DNA of 64,000 nt from an uncultured Acidobacteriota bacterium (GTDB taxonomy: Bacteria > Acidobacteriota > Thermoanaerobaculia > Multivoradales > SZUA-115), in contig CAWDVR010000002.1 in NCBI GenBank assembly GCA_963805975.1, positions 1,120,001 through 1,184,000 on the forward strand, given 5' to 3'. Positions 1 to 64,000 of the stretch are shown piece by piece; the stretch's first letter is position 1, and every line of letters begins with the position of its first letter. The notes beneath the pieces are model-generated. The model searched no databases, was not told the origin of the DNA, and saw only the letters and a program-made list of their open reading frames with translations. The position numbers were made by a program, and so were the translations under genes.

Positions 1-1480
1 CGCCAGCCGCTTTCGCATCCTGCGGCAGGTGCTGGCCGAGAGCCTGCTCCTCGCCGGCGCCGGCGGCGCGCTCGGCTGCGTGCTGGCGGCCTGGGGCACC
101 ACGGCGCTCCTCGCCCTTGCCCCGGCCAACCTCCCACGGCGCCAAGAGATCGGCCTCGACGCACCGGTGCTCGCCTTCGCCGTGGCGCTCACGCTCGCCG
201 CCACCGTGCTCTTCGGCTTGGCGCCGGCCTTCAAGGCTTCGCGGGGCAAGGCCCTGCGTGCTCTCGCCGCCGGCCGCGGCTTGGCCGCCGCGGGCTCCGT
301 GCGCCGCGGCGCACGAGTGCTGGTGGTGGTGGAGATCGCGCTCTCGCTGGTGCTGGTGGTCGGCGCTGGCCTGTTCGGCAAGAGCCTGCTGCAGCTCACC
401 CGGGTCGATCCCGGCTTTCGGCCGCAGAACGTGCTCGCGGTCAAGCTCGGACTGCCCGGCGCCCGCTATGCCGATACGCCGCAACAGCTCGCGTTCTACG
501 ACGACCTGGTGGCGCGCGTGAGCCGTCAGCCCGGTGTGATCGCGGTGGCCTTGACCGACCGTCTGCCGGTCACCGGCTCCAACTGGACCAGCGACTTCGC
601 GGTCGACGGCCGAGGCCGCGAGGAATTCGGCATCGACGTGAACCATCGCTCGGTGAGCCCGGGCTACTTCCAGGCGCTCTCGGTGCCGTTGCTGAGCGGG
701 CGCATCTTCACCGCCGCCGACATCGCCGGCGCCGAGCAGGTGGTGGTGGTCAACCAGGCGCTCGCCCAGCGCTACTTCCCCGGTGAGAGCCCGGTGGGAG
801 AGCGGCTCTGCTTCGACCGCTACCCGGAACCCGAGTCGCGCTGGCGGACGATCGTCGGCGTGGTCGGGGACGAGAAGATCGAGGGCCTGGCGAAAGCCCC
901 CCGGCCGGAGATCCTGCAGCCGTTCGCGCAGAACCCGGAGGCGGGGGCCGAGCTCTTGGTGCGCACGGCCGGCGAGCCCCTGGCCCTGGTGGCTGCGATC
1001 CGCGCCGAGGTGCGCTCGCTCGACCGCCATCTGCCGCTCTTCGAGGTGCGCACCGTCGAGCAGGTGGTGGCCGGCTCGCTGGTCCGCGAGCGCTTCCTCG
1101 CTCTGCTGCTCGGCCTGTTCGCGGCCGGCGCCTTGGTGCTGGCCGCGCTCGGCACCTACGCCCTCCTCGCCTATCAGGTGGCGCTCCGCAAGCGAGAGAT
1201 CGGCATTCGCATGGCGCTCGGCGCCAGGCTCGACAACGTACTCCGCCTGGTGGTGAGCGAGGCGGTGGTCCTGGCGGGGATCGGCCTCGCACTGGGCATC
1301 GGCATCGCGCTGGCGCTCACCCGGCGCGCCTCGAGCCTGCTCTACGAGGTGAGCCCGGCAGACCCCGCGGTGTTTGCCGCCGTGGCCCTCTGCCTCACCG
1401 CGGTCGCCGCCGCCGCGAGCTACCTCCCCGCCCGCCGCGCGGCGCGCATCGACCCGGCGCTGACGCTCAGGGAGGAGTAG
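1..1480 (+). CDS. ABC transporter permease, MacB/FtsX (ADOP-type), 5'-truncated by window edge
   Basis: Hydrophobic TM blocks, MacB-like periplasmic core, 'REIGIRMALGA' and C-terminal 'PARRAARIDP..LR.E' motifs; frame is open to the window start. Confidence 0.9.
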   Translation, partial: ASRFRILRQVLAESLLLAGAGGALGCVLAAWGTTALLALAPANLPRRQEIGLDAPVLAFAVALTLAATVLFGLAPAFKASRGKALRALAAGRGLAAAGSVRRGARVLVVVEIALSLVLVVGAGLFGKSLLQLTRVDPGFRPQNVLAVKLGLPGARYADTPQQLAFYDDLVARVSRQPGVIAVALTDRLPVTGSNWTSDFAVDGRGREEFGIDVNHRSVSPGYFQALSVPLLSGRIFTAADIAGAEQVVVVNQALAQRYFPGESPVGERLCFDRYPEPESRWRTIVGVVGDEKIEGLAKAPRPEILQPFAQNPEAGAELLVRTAGEPLALVAAIRAEVRSLDRHLPLFEVRTVEQVVAGSLVRERFLALLLGLFAAGALVLAALGTYALLAYQVALRKREIGIRMALGARLDNVLRLVVSEAVVLAGIGLALGIGIALALTRRASSLLYEVSPADPAVFAAVALCLTAVAAAASYLPARRAARIDPALTLREE

Positions 1481-1504
1481 GATCCTTGGCGTGGAGGTCC
1501 CTCG

Positions 1505-1975
1505 ATGGCCGAGTACAAATCGACAGTGGTCTGGGCTCGCAACGGCGCGGTGTTCACCGACAACCGCTACAGCCGCGGTCACCGCTGGGTGTTCGACGGT
1601 GGCGTCGAGGTGGCAGCCTCCTCCTCTCCACACGTAGTCCCGCTGCCGTTTTCGGTAGAGGAAGCCGTCGATCCGGAGGAGGCGTTCGTCGCCAGCCTCT
1701 CCAGTTGCCACATGTTGTCGTTCCTGTGGGTCGCCGCCAAGCGCGGCTTCGTGGTCGAGAGCTACCGTGACGAAGCGGTCGGGGTGCTCAGGAAGAACGA
1801 CGAGGGCAAGCTGGCGATGACCCGCGTGACCCTCCGGCCCGAGGTCCGGTTCGCTGCGGGCCCACCGACGACGAGCGACGAGGTCGAGGCCATGCACCAC
1901 GAGGCCCACGAGCAATGCTTCATCGCCAGCTCGGTCAAGACAGATGTGCGGTGCGAGCCGGTGGCCGTGGCCTAG
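1505..1975 (+). CDS. OsmC/Ohr family protein
   Basis: 'DPEEAFVASLSSCHML' and 'AHEQCFIASSV' carry the two conserved Cys; GGAGG RBS upstream. Confidence 0.9.
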   Translation: MAEYKSTVVWARNGAVFTDNRYSRGHRWVFDGGVEVAASSSPHVVPLPFSVEEAVDPEEAFVASLSSCHMLSFLWVAAKRGFVVESYRDEAVGVLRKNDEGKLAMTRVTLRPEVRFAAGPPTTSDEVEAMHHEAHEQCFIASSVKTDVRCEPVAVA

Positions 1976-2880
1976 GCGACGTTGGCCACGGCCTCCCACA
2001 GCTCCCCCACCGCCTCGTCCACGCTCTTCTCCGCTCGCCATCCCAGCCCTCTCAGCTTCCCCGGGTTGCCTGCAAGAAGCGGCACGTCCACGGGGCGGAA
2101 GCGAGCGGGGTCGGTCTGAATGGAGACCTCGGCGCCGGCTGCCTTCATGAGGAGGCCGAGGGCTTCTTCGATCGAGAGGGCGTGGCCGGAGGCCACGTTG
2201 TAGACCTCGCCGGGCTGGCCGTGGAGGGCCAGGAGACGGTAGGCGCGGGCGCCGTCCGAGACGTGGACGAAGTCGCGCCGGGCGGAGAGGTTGCCGGCCT
2301 CGAGCAGGGGTTCCTGCTCGCCCCGCCGGATGGCCGCGAGCTGGCGGGCGAAGGCGGGCAGGGCGAAGTGCGGCGCCTGGCCGGGACCGATCAGGTTGAA
2401 GGTGCGGGCCACGACGCCGCCCGCCGCCAGCACGAAGCGCTCGGCGCAGGCCTTGGTCATGGCATAGGGCGAGGGCGGTGCCACGGGCCGCTCCTCGCGG
2501 ATCGGCTGCTCCGCCTCGGGCACCACGCCGTAGACCTCGGCGCTCGAGGCGAAGACCACGCGCCGCCCGCGCGCCGCGGCGAGCAGCCGCTCGGTGCCCA
2601 GGACGTTGACCCGGAAGTACTCGCCGAGCCGCTGCCAGGAGGCGCCGACGTGGGCGAGCCCCGCCAGGTGGACCACGACCTCGGGGTCCACGGCCTCGAC
2701 CAGCGCCGCCATGGCCGCGGTGTCGGTGACGTCGGTGGCGTGGAGGTCGATGCCCCGTAGCAGGTCCGATTCCGGCCGCGTGCCGGTATAGGTGCCGGTG
2801 ACCGCGTCGCCGCAAGCGGAGAAATGGGCCGCGAGATGGCAGCCCACGAAACCGCTGGCGCCGGTGACCAGGACGCGCAA
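1972..2880 (-). CDS. NDP-sugar epimerase/dehydratase, Rmd-like (GDP-4-keto-6-deoxy-mannose reductase / GMD family)
   Basis: GASGFVG Rossmann motif, SSAEVYG, YAMTK (YxxxK), GNL..RDF motif. Confidence 0.8.
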   Translation of the reverse strand: MRVLVTGASGFVGCHLAAHFSACGDAVTGTYTGTRPESDLLRGIDLHATDVTDTAAMAALVEAVDPEVVVHLAGLAHVGASWQRLGEYFRVNVLGTERLLAAARGRRVVFASSAEVYGVVPEAEQPIREERPVAPPSPYAMTKACAERFVLAAGGVVARTFNLIGPGQAPHFALPAFARQLAAIRRGEQEPLLEAGNLSARRDFVHVSDGARAYRLLALHGQPGEVYNVASGHALSIEEALGLLMKAAGAEVSIQTDPARFRPVDVPLLAGNPGKLRGLGWRAEKSVDEAVGELWEAVANVA

Positions 2881-2884
2881 GGCT

Positions 2885-3847
2885 CTACTTCTGGAGCTTC
2901 GCCCGCCAGTAGGCGAGCAGGTCGGCGAGGGTCTGGTCGAAGGGGATCTCGGGCGCCCATCCGGTGTCGGCGCGGAACTTGGAGCTGTCGCCGATCAGGA
3001 TCTCGACATCGGAGGGCCGCAGGCGGTCGGGGTCGGTCACGACCTCGACCTCGACGGTCGAGAGCGCCAGCAGCTTGCCCAGCATGTCGCGAATGGTGAT
3101 GCCCTCGCCGCGGGCGATGTTGTAGACCTCGCCCGGCCGGCCCTTCTCCACCGCCAGCCAGTAGGCGCGCACCATGTCGCGCACATCGGTGAAGTCGCGC
3201 ACCGCGTCGAGGTTGCCGACGCGGAGCACTGGTGCCTGCCGGCCGGCCTCGATCGAGGCAATCTGCTTGGCGAAGTTCGAGGTGACGAAGACCTCGCCGC
3301 GGCGCGGGCCGGTGTGATTGAAGCCGCGGGTGCGCACCACCTTCAGGCCGTAGCTCTGGAAGTACTGATAGCCGAGAAAGTCCTGCCCCACCTTCGAGAC
3401 CGCGTAAGGCGACAGCGGGCGCAACGGGTTGTTCTCGGTGATCGGCACCTCGTCCGGCAGCACCAGGCCGTACTGCTCGCTCGAGCAGGCGATCTGGATC
3501 ACCGGGTCCAGGCCCAGGGTCCGGCAGCCCTCGAAGAGGTGGGCCTGGCCCACGATGTTCGAGGACAAGGTGTCGGCCGGGGCGGACCAGCTCGTGGGCA
3601 CGAAGCTCTGCGCCGCGAGGTGGAAGATGTAGTCCGGCCGCGACCGCTCGAGCGCCGCGGCCACCGACGCGTAGTCGCGCAGCTCGCACTCGACCAGCCG
3701 CACGCGGTCGCCCAGGTGATCGATATTGTCTCGCCGGCTGCGCCAGCGATAGACGCCCCACACCTCGATCTCCGGATGGTGGGCGAGCAGATAGTCGGCG
3801 AGGTGGGAGCCGGCAAAGCCGGTGATCCCGGTGATCAAGGCCTTCAT
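2885..3847 (-). CDS. GDP-mannose 4,6-dehydratase-family extended SDR
   Basis: True start MKALITGITGFAGSHLA at 3847 (ATGA overlap with the upstream gene); HLAAQSFV, YAVSK, GNLDAVRDFTDVRD motifs. Confidence 0.85.
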   Translation of the reverse strand: MKALITGITGFAGSHLADYLLAHHPEIEVWGVYRWRSRRDNIDHLGDRVRLVECELRDYASVAAALERSRPDYIFHLAAQSFVPTSWSAPADTLSSNIVGQAHLFEGCRTLGLDPVIQIACSSEQYGLVLPDEVPITENNPLRPLSPYAVSKVGQDFLGYQYFQSYGLKVVRTRGFNHTGPRRGEVFVTSNFAKQIASIEAGRQAPVLRVGNLDAVRDFTDVRDMVRAYWLAVEKGRPGEVYNIARGEGITIRDMLGKLLALSTVEVEVVTDPDRLRPSDVEILIGDSSKFRADTGWAPEIPFDQTLADLLAYWRAKLQK

Positions 3848-4753
3848 CGATCTCCTCCCGCGCCCGCCGACTCGCGGCGGGCACGATCCCCAAGGCCCGC
3901 CCCCTCGCGGCGGGCACGATCCAAATACTCGGCCAGGCCCCAGAGCCACGGCTCGACGCCACGGCCGGTGGCGGCCTCGAAGCGGGCGACGTCGAGCACG
4001 GAGTAGGCCGGCCGCCGGGCGGGGCGGGGAAACTCGGTCGTCGCCACCGGGGTGACGGTTGCGCCCGGCGCCACCGCCCGGGCGATCTCGGAGGCGAAGC
4101 CGTGCCAGGACACGGCGTCGCGGTTGCGGTAGTGGACGACGCCGGTGAGCCCGCTTCCGGCGAGCTCCCACAAGGCGTTGGCCAGGAACGGCGTGTAGGT
4201 CGGGCAGCCAACCTGGTCATCGACCACGCGGAGCGGCTCGCCCTTCGCCAGCCGGCCGCGGATGGTGGCCACGAAGTTCGGCCCGCCGGGTCCGAAGAGC
4301 CAGCTCGTCCGCACCACCAGCGAACGCTCCCAGGCGAGCACGCGGCGCTCGCCGGCGAGCTTGCTCTCGCCGTAGACCGAGAGCGGGCCGGTCCGCGCCT
4401 CCTCGGCGTAGGGCTGCTCGTGCGTCGCCGGAGAACACGTAGTCCGTCGACACCTGGAGGAGCCGTGCGCCGGCTTTCTCCGCGGCCTCGGCGAGGATCA
4501 TCGGCCCCAGCTCGTTGACGGCAAAGGCGGTGGCCGGGTTGTGCTCGCAGTCGTCCACCCGGGTGAAGGCGGCGCAGTTGAGGATCAGCTCGGGCTGGTA
4601 GGCGCGCATCCAGTAGGCCACGCGCTCGCGGTCGGTCACGTCGCCCGCGAGCCGCGACAGGCCCAGCACCGGCAGGCGCCGCCGCCGCCCCTCGCTCACC
4701 ACGGCGCGGCCCAGCATCCCGGTGCCGCCGAAGACCAGCGTCCGCAAGCTCAT
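3844..4753 (-). pseudogene. rfbD: dTDP-4-dehydrorhamnose reductase, split by a +1 frameshift near 4420 (possibly an assembly error)
   Basis: N-half has GGTGMLG, NCAAFT.VD and STDYVF; the sequence continues in another frame as PYAEEARTGPLSVYGESK, VRTSWLFG and VVDDQVGCPT. Confidence 0.85.
3871..3922. repeat. Direct repeat CTCGCGGCGGGCACGATCC x2, 33-bp period, in the RfbD C-terminal tail
   Basis: Copies at 3871-3889 and 3904-3922; they encode DRARRE.AG twice. Confidence 0.8.
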
Positions 4754-4763
4754 GGCGTCGGTC

Positions 4764-5834
4764 TCATGGGATGCCCACCTCGGAGTTGTCGCCGAGCATG
4801 AAACGGAACGCCTTGGGCTTGAGGTCGGTCTTCTTGAGCTTGACGTTCCGGCCGACGAGAGAGCCGTCGATGCGCACCGGGATGTCGCGGATCTCGCTCG
4901 CGGCGAGGACGATCGAGTTCTCGATCTCGCAGCGCGACAGCGCGCAGCCCTCGCCGATCGAGGTGTAGGGGCCGACGAAGGCGTGCTCGATCCGCGCCCC
5001 GTCGCCGATCACCACCGGCCCGCGCACCAGCGAGTCGACGATCGTGACGCCGTCGCCGAGCGACACCCGGCCCTCGATCGCGCTCGTCTCGACGCTCGTC
5101 GCGCCGCCGCGGCGGCTCGCGATCTGGTCGAGCACGATGCGGTTGGCCTCCAGCATGTCCTCGAGCTTGCCGGTGTCCTTCCACCAGCCGGCCACCAGGT
5201 GCGGGTGGACGGCGAGGCCGCGATCGATCAGGTCCTGGATGGCGTCGGTGATCTCGAGCTCGCCGCGCGCCGAGGGCTTGATGCGGCGCACGGAGTCGAA
5301 GATCGTGGCGTCGAACATGTAGACGCCGACCAGCGCGAGGTCGCTCTTGGGCTCGCGGGGCTTCTCGGTCAGCCGCCGCACCCTGCCGGCGTCGTCGAGC
5401 TCGGCGACGCCGAACTGCTGCGGGTTGGGCACCCGGGCGAGGAGGATCTGCGAGTTGCAGGCGCTCGCCTCGAACTCCTCGACCAGGCTGGTGATGCCGC
5501 CGGCGATCAGGTTGTCACCGAGGTACATGACGAAGGAATCGCCGGCGAGAAACGGCTCGGCGACCAGCACCGCGTGCGCGAGGCCCAGCGGCGCCTCCTG
5601 CTCGATGTAGGTCACCCGGGCGCCCCAGCGCGAGCCGTCGCCCACCGCGGCGCGGATCTCGTCGCGGGTGTCGCCGACGATGATGCCGATGTCCTCGATG
5701 CCGGCCGCCACCACCGCCTCGACGGCGTAGAAGAGCACCGGCTTGTTGGCCACCGGCACGAGCTGCTTGGCCGAGGTGTAGGTCAAGGGCCGCAGGCGCG
5801 TGCCCTTGCCGCCGGCCAGGATCAGACCCTTCAA
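4764..5834 (-). CDS. rfbA: Glucose-1-phosphate thymidylyltransferase (long form with C-terminal left-handed beta-helix)
   Basis: ILAGGKGTRLRPLT..KQLVPVANKP, PLGLAHA, RGELEITD and WWKDTG motifs. Confidence 0.9.
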   Translation of the reverse strand: MKGLILAGGKGTRLRPLTYTSAKQLVPVANKPVLFYAVEAVVAAGIEDIGIIVGDTRDEIRAAVGDGSRWGARVTYIEQEAPLGLAHAVLVAEPFLAGDSFVMYLGDNLIAGGITSLVEEFEASACNSQILLARVPNPQQFGVAELDDAGRVRRLTEKPREPKSDLALVGVYMFDATIFDSVRRIKPSARGELEITDAIQDLIDRGLAVHPHLVAGWWKDTGKLEDMLEANRIVLDQIASRRGGATSVETSAIEGRVSLGDGVTIVDSLVRGPVVIGDGARIEHAFVGPYTSIGEGCALSRCEIENSIVLAASEIRDIPVRIDGSLVGRNVKLKKTDLKPKAFRFMLGDNSEVGIP

Positions 5835-5850
5835 GGTTGGGTCTCCGCGC

Positions 5851-8259
5851 TCAGAACGAGCCCGCCTGCGACTGGCGCCCGTTCAGGTCGAGGAACGTGC
5901 CCACGTTCTTGAGTGTCAGGAGCAGGCGGTAGTCGCGGTCCTGCAACTGGCTGGTCTTGAACTCGCGGCCCTCGATGCGGAAGGCGTAGCACTGCGAGGT
6001 GTAGGAGACGGCGTAGCGTTGCTGCTGGAGCTCCGAGCCGTCGATGTCGTAGGCGAGCTGGGACTCGACGGTCAGCCGCTGGGGCACCAGTTGGAGCGTC
6101 GCCCAGAGCCGCGCCTGGTCGCTTTGCGTCTCGCCGGTTTGCGGCCGGTAGGTGGTGTACCAGGTGAGCCCCACCGTCGAGCCCAGGATGCCGACCGAGC
6201 CCGAGAGCGAGCGCTGGGTGATGCGGCTGGCGAGCGTGTTGTAGGTGACCTGGGCCGAGATGCTGGTCTTCTCGCTGGGGTCGAAGCGCAGCTCGCCGTC
6301 GATCGGCCCGACGCGCGTCGAGTCCTCGCCCAGAACCTGGAGCGGGGTCTCCTCGTCGAAGCTGTAGAAGCGCGACAGCTTGAGCGAGAGGATCTCGCGC
6401 GCGCTGCCTTTCTTCTCGTCGAGCGGCTTGGCCAGGAGGCGGTTGAAGAGCACGACTCGGCCGACGTTGCCGGCGGCGAAGGCGTCGACCTCGTCGAAGA
6501 GCGGCGTGCGCCGCACTTCCTTCTGCTCGATCTCGCCCAGGTAGCTGTAGATGAAGCGCGGCTCGATGACGTGCTTGAACTTGCCGAAGCGGCCGATCTG
6601 GGTGTTGAAGATGCGCGAGAACGAGGGACCCACGATCTGCGCGCCGGCCACCGGCAGGGTACGCGACAGGCTCTCACCCACGAAGGTGGTGCCGGCGAGC
6701 GGATCGCAGGGGTTCTCACCCGCCAGGTCCGAATCGCACAGGCTGTCGCCGTACCAGGTGTAGCGGTAGCCGCCGTTGACCGAGGCCGAGAGCCAGGGGA
6801 GCGACAGCACGTTGGCCTGCAGGTTGGGCTGCACGTCGAAGCGGCCGTAGCCGGCGTCGTAGGTCGCCGAACGCCGGACGTCGAGGAAGGCGAGCGAGCT
6901 GTCGAGGTCGACGTAGAGGGGGAGCTTGCCCAGCCGCGTGGGCCGCAGCTTGTACTCCACCTCCGGCAGGCGGCGCTGGATGACGCTGTTCAGCGGGTTG
7001 ATGAAGGTCTCGCGGTCCTCGACCAGGAGGTTGAGCGACTGCGTGCCCCAGTTGCCGCTGACGAAGCCCCGGGAGAGCACCGAGCGCACGGTGTTGCGGT
7101 CGATCTCGCGCTCGAAGTCCCCGAGGTAGTCGAAGTCCGAGTACTTGCGGTAGGCGAGGGCGCCGCGCATGTTCCACGGCAGGTCGGTGGTGGTGGCGTC
7201 GAGGCGCAGCTTCCAGCGCCATTCGTCGCCCTCGGCCCGCTCGGGGTCGCGGATCGCGTAGCCCTCGAACCAGCCCTCGGTGCCCTCGGTGGGCCGCCAG
7301 CGCAGCTCGTTGCCCAGGCCCAGGAAGTCCTTGCTGTAGAGGTCGGCGAAGATCGTGGTGTCGTAGCTCCGGCCCAGGGTCTGAAAGTAGGCCAGGGAGA
7401 CGGAGGCGCCGCGGCGGTTCGAGTAGCCGGGCTGCGGGATCAGAAAGCCGGAAGCGCGCTCCCGCTTCGCCGGCCACACGATGTAGGGGATGTAGAGCAC
7501 GGGGACGTTCTTGACCCGCATCGAGGCGCCGCGGATGTGAGCGTAGCCCTCCACCTCGACCCGCGCCTGCTTCATGCGGAAGCTCCAGTCCGGCACCTCG
7601 TCCTTGCAGGCGGTGAGGGTGCCGTTCTTGATCTCGTAGGTGAGGTCGCCGGTCTTCTGGAGCTCTTCGCCGCTGAAGTAGAAGTCGGGGTCGACGTAGG
7701 CCGTGGCCCGGGTCAGGGTACCGGTCTTGTTCTCGAGGTCGTAGACCGCGGACTCGCCGGCCAGGCGCTGCGGCCCCTGGTCGATGGTGACGCCGCCCAG
7801 TGCCGTCAGCACCCGGGTCTGGAGGTCCACCGCCACCTCCGCCGCCCGGAGAGTGATCTCCTTGTAGCGGATCTCGACGTCGCCCGAGAGCACCGCGGTG
7901 CTCTCGCGCTCGAAGCTCAGCGTCTCGGCGCTGCCGACGGCCACCCCGCCGCCCGACTCCTCCGGGAACGGCAGCTTGAACTCGGTCCGCTGCCTCGCCG
8001 TGGGCGCGGGCGGCGCCGGCGGCGGCTCGCTCACCGGCGGCAGGGTGGTGATGGGCTCGCTCGGCGGGAGCTGCGAGGCGGGCGCCGGCTCGGCACCCGG
8101 CGGCAGCATCTGCGGCGCCACCGGCGCCGGCGGCACGACCTCCGGTACGGGAGCCGCCGGCTCCTGGGCGCGCACGGCGCCCGCCGGCACCAGGAGCGCC
8201 GCCAGCACTCCGGCGAGTGCCCAGAAAGTACGTGTGCGTGAGCGGGCTCTAGCCGGCAT
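5851..8259 (-). CDS. lptD: LPS-assembly outer membrane protein LptD
   Basis: Signal peptide, Pro-rich linker, OstA-like N-domain, 'LTAC..PDW', 'RASGFLIP..GYS..G', beta-barrel with late 'SQC'. Confidence 0.85.
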   Translation of the reverse strand: MPARARSRTRTFWALAGVLAALLVPAGAVRAQEPAAPVPEVVPPAPVAPQMLPPGAEPAPASQLPPSEPITTLPPVSEPPPAPPAPTARQRTEFKLPFPEESGGGVAVGSAETLSFERESTAVLSGDVEIRYKEITLRAAEVAVDLQTRVLTALGGVTIDQGPQRLAGESAVYDLENKTGTLTRATAYVDPDFYFSGEELQKTGDLTYEIKNGTLTACKDEVPDWSFRMKQARVEVEGYAHIRGASMRVKNVPVLYIPYIVWPAKRERASGFLIPQPGYSNRRGASVSLAYFQTLGRSYDTTIFADLYSKDFLGLGNELRWRPTEGTEGWFEGYAIRDPERAEGDEWRWKLRLDATTTDLPWNMRGALAYRKYSDFDYLGDFEREIDRNTVRSVLSRGFVSGNWGTQSLNLLVEDRETFINPLNSVIQRRLPEVEYKLRPTRLGKLPLYVDLDSSLAFLDVRRSATYDAGYGRFDVQPNLQANVLSLPWLSASVNGGYRYTWYGDSLCDSDLAGENPCDPLAGTTFVGESLSRTLPVAGAQIVGPSFSRIFNTQIGRFGKFKHVIEPRFIYSYLGEIEQKEVRRTPLFDEVDAFAAGNVGRVVLFNRLLAKPLDEKKGSAREILSLKLSRFYSFDEETPLQVLGEDSTRVGPIDGELRFDPSEKTSISAQVTYNTLASRITQRSLSGSVGILGSTVGLTWYTTYRPQTGETQSDQARLWATLQLVPQRLTVESQLAYDIDGSELQQQRYAVSYTSQCYAFRIEGREFKTSQLQDRDYRLLLTLKNVGTFLDLNGRQSQAGSF

Positions 8260-9433
8260 CGCGCTCGACGATCATGGCCGTGGCCTCGCCACCGCCCAGG
8301 CAGATGGCGGCACAGCCGCGGGAGAGGCCGCGCTCCGCCAGGCTCGAGAGCAGGGTGACGAGGATGCGGGCGCCCGAGGAGCCGATGGGATGGCCCAGCG
8401 CCACCGCGCCACCGCGCACGTTGACCGCCTCGGGCGAGAGCCCCAGCTCGCGGATGAAGGCCAGGGCGACCACGGCGAAGGCCTCGTTGACCTCCCAGAG
8501 GTCGATGTCGGAGAGCCCGAGGCCGGCGCGCTCCACCACGTTCTTCACCGCCTGGATGGGCGCGGTGGTGAACCACTCCGGCGCCTGCGCCGCGGTGGCG
8601 TGGGCCACGATGCGGGCGAGCGGCTTGACGCCCAGCGCGCGGGCGCGGGAGGCGGTGGTGAGCACCAGCGCCGCGGCGCCGTCGTTGAGCTTGCTGGCGT
8701 TGGCGGCGGTGATGGTGCCGCCCTCCTCGAAGGCCGGCTTGAGGGTCGCCATGCGCTCGAGGTCGGCCCGGAAAGGCTCCTCGTCGCGGTCGACCACCGC
8801 CGGATCGCCCTTGCGCCTGGGGATCGTCACGGGAACGATCTCCTGCGTGAAGAGCCCCGCCTCGGTGGCCTCGCGGGCCCGGCGGTAGCTCTCGCGCGAG
8901 TAGGCGTCCTGCTCCTCGCGGCTGATCCCCAGCTCGCGCGCACAGAGCTCGCCGCAGACCCCCATGTGGACGTCGCCGTACGGGTCCCACAGGCCGTCGT
9001 GGATCATCGAGTCGATGAGCTTGCCGTGCCCCAGCCGGTAGCCGTCGCGCAGGCTGGGAGCGAGGTACGGGGCATTGCTCATGCTCTCCATGCCACCGGC
9101 GGCCACGATGCCGTAGTCGCCGCAGCGCAGCTCGTTGGCGGCGGTCATCACCGCCTTCATGCCCGAGCCGCAGACCTTGTTGATGGTGACGGCGCCGGTC
9201 GAGGGTGGGCAGCCGGCGGCGAGCGCCGCCTGCCGGGCCGGCGCCTGGCCCTGGCCGGCCGGCAGCACGCAACCCATGTAGACCTGATCGATGTCGCCCG
9301 GCGCGAGGCCGGCGCGGGAAATGGCACCGGCCAACGCCTGCGCCCCGAGCTTGGGCGCCGGCAGGCTCGCCAGGGCTCCCTGAAAGGAGCCGATGGGCGT
9401 GCGGGCAGCGCTCAGGATGACGATCTCTTCCAT
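8249..9433 (-). CDS. Acetyl-CoA C-acyltransferase (thiolase)
   Basis: INKVCGSG, NEAFA, GHPIGSSG and CLGGG catalytic motifs. Confidence 0.95.
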   Translation of the reverse strand: MEEIVILSAARTPIGSFQGALASLPAPKLGAQALAGAISRAGLAPGDIDQVYMGCVLPAGQGQAPARQAALAAGCPPSTGAVTINKVCGSGMKAVMTAANELRCGDYGIVAAGGMESMSNAPYLAPSLRDGYRLGHGKLIDSMIHDGLWDPYGDVHMGVCGELCARELGISREEQDAYSRESYRRAREATEAGLFTQEIVPVTIPRRKGDPAVVDRDEEPFRADLERMATLKPAFEEGGTITAANASKLNDGAAALVLTTASRARALGVKPLARIVAHATAAQAPEWFTTAPIQAVKNVVERAGLGLSDIDLWEVNEAFAVVALAFIRELGLSPEAVNVRGGAVALGHPIGSSGARILVTLLSSLAERGLSRGCAAICLGGGEATAMIVERDAG

Positions 9434-9541
9434 GGTGGATTTGCTTTCCGGAACGACGAAAAAGAACGACCGATGCTAGCACAGGGCCACCGGCCGGCCG
9501 GCCGGCTCCGGGGACCTGCGGGCGGCGGTTAGAATCCCCTC

Positions 9542-9958
9542 GTGCGAGCTTTGGGCATCGACTTCGGTGAGCGGCGGATCGGTCTCGCGATCTCGGACCC
9601 GCGAGGTTCCATGGCGCTGCCGCTCGTCACTTTCGAGCGCCGCGACGACCGCCGCGCGGCGCGCCGCATCGCCGCCATCGCGCGCCAGGAGGAAGTCGAG
9701 TGCCTGGTGCTCGGCGAGCCGCGCAACCTCGATGGCTCGCGCGGCGAGGCGGCGGAGCGCGTGGCCCGTTTCGGCCAGCGCCTGCGGGAGGCCACGGGCC
9801 TGCCCCTCGAGTGGGTGGACGAGGCGCTGACCTCGGTCGAGGCCCGCGCGCGGCTGCGCGAGGCGGGTGCGCGGCCGGCCGAGATCGCCGAGCACATCGA
9901 CGCCGTGGCCGCGCAGATCCTCCTCCAACAGGCCCTGGACCGCAGGTCTCCCTCATGA
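9542..9958 (+). CDS. ruvX: Holliday junction resolvase-like RuvX/YqgF
   Basis: LGIDFGERRIGLAISD, VDEALTS and D.VAA..LLQ motifs. Confidence 0.92.
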   Translation: MRALGIDFGERRIGLAISDPRGSMALPLVTFERRDDRRAARRIAAIARQEEVECLVLGEPRNLDGSRGEAAERVARFGQRLREATGLPLEWVDEALTSVEARARLREAGARPAEIAEHIDAVAAQILLQQALDRRSPS

Positions 9959-10005
9959 CAGGGCGCAGGTCTCCCTCATGACAGGGCGCAGGTCTCCCGC
10001 ATGAC
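9941..10005 (+). repeat. 23-bp tandem repeat (CGCAGGTCTCCCTCATGACAGGG, about 2.8 copies) at the ruvX/mltG junction
   Basis: Units start at 9941, 9964 and 9987; each contains ATGA. Confidence 0.95.
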
Positions 10006-11089
10006 CGCCAAGAAGACGAAACCGCGCCGGGCCGAGAGGGGCTGCGGCTGCGCCACCGTCAAGCTCGCCCTGCTCTTCCTGCTGGTGGCGGGCGCCGGCG
10101 GCTATTGGGTGTGGCAGTCGCTCGGCCGGCCCTACCAGGGCTTCGCGGGCGAGTCGACCCGACTGACCATCGAGCCGGGCACCCCGGCGGTCGCCATCCT
10201 CGAGCAGCTCGAGAGGGGCGGCGTGCTTCCCAACGCCTTCCTCGCCCGCGGCTATCTCGTCTACTGGCTGGGCGATCCGCCCCTCCAGGCCGGCCAGTAC
10301 GAGTTCGTGGCGCCCTCGAGCCCGCGGCAGGTGCTCGCCAAGCTGGTCGCGGGCGACGTGGTGCGGGCGAGCGTGACCGTGGTCGAGGGGCTGACCCTGG
10401 TCGAGACCGCCGAGCACCTGGCGCGCGAGGGCTTCGGCAGCCGCGAGGCCCTGCTCGCCGCCATGCGCTCGCCGCAGCCGATCTCCGATCTCGACCCGGA
10501 GGCCCTGGACCTCGAGGGCTATCTCTTCCCGGACACCTACAGCCTGGCGGAGGGCATGCCGCCGCGCGCGGTGGTCGCCGCCATGGTGGCGAACTTCCGC
10601 ACCCGGTACCGGGAGGAGATCGCGCCTGGGCTGCCGGCCCAGGGGGGCCTGACGCTCCGCCGGCTGGTGACGCTCGCCTCGATCGTCGAAAAGGAGGCGC
10701 AGCGGCCGGAGGAACGGCCGCTGATCGCCGCCGTCTACCGCAACCGGCTGCGCGATGGGATCGGTCTCTACGCCGACCCGACGGTGATCTACGCGCTGAA
10801 GCGCCTCGAGCGCTGGAACGGCAACCTGACGCGGGCCGACCTGGCGCTCGACTCGCCCTACAACACCTACCGCTACGGCGGCCTGCCGCCCGGACCGATC
10901 GCCTCGCCCGGCCTCGCGAGCCTCGCCGCGGCGGCCAACCCGGCCCCCGCCACCTACCTCTACTTCGTCAGCCGGAACGACGGCTCCCACGTCTTCGCGG
11001 ACACGCTCGCCGAGCACAACCGCAACGTCGACCGCTGGCAGCGGCAGTACTGGCGCGAGCGCTGGGCGGCCGAGGGCCGAGGGCGGTAG
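10001..11089 (+). CDS. mltG: Endolytic transglycosylase MltG (YceG)
   Basis: N-terminal TM; LEGYLFPDTY, LASIVEKE, SPYNTY..GLPPGPIASPG and YLYFV motifs. Confidence 0.95.
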   Translation: MTAKKTKPRRAERGCGCATVKLALLFLLVAGAGGYWVWQSLGRPYQGFAGESTRLTIEPGTPAVAILEQLERGGVLPNAFLARGYLVYWLGDPPLQAGQYEFVAPSSPRQVLAKLVAGDVVRASVTVVEGLTLVETAEHLAREGFGSREALLAAMRSPQPISDLDPEALDLEGYLFPDTYSLAEGMPPRAVVAAMVANFRTRYREEIAPGLPAQGGLTLRRLVTLASIVEKEAQRPEERPLIAAVYRNRLRDGIGLYADPTVIYALKRLERWNGNLTRADLALDSPYNTYRYGGLPPGPIASPGLASLAAAANPAPATYLYFVSRNDGSHVFADTLAEHNRNVDRWQRQYWRERWAAEGRGR

Positions 11090-11209
11090 CCCCTCACCCC
11101 GACCCTCTCCCCGCTCACGCGGGGCGAGGGCGCCACCACCCGCCGGAGCGAAAGCCTTTCCTCTCCGGTTCCCTCGCCCCGCTTGCGGGGAGAGGGCCAG
11201 GGTGAGGGG
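11090..11209. repeat. Palindromic REP/RPE-like element (CCCCTCACCC..CCCTCTCCCC..GGGG.GAGGG), full two-arm copy
   Basis: Terminal inverted repeats CCCCTCACCC/GGGTGAGGGG plus an internal hairpin in each arm; related copies at 14501, 33668, 53126 and 55198. Confidence 0.85.
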
Positions 11210-11328
11210 TGCTGCTGACAGGGCACTCCTGCTGATATAACAAGGCGACATTCGAGACGACGACGGCACGAGCCGCGTTCCTCCGGGCGAGGAACGCCGG
11301 CCGCGCCGCCGTCTCCGAGGGAGGCCCA

Positions 11329-13308
11329 ATGAACGCTCGTGATGTGACCGGCCGGGAAGAGTTTGGCAGCTACACCTTGCTCAAGAAGCTCGCCGAGGAC
11401 CCCCTGGGCGAGACCTTCCGCGCCGGGAGGATCGGCGCCAAGGGCATGGAGCAGGTGGTGCTCCTGCGTGTTTTCAACGGCCCGAGCGTCGAGCCCGACG
11501 CCCTCTGGCGCCAGCTCGCGAACCGTGGCGCCGTGCAGGAAGCGCTCAAGAGCCCGAACGTCGGCAGCGGCGTCGAGCTGGGACGGGTGCGCAACGTGCC
11601 GTTCGTCGCCTACGACTACATCTCCGGCAAGAGCCTGGCCTCGCTCCTGGCCCAGATCAGCCACGAGCGCTCGCCGCTGCCCACCGACCACGCCCTGCTG
11701 ATCGCCGAGCGCATCGCGCTCGGGCTCTCGGTGGGCTACGAGACCAAGGTGCAGGAGCAGCGCATCCTGCACGGCTTCCTGGTGCCCCCGCTGCTGATGC
11801 TCGGCAACGAGGGCGACATGCGGGTGCTCGGCTTCGAGGCCGCGCCCGGCCTGCGCGAGGTGGTGAAGACCGGCTCCCTCGCGCCCGAGGTCGCGCGCTT
11901 CCTCGCTCCCGAAACCCTGTCCGGGGCCCCCCTCCACCGCGCCGACGACGTCTACTCGCTGGGCTCGATCCTCTTCGAGCTGCTGACCGGCCAGCCGCTG
12001 CCGAGCGGCGCGGGCGCGCGCGGTGTCGACGGCGCGCGGCTCGCCGGCGAGGGCACGCCCATCCCCGCCGAGATCGCCAACCTGATCAAGCGCAGCCTCG
12101 CCCCGCAGGCCGAGCGCATCCCCGACGTGGTGACCTGGCACCGCCTGCTGTCGAAGCTGATGATCGACAGCCAGTACAGCGCCACCACCTTCAATCTCGC
12201 CTTCTTCATGCACAACCTCTTCCGCGACGAGATCGACCGCGAGAGCAAGGAGATCGAGAAGGAGAAGACGCTGGCGCTGCCGCGGCGCGAAGTGCTGGCC
12301 GCCGCCGCGGCGGCCGGCCACGGCCAGTCGGCGACGGTGGAGATGAGGCCGGGCGCGCCGAGCCCGGCGTTCGGCGCCCACGACGCCGACGCGCGCGACT
12401 CCGCGGCCAAGGGCGGCAACATGGCGCTCTGGGGAGGGCTCGCGGCGCTGGTGCTGATCGGCGGCGGCGCGGGCATCTACTTCGGCCTGATCCGGGACTC
12501 GAAGCCTGCCGCCCAGACCGAAACGTCGCCCGTACAGGACACCGCGGCGCCGGTCTCGACCGAGGAGACGGCGCCGGCGACAGGGGAGCCCACAGCCGAC
12601 GCCACGGTGACGGCCCAGGCCCCCGACGCACAGTCGGACCTCAACGCCCAGCTCGAGAAGCTCCTCGCCGAGCGCATGGCGGCGATGGAGAAATCCGTCC
12701 GCGCCCAGTACGACGAGAAGATCCGCGGCCTGCAGCAGTCGATCGATCAGTCGCAGCGGGCCTCGGCGGAACGGCCCGCCGGCGCCACCGAGGCCGGCAA
12801 ACCACCGGCAGGGGCCGTCGAGCCGGCGCCGGCGACTTCCGGTGCCGCGAACCCGGACGGCGCGGCGAGCGCCCCGGCGGGAGGGCCTGCGGTGGCCGAC
12901 ACCACGAGCGCCGACACCGTTCCCGAGCCGGCGCCCGCCGCCGCGGACTCGGTACCCGCCCCCTCGCCGACCACCGCCGCCGAGCCGCAGCGCCGCCAGG
13001 TGCGGGTGGGCGATCTCGTCGAGGCCGGCCCCGGGGTGATCGCGCCCCGCATCAAGAACATGCCCAACCCGGTCTACCCGCCCGCCGCCAGGCGGCTCAA
13101 CAAATCCTCGGTGGTGCCGGTCCGGGTGCGCGCGCTGGTGGACGAAAACGGCCGTGTGACCCGGGCCGAGCTGGGCGGGCCGGACCCCGGATTCGGATTC
13201 GGGGACGCGGCGCTCGCCGCCGCGCGCTCCGCCCGCTTCGAACCCGCCACCCTGCAAGGGGTGCGGGTCAAGATGTGGAAGCCGTTCACGGTGGAGTTCA
13301 AACCGTAG
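11329..13308 (+). CDS. Degenerate Ser/Thr kinase-like domain - TM - Pro/Ala spacer - TonB C-terminal domain fusion
   Basis: APE and DVYSLGSILFELLTG kinase subdomains retained; single TM; C-terminal PVYPPAAR..VDENGRV..F.PA TonB_C motif; GGAGG RBS. Confidence 0.8.
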   Translation: MNARDVTGREEFGSYTLLKKLAEDPLGETFRAGRIGAKGMEQVVLLRVFNGPSVEPDALWRQLANRGAVQEALKSPNVGSGVELGRVRNVPFVAYDYISGKSLASLLAQISHERSPLPTDHALLIAERIALGLSVGYETKVQEQRILHGFLVPPLLMLGNEGDMRVLGFEAAPGLREVVKTGSLAPEVARFLAPETLSGAPLHRADDVYSLGSILFELLTGQPLPSGAGARGVDGARLAGEGTPIPAEIANLIKRSLAPQAERIPDVVTWHRLLSKLMIDSQYSATTFNLAFFMHNLFRDEIDRESKEIEKEKTLALPRREVLAAAAAAGHGQSATVEMRPGAPSPAFGAHDADARDSAAKGGNMALWGGLAALVLIGGGAGIYFGLIRDSKPAAQTETSPVQDTAAPVSTEETAPATGEPTADATVTAQAPDAQSDLNAQLEKLLAERMAAMEKSVRAQYDEKIRGLQQSIDQSQRASAERPAGATEAGKPPAGAVEPAPATSGAANPDGAASAPAGGPAVADTTSADTVPEPAPAAADSVPAPSPTTAAEPQRRQVRVGDLVEAGPGVIAPRIKNMPNPVYPPAARRLNKSSVVPVRVRALVDENGRVTRAELGGPDPGFGFGDAALAAARSARFEPATLQGVRVKMWKPFTVEFKP

Positions 13309-13402
13309 GGTAGAGCCAGAAACGGCATGCGCTGAGCATCCGCGCTCTGAACGCCAGAGGACCGTGGCCAACTCCGGCGGCGTCCCGTGGGAGGAGAACA
13401 GA

Positions 13403-14425
13403 ATGAGACCCGAATTCACGCGCGCGTTGTTAGTACTCTTGGTATCGAGCTTCGCATCTGCCAACTCATACGCCGTTTGCGACTACGGCCCAGACACCTG
13501 CCTGTTCGGATTCGTGTGGCGGGAAGCGTTCCCTGGTGATCACGTTTGCGTAACAGGCGCTACTCGCGATCAGGCAAGGAGTGACAACAACCTGGCTGAC
13601 CAGAGAAGATCGCCGACAGGCGGAGACACATGCTTACCCGGATTCGTGTGGCGGGAAGCGTCGCCTACCGATCATGTCTGCGTGCTCGGAAGCACGCGCA
13701 CGGAGGCGGCTTCAGATAATGCTCAGGCAGGCGCCCGAAGAGATCCGCAATGCGCCGATCCATCGCTAAGCGACAGTTCGGCGCCCAGTTTCATCGAGAA
13801 CACGATTACCTTTGTACGTGTCTCGGACAATCTTCAGGTCGGGTCAGAAGTCATACCGCCTGCCGGATTGACAAAATCATCAGTGGCCCGAGATCGACGA
13901 TTTGTAGTAGCAGCTTCTGCGGGCGACAACGAGAGCGGCATCGCCAGCATACGCCTGCAAGGTGGAATAGGCTGGAACTGCACACCGCGCCTCGAGGGCG
14001 TGGGCACCAATCAACAAGGGTCGCTGGGCGCGCCGTCTGATGAAGAAAAAGATAACACCAGCACACCGGGAAATCCGCTGCTGCGAAGCGCTCATTTCAC
14101 CATCGATCCTTTTGAGGGCAATCCCTTGCGCCTGGTTTGCCCATGCACCAACGATTCCGGGCCGCTCACGGTCAGCATCACGTTGGCTGCACGCAACGGG
14201 AAGGGACTGGAAACAACTTCTCCACCAATTACGGTGGAGTACTCCCCCCAATTACCGACCTGCGGTGTTGCGTCGGGTGCAATTTGTGGCAACAATGTGC
14301 TCGGCCAGGTCCTGACTTGCACAGACGGCCGGAGCTGCGACTTCAAAAGGTCTACGGTTTGCTCGGGATGGTGGATATTCAGAACCTGCGACAAAATTCA
14401 GACAACAGACATGTTCTGTCCGTAG
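13403..14425 (+). CDS. Secreted Cys-rich protein with two DTCL.GFVWREA.P.DHVCV repeats
   Basis: GGAGGAG RBS and ATG at 13403, signal peptide, two approximately 44-aa repeats, Cys-rich C-terminus; visibly lower GC than the flanks. Confidence 0.75.
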   Translation: MRPEFTRALLVLLVSSFASANSYAVCDYGPDTCLFGFVWREAFPGDHVCVTGATRDQARSDNNLADQRRSPTGGDTCLPGFVWREASPTDHVCVLGSTRTEAASDNAQAGARRDPQCADPSLSDSSAPSFIENTITFVRVSDNLQVGSEVIPPAGLTKSSVARDRRFVVAASAGDNESGIASIRLQGGIGWNCTPRLEGVGTNQQGSLGAPSDEEKDNTSTPGNPLLRSAHFTIDPFEGNPLRLVCPCTNDSGPLTVSITLAARNGKGLETTSPPITVEYSPQLPTCGVASGAICGNNVLGQVLTCTDGRSCDFKRSTVCSGWWIFRTCDKIQTTDMFCP

Positions 14426-14500
14426 GTACTGCTCGAGACCGCCGCGAACGGCGGAATCGGCCGCTACAGGCGTCCTCTCAGAGTCTCCGGTCACACTCTG

Positions 14501-14543
14501 GCCCCTCTCCCCGCGTGGGCGGGGAGAGGGCTGGGGTGAGGGG
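14501..14543. repeat. Palindromic element, single-arm copy between convergent genes
   Basis: CCCCTCTCCCCGC..GCGGGGAGAGGG..GGGGTGAGGGG, same family as 11090-11209. Confidence 0.8.
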
Positions 14544-14549
14544 TCTGTC

Positions 14550-15176
14550 CTACAGGTCGGCGGCCTTGATGCTGGCCACCAACTGCTGCACCACCGGCTT
14601 CATCACCTTGTCGAACTGGCGCTCGTCGCCCTGCACACCGCCGCCGAAGCCGCCCACCGAGAGCTTGAAGGCCGTGTCCTCGCCGCGCGCCTCGTCCGCC
14701 CACAGGATCTCGCCGGTGGTGGTGTCGATGATGCGCGCGTTGGCCGCGGCGACGAAGGTCTTCTTGCCGCCCGAGAAGCCCGGCAGCCCGCGCACGCCCG
14801 GCCCGTGAGCGCCGGTCTCGGTGGCGCCGTACTCGGTGACCGCGCCGGTCAGGAAGTACTGCACGCCGATGAGCTTGCCGGCCTTGATGGCGGTCTTGGG
14901 ATCGACGTCGCCGGACAGCGAGAGGTTCTTCTCGGCCAGCAGGGCATCGAGCTGCTCGCGGTCCATGACCCGGAACTTGCCGCTCTTGACCAGCTCGGTG
15001 ACGAACACGTCCTGCATCGCAGCGGAGCCGCCGTGCCACCAGTACTGGCCATCCGCCTTGTTCTTGAACTCCAGAACGGCGATGCGGGGCTTGCCGTCGC
15101 TGGCCGCCGTGGCCAGGGGGACGACCGCCAGCGCGACCAGCGCGGCAACGATCAGCAGGGAAAGCACCTTCTTCAT
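14550..15176 (-). CDS. CsgG/HfaB family protein
   Basis: Start MKKVLSLL (signal peptide) with AGGAGG RBS; 'KPRIAVLEF', 'FRVMDRE.LDALLAE..L', 'GKLIGVQY..TGAVTEYG', 'ARIIDTTTGEIL'. Confidence 0.8.
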   Translation of the reverse strand: MKKVLSLLIVAALVALAVVPLATAASDGKPRIAVLEFKNKADGQYWWHGGSAAMQDVFVTELVKSGKFRVMDREQLDALLAEKNLSLSGDVDPKTAIKAGKLIGVQYFLTGAVTEYGATETGAHGPGVRGLPGFSGGKKTFVAAANARIIDTTTGEILWADEARGEDTAFKLSVGGFGGGVQGDERQFDKVMKPVVQQLVASIKAADL

Positions 15177-15398
15177 GGCTTGAAACCTCCTGTTGGCACC
15201 CATCATGGGGTGTTCGTACTGTGCTCGGAAAGCGCGCGCTCGGCGCCGTCCCGGCTCTTCGTCGAATCGCTCATGGAACGCGCTACAGCTTACTCCAACT
15301 CCTGGCCGGCCGCGAGACAGCCGGCTCAACGCGACCGGCATTTGCGATAGCCTCTCGCGGTCCGCCGCCCGACTCCGACCGCGAACCCGAGCGCCCTC

Positions 15399-16187
15399 AT
15401 GCCAGCCGCCCGCACCTACAGCAACTACCTCAAGCTCGACGAGCTCCTCGTCCTCCAGCAGCCCCTGTCCGACGGGCCGGAGCACGACGAGATGCTCTTC
15501 ATCGTCATCCACCAGGTCTACGAGCTGTGGTTCAAGCAGGTTCTCTGGGAGCTCGACTGGCTGCGCCAGGCCCTGCTCGAGAATCGCGCCCCCCGTGCTC
15601 TCGCCACCTTCAAGCGCATCCTCACCATCATGAAGACGCTGGTGGCGCAGATCGACGTCCTCGAAACCATGACCCCGGTCTCCTTCGGGTCCTTCCGTGC
15701 CCGGCTCGACGCCGCGAGCGGCTTCCAATCCCGGCAGTTCCGCGAGATCGAGTGGGTGCTCGGCACACGCCGGTCGGCCCGTCTCGCGAGCTTTCCGGAG
15801 GGTGAAGAAGACCGCCGCCGTCTCGAGGCCCGCCTCGCCGAGCCCTCGCTCTACGACACTTTCCTCCGCTTCCTGGCCGCCAACGGCGAGCCCGTACCGG
15901 CCGAGGCCTTCGGGCGCGAGCCCGCCGCGCCGCCTTTCGAGGACGAGCGCGTGCGCCGGATCCTGATCGGCATCTACCGCGAGAACCCCGCCCTGCGCGA
16001 GGTCTGCGAGCGCATGGTGGACCTCGACGAGGGCCTCCAGGAGTGGCGCTACCGGCATATCAAGATGGTGCAGCGCACGATCGGTACCAAGCGGGGCACC
16101 GGCGGCTCGCCCGGGGCCGAGTATCTGAAGACCACGCTCTTCGACCCTCTCTTCCCGGACCTCTGGACCATGCGGGCCGACCTCTGA
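15399..16187 (+). CDS. kynA: Tryptophan 2,3-dioxygenase
   Basis: TYSNYLKLDELL, HDEMLFIVIHQVYELWFKQ, SGFQS.QFR, WRYRH..MVQRTIG.KRGTGGS.G motifs. Confidence 0.95.
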   Translation: MPAARTYSNYLKLDELLVLQQPLSDGPEHDEMLFIVIHQVYELWFKQVLWELDWLRQALLENRAPRALATFKRILTIMKTLVAQIDVLETMTPVSFGSFRARLDAASGFQSRQFREIEWVLGTRRSARLASFPEGEEDRRRLEARLAEPSLYDTFLRFLAANGEPVPAEAFGREPAAPPFEDERVRRILIGIYRENPALREVCERMVDLDEGLQEWRYRHIKMVQRTIGTKRGTGGSPGAEYLKTTLFDPLFPDLWTMRADL

Positions 16188-16265
16188 GCGGCTCCGGCAA
16201 ACCCATCTCTCCCAGCAACCTATCCGCTCTTTCCCGCTTCGCGGGGCCAGGGCTCTGAGATCATC

Positions 16266-17462
16266 GTGCATCCTCGGGACCTCGCATCTACGCCCAACCC
16301 GCTCGCCCCGCACTACTCGCGCTTCCGGGTCGGGGAACGGCTGCTCCTCACCGGGCACTCCCACCAGGCTTGGCCGGACCTGGCCCTCGAGGGCCAGGTG
16401 GAGGCCTTCCACGATGCCGCGGAGCGGGTGGACGAGAAGTGGGAGCGCGCCTTCGCCAAGGCGGCGCGGTTGAAGCGGGGCATCGCCCGCTTTCTGGACG
16501 ACGACGCAGGCACCTATGCGCTGGGCGCGAGCACGCACGATCTCGTGGTGCGGTTCCTCTCGGCCCTGCCGCTCGCCCGCCGGCCGCGGTTGGTGACCAC
16601 GGACGGCGAGTTTCACACCTTGCGGCGCCAGCTCGCGCGGCTGGCCGAGGAAGGTGTCGAGGTGGTCCGCGTGGCCGCCGAGCCGGCCGAGAGCGTCGCT
16701 TCACGGCTGATCGCGGCGCTGGACGAGCGGACCGCGGCGGTGCTCGCCTCGTCGGTCTTCTTCGGCAGCGGGCGGATCGCCCTGGGCCTGGGCGAGGTGC
16801 TGGCAGCCTGCCGGCGCGCCGGGGCCGAGCTGCTGGTCGACGCCTACCACTCGCTGGGGGTCGTACCGCTGTCGGTCCCCGGCGAGGAGCTGGACGGCGC
16901 CTTCCTCCTAGGCGGCGGCTACAAGTACCTGCAGATGGGTGAGGGCAACTGCTTCCTGCGGGTGCCGCCGGGCCGGGACCTGCGCCCGGTGGTGACCGGC
17001 TGGTTCGCCGAGTTCGAGGCCCTGGCCCAGGGCCATGACCCGAACGAGGTGGCCTACGGCGCCGGCGCCGCCGCCTTCGCCGGCGCCACCTACGATCCCA
17101 CCAGCCACTACCGGGCCGCCGCGGTGCTCGACTTCTGGGACGAGCACGGTCTCAAGCCCGGCCTGCTCCGCGCCGTGAGCCAGCGCCAGGTGGGTCTCCT
17201 CGCCGAGCGCTTCGACGCCCTCGACCTGCCGCCCGCGCTCGTCACCCGCGACCGCGTGCCCATCTCGTACCTCGGCGGCTTCCTCGCCCTCACCTCGCCG
17301 CGCGCCGGCGAGCTCTCGGCCGCGCTCTCGGACCGCGGCGTGATGACCGACTTCCGCGCCAACGTCCTCCGCCTCGGCCCCGCGCCCTACCTCTCCGACG
17401 CGCAGCTCGAGGACGCGATGGCGCGCCTCGGCGAGGCCGCGCGAAGCCTCGCCGACCGCTAG
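16266..17462 (+). CDS. kynU: Kynureninase (PLP-dependent, class V)
   Basis: GHSHQAWP, LLVDAYHS, GGGYKYL (PLP Lys), GWFA; directly downstream of kynA. Confidence 0.85.
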   Translation: MHPRDLASTPNPLAPHYSRFRVGERLLLTGHSHQAWPDLALEGQVEAFHDAAERVDEKWERAFAKAARLKRGIARFLDDDAGTYALGASTHDLVVRFLSALPLARRPRLVTTDGEFHTLRRQLARLAEEGVEVVRVAAEPAESVASRLIAALDERTAAVLASSVFFGSGRIALGLGEVLAACRRAGAELLVDAYHSLGVVPLSVPGEELDGAFLLGGGYKYLQMGEGNCFLRVPPGRDLRPVVTGWFAEFEALAQGHDPNEVAYGAGAAAFAGATYDPTSHYRAAAVLDFWDEHGLKPGLLRAVSQRQVGLLAERFDALDLPPALVTRDRVPISYLGGFLALTSPRAGELSAALSDRGVMTDFRANVLRLGPAPYLSDAQLEDAMARLGEAARSLADR

Positions 17463-17473
17463 AATCCCTCGTC

Positions 17474-19063
<1,590 letters not shown>

Positions 19064-19069
19064 GCACCC

Positions 19070-20599
19070 TCAGGGATCGATCTTTTCTCGCCACGCGGCC
19101 GGCAGCCTGCTGATGGGCAGGATGTAGCCGAGCTGGGAGTAGACCTCGGCGTCCTCCACCGTGGCGGACGGTACGCCGATCAGGCGATAAGCGCCGTCGA
19201 GCGCCGCGCCGCCCGAGTTGCCGGAGCCGATCTCGGCATCGGTCTTCAGCACCACGCCGGCCTCGGTGGTGTCGAAGCCGCTGATCACGCCTCGGGTCAG
19301 GGTCACCGACACGCGGCTGCCGAGCCCCCCGGCGCCGGGGAACCCCAGCACGGTCACCGGATCACCGATCGCCACCGCCTCGGAGCTGCCGCGTTCGAGG
19401 AACGGGAACCGGTAGCCGGCCGGCAGCTCCTGGCCGTAGAGACCGCTCTCGATCTTCACCAGCGCGAGGTCCAGCGCGCGGTCGGCCAGCACCACGCTGC
19501 CACGGAACAGCTCCGCCGGCGGCATCCTGGCGTCGAGGCACAGGCTCACCACCAGCTCTCCACTACCCGCCGGGTTGCCGGTGTCGTCCACCACCACGTG
19601 GAAATTGGTCAGCACCCAGCCGTCCGGAGAGACCAGCGTACCGCTGCCGCTGCCGCTCTGGGTCAGGATCTCGACCGTCGACAGGAGCGCGCGATCGATG
19701 CCCGCGGCCGGCTGGCGCAGCGTGGGGATCGAGAGCAGCTCTGCCGCCGGCTGTGCCGCGAAGCTGGCGTGGGCGGTGAAGCGGGCGAGGTCGAGCTGGA
19801 AGGGGTCGAAGACGCTCACGTACCAGGTGCCGGGGGCGAGCGGCGGGTCGCTCGCCTCGTCGATCAGCAGCGTCTCCCGGCCGAGCAGGCTGTCCGCCAC
19901 ATGGTCGGCATCCTCCGGGTTCAGCACCGCCTGGCCGCGCCGGGCCACCATGTCGAGGTCGCTCGTCACCTGGTCGAGATCGATGCGCAGCGCCGCGGCG
20001 CCCCGCGGCACGTCCACCGTGAAGGTGCGGAACCAGCCGCTGTCGGCGGAAGTCTCCATCGCCCGCGGCTCGCCGGGCACCAGGCGGCCGTCCACGCGGG
20101 AGCGGATCACGGAGGCGGTGATGGTGAATGGGATCTCGTTCACCCGTCGCTTGCGGATCCGCGGCTCCGCCTCCACCGTGTAGGCGACGTCCACGTAGTA
20201 GGTGCCGGGCACGAGCGGCGGCTCGCCGGAGCGCAGGATGGTGAGCGTGTCGTTGTAGAGCCGGGTCGAGGCCTCGTACTCGGCGTCCTCGTCGTAGTTG
20301 GCGAGCGGGCGGTCCCGGCGCGCGAAGAGGTCGAGGTCGACCGGCGCGTCCTCGATCTCGAGGGTCAGCATCATGGCGTCGCCGGGCACCTCGACGATGA
20401 AGCTCTGCCAGAGCTGATCTTCCCAGTCGATGACCGCCGCCTTCGGCCGCCCCAGCTCCAACCGCGTGGCGCTTTCTTCGGCGTCCTCGGCCACGGGCTC
20501 CTGAGCCAAGAGCGGCGTGCCAAGGCCCGCGAGCGCCGTGAGGATCCCCAGCCAGGCCAACAGCGGACCGCCCGCGCAACGCCAAGGGCTCGATTTCAC
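19070..20599 (-). CDS. Exported trypsin-like (S1C) serine protease with two N-terminal PPC-like domains
   Basis: GTG start after AGGAG; signal peptide; two DLD.....PG.YY/WY beta repeats; triad LTNFHVV / DLALVKI / GNSGG. Confidence 0.85.
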
Positions 20600-20619
20600 G
20601 CGACGAGTCTCCTGCCAAC

Positions 20620-20650
20620 AAAAAAGCGAGCCGCAAATGCGACTCGCTTT
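20620..20650 (-). terminator. Rho-independent terminator after tRNA-fMet
   Basis: Minus strand AAAGCGAGTCGC-ATTT-GCGGCTCGC followed by TTTTTT. Confidence 0.8.
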
Positions 20651-20657
20651 GACTTGA

Positions 20658-20738
<81 letters not shown>

Positions 20739-20773
20739 TCACAAGGAGCGTCGCCGCTCCTCGAAGAACGGGA

Positions 20774-20802
20774 AGTATCCCAAAACTTGCCGGCGCTGTC
20801 AA
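20774..20802 (-). promoter_or_regulatory. Sigma70 promoter of tRNA-fMet
   Basis: Minus strand TTGACA-17 nt-GATACT, about 35 nt upstream of the tRNA. Confidence 0.7.
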
Positions 20803-20864
20803 AGTCCGGGCAGGGCCTGCGCGCCGCGGGCTCCGTCGAGGTGGCTGTACAATTCGCCGACAGG

Positions 20865-21497
20865 ATGCCTCCCCTGCCGCCCAACCAGAAGCGCGAGGAA
20901 GAAGCACAAAAGATCCTGGCGGCGCTGCGGGAGGGCTCGCTCAGCTTGGACCTCGCTTTCGATCGCCTCTTTCGCTCGCACTACGCCGCCGTCCGTTGGC
21001 TCTTCCGCCAGTGGCTTACCAGCCCGGAGGATCGTGAGGAGCTAACCCAGGAGACTTTTCTCCGCATCTATCTGAGCATCGAGGCGTTTCGCGGAGATTG
21101 CAGCTTCAGCACGTACCTCTTCAAGCTCGCCAAGAACGTGTTCCTCGGGCACCGGCGGAGCAAGCTCGCCGAGAAACGCAGCGGCATCGAGGTTTCTCTC
21201 ACGGGGAGCCCGGAGACCGGGGAGGAGCCGAGCACGGAGCCGCTCCCTCCCGTGCCGCCGGAGCAAGAGGATGCTGTGCTCCGAACGGAGCAGGAGAAAA
21301 AGTTGCTCGAGGTAGTGGGACAGATGCCGGATCAAAGACGCAAGTGCCTGATTTTGAAGTACTACCAGGATCGCAGCGTGCAGGAGATCGCGGCGCTGCT
21401 CCACCTCGCCGAGGGCACGGTGAAGGCGCACTTGCACCAGGGGCGAGAGCAGCTCCGAACACTTCTGGGGGCGGACGCGCTGACGGAACGGACCTAG
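20865..21497 (+). CDS. ECF sigma-70 factor
   Basis: Region 2 'EELTQETFLRIY...FRGDCSFSTYLFKLAKN'; region 4 'SVQEIA..L....GTVKAHLHQGR'. Confidence 0.92.
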   Translation: MPPLPPNQKREEEAQKILAALREGSLSLDLAFDRLFRSHYAAVRWLFRQWLTSPEDREELTQETFLRIYLSIEAFRGDCSFSTYLFKLAKNVFLGHRRSKLAEKRSGIEVSLTGSPETGEEPSTEPLPPVPPEQEDAVLRTEQEKKLLEVVGQMPDQRRKCLILKYYQDRSVQEIAALLHLAEGTVKAHLHQGREQLRTLLGADALTERT

Positions 21498-21535
21498 ACC
21501 TTCGGGGGCGGGGGTTTCAGGAAAGCAGGTGGAAG

Positions 21536-22321
21536 ATGGCTCAGACACTGAAGATCAAGACCCTGCTCGAGGGCCTGGCTCGCGAGCAGGGCGAGCCGGC
21601 GGCCGGCCATCCCAGCGACGAGGAGCTCGTCGAGTACGAGGCCGGCGAGCTGGACCCGGAGGACTACCGGCGCGTTCAGGACCACTTGGTGGCCTGCGAG
21701 CCGTGCGCCCGTCTGGTGCTCGAGATCTCGCTCCTCGAGCCCAAAGCGCTCGACGGCGAAGACCCGGTTTCCGAGCACGAGCTGGCGCAGTCGCTGCGCA
21801 GGATGCGAACCCGGCTCCCGGCGCAGCCGCCGCTCCGGGTGGTGGCGCAGCCGGTCAGGCCGGGCGGGACCCCCAACTGGTACAGAGCCGTGGCGGCAGG
21901 CCTTTCGGTGGCCGTGCTCGGGCTCGCGGGCTGGGTGGGGCTGCTGCTCTCCCACCGCGGCGGCCCGGAGATCAACGCCTACGTCTGGAACCTGAACGAC
22001 ACCGGCACGCGGGGAGGCTTCGAAGAGGCCGATCTCGTGGAGGTGCCGGCCGGCAGCAACGCCGTGACGCTGTTGCTCTACGCCTCGAAGCTCGGCGAGC
22101 AGGGCACGCCGGAGTACGACGGCTTTCGCGTCGAGATCGCCGGCGCCGGCCGTACCTGGAGCCGCGACGGCCTGCTGGTGGTGGGTTCGGGCTCGTTCTC
22201 CCTCACTCTGCCGAAGGACGATTTCCCAGCCGGCGCCTACAACGTGAGGATCCTGGGTACGCGCCAGGGCCAGCAGGAGGCGGCCCTGGCGACCTACACG
22301 ATCGATCTGCGCTACGCCTGA
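21536..22321 (+). CDS. Membrane-spanning zinc-finger (zf-HC2/ZAS) anti-sigma factor
   Basis: HPSDEEL..Y and HLVACEPC (HxxxCxxC), one TM, C-terminal extracytoplasmic beta domain. Confidence 0.85.
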   Translation: MAQTLKIKTLLEGLAREQGEPAAGHPSDEELVEYEAGELDPEDYRRVQDHLVACEPCARLVLEISLLEPKALDGEDPVSEHELAQSLRRMRTRLPAQPPLRVVAQPVRPGGTPNWYRAVAAGLSVAVLGLAGWVGLLLSHRGGPEINAYVWNLNDTGTRGGFEEADLVEVPAGSNAVTLLLYASKLGEQGTPEYDGFRVEIAGAGRTWSRDGLLVVGSGSFSLTLPKDDFPAGAYNVRILGTRQGQQEAALATYTIDLRYA

Positions 22322-22338
22322 GGTAGGCTCCGGCCGAG

Positions 22339-25300
22339 ATGCCTCGGTCCTCCAGCCGAGCGGCGATCGTCTTCCTGATTACGGCTCTGCTCGCCTTTCT
22401 CGCCGGCTACGAGAGAGCTCGACTTCCACCCGCCACTCGCCAAGGCCTGCTGACCGCAACGCCGGCACCGGAACCAAGGCCCGCGGCGCGCTCCCTCCCG
22501 CTCGTCGCCGGCACCGAGATCCCGGCCATCCTGGCCGGCGGCGAGGCCCACGAGTACAGCCTTTCACTGCGAGAAGGCCAGTTCGTGGACCTCGAGGTCG
22601 AGCAGCAGGGCATCGACGTGATCCTCGAGCTCTACCAGCCCGGCGGCGACCTCGAGACCCTCGTGGACAGCCCGAACGATGCCTCGGGACCGGAGCCCCT
22701 GCTGCTGCTGGGCGAGGCGGCGGGCGAGTACCGTCTTTCGATTGCAGCAGGAAACCCGGCAGATCCATCCGGCCGATACATCCTACGTCTCCTCGCCGTG
22801 CACGAGGCCGGGGCCGACGACCGCACCCGGGTCACCGCGGAGCGCATGTTCGCCAAGGGCGAAGGGCTGCGGCGCGCAGGAACCGCCGAATCCCTGACCG
22901 AGGCGATCGATTGGGACCGGCAGGCTCTCCTTCGGTACCGCAGCCTGGAGAGTCGTTCGCGAGAGGCGGATGTTCTCGTTGCGTTGGGAAGGGTCCACTC
23001 ATTTCGCGATGACTGGCAGCAGGCACTCTCGGCATTCGAGCAGGCCCTTCCCATACTGCGAGAGGCCGGGCGAGGCGTGGACGAGGCGGCAACGCTGAAC
23101 AACATTGGCCTGGTCCTCAACAAAACAGAGCAATCCCAACGGGCGCTCGACCTTTTCAGGCAGGCAGAAGCTCTATACCGGCGGTTTGGACACCCCCACC
23201 AAGCCCGCGCCCTGAGCAACATCGGCTGGGCTCACGAGAAGCTCGGCGACCTCGAGGACGCTATTCAGGCTTACCGCGATGCCTATACACAATTTCTCAG
23301 GTTGAGCGACTCGCCTGGCGCTGGAATCTGCATGCTCAACATCGGGGATCTTTACTCCAGACAGGGTCAGACTGAGAGTGCGATCGATGCTTATGAAGAA
23401 GCTCGCGCTCGGCTCGAGAAGTCTCCGGACCGGCGATCACTTGCGCTGACCCAGACGAGGCTCGGGTACGCACGCTACCGGTCCGGCCAGGCCGAACAGG
23501 GCCGAGAGCTCCTGGAGACCGCCCTGGAGATGCAGCGACGCCTGGGTGCACGAAGAGACGAAGCGATCTCTCACAACTCTCTGGCTCTCCTCCTGAGTGA
23601 GGCAGCCGAGACCGAGCTCGCCAAGCTCCACTATCACGAGGCTGCAGCCATCGGCACGGCGCTGGGCGACGAAGCAGAGCGCGCTGTGACTCTCGCCAAC
23701 CTGGGGCATCTCGAGCTCGAGAGCGGCTCCGACGAAGCGGCCGAGGGCACATTCCGAGAGGCGCTGGCGACTTTTGCCCGGGTCGATTCACCCCTGGGCG
23801 AGGCCACCGCTCTCTTTGGGCTGGGGACGCTTCTCGCTCAGCAAGGCAAGCTGAGCGAGGCCGCATCGGTGCTCGAGCGGTGTACTCGCAGAGTCGAGGA
23901 CGTGCGCAACGCGACGGCGAGCTCGGATCTGCGAAGGTCATTCCTGGCGCTCCAGCAGCCAACCTACGGGTTGTACATCGAAACCCTCATGAGGCTCCAC
24001 GCGGCAGATGTGGACGCCGGGTTTGACCTGATGGCCTTCGAGGTCGCCCAACGTGTACGAGCGCGTGGCCTGCTCGACGACCTGCTGGCGTCCCCTGCGG
24101 CGCTGCGGAGAGACGGCCCCCACCCTCTGGTCGAGGAAGAAGCAGCCCTCAGCCAAGCAATCAACAGAACAGCAGAGGAACGTCAGCCCCTGCTCGCCAT
24201 CCCTCGATCTCGACAGAAGGTCGACGACCTCGGCAAAGTACTGAGAGGGCAGCTCGCGGCTGCTGATCATCTGGAAGCAAGGATGCGGAGAAGCAGCACG
24301 GCCTTCCGCGAAACCATCTCGGCACCGGCTCAGACACTCGAAACGATCCAGCAACAGCTTCTCGGCGCGGAAACCATCCTCTTGGAGTACGCTCTCGGCA
24401 ACAACGAGAGCTACCTGTGGGCAGTGACTGACAGCTCGTTGTCGAGCTTCCGGCTGCCGCCGCGCCGAGAGCTCGAGGCGCAGGCAGCGGCACTGTACCG
24501 CGCGCTCTCGCTCGGGCCGCAGCCACTCGCTTCGGGTCAGACCGAGGCCTTGCTGAAAAAACTTTCAGAGACTCTCCTGGGGCCGGTGGCAGAGCTCGTT
24601 GGTGATCGGCGGATTCTGGTAATTCCCGATGGGGACCTTGCACTGCTCCCGTTTGCCGCCCTCCCCAGACCGAGCACAGCCGCCAAGGCTCATCAGAAAG
24701 CGGACTCGGAGCCGATCGCCACCGGGCACGAGGTGACGATACTGCCGTCCGCGTCGTCCCTCGCCTTCTTGCGGCGCAGATCTCGGGCGCGCTCCTCCGC
24801 CCCGGGGCTCCTGGCAGCGATCGGAGATGCGGTTTCCAACCCCGGAGACCTGCGGTTTCCCAGGCGACCTCCCGTCCCCCCCGGCTCACAGCTCATCCAG
24901 TTCCCGCGGTTGCCTTATGCACGAGCAGAGATGGAGCGAATTCTATCTCTCGCGGGTGAGGAGCCGAAGCTCGCGGCGTCAGGATTCGAAGCCAGCAGAA
25001 GCACGCTCATGACCGAGGTCCTGTCCAGATATCGAATCGTTCACTTCGCCACTCACGGTGTCTTTGACCCCGAGTTCCCCGAGCTGTCGGCGATCGTACT
25101 GTCGACCTTCGATGCCAGCGGATCTCCCCGAGATGGTCTGGTTCGAGCCCATGAGCTGCGACGGATGAATTTCAACGCAGAGCTAGTCGTGGTCTCCGCC
25201 TGCGAGACCGCACGCGGGAAGACGGTGCGCGGAGAAGGAGTTGTGGGTCTGGCTCGCAGCCTGCTCTCCGCCGGGGCCCAACAAGCAATGGTCAGCCTCT

Positions 25301-25527
25301 GGGAGGTCGACGACCAGGCGACGGCAAACTTGATGGAAGAGTTCTACCGCGGCTTGCTGGTCGAGCGCCGTAGCGCTGCTGCAGCGCTGCTGGAAGCGCA
25401 GGCAGCCGTCGCCCGCCAGGAGCGGTGGCACTCTCCGTACTTCTGGGCCGGATTCCTATTGATTGGCGACGGGAGTGGTCTCGGCGCTAAACCGCACATT
25501 CCCCCGTCGCATCTGAGACGGAATTAG
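22339..25527 (+). CDS. PPC-like + TPR array + CHAT (caspase-like clan CD) protease with an N-terminal signal/TM
   Basis: Multiple TPRs (A.TLNNIG, ALSNIG, TLANLG); CHAT motifs VIPDGDL..LPFAAL, VHFATHG, VVSACET, SLWEVDD, PYFWAGF; His/Cys dyad intact. Confidence 0.92.
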   Translation: MPRSSSRAAIVFLITALLAFLAGYERARLPPATRQGLLTATPAPEPRPAARSLPLVAGTEIPAILAGGEAHEYSLSLREGQFVDLEVEQQGIDVILELYQPGGDLETLVDSPNDASGPEPLLLLGEAAGEYRLSIAAGNPADPSGRYILRLLAVHEAGADDRTRVTAERMFAKGEGLRRAGTAESLTEAIDWDRQALLRYRSLESRSREADVLVALGRVHSFRDDWQQALSAFEQALPILREAGRGVDEAATLNNIGLVLNKTEQSQRALDLFRQAEALYRRFGHPHQARALSNIGWAHEKLGDLEDAIQAYRDAYTQFLRLSDSPGAGICMLNIGDLYSRQGQTESAIDAYEEARARLEKSPDRRSLALTQTRLGYARYRSGQAEQGRELLETALEMQRRLGARRDEAISHNSLALLLSEAAETELAKLHYHEAAAIGTALGDEAERAVTLANLGHLELESGSDEAAEGTFREALATFARVDSPLGEATALFGLGTLLAQQGKLSEAASVLERCTRRVEDVRNATASSDLRRSFLALQQPTYGLYIETLMRLHAADVDAGFDLMAFEVAQRVRARGLLDDLLASPAALRRDGPHPLVEEEAALSQAINRTAEERQPLLAIPRSRQKVDDLGKVLRGQLAAADHLEARMRRSSTAFRETISAPAQTLETIQQQLLGAETILLEYALGNNESYLWAVTDSSLSSFRLPPRRELEAQAAALYRALSLGPQPLASGQTEALLKKLSETLLGPVAELVGDRRILVIPDGDLALLPFAALPRPSTAAKAHQKADSEPIATGHEVTILPSASSLAFLRRRSRARSSAPGLLAAIGDAVSNPGDLRFPRRPPVPPGSQLIQFPRLPYARAEMERILSLAGEEPKLAASGFEASRSTLMTEVLSRYRIVHFATHGVFDPEFPELSAIVLSTFDASGSPRDGLVRAHELRRMNFNAELVVVSACETARGKTVRGEGVVGLARSLLSAGAQQAMVSLWEVDDQATANLMEEFYRGLLVERRSAAAALLEAQAAVARQERWHSPYFWAGFLLIGDGSGLGAKPHIPPSHLRRN

Positions 25528-25562
25528 CACCATCTATTCCTTCTGCTCGCAAAGGAGAGGCG

Positions 25563-25814
25563 ATGAGAACCAGTTCGCATCCGAAAGAAACTGATCAGGG
25601 GACGGCGGAGAAATCTACCAGCGTGACCAGGGTGGACCCGGGCTTTCCTATCGAGCAGGGAGCTGGGGGCCAGGGGTCGGGTGGCGGCACTCCGGCCAAG
25701 CCACCCAATCAATCGGACGGCGAACCCGGTTCGGTCAGCCCCAAGAAGCGCGTCCGAAAGATCAGGCGAGGAGCGGTCCCGAAGAAGGCCAGCCCGACCC
25801 GAAGATCGGCATAA
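25563..25814 (+). CDS. Small 83-aa low-complexity protein with a basic C-terminus
   Basis: AAGGAGAGG RBS directly before the ATG; co-oriented within the CHAT operon; no recognisable domain. Confidence 0.55.
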   Translation: MRTSSHPKETDQGTAEKSTSVTRVDPGFPIEQGAGGQGSGGGTPAKPPNQSDGEPGSVSPKKRVRKIRRGAVPKKASPTRRSA

Positions 25815-25907
25815 CGTCGGACACCGCTTCCAAGGCTCGCGGCGCGGTCCGGCGGTCGTTTACCCGGCGCCCGCGCCGCCATTGCCATATCCTATGCCGC
25901 CAAGGCC

Positions 25908-27393
25908 ATGACAGATCCTTGCTCGGTGTTCAACGGCATTCATGCCACGACGGGCCGCACCTTGTATCCGGCGCATCCGGTGAGGAGCCTGATTCACCTC
26001 GCAGAGCGGGAGAGGGGCTCGCCGATGCAGACCGGCCCTCTTGCCCCTCCTCGGGCTCGCGCGTCCTCGTGCGCAGGGGCTCCCCGCGGCCCTGCTCTCC
26101 GACTGCGACTTCAGGGACCCGGCCGAGGCCGGCTGGGGGGTGATCTTTTCCGCCCAGGCCGATCCCAAGGTTCGAGCGGCCCTCGCTCCATTGCTCGACC
26201 ATCGCAAGGAACAGGTGACGCGTTCCAACGAGCGCCGATACCACGAGTTCTCGGGTGAGCTGGGCTACCAGAAGGGCGATACCAAAGCCAGGTTCCTCCA
26301 TCGCCAGTGCGTGGGGCCCGGCGAGTTCGACGCCCTGCGCGTGCCCTACTACCTGCTCCTGGTGGGCGGACCGGAAGAGATCTCTTTCGGTTTTCAGGAC
26401 AAGCTCGATCCCCGGTACGCCGTCGGCCGGCTCTGTTTCGATCGGGTGGAGGACTACGCGCGCTACGCGGCCCACGTGGTCGCCACCGAGCAGGCGGCGA
26501 AGCTGCGCCCGTTACGCGCCACGGTCTTCGGGGTCGCCAACGCGGACGACCGCGCCATGGAGCTGACGTGCGAGTACCTGGCCAAGAGGGTCGCCACCAA
26601 TCTCGCAGCCAAGGCCCAGGGCTTTGCAGTCGAGAAGGTGCTCGGGGTGGCCGCCACCAAGGACCGCCTGCGGCGCCTGCTGGGCGGCGATCAGACTCCC
26701 GACCTGCTCTTCACCACCTGCCACGGAATGGGTTTCGACGCCGGTGATCCGCGCCAGGAGATCGAGCAGGGCGGCCTCGTTTGCGCGGACTGGCCCGGTC
26801 CCTTGGCCTGGCAGAAGCCGCTCGACGCCAGGCACTACTTCACGGCGCGAGACGTGGGCGACGAGGCCCGCCTGGGTGGCTTGATCACCTTCCACTTCGC
26901 CTGCCACAGCGCCGGCACCCCGGATCACGACGCCTACGGCGAGCGCACGAACCAGAATCCCCGCCGCCTGGCGACCCGGCCCATGGTCGCCGGCTTGTGC
27001 AAGCGTCTTCTCGCTCACCCCGGCGGCGGCGCGCTGGCGGTGGTCGGCCACGTCGAGCGAACCTGGGGATACTCCTTCCTGTGGCAGGGCATCGGGCCGA
27101 CTACGCAGGCCTTCGAGCGGACTCTCGAGAGCCTGCTCGCCGGCAACCCGGTCGGTTTCGCCATGGAGCCCTTCGCGGCCCGTGCTCACGACCTCGGCGA
27201 GGATCTGCGCGAGGAGGGAGACCCGGAGCGGGCGGCCATGCTGTGGACCGCGCTCCAGGACGCCCACAACTACATCATCCTGGGCGATCCGGCGGTGCGC
27301 CTGCCGGCACCGAAGCCGCCTCGGCTCCGGCCGCCCCCGGGGCCGTCGTCGCCGCTCTCGCGCCGGAAGCTCCAGTTCGGAGAAGCCGGTTGA
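25908..27393 (+). pseudogene. Peptidase C25 (gingipain-like, clan CD) protein with an apparent +1 frameshift near 26040
   Basis: N-terminal 'FNGIHATTG' frame (25908) switches to the frame with GWGVIF, VPYYLLLVGGPEEI, YAVGRL, LLFTTCHG, FACHSAG, LAVVGHVER and ILGDPAVRL. Confidence 0.75.
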
Positions 27394-27400
27394 CGACTGG

Positions 27401-28798
27401 CTACTGCAGATAGCCCAGCGCCCGCAGCCGGTCCTCCGCCTCCTTGCCCAGCAGCAGGCTCTTCTCCGAGGCCGCCGAGCCTTCGATCCTCACCAGCCGC
27501 TCGTAGAGCGCTCTCTGGAGACGCTCGAGCTCTGCGGGATGCCGAGCAGACAAGTCTTCGAGCTCGCCGGGGTCCGCGGCGAGGTCGAACAGGGCGAAGG
27601 TGCGGCGCGCCATGTCGTAGAGCAGCTTCGAGCGCCCGTCGGTGACGCTCCGCCACTCGCCCTGCGAGCTGAAAGCGAGCCGCGGAGCGTCCTCACCGGG
27701 CGGGGCCTGGGAGCCGAGCCAGGGACGCAGGCTCTCGCCCGCGGGCGCCCAACCGCCCGACGCGCGGGCATCGAGCCCCGCCAGGTCGAGCAGCGTGGGT
27801 GCAAGATCGAGGTTCGAGACGGCCCCCTGCACGCGCCTGCCGGCCGCGCCGTGTGGAGTCCGGATCAGCAACGGCGTCCGGACCTGGGTGTCGAACGGCG
27901 CATGGCAGTGCTTCACATCGCCATGCTCGAGGAAGGCCTCGCCATGGTCGGACGCCAGGACGAGGACCGTGCCGCCCGCCGACCGGGAGCTCTCGAGCGC
28001 CGCCAGCAGGCGCGGCAGCTCGCTGTCGAAGTAGGCGATCTCCTCGTCGTAGAGGTCGACCAGGTGCTGTAGCTGGTCGGCGCTCACCGGCGACGGCTGG
28101 CCGTGCTTGTAGAGGGCGTCGGCGATCGGGTTGGGGTCGCCGGCGAGCACGAAATCCGGCGCCTCGATGGGCAGCGCCCAGCGCCTGGGGTGCCGCTCCG
28201 GAGGCCGGTAGGGCCCGTGGGGCTCCATGAAGTGGAGGTAGAGGAAGTAGGGCGGCCCGAGGCCGGGCAACAGCGCTTCGAGGCGGCCGTTCACGCAGTC
28301 GGCCGACTGCCACAGGCACTGCTCGTCGAAGATCTCGAAGCCGCGGTCGAACCCCCCAGCCGGGTTGAAGCGGGTGGGAGACTTGCGCACCACGGGGCTC
28401 GCGGACACGGCGGCGGTCGTGTAGCCCGCGTCACGAAGCACCTCCGCCAGCGACGGAACGGTCTCCGGGATGCCCAACCGCCCACCCTCCTGCCCCAGGA
28501 ACACCAGGGGATCGCGTGAGGTGAGGAGGGAGTTGACGGAAGGAAACGTGCAGCTCGCCTGGGCGCGCGCCTGCTCGAAGAGCACCGCCTGCCGGGCGAG
28601 CGCATCGAAGTTCGGGCTGGTCTCTCGAGCGTAGCCGTAGGCGCTCAGGTGATCGGCGCGCAGCGTGTCGACCACCACCAGCACCAGGTTGGGCTTGGGC
28701 GCGGGAGAGGCGGGAGAAGGTGAGGGCGGCTCCCCGCCGCAACCCATCCAGGCGGCACCGGCGAGCCACCAGGAGAGCGAGCGCGCGAAACGCCGCAT
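27401..28798 (-). CDS. Sulfatase-like / alkaline phosphatase superfamily lipoprotein
   Basis: Lipobox-like WMGC; NLVLVVVDTLRADHL, YLHFMEPHGPY, YDEEIAYFD, ASDHGE and LRALGY motifs. Confidence 0.85.
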   Translation of the reverse strand: MRRFARSLSWWLAGAAWMGCGGEPPSPSPASPAPKPNLVLVVVDTLRADHLSAYGYARETSPNFDALARQAVLFEQARAQASCTFPSVNSLLTSRDPLVFLGQEGGRLGIPETVPSLAEVLRDAGYTTAAVSASPVVRKSPTRFNPAGGFDRGFEIFDEQCLWQSADCVNGRLEALLPGLGPPYFLYLHFMEPHGPYRPPERHPRRWALPIEAPDFVLAGDPNPIADALYKHGQPSPVSADQLQHLVDLYDEEIAYFDSELPRLLAALESSRSAGGTVLVLASDHGEAFLEHGDVKHCHAPFDTQVRTPLLIRTPHGAAGRRVQGAVSNLDLAPTLLDLAGLDARASGGWAPAGESLRPWLGSQAPPGEDAPRLAFSSQGEWRSVTDGRSKLLYDMARRTFALFDLAADPGELEDLSARHPAELERLQRALYERLVRIEGSAASEKSLLLGKEAEDRLRALGYLQ

Positions 28799-28815
28799 CT
28801 CCTACCCGCCTCTCT

Positions 28816-29439
28816 CTACCCAGGGAGATGGACGAGAAGCTCGCGCCGCAGCAGGTCGGAGAGCTCGGCCAGGAGCTCGGGCCGCGGCGCGCCCTTCGCC
28901 GCCTCGACGATCAGGACATGCGGCATCTCGGGCGAGTCGCCGTAGGTCTCGTGGCGCTCGAGGCCGCGGAAGAAGTCGTGTTGGCTCTCGCCGTAGCGGC
29001 ACCAGGCGAGGTCCCTGAACCCGCAGGCCTCGAGGGCCCGGGCCAGCATCTCGCGGTTCCACACGAACTGGTGCCCCCAGGCACGGAAGGCGCGGTTCAT
29101 GCGGATCGCCATCTGCCGCTTCTCGTCCGGGTCGGCCTCCAGCCGGTAGTGCGTGAGCCACACCCAGTCGAGGTTCGGGGTCGAGAGGCGGATCCAGCCG
29201 CCGTCCGCGAGCACGCGGTGGGACTCGAGCAGGAAGGCGAGCGCCTTGTCCACCTCCAGGTGCTCGAGGAAGTGCTCGGCGAAGACCGCCTCGACGTTCT
29301 TGAACTTGAGGCCCCGGGTGACGTCGGCCACCACGTCCACGCCCGGCAGACGCTTCAGATCGACGTTGACCCAACCCTCGAGCCGCTTGTCCCCGGCCCC
29401 CACGTGGAGCTTCACCGGCTTGCCGCTGAACCAGCTCAT
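28816..29439 (-). CDS. Class I SAM-dependent methyltransferase-like protein
   Basis: KLHVGAG..GWVNVD, AEHFLEHL, RVLADGG.IRLSTP motifs. Confidence 0.75.
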   Translation of the reverse strand: MSWFSGKPVKLHVGAGDKRLEGWVNVDLKRLPGVDVVADVTRGLKFKNVEAVFAEHFLEHLEVDKALAFLLESHRVLADGGWIRLSTPNLDWVWLTHYRLEADPDEKRQMAIRMNRAFRAWGHQFVWNREMLARALEACGFRDLAWCRYGESQHDFFRGLERHETYGDSPEMPHVLIVEAAKGAPRPELLAELSDLLRRELLVHLPG

Positions 29440-29509
29440 GGCCGGCAACGATCCCCGTTCAAACCATAGATGTCAAGCCGGGCTCGTGGTCGTGATGTGC
29501 TCGGGCTCA

Positions 29510-29605
29510 CAGCCGGATGGATTCCCGCTTGCGCGGGAATGACCGCGACGAGAGCAGAGGCATCATAGGCTGTCGTTCCCGCGCAAGCGGGAATCCATCC
29601 GGCTG
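29510..29605. repeat. Inverted pair of ATTCCC-N8-GGGAAT palindromes (dRS3/REP-like miniature element)
   Basis: CAGCCGGATGGATTCCCGCTTGCGCGGGAATGAC ... GTCGTTCCCGCGCAAGCGGGAATCCATCCGGCTG, an approximately 34-bp near-perfect inverted repeat. Confidence 0.85.
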
Positions 29606-29633
29606 CCCTCGCAGAAGGTCCATCGCCCTCTAA

Positions 29634-30986
<1,353 letters not shown>

Positions 30987-30996
30987 GAGACCGGCA

Positions 30997-31374
30997 ATGC
31001 AGGCCAGTACCATCGCCGATCCGCGGCCCTTCCGGTCCCTCCTGACGGTGGCCGTGGCCGCTCTGCTCCTGCTGCTCGTCGCCTTCGGCGCCAAGGGCTA
31101 CCAGGACCTCAAGAGCGCGCAGGCGCGGGAGCTCGAGCTCGAAGCCCGCATCGCCGAAAAAGAGGCGCGGATCGCCGAGCTCGAGCAGCGGGTCCACCGG
31201 CTGGGGGGCGACCCCGCGACCCTCGAGCGGCTGGCCCGCGAGGAGCTGTGGATGGCGCGGCCTGCCGACGTGGTGATCGTGCTGCCTCCCGAGCCCGGCG
31301 ATGCGCCCCCTCTCGCGACCCGCGCGCTCCGCCGCTCGGCCCCCGCGAGCCTACCGGCCCGTCCCAGCCTCTGA
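30997..31374 (+). CDS. ftsB: Septum formation initiator FtsB/DivIC
   Basis: TM plus coiled coil plus 'LERLAREEL.M..P.D'; classic position after eno. Confidence 0.85.
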   Translation: MQASTIADPRPFRSLLTVAVAALLLLLVAFGAKGYQDLKSAQARELELEARIAEKEARIAELEQRVHRLGGDPATLERLAREELWMARPADVVIVLPPEPGDAPPLATRALRRSAPASLPARPSL

Positions 31375-31456
31375 GCTCCAGCGGCCGGCCGAGACTGAGC
31401 CCGGCCGCTGCCTTCGCAGGCCGCATTTCCTTTCTACAAAAATACAGGCAACGCTC

Positions 31457-31485
31457 TTGACACTCTGGCAGTGGTGCTATATACA
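31457..31485 (+). promoter_or_regulatory. Near-consensus sigma70 promoter in the ftsB-moaA intergenic region
   Basis: TTGACA at 31457, followed by TG.TATATACA within an AT-rich patch. Confidence 0.65.
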
Positions 31486-31728
31486 GATATTGAAAAGCGA
31501 CATTCCCGCTGGCGGCCCGTTACCAGGACGGTCGTGGCCCGGTTCCGCCGGCAAAGGCAGAGACACAGAGCACAGGCAAATGCACCATCTCAGGGACACA
31601 GCCGCTCCACCCAGCGCCGGCCTGGCCGGTGCCCCATCGTTCGCGGACCCCCTACGCGGCCTCACGGCCGCGTCACTCGGATCGGCCGGCTGCGGCGTCC
31701 AGCCGCAGGGCGGCTAGCCGAGCCCACC

Positions 31729-31765
31729 TGCGCTGTGGCGGGCACGTCCCACCTGCCACAGCGCA
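31729..31765. terminator. Strong hairpin (possible terminator or RNA 3' end)
   Basis: TGCGCTGTGGC...GCCACAGCGCA 11-bp perfect stem; no U-tract. Confidence 0.45.
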
Positions 31766-31829
31766 CTCCCCCTCCTCACCGACGGAAAGTTCAAGCCGGC
31801 GGCAAAAGGCCGCGCGCTATGATCGATCG

Positions 31830-32840
31830 GTGCCGGATGTCACGGACCGCCTGCGACGGCCGCTCCACGATCTGCGGATCTCGGTCACCGACCGCTGCAA
31901 CTTCCGCTGCCCGTACTGCATGCCGCGAGAGGTCTTCGGCCCCGGATTCGAGTTCCTGCGCCGTGCCGAGCTCCTGACCTACGAAGAGATCCATCGCCTC
32001 GCCAGGGTCTTCGTCCGCCTGGGGGTGCGCAAGATCCGCCTCACGGGGGGCGAGCCCCTGGTGCGTCGCGATCTGCCCGAGCTGGTCGGGCTCCTCGCCG
32101 GCATCGAGGGCCTCGAGGACCTGACGCTCACCACCAACGGCACCCTCCTCGCTCCCCTGGCCGCGAAGCTGCGGGCGGCGGGGCTCGACCGCGTCACCAT
32201 CAGCCTCGACTCGCTCGACGAGGCGGTCTTCCGCCGCATGAGCGACACCCACCTGCTGCCCGGCGAGGTGCTCGCCGGCATCGAGGCGGCGGCCGCCGCG
32301 GGCCTCGCGCCGATCAAGGTCAACACCGTGGTGGTGCGCGGCGTCAACGACCACACGATCGTCGACCTCGCCCGCCACTTCCAGGGCACGGGCGTCATCG
32401 TGCGCTTCATCGAGTACATGGACGTGGGCAACAGCAACCGCTGGTGCCTCGACCAGGTGGTGCCGGCGAGAGAGATCCTGGAGCGGATCGGCGCCGAGCT
32501 GCCGCTCGAGCCGATCGAGCCCAACTACCGGGGCGAGGTCGCCCGGCGCTGGCGCTACCGGGACGGGAGCGGCGAGATCGGCATCATCGCCTCGGTCACC
32601 GCCCCCTTCTGCGGCGACTGCAGCCGCGCCCGCCTGTCGTCGGACGGCAAGCTCTTCACCTGCCTGTTCGCGAGCCAGGGCCACGATCTGCGCGCCCTGG
32701 TCCGCGCCGGTCTGAGCGCGGCCGACCTCGAGCGCGAGGTGGCCGCGCTGTGGCGGGCGCGAGGCGACCGCTACTCCGAGATCCGCTCGGAGGCCACCTG
32801 GGAGCGGCAGAAGGTCGAGATGTCGCACATCGGGGGCTAG
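31830..32840 (+). CDS. moaA: GTP 3',8-cyclase MoaA
   Basis: LRISVTDRCNFRCPYCMP (CxxxCxxC), RFIEYMD, FCGDC.R.R, C-terminal MSHIGG; GTG start. Confidence 0.96.
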   Translation: MPDVTDRLRRPLHDLRISVTDRCNFRCPYCMPREVFGPGFEFLRRAELLTYEEIHRLARVFVRLGVRKIRLTGGEPLVRRDLPELVGLLAGIEGLEDLTLTTNGTLLAPLAAKLRAAGLDRVTISLDSLDEAVFRRMSDTHLLPGEVLAGIEAAAAAGLAPIKVNTVVVRGVNDHTIVDLARHFQGTGVIVRFIEYMDVGNSNRWCLDQVVPAREILERIGAELPLEPIEPNYRGEVARRWRYRDGSGEIGIIASVTAPFCGDCSRARLSSDGKLFTCLFASQGHDLRALVRAGLSAADLEREVAALWRARGDRYSEIRSEATWERQKVEMSHIGG

Positions 32841-32843
32841 AAG

Positions 32844-33695
32844 ATGCGCCGGCTCTCCCCCATCGCGCTGGTGCTCGCCGCCCTGTTCGGTGCCCCGGCG
32901 GCAGAGGCCGCGGGCGCGCCCGCGGCGCTCACCGCGGCGCCGGGCACGGTGGTGCGCTGGCCGGGCGCCGGCATCGAGCGCTGCGGCATGGGGGGCGAGG
33001 AGTGGGTACCGATCGCCGGCGCCTGCTGGTACGCGATCGACCTGCTGACCCCGCCGGGGCCGCTCGAGCTCTCGCGGCGGCGCGAGGGCGGGCGCGAGAA
33101 GGCGGTGGTGACGGTCGGCAAGTACCCCTACGAGACGCAGTCGCTCCAGGTGGACGACCGCCAGGTGCACCTCTCGCCGGCCGACCTGGCGCGGAGCGAA
33201 CGGGAGTCCGCGGCCGTGGGCAAGCTCTGGGGCCGGCGGGGCGAGCCCCGCTTCGCGCTGCCGCTCGGCGCCCCGCTCGCCCGCCTGCCCGAGAGCGCGC
33301 GCTTCGGGGCCCGGCGCGTGTTCAACGGCGAGACGCGGAGCCCGCACAGCGGCGCCGACTACAAGGCCGCCACGGGCACGCCGGTGATGGCCGTCGCCGA
33401 CGCCACCGTGGCGCTCGCCGCCGACCACTTCTTCTCGGGCGGCAGCGTCTTCCTGGACCACGGCGACGGCCTCTTCAGCATGTACTTCCATCTGAGCAAG
33501 ATCGACGTCAAAGCGGGCGCCGAGGTGCGGCGCGGGCAAAAGATCGGCGAGGTCGGCTCGACCGGCCGCGCCACCGGCCCCCACCTCCACTTCGGGCTGC
33601 GCTGGCGCGGCGCCCGCATCGATCCCACGCTGCTCCTGGGCGATCCCGCGAGAGTGAGCGCGATCGGCCCCTCATCCCAGCCCTCTCCCCGCTGA
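32844..33695 (+). CDS. M23 family metallopeptidase, exported
   Basis: Signal peptide; HSGAD (HxxxD), SMYFHLS, TGPHLH (HxH). Confidence 0.92.
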
Positions 33696-33706
33696 GCCGG
33701 GCAAGG
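33668..33706. repeat. Degenerate half copy of the palindromic element overlapping the M23 gene 3' end
   Basis: CCCCTCATCCCAGCCCTCTCCCCGC.. matches the element arm and supplies the last codons and the TGA. Confidence 0.6.
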
Positions 33707-33718
33707 CGGCCAGCTCTC

Positions 33719-34180
33719 GTGTCAGAAGTTCTCCGCAAGAAGCTCCTGCCGCGCATCGGCTGGCGCGAATGGGTGGCTCTGCCGCGGCTCGGCGTGCCGT
33801 ACGTCAAGGCCAAGGTGGACACCGGCGCCCGCAGCTCCGCCCTCCACGCCTCCGACGTGCGACCTGTGCAGCGCGACGGCGAGCCCTGGGTGCAGTTCCG
33901 CATCCAGCCCTTGCAGCGCGAGGCGCGGTTGTCGGTGCTGGTGGAGGCGCCGCTCGTCGACGAGCGCTGGGTGCGCTCCTCCACCGGCCGGCCCACCCTG
34001 CGGCCGGTGATCAAGACCACGATCACCCTCGGCGGGCGGAGCTGGCCGATCGAGATCACGCTGGTGCGGCGCGACCTGATGGGATTTCGTATGCTCCTCG
34101 GCCGGCAGGCGATCCGGAACCGCTTCCTGGTTCACCCCGGCCGCTCGTTTCTTGCCGGCGGCATGCCCCCATCCCTCTGA
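33719..34180 (+). CDS. RimB-like retropepsin-fold protease (annotated family 'ATP-dependent zinc protease')
   Basis: [29 protein letters not shown] motifs; precedes rimK. Confidence 0.88.
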
Positions 34181-34191
34181 GGAGCTCCATC

Positions 34192-35097
34192 ATGAAGATC
34201 GGCATCCTGTCGCGCGATCCCGCTCTCTACTCCACCTCCCGCCTGCGCGAGGCCGGCGAGGCGCGCGGCCACGAGGTCGAGGTGGTCGACTACCTGCGCT
34301 GCTACATGAACATCACCTCGCGCGAGCCGGCGGTGATCTACCGCGGCCGGCGCCTCCGCTTCGACGCCGTGATCCCCCGGATCGGCGCCACCCACACTTT
34401 CTACGGCACGGCCGTGGTGCGGCAGTTCGAGGTGATGGGCGTGTATCTCGGCCAACGAGTCGCAGGCCATCACCCGCTCGCGCGACAAGCTGCGCTCGCT
34501 GCAGCTCCTCTCCCGGGCCGGCATCGGCCTGCCGGTCACCGGCTTCGCCCACTCGACCAAGGACATCGACGACCTGATCGAGAGCGTGGGCGGGCCGCCG
34601 CTGATCATCAAGCTGCTCGAGGGCACGCAGGGCATCGGCGTGGTGCTCGCCGAGACCAAGCAGGCCGCGGAGTCGGTGATCGCCGCCTTCCGCCAGCTCG
34701 ACGCCAACATCCTCGTCCAGGAGTTCATCAAGGAGGCCGGCGGCGCCGACATCCGCGCCTTCGTGGTCGGCGGCAAGGTGGTCGCCGCCATGAAGCGGCA
34801 GGCGCCGCCCGGCGAGTTCCGCTCGAACCTCCACCGCGGCGGCACTGCCGAGAAGGTGAAGCTCACCCCCGAGGAGCGCTCGATCGCCGTGCGCGCGGCG
34901 AAGACCCTGGGGCTCAACGTCGCCGGCGTCGACCTGCTGCGCTCGAACCACGGCCCGGTGGTGATGGAGGTCAACTCGAGCGCCCGGCCTCGAAGGGCAT
35001 CGAGCGCGCCACGGGGATCGACGTCGCGGCCAAGGTGATCGCGCTGCTCGAAAAGAGCACCCTGCCGGGCAGCACCCAGCCCCGCGTGCAGGGTTAG
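34192..35097 (+). pseudogene. rimK: Ribosomal protein S6 L-glutamate ligase with three +1 insertions (probable assembly errors)
   Basis: [14 protein letters not shown] and DAVIPRIG, then shifted [45 protein letters not shown]; frame restored at GIERATG. Confidence 0.9.
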
Positions 35098-35292
35098 TCG
35101 CTGCCGTAACGTTAGCTCGACCCACCGGCCTATCCCTCGTGCGCTCGCCGGACGAGCGACGCGCGAACGCTCCAAGAGCATGTCCGTGCTCAAGAGAAGG
35201 TTACTGGAAATGAAGCATTGCGCGGCCCGTGACGGAGCAAAAAATCGAGATAGGGTTCAGGGTTCGGGACCGGCAAGCAAGGAGAGAAAGCC

Positions 35293-35556
35293 ATGGACAC
35301 GACTGAGATCCGCGCCAAGATCAAGCAGATCATTGCCAACGTCACCAACATCGATCCCACGAGGATCGGCGATCGCGACTCGTTCATCGACGACCTGAAC
35401 CTCGACTCGCTGTCGCTGCTCGAGATCGGCGTCGACGTGGACTACAACTTCAAGCTCAACCTGCCCGAAGACCGCATGCGCGAGCTGCGCACGGTGGAGG
35501 ACACCACCAACCTGGTGCTGTCGCGGCAGCGCGAGCTGGCGGAGGTCGCCTCCTGA
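35293..35556 (+). CDS. Acyl carrier protein
   Basis: 87 aa, acidic, DLNLDSLSLLE phosphopantetheine Ser motif; AAGGAG RBS. Confidence 0.92.
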   Translation: MDTTEIRAKIKQIIANVTNIDPTRIGDRDSFIDDLNLDSLSLLEIGVDVDYNFKLNLPEDRMRELRTVEDTTNLVLSRQRELAEVAS

Positions 35557-36806
35557 TGCCACGGACGCGGGACGGCCGCCTGCGGGTCGCCGTCACCGGC
35601 ATCGGCGCCGTGACCTCGATCGGCGTCGGCCGCCAAGCGGTGTGGGCGAGCCTGCTCGCAGGCAGGTGCGGCACCTCCCCCGTCGAGTCCTTCGACACCG
35701 GCCGCTACAACGTGAAGCAGGGCGGCGAGATCAAGAGCTTCGCCGCCCAGGGGTATCTGCGGACACTAGAGGCTGCGGCCCTCGGCCGTGCCTCGCAGCT
35801 CGCCGCCGCCGCCGCCCGACTGGCGCTCGAGGACGGCGGGCTCGAGGTGGACGACTTCGAGGCCTTGGGCCTCGACCCGGCGCGCGCCGGCGTCGCCATG
35901 GGCACCACCTCCGGCGAGCCGCAGGAGGTCGAGCGGCTCGACGATCACCTGGTGGCCGGCAACCTGGAGCAGGCGGGGCGAGGGTTCATCCGCCGCTACC
36001 CCTGTCACGTGATCGCCGCCCACGTCGCCGGCGAGGTCGGCTTCGGCGGCGTCAACGTGATGATCCCCACCGCCTGCGCGGCGGGCAACTACGCCATCGC
36101 CTACGCCCTGGACGCGCTGCGGGCCGGGCGCGCGGACGTGATGCTCGCCGGCGGCGCCGACTGCTTCTCGCGCATCACCTACACCGGCTTCGCGCGGCTG
36201 GGGGCGATCGCCCCGGACGTCTGCCGCCCGTTCGACAAGAACCGCCAGGGCATGATTCCCGGCGAGGGCGCGGCCGTGCTGCTGCTCGAGCCGCTGGATC
36301 GCGCCCGGGGGCGCGGCGCCCGGATCTACGCCGAGGTGGCGGGCTACGGCCTCTCCTGCGACGCGCACCACATGACGGCGGCGCACCCGGAGGGGGAGGG
36401 CGCGGCGCGGGCCATGGAGCGGGCGCTCGCGATGAGCGGCCTCACGCCGGCGGACGTCTCCTACGTGAGCGCCCACGGCACCGGCACGCCGACCAACGAC
36501 CGCCTGGAGGCGATCGCCGTCAAGCGGGTGTTCGGCGAGCGCTCGCGGACCACGCCGATGAGCTCCGTCAAATCCATGCTCGGCCACACCATGGGCGCCG
36601 CCTCGGCGATCGAGGCCGCGGTCTGCGCGCTGGCGGTGGCGGAGGACCGCGTGCCGCCGACCATCCACTTCGAAGAGGCCGACCCCGAGATCGAGGTCGA
36701 CTGCGTGCCCAACGTGGCGCGCGACTTCCCGGTCCACGTGGCGATGAACAACGCCTACGCTTTCGGCGGCAACAACGCCTCGACGGTTTTCCGCAAGTGC
36801 AACTAG
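35556..36806 (+). CDS. Beta-ketoacyl-ACP synthase (FabF-like KS), catalytically intact
   Basis: Cys-His-His triad: PTACAAG, SAHGTGT, KSMLGHT; AFGGNNA. Confidence 0.92.
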   Translation: MPRTRDGRLRVAVTGIGAVTSIGVGRQAVWASLLAGRCGTSPVESFDTGRYNVKQGGEIKSFAAQGYLRTLEAAALGRASQLAAAAARLALEDGGLEVDDFEALGLDPARAGVAMGTTSGEPQEVERLDDHLVAGNLEQAGRGFIRRYPCHVIAAHVAGEVGFGGVNVMIPTACAAGNYAIAYALDALRAGRADVMLAGGADCFSRITYTGFARLGAIAPDVCRPFDKNRQGMIPGEGAAVLLLEPLDRARGRGARIYAEVAGYGLSCDAHHMTAAHPEGEGAARAMERALAMSGLTPADVSYVSAHGTGTPTNDRLEAIAVKRVFGERSRTTPMSSVKSMLGHTMGAASAIEAAVCALAVAEDRVPPTIHFEEADPEIEVDCVPNVARDFPVHVAMNNAYAFGGNNASTVFRKCN

Positions 36807-38050
36807 GCAGCGGCGAGCGGCGCGTGGTGATCACCGGGGTGGGATTGATCTCCCCCCTGGGCGACTCCGTGTGCGCTTTCAACGAGTCTTTGCGCGCCGG
36901 CACCGTGGCCCTGGGGCCGGTCGAGCTCTTCCCGCTCGACGGCCTGCCGCCGTACCACGCCGGCGAGATCAAGGGGTTCGACCCGGCGACCTACTTCGGC
37001 GACCGCAACTACCGGCCCCTCGACCGCAACTCGCGCCTCGCGACCGTCGCCGCCCAGTTGGCGCTCAGCGCGAGCGGGCTCGCCCTCCCCGCGGCGCGAA
37101 GCGAGCGCATCGGCCTCGTGCTGGGCACGATGTTCGGCAGCGTACGCACCATCGCCGAGTTCGACCGCCGCGGCCTGACCGCGGGCCCGTCTTACGTCAA
37201 GCCGCTCGACTTCGCCAACAGCGTGATCAACGCCCCGGCCGGCCAGACCGCGATCTGGCACGGGCTGGCCGGCGTCAACTCGACGATCACCGGCGGCGCC
37301 ACGGCCGGCGTGCAGGCGATCGCCTACGCCGCGGACCTGATCCGCGCCGGCCATGCGCCGGTGCTCCTCGCCGGCGGTGCGGACGAGCTGTCGTACGAGT
37401 CGCTCCTCGGCTTCGACCGTGCCGGTCTCCTACATCCCGCGGGCGACGGCTTTCCCGTGCCCTTCGCGAGCGGCCGCGCCGGCTTCGCGCTGGGCGAAGG
37501 CGCCGCGTTGCTGGTGCTCGAGGAGCGGACCTCGGCCGAGCGCCGCGGGGCGCCGATCCTCGCCGAGGTCTCCGGGCACGGCTCCGCTTTCGACACTTCG
37601 CTCGGCACCAGCGAGAGCGCTGCGTCCGAAGCCCTGGAACGCGCCATCCGCCTGGCCCTCGACGATGCGGGGATCGACGTGGCGGAGATCGGTGCCATAT
37701 CTTGCGGTGCCGCCGGCAGCGTCGCCGGGGACCGCGCCGAGGCGCTGGGGATCGCGGCGGCGCTGGGCGCGGCGGCGCGCCGGGTGCCCGTTTTCGCGGT
37801 CAAGGCCCACCTCGGCGAGACCCTGGGGGCGGCGGGCGGCTTCCAGGCCGCCGCGCTCCTGGGCGCTTTCGCGAGCGGCACCGTGCCCGGCATCCCCGGC
37901 CTCGGCAACCACGGCCTCGCGAGCACCGATCCCGAGATCCCGCTGGCTCTCGGTTCCGCGCCGCGCGCCGCCGAGGTCCGCCACGGCCTGGTCACGGCGA
38001 TGGGGCTCGACGGCCAGGTCTCCGCCGTCGTCCTGTCGAGACCCGTATGA
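36797..38050 (+). CDS. Catalytically inactive KS homologue (chain-length-factor-like)
   Basis: RRVVITGVG..SPLG and GEGAALLVLE retained, but Cys replaced (TGGATAG) and both His replaced (ISCGAAG, KAHLGET). Confidence 0.85.
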   Translation: MQLGSGERRVVITGVGLISPLGDSVCAFNESLRAGTVALGPVELFPLDGLPPYHAGEIKGFDPATYFGDRNYRPLDRNSRLATVAAQLALSASGLALPAARSERIGLVLGTMFGSVRTIAEFDRRGLTAGPSYVKPLDFANSVINAPAGQTAIWHGLAGVNSTITGGATAGVQAIAYAADLIRAGHAPVLLAGGADELSYESLLGFDRAGLLHPAGDGFPVPFASGRAGFALGEGAALLVLEERTSAERRGAPILAEVSGHGSAFDTSLGTSESAASEALERAIRLALDDAGIDVAEIGAISCGAAGSVAGDRAEALGIAAALGAAARRVPVFAVKAHLGETLGAAGGFQAAALLGAFASGTVPGIPGLGNHGLASTDPEIPLALGSAPRAAEVRHGLVTAMGLDGQVSAVVLSRPV

Positions 38051-38562
38051 AGAGCGCTCGCCGGCGGCTGTGCCCGACGCTCCTGGCCGTGCTCGGCCTG
38101 CTCGCACTGGCCGGAGGCTGCCGGCGCGACCTCGGGCCGACGATCGCGGTCGGCGAGCCGGCGCCCGTCTTCGAGCTGGACGACCTCTCCGGCGGCACCC
38201 TCGGCAGCACGGAGCTGGCCGGCGAGCTGGTGGTGGTCAACTTCTGGGCCACCTGGTGCGGCCCTTGCCGGCGGGAGATCCCGGCTCTCAAGGAGCTCGA
38301 CGCGCAGCCGGACGTGCGGGTGGTGGGCATCAGCCTCGACATCGATGCCACTGCAGAGGTGCAGAAGTTCGTGGACAAGAACCGGATCGGCTACACGGTG
38401 CTCCTCGGCAACGAGGCAGTGGCGGGGAGCTATCGGGTGACGGCGATCCCCACCACCGTGGTGCTCGACCGCGCGCAGAAAGTGGTGGGCGTCTACCGCG
38501 GGCTGGTCTCCCGGCGGACGCTCGAAGCGGCGCTGGATCGCGCCCGCAAAGCAACGGCTTGA
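38047..38562 (+). CDS. TlpA-family thioredoxin-like lipoprotein
   Basis: Lipobox LAGGC; VNFWATWCGPC..EIP; IPTT motif. Confidence 0.9.
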   Translation: MKSARRRLCPTLLAVLGLLALAGGCRRDLGPTIAVGEPAPVFELDDLSGGTLGSTELAGELVVVNFWATWCGPCRREIPALKELDAQPDVRVVGISLDIDATAEVQKFVDKNRIGYTVLLGNEAVAGSYRVTAIPTTVVLDRAQKVVGVYRGLVSRRTLEAALDRARKATA

Positions 38563-38599
38563 GAGCGATCGAACATCGGGTTCGAGGAAGGAGCTGGCG

Positions 38600-40414
38600 A
38601 TGAAAGACAAGGCATTGCAACACCAGAAGAGCAAGCGCATGCCGGAGGACGGCGAGCACTTCGACGTCGCCATCCTGGGCGGCGGTCTCGCCGGCGCGTG
38701 CCTGGCGCGCCAGCTCCTGCTCTACAGTGAAAAAAAAGTCGTCATCATCGACAAGCGCGAGGAGCTGCCGGCACCCGGCCAGAAGGTCGGCGAGGCCACG
38801 GTGCAGGCCTCGGCCTTCTACTACAGCAAGGTGCTGGACCTCGAAGAGCACCTGCTCTGCGACCACCTGATGAAGTACAACCTCCGCTTCTACTGGAAGT
38901 CGGCCGGCCGCGACAACCGCAACATGGAGGACTTCGGCCAGGGCTACATCCGCTATCTCTCGAACATCGCCTGCTACCAGCTCGACCGCAACCGCATCGA
39001 GGCCGAGACGCTGCGCCTGAACCTCGAGAACGAGCGCTTCACCCTGGCGGCGCCGACGAAAAACCTCGACATCCAGCTCGCCAAGCCGGGCCCCCATCGC
39101 CTGAGCTTCGACCGCGCCGACGGCGGCAAGGTGAACCTCTCGGCCGATTGGGTGGTGGACTGCTCCGGCCGCGCCCGCATCCTGGCCCACAAGATGGACC
39201 TCGGCCGGCCGGGCTCGATCCGCCACGGCTCGATCTTCATGTGGGTCGACGGCCTGCTCAACATCGAGAAGCTCACCGACCTGCCGCGGCTCGAGATGAT
39301 CCGCAAGCGCGACCGCGCCGCCCTGGGCCACCTGCCCACCTGGCTCGCCACCAACCACTTCTGCGGCGAGGGGTTCTGGTTCTGGGTGATCCCCCTCCAG
39401 GGCCAGACCAGCCTCGGCCTGGTGTTCGACCGCGCGATGATCGACCATCGCGACGTCAACACCCCCGAGAAGCTCATCGACTGGGTGTGCCGCGAGTTCC
39501 CGCTCTTCGAGCGCGACCTGCCGCACCGCAAGATCAACCACTTCGCCGGCATCCCGGACTACGGCTACGACTGCGCGCAGACGATCAGCGCCGACAAATG
39601 GGCCATGGCCGGCATGGCGGGCCGCTTCTCGGACCCCCTCTACTCGCCGGGCGGCGACCTGATCTCGATCTACAACACGCTGATCACCGACGCGATCCTG
39701 ACCGACGACCCGGAGGAGCTCGCCACCAAGGTGCGCTCCTACGAGCAGGTGATGCGCGCCGCCTACGAGGCCTACGTGCCGAGCTTCGCCGACTCCTACA
39801 ACGTGCTCGGCGACCAGGAGGGCTACTGCCTCAAGTACACCTGGGAGCTCGCCATCTACTTCTCCTTCTACGTCTTCCCGTTCATCAACGGCCTCTTCAC
39901 CGACCGCCGCTTCCTGCCCGCGTTCTTCAACCGCTTCGGCCGCCTGGGGCCGATCAACCGCAACCTGCAGACGTTCATCGCCGAGTACGCGCGCTGGGCC
40001 AAGACCGGGCTCACGGCGCCCGAGGAGCCGATCTTCCACGACTTCACGGAGCTGCGGCCCCTGGCGGCGGCGGCCGAGACCTTCTACAAGATGGGCATCG
40101 AGGTCGACGAAGCCAAGCAGGTGCTCGCGGAGCAGCTCGTAAACCTCGAGGAGCTGGCGCGCTTCACCCTCGCCTACCTCACCTCGGTGGTGGTGGGCGA
40201 CGAGGCGGCCGTGCACCACAAGGAGCTCGTGGAGTCGATCGACCTCAACGACTACCGCTTCGACCCCGAGGCGTTGCGCCAGAGGTGGGCGATGGCCGGG
40301 AAGCCCTCCGGGAGCTATGCCTGGCGCCTCGACCCGCGGGCGGCCGAGAAGTTCCGTCGGGCCCGGCGGCTGACCCACGCGGACGTCGAGGCGGAGGCGA
40401 TGGCCGTCTCGTGA
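38600..40414 (+). CDS. Flavin-dependent halogenase-like protein
   Basis: GGGLAG FAD motif, KVGEAT, YQLDR, VDCSGR, halogenase fingerprint WFWVIP (WxWxIP), F.DPLYSPG. Confidence 0.8.
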   Translation: MKDKALQHQKSKRMPEDGEHFDVAILGGGLAGACLARQLLLYSEKKVVIIDKREELPAPGQKVGEATVQASAFYYSKVLDLEEHLLCDHLMKYNLRFYWKSAGRDNRNMEDFGQGYIRYLSNIACYQLDRNRIEAETLRLNLENERFTLAAPTKNLDIQLAKPGPHRLSFDRADGGKVNLSADWVVDCSGRARILAHKMDLGRPGSIRHGSIFMWVDGLLNIEKLTDLPRLEMIRKRDRAALGHLPTWLATNHFCGEGFWFWVIPLQGQTSLGLVFDRAMIDHRDVNTPEKLIDWVCREFPLFERDLPHRKINHFAGIPDYGYDCAQTISADKWAMAGMAGRFSDPLYSPGGDLISIYNTLITDAILTDDPEELATKVRSYEQVMRAAYEAYVPSFADSYNVLGDQEGYCLKYTWELAIYFSFYVFPFINGLFTDRRFLPAFFNRFGRLGPINRNLQTFIAEYARWAKTGLTAPEEPIFHDFTELRPLAAAAETFYKMGIEVDEAKQVLAEQLVNLEELARFTLAYLTSVVVGDEAAVHHKELVESIDLNDYRFDPEALRQRWAMAGKPSGSYAWRLDPRAAEKFRRARRLTHADVEAEAMAVS

Positions 40415-41847
40415 AGAGCGAGCCCGAGCTCGTGGACTTAGCAGCCGGTCTCGAACGGATCTTCGATCGGGTGCCCGAGGAAGGCTCGGGGCCGGTCGCG
40501 GGCATCGAGGGCGAGCTACCCGCGTGGCTTCGCGGCACGCTGTACCTCACGGGCCCGGCGCGCTTCCACCGCGGCGAGACGCGCTATCGCCACTGGCTCG
40601 ACGGCGACGGCATGGTCTGCGCCCTCCGTTTCTCCGAAGAGGCTGGCACCTCTAGCAGCACCTTCGCCAGCCGTTTCGTGCGCAGCCACAAGTGGGTGGC
40701 CGAGGAGGGTGCCGGCCGCGCCCTCTTCCGCACCTTCGGCACGCGCTTTCCCGGCGACCAGCTCCTGCGCGGGGTGGCTCTCGCTTCGCCGGTCAACGTC
40801 TCCGTGGTGCCCTTCGCGGGCAAGCTCCTCGCGTTCGGAGAGCAGGGCCTGCCCTGGGAGCTCGACCTGACGACCCTCGAGACCCGTGGCGAGCACACCT
40901 TCGGCGGCAGGCTCAACCCTATCTCGCCGCTCTCCGCCCACCCGAAGATCGACTGCACGACGCACGAGATGCTCAACTTCGGCATCTCCTACGCGACGGC
41001 CGAGCCCACGCTGACGCTCTACCGCTTCGCCGCGGACGGCCGGCTCCTCTACCGCCGGCGACACGGCCTCGAGCTGCCCTACTCAGTGCACGACTTCAAC
41101 CTGTCGCAGCGCTACGCCGTGCTCCACCTCGGCCCGTACCTCATGGACGTGGGCAGGTTCATGAAGGAAGGCGCCACCGTGATGGAGTCGCTCTCCTGGG
41201 AGCCCGAGCGCGGCAGCCGCCTCGCCGTCTTCTCGCGCGAGACCGGTGACCTCGTCTGCTCGGTGCCGGTGGGGAGCGGCTACTGCCTGCATCACGTCAA
41301 CGCCTTCGAAGACGAGGACGGGCGGCTGGTGGTCGACCTCCTGGAGCTCGAAGAGCCCGTGTACAAAGACTACGAGCCTCTGCCCCAGCTCTTCGTCGAT
41401 GTCCGCCCCGCGCACCCGACCCGCTTCGTCGTCGACCCCGTCACCGGCACGCTGCTCGAAACGATCCGTCTCCCCTTCACCCTGGCAGCGGACTTCCCCG
41501 TCCACGACCCGGCCCTCACCTGCCTCCCCTACCGCCAGTTCTGGATGCTCGGGATCTCCACCACCGGGAAACCGGGGCGAAAGTTCCTCGACCGGCTGTG
41601 CCGGGGGGACTGGGAGACGGGCGAGGTAGAGACCATCTACACCCCGCCTGCCGGCAGCTTCCTCGCCGGCGAGCCGGTGTTCGTGGCGGCGCCGGACGGA
41701 AGCGAGGAGGAGGGCGTGGTGCTGGTGCCCGAGCTGAACCTCGAAACCGGCACCACGAGGTTCCTGGTGGTGGGAAAGGACGTGGCCAGGATCGAGCTGG
41801 GGCGAGCGATCCACACCTGCTTTCATGCCGGATGGAGTTTCGGCTGA
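40411..41847 (+). CDS. Carotenoid cleavage oxygenase (RPE65/CCD/lignostilbene dioxygenase family)
   Basis: GELPAWLRGTLY..GP, HWLDGDGM, four iron-ligand His (SAHPK, VHDF, HHVNAF, FHAGW), GEPVFV; GTGA overlap with the halogenase. Confidence 0.9.
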   Translation: MKSEPELVDLAAGLERIFDRVPEEGSGPVAGIEGELPAWLRGTLYLTGPARFHRGETRYRHWLDGDGMVCALRFSEEAGTSSSTFASRFVRSHKWVAEEGAGRALFRTFGTRFPGDQLLRGVALASPVNVSVVPFAGKLLAFGEQGLPWELDLTTLETRGEHTFGGRLNPISPLSAHPKIDCTTHEMLNFGISYATAEPTLTLYRFAADGRLLYRRRHGLELPYSVHDFNLSQRYAVLHLGPYLMDVGRFMKEGATVMESLSWEPERGSRLAVFSRETGDLVCSVPVGSGYCLHHVNAFEDEDGRLVVDLLELEEPVYKDYEPLPQLFVDVRPAHPTRFVVDPVTGTLLETIRLPFTLAADFPVHDPALTCLPYRQFWMLGISTTGKPGRKFLDRLCRGDWETGEVETIYTPPAGSFLAGEPVFVAAPDGSEEEGVVLVPELNLETGTTRFLVVGKDVARIELGRAIHTCFHAGWSFG

Positions 41848-42085
41848 TGGTTTCCCCCGCCGGTTCGCCTTCCAGGCAGATTCACCGCCGATTCGCCCGC
41901 TTCCTCGGAGATCGAAGTTCGCTGACAAGGCCGGCACTTTCTTTCCGCCTCTGATCGGAACTTGGCGGCCGAGGAGTGGGAGCGAGGTAATTTTTCGCCT
42001 CCCCCGGTTAGAGATTCTGACGCAAGCGCCTCGGGCAGAAAGACTTACCCTTGCCTCTGCCCCACGCCGCACCTACATTCCTGGC

Positions 42086-42492
42086 GTGCGAAGCCTGGAT
42101 CCGATGCGGATGGCGCTGCGGCTGCTGCGCGAGCGTCGGGGCTGGAATCAGCAGGAGCTGGCGGACAGAGCCGGCAGCACCAAGAGCAAGATCTCCACTT
42201 ACGAAACCGGTACGACGGAGCCCACCCTCACCACTCTCGACGGGTTGCTGCTGACGCTCGGGTCCAGCTGGCTCGAACTCTCTCTCCTCGCCCAGATGCT
42301 CGAACCGGCCGTCGCCTCTCTCGCAAGCAGAGGCGAGGGCTCGCCCGCGATGGCCAGTGTGCCGCCTGCCAGCACGCCGGTGGTCGGGGCGCTGCGCCTC
42401 AACCTCGCAGCGGCGGGAGACTGGTTGAGGCCCTGGAGCAGAACCTCCTCGCCCCTCCCTCAACCACCTCCGAGGTGCCAGCCGACTCGTAA
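42086..42492 (+). CDS. XRE-family HTH regulator, copy 1 (apparent 1-nt deletion near 42417)
   Basis: LRLLRERRGWNQQELA..AG....IS.YETG..EP; the C-terminus matches paralog 45512 only after a frame shift (RLVEALEQ). Confidence 0.8.
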
Positions 42493-42605
42493 CGGCACTC
42501 CGGTGTAGCTTCCAATCGAAGCGGTGGGCACCCCTCCTCGTGGAGGCTCAGCTTTCCGAAGCAATCGAGGCCAGGATCGATTGGTGATGGTACATTGCTC
42601 GCTCG

Positions 42606-43097
42606 ATGAAGGGCGAGATCGAGCGAGTCCTCGGAGCTCTGAACAGAGCCGAGGTCCGCTACTTGGTCGTGGGTGGCGTGGCTGTCGTGCTTCATGGCTA
42701 TCTTCGCACCACCAGGGACCTGGATCTGGTCGTCCAACTGGGAACGGAGAACCTCAAGAAGGCCCTCGAGGCCCTGAAGAACCTCGGCTTCGAGCCCGCC
42801 GTGCCGGTTCCGATCGAAGCCTTCGCGAATCCGGTAGCGCGGGACTCGTGGATTCGAGACAAGAACCTATTGGTCTTCTCGCTCTGGCATCCGCAGAGAC
42901 CTGGATTCCAGGTCGACCTTTTCGCGGAGGAGCCGTTTGACTTTGAAGAGACCTATTCTCGCGCCCTCCGGGTTCCGCTCGACAGCACCACGGCGATGGT
43001 TGTCTCGGCACATGACCTCATCGCTCTGAAGCGCCGAGCGGGCCGGCCCCAGGATCTCGCCGATATCGACGCGCTGGAAGAACTGGAGGAGGAATAG
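42606..43097 (+). CDS. Nucleotidyltransferase-fold protein (DUF6036-like)
   Basis: YLVVGGVAVVLHG..RTTRDLDL (GG and DxD), VDLF, LIALKRRAGRPQDLADI. Confidence 0.85.
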   Translation: MKGEIERVLGALNRAEVRYLVVGGVAVVLHGYLRTTRDLDLVVQLGTENLKKALEALKNLGFEPAVPVPIEAFANPVARDSWIRDKNLLVFSLWHPQRPGFQVDLFAEEPFDFEETYSRALRVPLDSTTAMVVSAHDLIALKRRAGRPQDLADIDALEELEEE

Positions 43098-43103
43098 CCG
43101 CCC

Positions 43104-43337
43104 ATGCTCGAGGAGAAGAACGCACGCACCGAGTCAGAGTGCCAGCCCGAACCCTGGAGCTTCGAGGCCAACCGCAAGAGGCAGCTTCGGACAGGCCTTC
43201 GGCTGACGCCTGCCGAGAGACTACGGTGGCTGGAGGAGACTGTAGAGGAGCTTCTTCCCTGGGTGGGTCGGGCACGGCCGGGGCCGTCGGTGGACCTCGG
43301 CCAGCAGGGGCCGGACGATGTACACCGACCAGCGTAG
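43104..43337 (+). CDS. Small partner protein of the nucleotidyltransferase
   Basis: 77 aa with an 'LRLTPAERLRWLEE' motif; GGAGG RBS in the upstream gene end. Confidence 0.65.
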   Translation: MLEEKNARTESECQPEPWSFEANRKRQLRTGLRLTPAERLRWLEETVEELLPWVGRARPGPSVDLGQQGPDDVHRPA

Positions 43338-43433
43338 CGTCAAGCCGCGATATCTGACACTTCTACCAACCTGTCTCGTGTGGCGGCCTCCAAGGTCGAG
43401 GAACAGGATCGGTCGGGATAACATCCCGGCCCC

Positions 43434-45248
43434 GTGAGCACCCGCCCCCTCCTCTTGAGCTGCGAGTCGATCAGCAAGCAGTACGGTTCGCGGCCACTGT
43501 TCCAGAACCTCTCGTTCGGCCTCTCCTCAGGAGATCGCGTCGGGCTCGTGGGCCCGAACGGCTCCGGCAAGTCGACCCTCCTGAGAATCCTGGCCGGTCT
43601 CGAAGAGCCGGATTCCGGGACGCGCTCGGTGCGCAAGGGGACGCGCGCCGGCTACGTGCCGCAGGACCCGGTCTTCGCCGAGCACCTGCCGGCCGAGGAG
43701 ATCCTCGTCGAGGCTCTGGGCGGCCTGCCGCTCGAGGACTTCGAGAAGACGGCGCGCGCCGCGTTGGTGCTCGGCAAGATGGGCTTTCGCGAGCCGCGAC
43801 AAGTGGTGGGCACGCTCTCCGGTGGTTGGAAAAAGCGGCTGGCCATCGCCCGTGAGCTGGTCCGCGAACCGGAGATCCTCCTTCTCGACGAGCCGACCAA
43901 TCATCTCGACCTCGAAGGCATCCTGGATCTCGAAGAGATCCTCAGCCTGGAGCCCGCCGCCTTCGTCGTGGTAAGCCACGATCGCTACTTCCTGGAGAAC
44001 GTGGCGCGCCGCATGATCGAGATCGATCGCGCTTATCCGGAGGGCATGCTCCAGGCCGAGGGCACCTACAGCGACTTCCTCGAGAAGCGCGACGAGGTAC
44101 GGCGCAACCAGGTCGAGTACCAGGAGACGCTCGCCAACCGCGCCCGCCGCGAAGTCGAGTGGCTGCGCCGGGGCCCCAAGGCCCGCCGCACCAAGGCGAA
44201 GGGCCGCATCCAGGAGGCGGGACGGCTGCTGGAGGAGCTCGCCCAGGTCAAGGATCGGACCTCCGAGGCAACTCCCACCGGCATCGATTTCGCCGGCTCT
44301 GGCCGCAAGACCAGGAAGCTGCTCGAGGCTCGAGGCATTGGCAAGTCCTTCGGCGATCAGGTGGTGCTCGAGGGCGTGGACCTCCTGATCCGACCGGGCA
44401 CGCGCCTCGGCGTCCTCGGTCCGAATGGCAGCGGCAAGACCACGCTCCTCTCGCTTCTCGCCGGCTCCCTCGAGCCGGACCGAGGCGATATCGTGCGGGC
44501 ACCGTTTCTGAGAACCGTCCTCTTCGAGCAGAGCCGCGAGACGCTGGACCGCTCTGTGACCTTGCGCCGGGCGCTGGCGCCGGAGAGCGACTCGGTGATC
44601 CACCAGGACCGGACGGTCCACGTCGCCTCCTGGGCGCGACGCTTCCTGTTCCGCCCGGAACAGTTGGACACCCCGGTCTCCTCGCTCTCGGGCGGCGAGC
44701 AGGCGCGCATCCTGATCGCACGGCTGATGCTCCAGCCAGCCGATCTACTGATCCTCGATGAGCCGACGAACGACCTCGACATCGCAACCCTCGAGGTGCT
44801 CGAGGAGAGCTTGCTCGAGTTTCCCGGCGGCCTCGTCCTGGTGACCCACGACCGTTATCTGCTCGACCGCGTCTCGACCTCCATCCTGGCGCTCGACGGC
44901 CGGAGAGGTGCCAGCCTCTTCGCCGACACGGCGCAGTGGGAAGGAGAGCGGCGACGCGACATGGCCCCCCGGCCGGTGTCTTCCAAGCCGTCCTCCGGCG
45001 CACGCTCGCCCGAGCCTCAAGCGAAACGCCTGACCTACCGCGAGCGGCGCGAATGGGAGCGGATCGAAGGTGAGATCCTCGCCGCGGAGGAGGCGTTCGC
45101 ACGCCACCAGGCGGCGGTCGAGGATCCGGTGATCGCGACCGATGCCGTGGCGCTCGCCGAGCGCTGTGCCGCGCTCGACTCCGTCCGTGCCGACGTGGAG
45201 CGGCTCTACGCGCGCTGGGCGGAGCTGGAGGAGAAGAAAAGCACCTGA
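43434..45248 (+). CDS. uup: ABC-F family ATP-binding protein (Uup-like)
   Basis: Two NBDs (GPNGSGKS/T, LSGG, LDEPTN.LD), no TM, C-terminal coiled coil ending LYARWAELE. Confidence 0.85.
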   Translation: MSTRPLLLSCESISKQYGSRPLFQNLSFGLSSGDRVGLVGPNGSGKSTLLRILAGLEEPDSGTRSVRKGTRAGYVPQDPVFAEHLPAEEILVEALGGLPLEDFEKTARAALVLGKMGFREPRQVVGTLSGGWKKRLAIARELVREPEILLLDEPTNHLDLEGILDLEEILSLEPAAFVVVSHDRYFLENVARRMIEIDRAYPEGMLQAEGTYSDFLEKRDEVRRNQVEYQETLANRARREVEWLRRGPKARRTKAKGRIQEAGRLLEELAQVKDRTSEATPTGIDFAGSGRKTRKLLEARGIGKSFGDQVVLEGVDLLIRPGTRLGVLGPNGSGKTTLLSLLAGSLEPDRGDIVRAPFLRTVLFEQSRETLDRSVTLRRALAPESDSVIHQDRTVHVASWARRFLFRPEQLDTPVSSLSGGEQARILIARLMLQPADLLILDEPTNDLDIATLEVLEESLLEFPGGLVLVTHDRYLLDRVSTSILALDGRRGASLFADTAQWEGERRRDMAPRPVSSKPSSGARSPEPQAKRLTYRERREWERIEGEILAAEEAFARHQAAVEDPVIATDAVALAERCAALDSVRADVERLYARWAELEEKKST

Positions 45249-45511
45249 GTCGGAGCATGGCACCTCGGAGATCAGCACCCCGCCGGTCCGCCTCTTCCTC
45301 GCGTGCGCGACCGGACGCCGAGCTCTCTCCGGCGTCTCCGCTCCCTTTCCACGAAGCGAATCTTGTTTCCTCCTCTGCCCGGGAGCCGACCGCTGGCAGT
45401 ATCGGGAGAGGAAACTTTTGACGGGTCCTAACCAGACGGATCGATGGCGAGCGCCTCGAGCGAGCGGCCGTGCCCTTGTCTGACTTCTCCTCTGGCACGT
45501 ACATTCGCCCG

Positions 45512-45910
45512 GTGCAAGCACTGGATCCGATGCGGCTCGCGATGCGCCTGTTGCGCGAGCGCCGGGGCCTGAGCCAGAACGAGCTGGCCAAGAAGGCCGG
45601 GGTTGGCAAGGCTCGTATCTCCTGCTACGAGAACGGCCGGGAGCAGCCGACCTTCGCCACCATCGAGAAGCTGCTCCGGGCTCTCGACACCCACCGTCTC
45701 GCGCTCTTTCTCCTGGCCGAGCTCCTCGAGCCGGCGAACACCTTCCTGTCCACGCAGCCGGGTGCACTCCCCGCCCCGCGATCGACCCCCGTGAGCCTAC
45801 AGATGCTCGGTGCGCTGCGCTCCAATCTCGAGGCCGCGGTGAAGCTGATCGCCGCTCTGGAGCAGAGCGTCGTCGAGCTTCCACCGGGCCGCCAGCTCGG
45901 CGAGAGCTGA
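45512..45910 (+). CDS. XRE-family HTH regulator, copy 2
   Basis: LRERRGLSQNELA..AG....ISCYENGREQP; GTG start 6 nt after TACATT. Confidence 0.85.
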   Translation: MQALDPMRLAMRLLRERRGLSQNELAKKAGVGKARISCYENGREQPTFATIEKLLRALDTHRLALFLLAELLEPANTFLSTQPGALPAPRSTPVSLQMLGALRSNLEAAVKLIAALEQSVVELPPGRQLGES

Positions 45911-45928
45911 CGGCGACAGCGCTCCTCC

Positions 45929-48900
45929 CTACCGGAACGAGAACCTGGCCCCCAGCCGCAGGATCCTCGGCGGGAGGACTTCGACCACCCAGTTGCCGCC
46001 GAGAGCGCGGATGTCGGTGACCTCACCGGTTCTCACGTCGGTCTGCAGGGCGGAGACTGCGCTCGCGCGCTGGAGAACGTAGGACTCGTTGGTCAGGTTG
46101 AAGGCCTCGAGGCTCAGGGTGAGCCGCGAGTCCTTGATCTTGATCTCCTTGTCGATACGGGCCGAGAGCAGGTGGACGTCCGAGAGGCGGTACTCGTCCA
46201 GGTCGTTGCCGAGCAGCACCTGGCGCCGGGCGAGCGGGTCGCGGCGCGGGTTGACCGGGACGTTGTAGGGGACGGGAAAGCCCTCGCGGCCGAAGAGGTT
46301 GGCCGCGACGTTGAAGCCCCAGTGCTTTTCGGGCGCGATCTGGTAGAGAGCCGACAGGTCGTAGGACCAGCCGCTGTTGACGAAGACATTGCCGCGGACT
46401 CCCTGGGTGCTCGCACTGCCGATCACCACCGGGCTGCCGTCGATGGTGTCGCCGGGAAGGAGCAGGGTCGGGTCTTCCCGCTCGCTGTCCGGCACGCTCC
46501 ATTGCCAGTCGCTCCAGGTCGCGTGGCCGCGCAGCAGCCACTGGTTCGAGAGGCGCTTGTGGGCCGTCAAGCTGACGCCCAGGTAGTCTTGCTCGCGGTC
46601 CCCGTTCTCACGGTAGACGCCGCCGAAGGTGGTGAGCTCCGGCCTCAGGCGATAGACCGGCACCGAGAACGCCGTGCCGTCCGGCAGGCTGCCCTCGACG
46701 ATCCAGCCGACCTCGTAGTCGTCCCGCCGGTGGGGGCGGCCGATCGAGCCGGGAGGCGCGTCGGGATCGACGATCAGCCGTTCCTGGTCCTCGATGTCGG
46801 TGTAGCGGCGAGCGGTGAGCGAGAGACCGAGCACCAGCTCCGGCCGCAGGGCATGCTCGACGGCGAAGGTCAGCTCCTGGGTGGTGGGGGCCTTGATGTC
46901 GGGATCGACGGCGTTGACCGTGCCGCGCGTCGGGAAGTCCGGATCGACGCCGATAAAGCTGAAGAACGGCCCCACCTCGTCGCGGGTCAGGTCGAGATCG
47001 GCGTTGTAGTCGTACCAGTAGAAGTAACCGTACTGCGCGTTGCCCGGGCTGGTGGTGTAGATGCCGTTGTCGTCGAGCTGGTCGGCGAAGTGCGCGTAGC
47101 TCGCCCGCAGCAGGGTCTTGTCCTCCTTGCCCAGCGCGTAGGTGAGGCCGAGGCGCGGAGTGACCGACTCCCATTCGAATCCGGCGTCGCTCTCCGGAAA
47201 GCTGCCACCGACGAGCACGCCGCCGGTGATCGGCGCCGGGTCGAGAGTGATCGCCTTGTTCTTACCGCGTTGGAGGTCGTAGCGCAGGCCGACGTTGGCG
47301 GTCAGGTCCCCGAAGGCGAGCGTGTCCTGGAGGTAGACGTGGGTGGCCTCCACACGGTCGCGGTAGTTCGAGCCGCTGGTGATGAAGCCAAAATAGACGT
47401 CCTCTGCGATCTCCTGGTTGGCGAAGCCCACTGCCTGGAGGCCGGGCCAGGCGGAGGTCGATTCGATGTCGGTGCGGCGGTAGCCGGTGCCGAAGCGCAG
47501 CTCGTGGTTGACGTTGCCGGTCGGGAAGAAATAGTTGCCCTCGAGCTTGATCTGCGACTGCGGGCGCTCGGTCTGGTAGGCCAGGAAGCTGTTGCGCCAG
47601 CCGCCGTCCGGGCCGATCACCACGCTCGGCGCGTTCGGGTCACCGATGCCGCCGCCCTGGGGCAACAGGTCGAACTGGCTCTCCACTTGCGAGACGTTCG
47701 CGGTCAGGTAGAAGTCCTTGCCGAAGAGCTGGCTCTGCTCCAGCTTGTAGATCGGGGTGGGAGAGCGGCGGTCGACGCTCGTTTCCGGCGGCCGGAAAGG
47801 GCCGGCGTCCTGGCCGAGGCGGATCAGGTCGCTGAAATGGTAGTAGAACGAGCCGGAGCTGTTGGGCGAGAACTGTGTGCTGAGCTTGACCGAGCGGTTC
47901 TCGATATCCGAGTTGTCGGGGTAGTCGGAGATGGTCAGGAGATCGATCTCCTGCTGGCCCCAGGAGGCCCAGCCCCAGAGGTGCTCCTTGATCAGCGGGC
48001 CGCCGCCTTCGATGCCGTAGTCCTCGGTGGTGACGATCCGGTTGCCCTGGCGGAACGTCTCCTGCTGGGTGTCCCTGTTCCAGGGGCCGGGTCCGCCCAG
48101 CTCGCCGGGGGTCAGCGAGAGGTCGGCCTGCCAGTCGTCGTCGGCATGGAAGAAGCGGGTCGAGAAGCGCCACTGGTTGGTGGCCCGCTTGGTGACCAGG
48201 TTGACGGTGGCGCCGGCGGTGGCGAGCGATGCGTCCGCGCCGCCGACCGAGACCTCGATGGCTTCGAAGGTGTCGAAGTCGTAGTAGGTGGAGGAGGCGC
48301 CGGAACCGACCATGTCGGTGATGGCGACGCCGTCCACCTGCCAGACGGTGTTCCTGGGGTCGGTGCCGGGGGAGACCACCTTCGCCTGCCGGGCGCCCTC
48401 GCTGCCGGCCACGTTGATGCGGTCGAGGATCACGCCGGGGGTCTGCTGCAGGATCGCCCAGGGGTCGCGGTTGATGGGCAGCTTCTCGAGTTCCTCACGC
48501 GGCACGTTGAGGCCCTTGGTGACCATGCGCGTGTCGAGGATCGGGGACTCGGCCGTGACCACCACGCTGTCCTCCACCTGCTGCGCGGAGGCGACCTCGA
48601 ACACGTTCAGCAGCTTGATCTCGAGCTCCAGGTTGCGGCTCACCTGCACGTTCAGGTTGCGGTGCTCGAGCGAGGTGAAGTTCTCGCGCTCGGCCAGCAC
48701 CTGGTAGAGGCCCGGCGCCAGGCCCAGGAATCGGAAGCCGCCGTCCTCGCCGGTGGTCTTGACCTGCGGCGGGCCCTGGCTCCCGAGCGTCACGGTGACG
48801 CCCGCCATGGGCTTGCCCTGCGAGTCGACCACCCGGCCGAGGAGGTTGCCGGTCTGCTGCTGGGCTTCGGTGGTCGGTGCTGCCAGGGCAGCGGCAAGAC

Positions 48901-48970
48901 CGAGCCAGGCGAGGACGAGCGAGGGCTTGAGGGTGCGCACCAGGGCCTCCTTCGTACGAGCGGGTGTCAT
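45929..48970 (-). CDS. TonB-dependent receptor (Oar-like, with carboxypeptidase-regulatory-like N-domain)
   Basis: Signal peptide, G.L.G.V.D..G..M.GVTVT, plug 'RDPWAILQQTPGV', GLRYD, C-terminal PRILRLGARFSF. Confidence 0.92.
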   Translation of the reverse strand: MTPARTKEALVRTLKPSLVLAWLGLAAALAAPTTEAQQQTGNLLGRVVDSQGKPMAGVTVTLGSQGPPQVKTTGEDGGFRFLGLAPGLYQVLAERENFTSLEHRNLNVQVSRNLELEIKLLNVFEVASAQQVEDSVVVTAESPILDTRMVTKGLNVPREELEKLPINRDPWAILQQTPGVILDRINVAGSEGARQAKVVSPGTDPRNTVWQVDGVAITDMVGSGASSTYYDFDTFEAIEVSVGGADASLATAGATVNLVTKRATNQWRFSTRFFHADDDWQADLSLTPGELGGPGPWNRDTQQETFRQGNRIVTTEDYGIEGGGPLIKEHLWGWASWGQQEIDLLTISDYPDNSDIENRSVKLSTQFSPNSSGSFYYHFSDLIRLGQDAGPFRPPETSVDRRSPTPIYKLEQSQLFGKDFYLTANVSQVESQFDLLPQGGGIGDPNAPSVVIGPDGGWRNSFLAYQTERPQSQIKLEGNYFFPTGNVNHELRFGTGYRRTDIESTSAWPGLQAVGFANQEIAEDVYFGFITSGSNYRDRVEATHVYLQDTLAFGDLTANVGLRYDLQRGKNKAITLDPAPITGGVLVGGSFPESDAGFEWESVTPRLGLTYALGKEDKTLLRASYAHFADQLDDNGIYTTSPGNAQYGYFYWYDYNADLDLTRDEVGPFFSFIGVDPDFPTRGTVNAVDPDIKAPTTQELTFAVEHALRPELVLGLSLTARRYTDIEDQERLIVDPDAPPGSIGRPHRRDDYEVGWIVEGSLPDGTAFSVPVYRLRPELTTFGGVYRENGDREQDYLGVSLTAHKRLSNQWLLRGHATWSDWQWSVPDSEREDPTLLLPGDTIDGSPVVIGSASTQGVRGNVFVNSGWSYDLSALYQIAPEKHWGFNVAANLFGREGFPVPYNVPVNPRRDPLARRQVLLGNDLDEYRLSDVHLLSARIDKEIKIKDSRLTLSLEAFNLTNESYVLQRASAVSALQTDVRTGEVTDIRALGGNWVVEVLPPRILRLGARFSFR

Positions 48971-49023
48971 TGGACTAACTCTTCCCTAAGATGCGTCATC
49001 CCCCCCCAAAGCGTGTCTAACCG

Positions 49024-49530
49024 CTATCTCGCAACTCGCCGGCGGCGCAGGATGGGAAGGAAGAAGAGGTAGAGGCCGGTGAGCCACAGCAGCAGCAGGA
49101 CCACGCCGGCGGGCAGGAAGATCCCCAGCTTCACCCAGCGGTGGAAAAAAGAGCCGTCGTGGATCGCCTCGATCAGGTCCGAGCGCCGGTAGGCCACCTG
49201 CAGGACCTCGCCGGTCGCGGAATCGATCTGGATCTCCCAGCCGGTCTTCGCCCACACCTTGAGCATGCCCTTCGAGGGCCGCACGTCCACGCGCTGGATG
49301 TCCTCCCAGGTGCGGACCTCTCCTTCGGGGACCCGGCTCGCGATCTCGACGATCTCCGCCAGCGACAGCGCCGGCGCGCCGCCAGAGCCCGCGCGCTCCG
49401 GGGGCTGCACCCACGGGAGCTGCTTTTTCAACTGCAGCAGGATGCCGCTCGCGATCATCACCAGCAGGGGCACGGCCACGAAAATCGACAGCCAGTGATG
49501 GACTTTCCGATTGAGAAGCTGGAACTTCAT
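49024..49530 (-). CDS. PepSY-associated TM helix protein
   Basis: RKVHHWLS..TM, QIDSATGEVL, IHDG, LTGLYL; two TMs. Confidence 0.85.
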   Translation of the reverse strand: MKFQLLNRKVHHWLSIFVAVPLLVMIASGILLQLKKQLPWVQPPERAGSGGAPALSLAEIVEIASRVPEGEVRTWEDIQRVDVRPSKGMLKVWAKTGWEIQIDSATGEVLQVAYRRSDLIEAIHDGSFFHRWVKLGIFLPAGVVLLLLWLTGLYLFFLPILRRRRVAR

Positions 49531-49612
49531 CGCGGCTCGGCCCTCCTACAGGAATAGGAGGATATCCCAGCCTCGTCGCTGGCCCCTCGAGCCGCCACGA
49601 TAGACTTCCTCG

Positions 49613-52600
49613 GTGAGCGATCCGGTGTGGAAAGACGCCGCGCGCGTGCTGCGCTCGAGCGCTGTCTTCGAGGCGCTGGCGGTACACCTCGGCCGTGCTT
49701 CGGCCGCGGAGCTGGTGCGCCTGCCGTTGCCGGCCGCGGCCTGGGTCGCCGAGCTCCTGTCCGAGGACACGGGCCGCCCGCTCCTCGCTGTGGTGCCGGG
49801 CGAGGCCGATGCGCTCGCCTGGCTCGAGGCGGCGGAGCTCTTCGGCAGCGCCGAACGGGGCGCCGCCGTCTACTTCCCCGGGCCGTCGCTCTCGCCCTAC
49901 CAGGAGGCGGAGACCTCTCTCCTGGTGCGCGCGCAGGAGGCGGTGGCGCTCGACGCGCTGGCCGGCGGGCGAGCCCGCACCGTGGTCTCCACTCCGCGGG
50001 CCCTCTTCCGCTTGCTGCCGGAGAGAGAAGCCTTCCGCGCCGCCGTGCTCGACATCCGAGCCGGCGAGGAACGGCCGATCGAAGAGCTGGCCCTCCACCT
50101 GGTGACCCACGGCTACCGCCGTTCGGACCTGGTGGCCGAAGTCGGCGACTTCGCGGTGCGCGGCGGCGTCTTCGATCTCTTCCCGCCGGGTGAAGAGCTG
50201 CCGCTGCGGCTCGATCTCTTCGGCGACACCGTGGAATCGATCCGTGCTTTCGACCCGCTCTCGCAGCGCTCGCAGGAAACGCGCGCCACGGCGCGGGTGC
50301 TGCCGCTGGCGCTCTTCCCCGCGGGGCCACGGGAAGCGGAACGGCTGGCCGATCTCCTGGCGGAGACCCTGGGCACCGCGGCCGGCGGCGAGGCCGGCGA
50401 GCGGCTGGCGGACCTGCGCGGTCGGGGCGGCTTCGCCGGCTGGGAGAACCTGCTGCCGCTGCTCTTCGGAGCGCAGACCGCCCTGCCCGAGCTGCTGGCG
50501 AACCCGCTCCTGGTGGCCGTCGATCCCGCGACCCTGGCGCGCGAGATCGAGCACCACGCGGAGGTGCTGGCCGTCGAGTTCGGCTCGCGCCGCGAGCACG
50601 GCCGTTTCGCTCTGCCGCCGGAGCTCGTCGAGCAGACGGCGGAACGCGTCCAGGGCCTGCTCGACGCCGCCAGCCTGCGCGTGACCGACCTGATCTCCGC
50701 TCCGGCCGAGCGCGAGGTGATCGACTTCCACGCCAGCTCGACCGATCTCTTCCAGGGCCAGCTCCCCCGCTTCCCCCGCGAGGTGGAGACCGCCCGCGCC
50801 CGCGGTGAGCGCTGCCTGCTGGTGGCCAACCCCGGTCACCGCGAGCGGCTGGCGGAGCTCCTCGCCGGCCGCGACGTGCCGCTCGGTCGGGGCGGCGTCG
50901 AGATCGTCCCCGGCGAGCTCGGGCGCGGCTTCCGCCTGCCGGCGGCCGGGGTCGCGGTCTACGGCGAGCAGCAGATCCTTCCCCGCCGCGCCCCCCTGGG
51001 CAAGAGCCCCAAGTCCCGCTTCGGGCCGTTCGTCTCGAGCCTGCGGGACTTGAAGGTGGGGGACTTCGTGGTCCACTCGGATCACGGCATTGCACAGTTC
51101 GTGGCCCTGCGCAGCGTGGGCGGCGACGCCAGCGCCCGGAAAAACCTGCCGCCCGAGCTGGCCGTGATGTTCCCGGCCGAGACCCCGGTCGAGGTGATGG
51201 AGCTCGCCTACGCTGCAGGCAAGCGCCTGCTCGTCCCCCTGGACCGCCTCGACCTGATCCAGAAGTACAGCGGCATCGAGGGGCTGGCGCCGAAGCTCGA
51301 TCAGTTGGGCGGCACCTCCTGGAACAAGACCAAGAGCCGCATCAAGAAGAGCATGCGCGACATGGCGGGCGAGCTGCTGAAGCTCTACGCCGAGCGCCAG
51401 CTCGCCCAGGCGCCGGTGATGCCGCCGGACTCCGACCTCCAGCGGCAGGTCGAGGCCGCCTTCGCCTACGAGGAGAGCACCGACCAGCTCGACGCCATCG
51501 CCGCCATCAAGGCGGACCTCGAGGGCGAGCGGCCGATGGACCGCCTGCTGTGCGGCGACGTGGGCTACGGCAAGACCGAGGTCGCCATGCGCGCCGCCTT
51601 CAAGGCGGTGGACTCCGGCTACCAGGTGGCGGTGCTGGCCCCCACCACCATCCTCGCCGACCAGCACCTCTCGACCTTTCGCCGCCGTTTCGAGGGCTTC
51701 CCGGTCACTGTCGAGATGATCTCTCGCTTCCGCACCCCGGCCGAGGTGCGCGAGATCAAGAAGCGCGCGGCCGAGGGCAAGGTCGACATCCTGGTGGGCA
51801 CCCATCGCCTGCTGTCCAAGGACATCAAGCTGCCGCGGCTCGGGCTTCTGGTGGTCGACGAGGAGCAGCGCTTCGGCGTGGCGCAGAAGGAGCGGCTGAA
51901 GCAGCTCAAGAAGGACGTCCACGTGCTCGCCATGTCGGCGACGCCGGTGCCCCGCACCCTGCAGCTCTCGCTCGCCGGGGTGCGCGACATGTCGGTCATC
52001 GAAACGCCGCCCAAGGACCGCATGGCTGTCGAGACCGCGATCCTGCCCTTCTCGTCCGACCTGATCCGCGAGGCGATCGAGTTCGAGATCGAACGCGGCG
52101 GCCAGGTGTATTACGTCTACAACCGCGTCGAGAACATCGAACGCATGCTGACCACGCTCAAGGAGATCGTGCCCCGGGCGCGCATCACCGTGGGACACGG
52201 CCAGCTCGACGAGCGCGAGCTGGCCCGGCGCATGCATGCCTTCACCGCGCGCGAGTTCGACGTGCTGCTCGCCACCACCATCATCGAGAACGGGATCGAC
52301 ATCCCCAACGTCAACACCATGGTCATCCACCGCGCCGACCGCTTCGGCCTGGCCCAGCTCTACCAGCTCCGCGGGCGCGTCGGTCGGAGCAACCAGCTCG
52401 CCTACTGCTATCTGCTGGTGGAGCGCGACCGCGTGCTGTCGGAGACGGCGAGGAAGAGGCTGGCGGCGATCCGCGAGTTCACCGACCTCGGGGCCGGTTT
52501 CCGCATCGCCGCCCGCGACCTCGAGATCCGCGGTGCGGGCAACCTCCTGGGCGCCGAGCAGAGCGGTCACATCGCGGCGGTGGGCATCGAGACCTACCTG

Positions 52601-53119
52601 AAGATGCTCGAGGAAACAGTGCGCGAGATGAAAGGCGAGGCCGTTCCGGAGGAAGGGCCGTCGACGGCGATCGATCTGCCGGTGCCGATGTCGATCCCCC
52701 ACGGCTACATCGAGGATGCCAACCTGCGCATGGAGATCTATCGCCGGATCGCCGGCGGCGACGACACCGAGGAGGCGCTCGCCGCCGAGCTCGAGGACCG
52801 CTTCGGCCCGGTGCCGCCCGAGGTCCGCATGCTGGTGCGGGTCGGCGCCCTGAAGCGGCTGGCGGAGTCGCTGCGGGTGCAGTCCATCTCGGCCCGCAAG
52901 AGCGAGCCCCACAAGCAGGAACTGGTTATTCGCATGCGGCGCGACGCGCGGGTGGACGTGGACCGCCTGATCGACCTGGTCTCGACGCGGCCGGGCGCCT
53001 CGTTCAGCCCGACGGGCATCCTGACCGTCCCCACGGCCGGCGGCGAGGCGGCGCTCGAGACGGCCTTCGACACGCTCTCCGAGCTGGCCTCGCCGATGGT
53101 CGAGGAGCTGGTGAATTGA
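49613..53119 (+). CDS. mfd: Transcription-repair coupling factor
   Basis: UvrB-like N-domain, VVHSDHGI RID, GDVGYGKT, DEEQRFG, QLRGRVGRS, TRCF C-domain. Confidence 0.97.
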   Translation: MSDPVWKDAARVLRSSAVFEALAVHLGRASAAELVRLPLPAAAWVAELLSEDTGRPLLAVVPGEADALAWLEAAELFGSAERGAAVYFPGPSLSPYQEAETSLLVRAQEAVALDALAGGRARTVVSTPRALFRLLPEREAFRAAVLDIRAGEERPIEELALHLVTHGYRRSDLVAEVGDFAVRGGVFDLFPPGEELPLRLDLFGDTVESIRAFDPLSQRSQETRATARVLPLALFPAGPREAERLADLLAETLGTAAGGEAGERLADLRGRGGFAGWENLLPLLFGAQTALPELLANPLLVAVDPATLAREIEHHAEVLAVEFGSRREHGRFALPPELVEQTAERVQGLLDAASLRVTDLISAPAEREVIDFHASSTDLFQGQLPRFPREVETARARGERCLLVANPGHRERLAELLAGRDVPLGRGGVEIVPGELGRGFRLPAAGVAVYGEQQILPRRAPLGKSPKSRFGPFVSSLRDLKVGDFVVHSDHGIAQFVALRSVGGDASARKNLPPELAVMFPAETPVEVMELAYAAGKRLLVPLDRLDLIQKYSGIEGLAPKLDQLGGTSWNKTKSRIKKSMRDMAGELLKLYAERQLAQAPVMPPDSDLQRQVEAAFAYEESTDQLDAIAAIKADLEGERPMDRLLCGDVGYGKTEVAMRAAFKAVDSGYQVAVLAPTTILADQHLSTFRRRFEGFPVTVEMISRFRTPAEVREIKKRAAEGKVDILVGTHRLLSKDIKLPRLGLLVVDEEQRFGVAQKERLKQLKKDVHVLAMSATPVPRTLQLSLAGVRDMSVIETPPKDRMAVETAILPFSSDLIREAIEFEIERGGQVYYVYNRVENIERMLTTLKEIVPRARITVGHGQLDERELARRMHAFTAREFDVLLATTIIENGIDIPNVNTMVIHRADRFGLAQLYQLRGRVGRSNQLAYCYLLVERDRVLSETARKRLAAIREFTDLGAGFRIAARDLEIRGAGNLLGAEQSGHIAAVGIETYLKMLEETVREMKGEAVPEEGPSTAIDLPVPMSIPHGYIEDANLRMEIYRRIAGGDDTEEALAAELEDRFGPVPPEVRMLVRVGALKRLAESLRVQSISARKSEPHKQELVIRMRRDARVDVDRLIDLVSTRPGASFSPTGILTVPTAGGEAALETAFDTLSELASPMVEELVN

Positions 53120-54054
53120 GCGCACGCAGCGCCCCTCACCCTAGCCCTCTCCCCGCAAGCGGGGCGAGGGGACCGGAGCACGGTCGGGTGGCGCCCTCGC
53201 CCCGCGTCAGCGGGGAGAGGGTCGGGGTGAGGGGCGCTGCTCTGTGCGCCCTTCTCCTCCTCGCCTGCCAGCGCGCGCCGCGGCCGGACACGGTGCTGCA
53301 GCTCGGTCGGCGCGAAATCTCCTACACCGAGTTTCAGACCTACCTGGCACGCAACCTGGGGTCGCTCAACGGGGGCGAGAGCGACAAGGAGCTGCCGAGC
53401 GAGGTGCTGTCCCAGCTCTTCGACCAGTTCGTCGAGGAGACCCTTCTCTCGCGGCTCGCCGTCGACAAGAAGCTCGCCCCCGAGGGCGCCGACAGCCGCA
53501 CCGCGGTGCGCGAGCTGCTGGCCGAGAGCGCTTCGCCGCCGGCTTCGCAGACCGAGCTCGCCGCCTACTACGAGGAGCGCCGCACCGAGCTCACCCGCCC
53601 CGAGCGCGTCCACCTGCGCCAGATCCTGGTCGAGAAGCGCACCGATGCGGAGCAGGCGTTGCGCGAGGTCCGTGCCGGCGCCGATTTCGGTGAGGTGGCG
53701 AAGCGGCGCTCGACCGAGCCGTCGTCGGTGCGCGGCGGCGACCAGGGGGTGCTGGCGAGGAGCGACCTGCCGCCGGCTTTCGCCGAGGCGATCTTCTCTC
53801 TCGCCCCCGGCCAGGTGAGCGACATCGTGCCCGCCGACTACGGTTTCCATCTCTTCCAGGTGCTCGAGCGCCACCCCGCCCAGCAGCTCTCGCTGGACGA
53901 GGCCGGGCCGGAGCTTGCCGTCAACCTCGATCTCGAGCGCCGAGACCGCCGCCTGGCCGAGCTCGTGGCCACGGCCCGCGCCGAGTACAATCCGGTGATC
54001 TATGAGAAAAACCTGCCCTTCAACTACATCGGCCTCTATGCGTCTCCCGGCTGA
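53116..54054 (+). CDS. Parvulin-type peptidyl-prolyl isomerase lipoprotein (alternative start GTG 53227)
   Basis: Lipobox LLLAC; HLRQILV, F.EVA...S, GGDQG, F.EA.F.L..G.VS, YGFHLF motifs. Confidence 0.85.
   Translation: MSARSAPHPSPLPASGARGPEHGRVAPSPRVSGERVGVRGAALCALLLLACQRAPRPDTVLQLGRREISYTEFQTYLARNLGSLNGGESDKELPSEVLSQLFDQFVEETLLSRLAVDKKLAPEGADSRTAVRELLAESASPPASQTELAAYYEERRTELTRPERVHLRQILVEKRTDAEQALREVRAGADFGEVAKRRSTEPSSVRGGDQGVLARSDLPPAFAEAIFSLAPGQVSDIVPADYGFHLFQVLERHPAQQLSLDEAGPELAVNLDLERRDRRLAELVATARAEYNPVIYEKNLPFNYIGLYASPG
53126..53240. repeat. Full palindromic element inside the 5' end of the PPIase ORF
   Basis: GCAGCGCCCCTCACCC...GGGGTGAGGGGCGCTGC inverted ends; reverse-complement homologue of 11090-11209. 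Confidence 0.88.
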
Positions 54055-55165
54055 CCGCCGGCCGGCTGTGCAACGGTTCCGGGTGCTCTGCCTGCTCGCC
54101 GTCGCGGCGCTGGCGAGCGCCGGCCCGGCCGCCGCCGAGGCGCTCAATCGCATCGTTCTGCAGGTCAACGGCCGCATTGCAACGCTCTACGAGTACGAGC
54201 AGAAGCTCTCCCTGCGGCGCGAGGCCCTGGAACGCTCGGACCTCGAGGTCGCCGCGAGGCAGCGTGCCCTCGAGCTGGCGCCGCAGGAGGTGATGCGCGA
54301 CATCTACCAGGATCTGCTCCTGCTGTCGCGCGCCGACCAGCTCGACATCCGGGTCAGCCGCGAGGAGCTGGAACGCCTGATCGCCGAGGTGCGCGAAGCG
54401 AACAAGTTCACCGACGACGCGGAGCTGCGCCGCGCCATCGAGCAGAGCGGCAGCACCTGGGAGACCTTCCGCGAGCAGCTCTCGGCCTCGGCGCGCTACC
54501 GGGAGCTGGTGGGCCGGGAGGTGCAGGGGCGGATCAGCCTCGAAGAGGACGACCTGCGCATGTTCTACCGCGACAACCCCGAGCTCTTCCGGGTGCCGGA
54601 AGAGCGGCAGCTCAAGGAGGTCGTGGTCTTCGACACCAGCGCGCTCTCGGCCGACGCCAGGCTGCGCCTCGCCGAGGACATCCACCGCCGGATCGATGCC
54701 GGCGAGGATCCGGCGGCAATCGTCGCCGAGACCTCGGCCGCGGGCACCACCAGCGGCGTCATCGATCTCGACTGGGTGCCGCAGGGGGACCTCGATCCCG
54801 CGCTCGAACAGGCCGTCTCCGGCCTCGCGGTCGGCAGGTCGAGCGCCCCGATCACGGCGCGCGGGGGCCTGCATGTGATCCAGCTCGTGGACCGCCACGA
54901 GGCGCGGATCCAGCCGTTCGAGGACGTGAAGGGTGCGATCGACCAGCGCGAGCGCGAGCGCCTGTTCGCCAAGGAGCTGCCGAAGTACATGGCGGAGCTC
55001 GAGCAGGCGTCCTACGTGGTGGAGAACCCGCCCCCGGAGGCGGTCGGCTTCCGCAAGGCCGACTCGACCGTCGACCCCACGGACCCGCTGAACGTCTTCC
55101 GCCGCAAGCCCGGCGACGGCGGCGAGCCGCAGGACGAGAAGAAGCCGGTCGAAGGCAAGCCCTAG
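54038..55165 (+). CDS. SurA-like chaperone / peptidyl-prolyl isomerase
   Basis: Signal peptide, 'NRIVLQVNG..T..E' SurA N-domain, C-terminal parvulin-like domain (GGLHVIQL). Confidence 0.8.
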   Translation: MRLPADRRPAVQRFRVLCLLAVAALASAGPAAAEALNRIVLQVNGRIATLYEYEQKLSLRREALERSDLEVAARQRALELAPQEVMRDIYQDLLLLSRADQLDIRVSREELERLIAEVREANKFTDDAELRRAIEQSGSTWETFREQLSASARYRELVGREVQGRISLEEDDLRMFYRDNPELFRVPEERQLKEVVVFDTSALSADARLRLAEDIHRRIDAGEDPAAIVAETSAAGTTSGVIDLDWVPQGDLDPALEQAVSGLAVGRSSAPITARGGLHVIQLVDRHEARIQPFEDVKGAIDQRERERLFAKELPKYMAELEQASYVVENPPPEAVGFRKADSTVDPTDPLNVFRRKPGDGGEPQDEKKPVEGKP

Positions 55166-55197
55166 CAGCCCTCAGGCAGCACCCCCCTCACTCAGCT

Positions 55198-55272
55198 CCC
55201 CTCACCCTAACCCTCTCCCCGCTCTCGCGGGGCGAGGGATCGGCATTGTAGGGGCGACCGGCGGTCGCCCCC
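55198..55272. repeat. Half palindromic element followed by a GTAG-type REP hairpin
   Basis: CCCCTCACCCTAACCCTCTCCCCGC..GCGGGGCGAGGG, then GTAGGGGCGACCGGCGGTCGCCCC at 55248-55271. Confidence 0.75.
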
Positions 55273-55333
55273 CTTGGCTCGAGGCTCCAGATCTCCCAGA
55301 AAACCACCCCCGGTGGAGCACCGCGGCCCCTTG

Positions 55334-55383
55334 GTGGCCCACGGTGGAAAAAGATGGACAAGAGTGGAGTCAGTTGTTAGACT
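55334..55383 (+). promoter_or_regulatory. MraZ binding boxes and dcw promoter -10
   Basis: (G/A)TGG at 55334, 55344, 55354 and 55364 (exact 10-bp period), then TAGACT at 55378. Confidence 0.8.
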
Positions 55384-55446
55384 GTCACTCAAACGCCCGT
55401 GCGTTTTCTCACGCATCGCGTCGTATCGCCTGGGGGGTAGGGGGAC

Positions 55447-55884
55447 ATGTTCCGGGGCAGCGCGCCAGCGAAGATCGACGAGAAAGGTCGGCTGAAGATC
55501 CCGACCGACTTCCGGCCGGCGCTCGAGCAGCACGGGCCGGACCTCTTCGTCACCTCCATCCGGGGCGACTCGGCTCTCCTCTACCCGCTCGCCGTGTGGG
55601 AGGAGATCGAGGATCGGCTGCGCAAGATGCCTTCCACCGACCGCGCGCGGGCGCGGTACCTCGAGCGCGCCAACTACTTCGGCCAGCAGCTCACTATCGA
55701 CAGCCAGGGCCGCATCGTCATCCCGCAGATCCTGCGCGAGTCGGCGGGCATGAACGGCGAGGTCGTGGTGCACGCGGACCTCGATCACCTGGTGGTGTGG
55801 AACCGCGAGCGCATCGCCAAGCGCCTCGCGGACGAACCGTTCAGCGAAGACGACTTCCGGGCTCTCTCCGAGCATGGGATCTAA
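55447..55884 (+). CDS. mraZ: Division/cell wall cluster repressor MraZ
   Basis: MFRG...IDEKGRL.IP..FR and IDSQGRI.IP..LR AbrB repeats. Confidence 0.95.
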   Translation: MFRGSAPAKIDEKGRLKIPTDFRPALEQHGPDLFVTSIRGDSALLYPLAVWEEIEDRLRKMPSTDRARARYLERANYFGQQLTIDSQGRIVIPQILRESAGMNGEVVVHADLDHLVVWNRERIAKRLADEPFSEDDFRALSEHGI

Positions 55885-55890
55885 CGGCCC

Positions 55891-56877
55891 TTGGACGGCG
55901 GCGGGCATGTCCCCGTGCTCCTCGGAGAGACGGTCGAGCTGCTGGCGCCCGGGCGCGGCGGCCTGTTCGTCGACTCGACCGTGGGCCTGGGCGGGCACGC
56001 CGAGGCGATCCTCGCCGCCTCGGCCGAAGCGATCCTGGTCGGCATCGACCAGGACCCCCGGGCGCTCGAGCTGGCCGGCCGGCGGCTCGCTCCCTTCGGC
56101 TCGCGCGTGCGCCTGGTCGAGGGCAGCTTTCGCCGCCTGGCAGACCTCCTGGCCGGCCTCGAGCCGCCCTTCGGCCAGCGTGCTCCGGCCGGCATCCTGG
56201 CCGATCTCGGCGTCTCTTCGCTGCAGCTCGACTTGGCCGAGCGCGGCTTCAGCTTCCGGCGGCAAGGTCCGCTCGACATGCGTATGGGCCGCGACGGGCT
56301 CCCTGCCGCGGAGGTCGTGAACACCTACCGGGAGGCGGCTTTGGAAAAGATCATCCGCGACTTCGGCGAAGAACCCCAGGCGAGGCGGATCGCGCGCGCC
56401 ATCGTGGCGCGGCGCGAAGAGCAGCCCTTCGTCACCACCACGGACCTCGCCGAGGTGGTGGCGCGGGCCAAGGGCGGCCGTCCCAAGCGTTCGCGGGCTG
56501 AGGGCGCCCGCCGGCGCAGCAAGGGCGAGCCGCGCGAAGGGCGCATCGACCCGGCGACGCGCGTCTTCCAGGCGCTGCGCATCGAGGTCAACCAGGAGCT
56601 CGCCGCTCTCCCCGAGCTGCTGGACCAGGCCGTGAACCTGCTCGAGCAGGACGGGCGGCTGGTGGTGATCTCCTACCACTCGCTCGAGGATCGGGTGGTC
56701 AAGAACACGCTCCGCGACCTGGCCCGCGGCGAGGTGGACGAGATCACCGGCCGGCCGCGCTGGGAGACCCAGGTGATCGAGGTGCTGACCAAGCGCCCCA
56801 CCCGTCCCCTGCCGCAGGAGGTCTCCGCCAACCCCCGCTCGCGCTCCGCCCGGCTGCGTGCCGCCCGCCGGCTCTGA
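55891..56877 (+). CDS. rsmH: 16S rRNA m4C1402 methyltransferase RsmH
   Basis: HVPVLL.E, D.T.GLGGH, DLGVSSLQLD, PLDMRM, FQALRIEVNQEL, SYHSLEDR, NPRSRSARLR. Confidence 0.96.
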   Translation: MDGGGHVPVLLGETVELLAPGRGGLFVDSTVGLGGHAEAILAASAEAILVGIDQDPRALELAGRRLAPFGSRVRLVEGSFRRLADLLAGLEPPFGQRAPAGILADLGVSSLQLDLAERGFSFRRQGPLDMRMGRDGLPAAEVVNTYREAALEKIIRDFGEEPQARRIARAIVARREEQPFVTTTDLAEVVARAKGGRPKRSRAEGARRRSKGEPREGRIDPATRVFQALRIEVNQELAALPELLDQAVNLLEQDGRLVVISYHSLEDRVVKNTLRDLARGEVDEITGRPRWETQVIEVLTKRPTRPLPQEVSANPRSRSARLRAARRL

Positions 56878-56895
56878 GACCCTTCGAGACCCGCC

Positions 56896-57249
56896 TTGAA
56901 GACCCCCTACGTCCACACCCCGGCGAGAAACGGCGACAACGCCTTCCTGCGGCGCGAGCGCGACCGGCGCAAGCGCCGCGAGCTGCTGCTGGTGGTGGTC
57001 GCCCTGCTGCCGTTGGGCCTCGGCCTCCTGCTCTACACCTGGGTGCAGCTCGAGACGCTCCGCGCCGGCTACCGCATCACCCAGCTCGAGCGCCGGCTCC
57101 ACGGCCTCGGCCGGCAGGAGCAGCAGCTCGAGCTCCAGGCCGCGGACCGGGCGCGGCCCGGAGAGATCGAGGCGCGGGCGGTCGCCAAGCTCGGCATGGA
57201 GCACCAGAGCCAGGCGCAGACGATCTATCTCGAGGAGCTGCCGCCGTGA
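56896..57249 (+). CDS. ftsL: Cell division protein FtsL
   Basis: Basic N-terminus, single TM, coiled coil, 'IE..A..KLGM'; position between rsmH and ftsI. Confidence 0.85.
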   Translation: MKTPYVHTPARNGDNAFLRRERDRRKRRELLLVVVALLPLGLGLLLYTWVQLETLRAGYRITQLERRLHGLGRQEQQLELQAADRARPGEIEARAVAKLGMEHQSQAQTIYLEELPP

Positions 57250-59162
57250 GCGAAGCGGTGCGGGCAGCGCGCCCGGGGCGCTCCCAGCAGGGTCGCCGCC
57301 GGTTGATCGTGTTGCTCTCGGTGCTCGGTACCTGGTTCCTGGCCTCGGCGGTGCGCCTCGTCTATCTGCAGGTCGAGCGTCACGAGCACTACGTCGATCT
57401 CGCCGAGCGGCAGCAGCAACGGGTGGTCGAGCTCGCCCCGCCGCGCGGCGCCATCTACACCCGCGACGGCCGCGAGCTCGCCCTCTCGGGGCCGGCCGAC
57501 TCGGTCTACGCCGTGCCCGCCCGGGTGCCGGACCCGCAGGCCACGGCGCGGGCGCTCGCCCGGGTGCTCGACGTCGACGCCGCGGAGCTCGCCGGCAAGC
57601 TCGGCGCAGCCAAGGCCACCGGCCGCGGCTGGTTCCTGTGGGTCAAGCGCCAGGTGACGCCCGAGCAGGCGGCGGCGGTCGCCGCGCTCGAGCTGCCGGG
57701 AGTGGCGCTGCGCGAGGAGGCCAAGCGCTTCTATCCGCAGGGTGAGCTCGCCGCGCACGTGGTGGGCTTCGTGGGCACCGACGGCCATGGCCTGGCCGGC
57801 CTCGAGCAGACTTTCGACAAGCAGATCTCGGGCAAGATGGCGCGGCGCGTGGTGCTGCGCGATGCCGGCGGCCGGGTGGCCGTGGACCCCGACCTCGGCT
57901 GGAGCGAGGCCGAGTCCGGCCGCGACCTCTACCTGACGATCGACTCGACGCTCCAGCACCTGGCCGAGCGCGAGCTGGCGCAGAAAGCGGAGGCCTTCGG
58001 CGCCCGCACCGGCAGCGCCGTGCTCCTCGATCCGTGGACCGGCGCCGTGCTGGCCATGGCCTCGTTCCCGACCTTCGACCCCAACCGCTTCGGCGAGGCG
58101 CCCCGCGGCACCAGCCGCACGGCCGCCGTCGACCGCAAGGAGCGCTGGAAGAACCGCGTCATCGAGGACGCTTTCGAGCCCGGCTCCTCGTTCAAGATGG
58201 TGACCGTGGCCGCCGCCCTGGGCGCCGACCTGATGGACTCGACGGACGTCTTCGACTGCGGCATGGGCCAGATCATGGTCTACGGCAAGCTGATCCGCGA
58301 CCACAAGCCCTTCGGCCTCTTGACGCTGCGCGACGTGATGGCCAAGTCCAGCAACGTGGGCGCCATCAAGGTGGGCCTCAAGGTGGGCGACGACCGGCTC
58401 TACCGGCAGATCGCCGACCTGGGGTTCGGCCGGAAGACCGGCATCGAGCTGCCCGGCGAGAGCGCCGGCATCCTGGCGGCGCGCGACAAGTGGCAGCCGA
58501 TCAGCAAGGCCTACATCTCCTTCGGCCAGGGCATCGCCGTGACCTCGATCCAGCTCGCCACCTCCTTCGCCGCGGTGGCCAACGGCGGCAAGCTCCTCCA
58601 GCCCTACCTGGTCGAGGCCGTGGGCGGGCGCGGCGAGGTCGAGGTGCTGCACGACGGGCCCACGGTGGTGCGCCAGGCGATGTCCGCCTCCACCGCGCGG
58701 CAGGTGGAGCGCCTGCTGGAGGCCGTGACCATGGAGGGCGGGACCGGCACCAAAGCCGCGGTGCCCGGCTACCACGTGGCCGGCAAGACCGGCACCGCGC
58801 AGATGGCCGAGAAGGGCCGCTACTCGCTGACCGACCACATGGCGGTCTTCGCCGGCTTCGCTCCCGGCCGCGAGCCGCTGGTGGTGGGAGCGGTGATGGT
58901 CGAGCGGCCGCGCGGCGACTTCCACGGCGGCAGCGTCGCGGCGCCGGTCTTCGGCGGCATCATGGGCCAGGCGCTGCTCTATCTCGGCCGGCGGCCGGAG
59001 CGCGACGCGCTCGAGCGCTGGCCCGGCGAGCGCGATCCGGCCGACAACCCGGTGCGGCTGGCGAGCCTCGACCCGGCGCCGGCGGCCGAGATCGAGGACG
59101 AGCCGCCGTTCGACGCGGAGCCCGCTCCGCAGGCCGCGGCCAGAGAGCCGGGAGCCGAGTGA
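57246..59162 (+). CDS. ftsI: Penicillin-binding protein 3 (FtsI)
   Basis: RGAIY.RDG, R.YPQG, EPGSSFK (SxxK), KSSN (SxN), KTGT. Confidence 0.93.
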   Translation: MSEAVRAARPGRSQQGRRRLIVLLSVLGTWFLASAVRLVYLQVERHEHYVDLAERQQQRVVELAPPRGAIYTRDGRELALSGPADSVYAVPARVPDPQATARALARVLDVDAAELAGKLGAAKATGRGWFLWVKRQVTPEQAAAVAALELPGVALREEAKRFYPQGELAAHVVGFVGTDGHGLAGLEQTFDKQISGKMARRVVLRDAGGRVAVDPDLGWSEAESGRDLYLTIDSTLQHLAERELAQKAEAFGARTGSAVLLDPWTGAVLAMASFPTFDPNRFGEAPRGTSRTAAVDRKERWKNRVIEDAFEPGSSFKMVTVAAALGADLMDSTDVFDCGMGQIMVYGKLIRDHKPFGLLTLRDVMAKSSNVGAIKVGLKVGDDRLYRQIADLGFGRKTGIELPGESAGILAARDKWQPISKAYISFGQGIAVTSIQLATSFAAVANGGKLLQPYLVEAVGGRGEVEVLHDGPTVVRQAMSASTARQVERLLEAVTMEGGTGTKAAVPGYHVAGKTGTAQMAEKGRYSLTDHMAVFAGFAPGREPLVVGAVMVERPRGDFHGGSVAAPVFGGIMGQALLYLGRRPERDALERWPGERDPADNPVRLASLDPAPAAEIEDEPPFDAEPAPQAAAREPGAE

Positions 59163-60694
59163 TGCGCCTCTCCCGTCTGCTCGCGGGCTTGCCGGTCCAG
59201 TCGCCGGCCGGCGCCGAGGATCCCGAGGTCCGCGGCGTGGCGCACGACTCCCGGCGCATCGAGCCCGGTGACCTCTTCGTGGCCTGGGCCGGCAAGTACC
59301 ACGACGGCCGCGCCTTTGCCGCCGAGGCCGCGGCGCGCGGTGCCGTGGCGGTGTTGGCCGATGGGCCACCGGTCGGGAGCTCTCTCGCCGGTTTGCCCCC
59401 GTCGGGCGTTCCCTGGATCACGGCGGAGGCTCCCCGCTCGCTGCTCGGCCCTCTGGCCTCGCGGGTCTACGGCCATCCCGACCGCGAGCTGCTGCTGGCC
59501 GGTGTCACCGGCACCAACGGCAAGTCCACGGTGGTGGCACTGCTGGCCGCCATGCTCGAGCGCGCCGGCTACCCGACCGGCGTTCTCGGCACCCTCGGCT
59601 ACCGCTTCCGGGGCCGCGACTTCTCGGGCGACCGCACCACGCCCGAAGCCTCCGATCTGTTCCGCACCCTGCGCGCGATGCGCGACGCGGGCGCCACGGC
59701 GGTGGCCATGGAGGTCTCCTCGCACGCGCTCGACCAGGGCAGGGTGGCGGGCGCGACCTTCGCGCTCGGCGTGTTCACCAATCTGTCGCGGGACCACTTC
59801 GACTACCACCACGATTTCGAGGATTACTTCGCCGCCAAGAGGCGGCTTTTCGGGCAGCTCACCGACGCCGGCGCTGGAGGGCCCGGCGGCAGGGCGGTGC
59901 TCAACGTAGAGGATCCCTACGGCAGGCGGCTGGCCGCGGAGCTCGGCTCGCGGCCGGGTGCTTCGAGCGGGGGCACGCTGACCTTCGGGATCGGAGGAGA
60001 GGTTGCTTTTTCCCATGTCGAGCTCTCGAGCTCCGGGTCGCGGGGGGAGATCTCCACCCCCCGCGGCCCGCTTCCCTTCACCACCCGCCTCCTCGGCCGC
60101 TACAACCTGGCGAACGTGCTCGCCGCCGCCGCGGCCGGCGAGGCTCTGGGCCTGGCTCGGGAGGCGATCGCCCGGGCGATCGCCGAGCAGCCCCCGCTTC
60201 CCGGCCGCATGGAGCCGGTGGAGCACGGGCAGCCCTTTCCGGTCTACATCGACTATGCCCACACTCCCGAGGCGCTGGCGGCGGCGGCCTCCTCGGCGCG
60301 CGAGATGACGCGCCGCAAGCTGGTGCTGGTCTTCGGCTGCGGCGGCGACCGCGACCCCGGCAAGCGCCCGCTGATGGGCCGCGCCGCGGGCGAGAACGCG
60401 GACCTCGTGGTGCTCACCTCGGACAACCCGCGGAGTGAAGACCCACTGGCCATCGTCGCCGCGGCAGAGCAGGGCTTGCTCGCCAGCGGAAATACCCACT
60501 ACCTGGTGATCCCCGACCGCCGCGCGGCCATCCGCCGCGCCATCGCGGAGAGCGACGGCGCGAGCGCCGTGCTGGTGGCGGGCAAAGGGCACGAGCAGGT
60601 GCAGATCCTGGGCGACCGCATGATCCCGTTCTCGGATCTGGAAGAGATCCACCACGCGCTGGAGGAGACCCTTGGCCAGGCGGCGCATCGATGA
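59162..60694 (+). CDS. murE: UDP-MurNAc-Ala-Glu--meso-DAP ligase
   Basis: GVTGTNGKST, MEVSSH, DYAHTP, FGCGGDRD, DNPR (DAP-specific). Confidence 0.95.
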   Translation: MRLSRLLAGLPVQSPAGAEDPEVRGVAHDSRRIEPGDLFVAWAGKYHDGRAFAAEAAARGAVAVLADGPPVGSSLAGLPPSGVPWITAEAPRSLLGPLASRVYGHPDRELLLAGVTGTNGKSTVVALLAAMLERAGYPTGVLGTLGYRFRGRDFSGDRTTPEASDLFRTLRAMRDAGATAVAMEVSSHALDQGRVAGATFALGVFTNLSRDHFDYHHDFEDYFAAKRRLFGQLTDAGAGGPGGRAVLNVEDPYGRRLAAELGSRPGASSGGTLTFGIGGEVAFSHVELSSSGSRGEISTPRGPLPFTTRLLGRYNLANVLAAAAAGEALGLAREAIARAIAEQPPLPGRMEPVEHGQPFPVYIDYAHTPEALAAAASSAREMTRRKLVLVFGCGGDRDPGKRPLMGRAAGENADLVVLTSDNPRSEDPLAIVAAAEQGLLASGNTHYLVIPDRRAAIRRAIAESDGASAVLVAGKGHEQVQILGDRMIPFSDLEEIHHALEETLGQAAHR

Positions 60695-62069
60695 GGCGGC
60701 GGCAGCGATGAACGGCGTGCTCATTCCCGCCTCCGCGGGCGAGCGGCCCTTCGCCGGCGCCGCCATCGACTCGCGCCGGCTGGCGGGCGGCGAGCTGTTC
60801 TTCGCCCTCTCCGGCACGCGGACCGACGGCCATCGCTTCGTGGCCGATGCGCTCGCCCGCGGCGCCGCCGCCGCGGTGGTGGACGAGCCCGGCTTCGCGC
60901 CGCCCGCGAACGGCGCACTGATCCGCGTGCCGGAGAGCTACGCCGCGCTCCACGCCCTCACCCGGCACGTGCGCCGCGAGGTGCCGGGCAGGCTCGTGGG
61001 CCTCACCGGCTCGGTGGGCAAGACCACCACCAAAGAGCTCCTCGCCGCCATGCTCGGCCGCCGTTTCCGGGTGGCGAAGAGCCCCGGCAACTTGAACAAC
61101 CTGCTCGGCTTTCCGCTGGCGCTCCTCGGCATCCCGGACGACACCGAGTGGATGGTGGCGGAGATGGGGATGTCCGTCCCGGGCGAGCTCGGGGAGGTCA
61201 GCCGTCTCGCGCGGCCGGACGTGGCACTGCTGCTCAACGTGCGGCCGGTCCACCTCGAGAACTTCGACTCGCTGGCCGGGATCGCCGAGGCCAAGGCCGA
61301 GATCCTGGCCGGCCTGCCGGCGGACGGCCTGCTGGTCGCCAACGCCGACGACCCCGAGGTGGCGCGCGTGGCGCGCCGGCACCCGGGAAGGATCGTGTGG
61401 TTCGGCACCGGGGAGAGCGCTGACGTGCGGCTGGTCTCGCGGGAGCCGGCGGGCCCCGGCCGGGTCGGCAGCCGCCTGATGCTCGAGGTGGAGGGGGAAC
61501 GGCGGGAGATCGAGCTCGCTCTCCACGGCCTCTACAACGCCTGGAACTGCCTGGCCGCCGCGGCCTGCGCCTTTCACCTGGGCATCTCGCTGGACGACAT
61601 CGCCACGGCCGCCACCGAGATCCGGCCGGCCTCCGGGCGCGGCGTGATCCACGCGCTTCCGGGCGGCGGCGCGCTGATCGACGACTCCTACAACTCCAAC
61701 CCGGCAGCCCTCGAAGAGGCGCTGGCGAGCGCCGCGGCCCTGGCAGCCGGCCGGCGCAAGTGGGTAGTCCTGGGCGACATGCTGGAGCTGGGCCCCGAGG
61801 CGCCCCGATTCCACCGCGAGGCCGGCGCCCTGGCGGCGCGACACGGTTTCTCTCCCATCGCCGGGGTGGGCGAGCTCTGCCGCGAGCTGGTGGCCGTCGC
61901 CGAATCGGCTGGCACCTGGTTCGCGACCGCGGCCGGGGCGGCCGAGTGGGCAGCGGCCGAGCTGCGGCCGGGGGACCTGGTGCTGGTGAAGGGCTCGCGC
62001 GGCGTGGGCCTGGACGTGGTCGTCGAGCGCCTGTTGGTGGCCTCTTCGAGCAGCGGAGGGAAGGGCTGA
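60672..62069 (+). CDS. murF: UDP-MurNAc-tripeptide--D-Ala-D-Ala ligase
   Basis: TGSVGKTTTKE, NLNN.LG.P, DDSYNSNP, LGDMLELG, VKGSRG. Confidence 0.95.
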   Translation: MARRRIDEAAAAMNGVLIPASAGERPFAGAAIDSRRLAGGELFFALSGTRTDGHRFVADALARGAAAAVVDEPGFAPPANGALIRVPESYAALHALTRHVRREVPGRLVGLTGSVGKTTTKELLAAMLGRRFRVAKSPGNLNNLLGFPLALLGIPDDTEWMVAEMGMSVPGELGEVSRLARPDVALLLNVRPVHLENFDSLAGIAEAKAEILAGLPADGLLVANADDPEVARVARRHPGRIVWFGTGESADVRLVSREPAGPGRVGSRLMLEVEGERREIELALHGLYNAWNCLAAAACAFHLGISLDDIATAATEIRPASGRGVIHALPGGGALIDDSYNSNPAALEEALASAAALAAGRRKWVVLGDMLELGPEAPRFHREAGALAARHGFSPIAGVGELCRELVAVAESAGTWFATAAGAAEWAAAELRPGDLVLVKGSRGVGLDVVVERLLVASSSSGGKG

Positions 62070-63154
62070 TGCTCTACGAGCTGCTCTATCCCCTGGCCGA
62101 CCAGGTGTCGCTCTTCAACGTATTCCGCTACATCACCTTCCGTGCCGCCGGGGCGACGGTGACGGCGCTGGCGCTGGCGCTCCTCCTGGGGCCGCGCTTC
62201 ATCCGCCTGCTGCGCGAGCGGGCCTTCGGCCAGTCGATCCGCGACGAGGGGCCGCAGAGCCACCAGAAGAAGGCAGGGACGCCGACCATGGGCGGCCTCC
62301 TGATCCTCTTCTGCTTCACCGTGCCGACGCTCTTGTGGGCCAACCTCACCAACGTCTTCGTCTGGCTGGCGCTCGGTACCACCTTGGCCTTCGGCGCCAT
62401 CGGCTTCGCCGACGACTACCAGAAGCTCGCCCGGCGGCACAACCGCGGCCTCTCGGCGCGCACCAAGTTCCTGCTCACCGTGGCCGCCGCCGGCACCTTC
62501 GGGGCGCTCCTCTGGGCGCTGCCGGACACCTACGGCTTCCAGCCCACCCTCGCCTTCCCGTTCTTCAAAAAGCTGGTGCTCACCCTGGGGCTCGCCTACA
62601 TCCCCTTCGTGGTGCTGGTGCTGGTCGGCGCCTCGCACGCGGTCAACGTCACCGACGGCCTCGACGGCCTGGCGATCGGCGCCACGCTGATCGCCGCCGC
62701 CGCCTACGCGGTGTTCACCTACGTGGCCGGCAACAGCGTGGTGGCCAACTACCTCCAGGTACCCTACGTGCCGGGGGCCGGCGAGCTCTCCGTCTTCTGC
62801 GGCGCGATGGTGGGGGCGAGCCTCGGCTTCCTGTGGTTCAACGCCCACCCGGCCGAGGTCTTCATGGGCGACGTGGGCTCGCTCGCCATCGGCGGCGCCA
62901 TCGGCACGGTGGCGGTGGTCTCCAAGCAGGAGATCGTGCTGGTGCTGGTGGGCGGCCTCTTCGTGCTCGAGGCCCTGTCGGTGATCCTCCAGGTCGCCTC
63001 CTTCAAGCTCACCGGCAAGCGCGTGCTGCGCATGGCCCCGCTGCACCACCATTTCGAGCTCGCCGGCTGGTCGGAGCCCAAGATCATCGTGCGCTTCTGG
63101 ATCCTGGCCGTGCTCTTTGCCCTGGTCTCTCTTTCGACCCTCAAGCTGCGATGA
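62069..63154 (+). CDS. mraY: Phospho-N-acetylmuramoyl-pentapeptide transferase
   Basis: KAGTPTMGG, GFADDY.K, N.TDGLDGL, FMGDVGS, MAPLHHHFEL. Confidence 0.97.
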   Translation: MLYELLYPLADQVSLFNVFRYITFRAAGATVTALALALLLGPRFIRLLRERAFGQSIRDEGPQSHQKKAGTPTMGGLLILFCFTVPTLLWANLTNVFVWLALGTTLAFGAIGFADDYQKLARRHNRGLSARTKFLLTVAAAGTFGALLWALPDTYGFQPTLAFPFFKKLVLTLGLAYIPFVVLVLVGASHAVNVTDGLDGLAIGATLIAAAAYAVFTYVAGNSVVANYLQVPYVPGAGELSVFCGAMVGASLGFLWFNAHPAEVFMGDVGSLAIGGAIGTVAVVSKQEIVLVLVGGLFVLEALSVILQVASFKLTGKRVLRMAPLHHHFELAGWSEPKIIVRFWILAVLFALVSLSTLKLR

Positions 63155-64000
63155 GCGACGCGACCTCCTTCTCCCCCACACCGCTCTCCGTGCCCTGGAG
63201 CCCGGAGCCGTGGCGGCGCGTGCTGGTGATGGGCCTCGGGCTCTCCGGCACCTCGGCGGCACGGTTTCTTCTCGACCGCGGCGTCGCGGTGCTCGGCGTG
63301 GACGCCAAGCCGGCGTCGGCGCTCGAGCTGGGAGACCTCGCGGACCGCCCCGGCTTCGAGCTCGCCGCGGGCGAGCCGCCGGCGCTCCCGCCCGGCATCG
63401 ACGGCGTGGTGCTCTCCCCCGGCGTGCCGCCGGACCGGCCCCTGCTGCTCGACGCGCTGCACAAGGACGTGTCGGTGGTGGCCGAGGTGGAGCTGGCCTA
63501 CCCCTGGCTCGACGGCCCGGTGGTGGCGATCACCGGCAGCAACGGCAAGTCCACCACCACCGCTCTCGCCGGCGCCATGATCGCCGCCTCCGGGGTTCGG
63601 GTCGAGGTCTGCGGCAACATCGGCGAGCCGCTGACCGGCAAGGTCGAGGGGCCGGCGGGGCGGGTCTTCGTGGTCGAGCTGTCGAGCTTCCAGCTCGAGT
63701 GCATCGACACTTTCCACGCGCAGGCCGCGGCGCTGCTCAACCTGGCGCCCGACCATCTCGACCGCTACCCCGACCTCGAGTCCTACGGCGCCACCAAGCG
63801 GCGGATCTTCCACCACCAGGGCAAGGACGGCGTCGCGGTGCTCAACGCCGACGATCCCTGGGTGGCCGAGACCCCGACCCTCGCCGCGCGGCGGCGCCTG
63901 TTCTCGCGCCTCGCACCGGTCGAGGACGGCTGCTACCTCGACGGCGACCGGGTCATGGAGGCGAGCCCGGAGCACGAGCCGCGTGTGCTCTTCCAGGTTG
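63151..64000 (+). CDS. murD: UDP-MurNAc-L-Ala--D-glutamate ligase, 3'-truncated by window edge
   Basis: ATGA overlap with mraY; my translation gives VLVMGLGLSG, SPGVP, AITGSNGKSTT, GNIG, ELSSFQL, DHLDRY. Confidence 0.93.
   Translation, partial: MSDATSFSPTPLSVPWSPEPWRRVLVMGLGLSGTSAARFLLDRGVAVLGVDAKPASALELGDLADRPGFELAAGEPPALPPGIDGVVLSPGVPPDRPLLLDALHKDVSVVAEVELAYPWLDGPVVAITGSNGKSTTTALAGAMIAASGVRVEVCGNIGEPLTGKVEGPAGRVFVVELSSFQLECIDTFHAQAAALLNLAPDHLDRYPDLESYGATKRRIFHHQGKDGVAVLNADDPWVAETPTLAARRRLFSRLAPVEDGCYLDGDRVMEASPEHEPRVLFQV

Follow-up and report, generated by a model that had tools for sequence, protein, structure and literature searches.

We found that a six-gene operon on the forward strand of the 64,000-nucleotide stretch of DNA analyzed here, from an uncultured acidobacterium of soil (hereinafter the window; operon at 35293–41847), codes for an ACP, an active KS, a CLF-like KS partner, a TlpA/ResA-type protein, a flavin-dependent-halogenase-type protein (Hal), and an oxygenase of the carotenoid-cleavage-oxygenase family (CCD). 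As the same arrangement recurs in dozens of genomes, it is not a product of chance. Our preferred reading, on which we stand evenly poised between acceptance and doubt, places the operon at the center of a single conserved pathway, in which an acyl or polyenoyl chain of short or medium length would be assembled on a dedicated ACP by a KS/CLF-type heterodimer and would undergo halogenation and cleavage of a C=C bond. The product is likely a previously undescribed, halogenated, and oxidatively cut lipid-like molecule. If so, a conserved pathway to such metabolites would exist in a single order of Acidobacteriota from soil, with a few other lineages sharing it. This would be a source of natural soil organohalogens not recognized before, and the teaming of a flavin halogenase with a CCD-type oxygenase would likewise be new. 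A literature search recovered no paper on the KS/CLF–halogenase–CCD combination and no matching described cluster, in agreement with an earlier sequence-only reading of this DNA, which knew of no characterized cluster combining these genes.

Organization of the operon

The reading frame of each of the six genes is backed by the third-position GC signal. They are preceded by an intergenic leader (35098–35292, forward strand), in which AAGGAGAG, read directly from the sequence, lies ahead of the ACP start codon; no sigma-70-like site was found in this leader, with 0.3 expected. The ACP and KS genes meet in a TGATG overlap, the CLF and TlpA/ResA-type genes in an ATGA overlap, and the Hal and CCD genes in a GTGA overlap. 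The overlap between the KS and CLF genes depends on the GTG at 36797 serving as the start codon, with later GTGs at 36821 and 36824, and 37 nt separate the TlpA/ResA-type gene from Hal, whose ATG is preceded by GGAAGGAG. Thus, the sequence-only reading, which had described almost all the junctions as overlapping, was right for three of them with certainty and possibly for a fourth, but not for the one upstream of Hal. The components that it had named, i.e., an ACP, an intact and an inactive KS, a TlpA lipoprotein, a WxWxIP halogenase, and a four-His CCD, are all recognizable by their domains and motifs.

The first gene codes for an 87 aa ACP (35293–35556) with a Pfam PP-binding domain (36.9 bits), in which the serine of the DSL motif is Ser39. 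It falls below the cut-off of every NCBIfam ACP model, and an ACP gene is present in 29 of the 68 unique related loci. The fourth gene codes for a predicted lipoprotein of the TlpA/ResA type (171 aa; 38047–38562), with an N-terminal signal that ends in LAGGC, as read from the sequence, and a WCGPC (CxxC) motif. Its matches to the Pfam AhpC-TSA (78 bits), Redoxin (70 bits), and Thioredoxin models are all above the respective cut-offs, and its scores are under those of the NCBIfam models for ResA (84 versus 170 bits) and TlpA (56 versus 230 bits). This gene is seen in 6 of the 68 unique loci, being placed immediately 5' of Hal in 5 of those 6.

The halogenase-type flavoenzyme

Hal (38600–40414) is a 604 aa protein with a helical C-terminal domain. 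The earlier note had pointed to its WxWxIP motif, and the halogenase hallmarks are indeed intact across all 27 aligned sequences of the family: the dinucleotide-binding GxGxxG motif is present as GGGLAG or GAGLAG (GGGLAG in the window), W247, W249, I251, and P252 of the WxWxIP motif (FWFWVIP in the window) are invariant, and so is the Lys of the MKYNLRF motif. In HMMER alignments, this Lys corresponds to the second one in the KK pair of CmlS, which we take to be the catalytic K71 of that enzyme, and to a Lys of PltA. The structure model of Hal (pLDDT 90.3; pTM 0.91) shares its fold with CmlS, PltA, PltM, CtcP, and ChlB4 (Foldseek E-values of about 1e-21), along with the GxGxxG and WxWxIP motifs and the Lys aligned to the CmlS lysine, although the identity to these proteins is 16–19% and the best sequence E-value (2e-9) is weak. 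In the phylogenetic tree, the Hal orthologs form one clade of their own on a long stem.

Hal also departs from the studied flavin-dependent halogenases in its motifs. The family has a second invariant Lys in a QKVGE motif. Moreover, the canonical flavin ‘GD’ motif (Gly-Asp-Ala…Asp-Pro), which defines a wider flavoprotein class, has its Asp replaced by Glu in 23 of the 27 sequences and by Met in the other 4 (the window protein and three relatives), with the downstream DP kept in 26 of them and reading DA in the protein from locus L037. Because of this replacement, the handling of the flavin by the Gly-Met and Gly-Glu versions may differ from that of the studied halogenases.

The loss of this Asp would also be compatible with Hal being some other flavin oxidant with the same fold, such as a hydroxylase or an epoxidase, that yields a halogen-free product, as would the Pfam Trp_halogenase match (44.6 bits) covering the first 104 profile positions alone, the weak NCBIfam matches to non-halogenase maturases (LodB, GoxB, and QhpG), and the finding of no halide-related gene near Hal. 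Nevertheless, the invariance of WxWxIP and of the CmlS-aligned Lys argues against this, as does the ranking of the structural matches, wherein Foldseek ranks 1–43, as listed, are halogenases except for 3NIX, an uncharacterized flavoprotein, and the first monooxygenase (KMO) is at rank 44. We regard a non-halogenating Hal as improbable.

The carotenoid-cleavage-family oxygenase

CCD (478 aa; 40411–41847) features a full-length RPE65 domain (Pfam; 316.8 bits, with the cut-off at 27, spanning profile positions 3–467 of 469). Comparison of 28 orthologs upheld the proposal of an intact four-His iron site, with His177, His227, and His294 being invariant and His472 conserved in at least 90% of them. 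The alignment to the solved oxygenase, which ends at residue 440, places the first three against its corresponding His stretches and stops short of H472. Candidates for the second-shell glutamates are E144 and E312, both invariant, and E421, which is conserved in at least 90% of the 28 sequences.

The best solved relative is the Synechocystis apocarotenoid-15,15'-oxygenase (2BIW, 6C7K; 171.5 bits), an enzyme with a linear polyene substrate, which has the full-length RPE65 domain and the four-His site in common with CCD. However, CCD scores far below the cut-offs of all the NCBIfam equivalogs (122–138 versus 650–800 bits), among which the named families compared include lignostilbene dioxygenase and 8'-apocarotenoid dioxygenase: the values are 137.9 against a cut-off of 800 bits for lignostilbene dioxygenase, and 130.8 against 650 and 121.7 against 675 bits for the others. 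It is further set apart from the known CCD/RPE65 enzymes by its pairing with a halogenase-type gene, for which we found no counterpart in the literature.

The KS/CLF pair and its closest relatives

The KS (416 aa; 35556–36806) and its CLF-like partner (417 aa; 36797–38050) each display both Pfam ketoacyl-synthase domains. The Cys-His-His triad is intact in the former, with the Cys in PTACAAG and the two His in HGTGT and LGHTMG, and reads Ala/Gly/Glu in the latter. The 63 unique KS-family proteins from the related loci comprise 32 that read C-H-H and 31 degenerate versions, and all 31 unique triad-less partners have a Glu at the second His position.

The KS scores 396 bits against the NCBIfam fabF equivalog, under its cut-off of 493.75. 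Compared to solved structures, it recovers chain B of 9S5H with 465 bits, Iga11 (6KXD) with 323, FabF with about 300, and the actinorhodin KS with 227, while the CLF recovers chain C of 9S5H with 240 bits, the next best PDB match with 177, and Iga12 with 90. Hence, the closest solved relative of the pair is probably the anammox amxFabF2/amxFabFmut heterodimer, with the link of 9S5H/9S5I to that pair being our inference, as the PDB code is absent from the main text of the preprint. Chain C of 9S5H has a Val in place of the Cys, matching the description of most amxFabFmut proteins in the preprint (10.64898/2026.05.19.726425). Under a tentative mapping, the Phe and Val residues that the preprint names as lining the tunnel near C8 are identical in the operon CLF. 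The description of the genes as a type II PKS-like KS/CLF pair in the sequence-only reading is thus apt in that an active KS adjoins a triad-less paralog, but their nearest solved relative is 9S5H and not a classical type II PKS.

A classical aromatic type II PKS was rejected: the CLF has an Ala at the Cys position and not the Gln that aromatic CLFs carry, and no cyclase or aromatase is found in the mapped loci. Both observations also weigh against a related alternative that we hold to be quite unlikely, wherein the KS, CLF, and ACP would constitute a minimal polyketide synthase, the chain, left unreduced, would cyclize to a phenol or alkenyl-phenol, the halogenase would chlorinate the ring, and CCD would act on a side-chain double bond like a lignostilbene or isoeugenol oxygenase. 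This alternative draws on the gene set having no KR or DH, on the best structural matches of Hal being the phenol-type halogenases CtcP and PltM, and on lignostilbene dioxygenase being the best, albeit far sub-threshold, NCBIfam match of CCD. Yet the KS is much nearer to fatty-acid-type and highly reducing pairs than to the actinorhodin KS, and the solved stilbene oxygenases score 87–100 bits to CCD as against 171 for the apocarotenoid oxygenase.

Phyletic patterns and the wider gene set

In 54 of the 68 unique loci with a Hal ortholog, this gene is directly followed by CCD in the same orientation; at least two KS-family genes are present in 27 of these loci, and none was called in 35 (flanks of up to ~9 kb on each side). 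The fuller loci, such as L036 and L097, have the order ACP–KS–CLF–HMGR-like–CrtI-like–acyltransferase–Hal–CCD. The six-gene operon is a trimmed part of this larger set, which adds genes for an HMG-CoA-reductase-like (HMGR-like) protein, a CrtI-like flavoenzyme, and an acyltransferase.

Among the 41 genomes of the order, with related genomes being non-independent samples in these counts, a Hal ortholog was found in 31. CCD is present in the same 31 genomes, the CLF type, the HMGR-like protein (at the level of orthologs), and the CrtI-like protein are each present in 29 of the 31, and the acyltransferase in 21; each of these is seen in 0 of the other 10. The sequence-only reading had offered as its own refutation a lack of co-conservation of the halogenase and CCD with the KS-CLF genes; instead, we observed co-conservation, with CCD in 31/31, the CLF in 29/31, and neither in the other 10 genomes. 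Even within a single genus (g13), one genome (G025) has every part and another (G015) has none, and in a sample of 201 genomes from the phylum, Hal, CCD, and the CrtI-like protein occur in the same 7. Thus, within a single acidobacterial order, the gene set is a trait of the lineage at large (31/41), with a patchy presence in the phylum (7/201). Its presence in 31 of the 41 genomes led us to reject a sporadic antibiotic cluster. Further, the pairwise identities of Hal and CCD are correlated (r = 0.76, 52 loci), a value reached by 0 of 999 permutations.

Given that Hal and CCD are the tightest pair, that over half of their loci have no called KS-family gene, and that the sources listed for the DNA are soil metagenomes and one cave metagenome (small shares), one might conceive of the two as a stand-alone system for degrading or detoxifying outside compounds, e.g., plant phenolics, with the KS genes as mere neighbors. 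We consider this highly improbable: the two genes are present or absent jointly with those for the CLF, HMGR-like, and CrtI-like proteins, and in the family f43, the genes are reshuffled but all kept, such that the KS-CLF genes are near CCD and the HMGR-like and CrtI-like genes near Hal.

In the window genome, the HMGR-like and CrtI-like genes are on another contig and not in the operon. The CrtI-like gene (C3:586478–588032) has a frame change near C3:587080, and the acyltransferase was not found in this genome with the query used; hence, this genome may have a trimmed or partly broken version of the pathway, or else there may be an indel in the assembly. The CrtI-like partner matches the crtI family (156.5 bits), and the HMGR-like protein retains the TTEG, GMNMIVK, GQD, and GAH motifs and recovers a solved class I HMG-CoA reductase with 299 bits.

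These two proteins, the acyltransferase, and the affinity of CCD to the Synechocystis oxygenase would also accord with an isoprenoid pathway. Here, CCD and the CrtI-like and HMGR-like proteins would act on a mevalonate-derived carotenoid-like polyene, and the ACP-KS-CLF proteins and acyltransferase would only supply an esterified fatty acyl group, giving an acylated and possibly halogenated apocarotenoid. Such a pathway appears unlikely to us, as PF00494 (phytoene/squalene synthase) does not track the set: it was detected in 7 of the 10 genomes that lack the set, and 4 of the 31 that have the set gave no match. Moreover, the single PF00494 gene of the window genome has no carotenoid genes adjoining it, this genome has no crtI_fam match at or above the cut-off and codes for a second, separate HMGR homolog, and both the CrtI-like and HMGR-like proteins are under their NCBIfam cut-offs.

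A proposed pathway and its possible relationship to anammox Cluster I

In our preferred reading of a single acyl or polyenoyl pathway, the KS-CLF heterodimer would be primed by malonyl-ACP decarboxylation, as extrapolated from the anammox pair. Keto-reduction and dehydration would be borrowed from housekeeping fatty acid synthesis, as the set codes for no dedicated KR, DH, or ER; these three are missing from the operon along with a malonyl transferase and a thioesterase, so the chain length and reduction state are guesses. The CrtI-like flavoenzyme (on contig C3 in the window genome) may add or move double bonds, and Hal, which would need reduced flavin, O2, and halide, may act on an electron-rich carbon such as that of an enol or polyene. 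CCD would cleave a conjugated double bond to give carbonyl products, the HMGR-like enzyme would reduce a thioester, and the acyltransferase of the fuller clusters would hang an acyl chain on a lipid acceptor.

A narrower version, which we advance tentatively and with more doubt than conviction, is that this is an O2-using sister of the anammox ‘ladderane Cluster I’. Here, a private ACP would carry the conjugated chain made by the amx-type KS/CLF and a CrtI-like desaturase, and the halogenase-oxygenase pair would halogenate and cleave this chain, so that the polyene would give rise to halogenated lipids or aldehydes of a new class. According to the preprint, anammox Cluster I (Kuenenia kuste3603–3608) codes for amxACP, amxFabZ, amxFabF2, amxFabFmut, a phytoene-dehydrogenase homolog, and a B12 radical-SAM protein, and its KS pair is a heterodimer primed by malonyl-ACP decarboxylation, which in vitro made nothing beyond acetoacetyl-ACP and has so far been beyond genetic study or whole-pathway reconstitution (10.64898/2026.05.19.726425).

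Like Cluster I, the acidobacterial system combines an active and a triad-less KS with its own ACP, and its conserved set also includes a CrtI/phytoene-dehydrogenase-like flavoenzyme, a possible counterpart of kuste3607. The operon ACP is not especially close to the anammox ACPs, scoring 34–37 bits to 9S5I_E and 7AUF versus 51 to AcpM. FabZ and the B12 radical-SAM protein of Cluster I are neither in the operon nor among the recurrent neighbor families of the mapped loci; a radical-SAM gene at 31629–32840 of the window is of the MoaA type, given its Mob_synth_C domain. In contrast, the acidobacterial set adds Hal, CCD, the HMGR-like protein, and the acyltransferase. The gene order in the operon is KS followed by CLF, the reverse of the anammox order as given in the preprint. 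Finally, anammox bacteria are anaerobes, whereas the acidobacterial halogenase-type protein and CCD have studied relatives that use O2.

Outside the anammox bacteria, the operon KS/CLF appears to be the nearest relative of the pair to which ladderane synthesis has been ascribed. Given a CrtI-like partner, a relative that can be expressed in a heterologous host could reveal the product of such a KS/CLF and desaturase, and, should the O2-using sister relationship hold, this would be the first non-anammox system for working out the enzyme chemistry of Cluster I.

Among highly reducing type II PKS pairs, the polyene-making Iga11/Iga12 of ishigamide is likewise a KS/CLF-type heterodimer with its own ACP, to which the operon proteins are more distant than to 9S5H. 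The ishigamide, aryl-polyene, and xanthomonadin clusters differ from the acidobacterial set, which, across the mapped loci, is without KR, DH, an adenylating enzyme, aryl starter genes, an exporter, or a LolA-like protein, and we know of no CCD in those clusters. Acyltransferases are encoded by aryl-polyene-type clusters as well, and bromine is present in xanthomonadins.

The operon and its flanks

The window (64 kb, ~70% G+C) corresponds to positions 1120001–1184000 of contig C2 of the source genome G000, which comprises 5.36 Mb in six contigs. The genome's nearest relatives that have public names carry the label Thermoanaerobaculia, Acidobacteriota. Third-position GC delineates a plus-strand gene run from ~29.6 to 45.9 kb, inside which lie the six genes that the sequence-only reading had proposed as an operon. 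Pfam and NCBIfam profiles, together with motifs, confirmed each of these at its place on the plus strand: an ACP (35293–35556), an intact ketosynthase (KS, 35556–36806), a triad-less KS-like partner (CLF, 36797–38050), a TlpA/ResA-type thioredoxin-fold protein (Tlp, 38047–38562), a halogenase-type flavoprotein (Hal, 38600–40414) and an RPE65/carotenoid-cleavage-family oxygenase (CCD, 40411–41847). The claim that almost all of their junctions overlap held in part: stop/start overlaps are seen at ACP/KS (TGATG), CLF/Tlp (ATGA) and Hal/CCD (GTGA), whereas the one at KS/CLF is only possible and Tlp and Hal are spaced by 37 nt with a ribosome-binding site.

The genes upstream (enolase, FtsB/DivIC, MoaA, an M23 peptidase and a RimK_N-domain protein) and downstream (an HTH protein, a DUF6036 nucleotidyltransferase, an ABC-F ATPase, a second HTH protein and a TonB-dependent receptor) are housekeeping or unrelated to the operon. 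A scan of 34900–42700 found no promoter-like sites and, within the operon, no plus-strand terminator-like sites; the four terminator-like sites in this region are all on the minus strand, their count being no more than shuffles predict. No RNA dataset is among those listed as containing this DNA; all are DNA runs from soil or cave metagenomes, as labelled, and their shares do not exceed 0.30. Directly 5' of the operon is a 442-aa open frame (33769–35097) whose sole match is an 87-residue RimK pre-ATP-grasp domain (aa 142–227); it has no ATP-grasp domain match, and its third-position GC signal changes frame at ~34150–34450. On the 3' side (41825–43097), an HTH (Xre-type) frame and a DUF6036/AbiEii-like nucleotidyltransferase frame look like a toxin–antitoxin pair, whose adjacency to the cluster is not kept in relatives.

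Conservation of the gene set

Of the loci analysed, 28 came from 41 genomes of the order to which G000 belongs and 80 from a species-level genome collection. Their genes were called by a codon-position GC score and then clustered; the caller overlooked a number of genes, among them the CCD in locus L072. Removal of duplicates left 68 loci with a Hal orthologue. CCD is the next same-strand gene after Hal in 54 of these and lies elsewhere in the locus in three; it was uncalled in 11, five of which stop at most 1.5 kb from Hal, and L072 has it by tblastn. KS-family genes number two or more in 27 of the 68 loci and one in six, while an ACP gene is found in 29. Three further proteins recur in related loci, namely an HMG-CoA-reductase-like protein (HMGR-like; 12 loci), a CrtI/phytoene-desaturase-like flavoprotein (CrtI-like; 13 loci) and a ~550-aa protein with a PlsC-type acyltransferase domain as its C-terminal half (14 loci). 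The fullest loci have the order ACP–KS–CLF–HMGR-like–CrtI-like–acyltransferase–Hal–CCD.

No Pfam model matches the N-terminal half of the acyltransferase protein, even with the threshold relaxed to E = 1, and a Rossmann-like start, an impression formed by eye, was withdrawn. In-frame stops were flagged on some CrtI-like and acyltransferase matches; selenocysteine as their cause was dropped. For the acyltransferase of L024, the frame is open to its own stop and the flagged TGA is therefore probably past the gene end. In other acidobacterial lineages (L053, L054, L058, L071, L076, L078 and L092), Hal–CCD is flanked by two recurrent proteins (~416 and ~421 aa) with no Pfam or NCBIfam match, as well as by a DinB-family protein and a Na+/H+ exchanger.

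A Hal orthologue is present in 31 of the 41 genomes of the order; the other 10 have none, and six of them carry only a ~30% paralogue. When tested against this distribution, the association of Hal and CCD with KS–CLF, on which the sequence-only reading had built its pathway, was borne out: CCD is found in all 31 Hal genomes and the CLF type (at least 44% identity) in 29, those missed (G026 and G029) being assemblies of 610 and 850 contigs. The HMGR-like orthologue (at least 54% identity) and the CrtI-like enzyme are likewise each found in 29, both being missed in G037 and G038, and the acyltransferase in 21, G000 being among the genomes where it was not found. None of these five genes occurs in any of the 10 genomes without Hal. 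Within a single genus (g13), one genome has all parts inside 15 kb, with a KS–CLF–HMGR-like–CrtI-like block on one strand and the Hal–CCD pair on the opposite (G025), and another has none (G015).

Across 201 genomes sampled evenly over the phylum, for which the CrtI-like scan scored seven candidates per genome, Hal, CCD and the CrtI-like enzyme share one distribution: seven genomes have all three, and the remaining 194 have none of them. Four of the seven carriers fall outside the order: G162, which gave no clear CLF-type or HMGR-like match, and three genomes of family f43, which retain the genes in reshuffled order, in that 10–15 kb separate KS–CLF from CCD and Hal has the HMGR-like and CrtI-like genes nearby. 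Pairwise identities of Hal and CCD are correlated (r = 0.76 over 52 loci, with none of 999 permutations as high), a figure that, like the presence and absence counts, describes the pattern and is not a probability because related genomes do not count as independent samples. On this evidence the genes form a single conserved functional unit; that the KS genes are mere neighbours of a stand-alone Hal–CCD pair is highly improbable beside these distributions.

The halogenase-type flavoprotein

Hal displays the motifs GGGLAG and FWFWVIP and an invariant Lys within MKYNLRF. In HMMER alignments, this residue aligns with the second Lys of the 'KK' of CmlS and with a Lys of PltA, both known flavin halogenases, and we take it to be the catalytic lysine of flavin-dependent halogenases. 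A structure model from a 27-sequence alignment (pLDDT 90.3, pTM 0.91) was compared using Foldseek: the matches listed to rank 43 are flavin-dependent halogenases, including CtcP, PltM, ChlB4, PltA, CmlS, CndH, Bmp2, Mpy16, RadH, MalA and FasV, with the uncharacterised flavoprotein 3NIX as the one exception, and the first monooxygenase among the listed matches is at rank 44. In the flavin 'GD' motif, Asp has given way to Met in the window Hal and three relatives and to Glu in 23 of the 27 sequences. Set against the lysine and the structural matches, the reading that this flavoenzyme does not halogenate, which is compatible with any of the other readings, seems distinctly improbable. A second invariant Lys of the family lies in QKVGE, where CmlS and PltA carry Arg or His.

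The Hal orthologues (66 unique sequences) form one clade with a support of 0.90 and a stem of 1.42 substitutions per site, separate from 28 relatives of ~30% identity that include G000's own paralogue. When 1.84 billion representatives were searched, the scores of full-length matches dropped from at least 543 to at most 342 bits. The G000 paralogue (C1:1422171–1423739) was rejected as a member of the system, being ~30% identical and surrounded by unrelated genes. In Variovorax and Piscinibacter (L126 5420–10704; L104 5541–10734), ~30% relatives of Hal are preceded by an MFS transporter, a KS and a short Ketoacyl-synt_2 protein, constituting a second recurring KS–halogenase association distinct from that of the window.

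The ketosynthase pair and its probable anammox relative

The window KS keeps Cys-His-His, and its partner has Ala-Gly-Glu at the same positions. The 63 unique KS-family proteins of related loci divide into 32 intact and 31 degenerate versions, with Glu at the second His position in all 31 of the latter. Against chain B of PDB 9S5H the KS scores 465 bits, ahead of the ishigamide KS Iga11 as runner-up (323 bits) and the actinorhodin KS (227 bits); the partner scores 240 bits against chain C of the same entry, with FabF as runner-up (177 bits). Beside these scores, an aromatic product appears quite unlikely.

Entries 9S5H and 9S5I contain a KS, a KS-like chain and an ACP, with Val at the Cys position of chain C. 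A 2026 preprint (10.64898/2026.05.19.726425) describes the same arrangement for anammox bacteria, in which amxFabF2 and amxFabFmut form a heterodimer that was also studied in complex with C8-ACP; its main text gives no PDB code, and we infer that the entries are this heterodimer. According to the preprint, the amx pair is active solely when both subunits are present and decarboxylates malonyl-ACP, with acetoacetyl-ACP as the longest product in vitro and C6–C8 probes preferred over C16. It places the tunnel residues Phe135 and Val139 in the dead subunit; the window partner has Phe and Val at the aligned positions, a mapping that is tentative because the numbers as printed are shifted by one for each of the two residues. 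According to the preprint and Rattray 2009 (PMC2649909), the anammox cluster also includes a phytoene-dehydrogenase homologue, FabZ and a B12 radical-SAM enzyme. The latter two are missing from the loci mapped here, and the window system is therefore not a ladderane cluster.

CCD and Tlp

The RPE65 match of CCD spans the entire protein (316.8 bits), and all four His are retained. Its closest solved relative is the Synechocystis apocarotenoid-15,15'-oxygenase (171.5 bits), stilbene oxygenases score 87–100 bits, and its scores against the NCBIfam equivalogs are all far under cut-off. Tlp has a WCGPC motif and a signal ending in LAGGC; its gene is found in six of the 68 Hal loci, from distant lineages, and is immediately 5' of Hal in five of them.

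A candidate pathway

The most economical scheme, for which we consider the chances about even, has five putative steps. The KS/CLF heterodimer and its private ACP would begin and lengthen a chain, whose unsaturation would be set by the housekeeping FabG and FabZ along with the CrtI-like enzyme. Hal would halogenate an electron-rich carbon, and CCD would cut a conjugated C=C bond. The HMGR-like enzyme would reduce a thioester, and the acyltransferase, if present, would attach an acyl chain to a lipid. A full-text search, with subscription journals mostly outside its coverage, found no paper on this gene combination. An isoprenoid substrate with acyl decoration is unlikely: phytoene/squalene synthase (PF00494) does not track the set, being present in seven of the 10 genomes without it and not found in four of the 31 with it. 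Further, the single PF00494 gene of G000 stands alone, and no crtI_fam match in that genome reaches cut-off.

The version in the source genome

In G000, the HMGR-like (C3:585210–586475) and CrtI-like (C3:586478–588032) genes are on a contig other than that of the operon, adjoined by a nitrilase-family gene that also trails the cluster in several relatives. The CrtI-like gene aligns with its orthologues as two segments that lie in different frames and meet near C3:587080; either the gene is genuinely frameshifted there or the assembly carries an indel. In the sister genome G001, CLF and Tlp are separated by the ~550-aa acyltransferase gene (L024 5640–7690). The window CLF/Tlp junction (38047) is a clean ATGA at that exact place, and the queries used found no copy elsewhere in G000 (completeness 96%); the gene therefore appears to have been cleanly lost. 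Outside the window, G000 has a second pair of a KS and a weak KS-like protein (C2:524050–526438), 40% and 33% identical to the window pair, with a fatty-acyl-reductase-type gene (NAD_binding_4) ~4 kb downstream.
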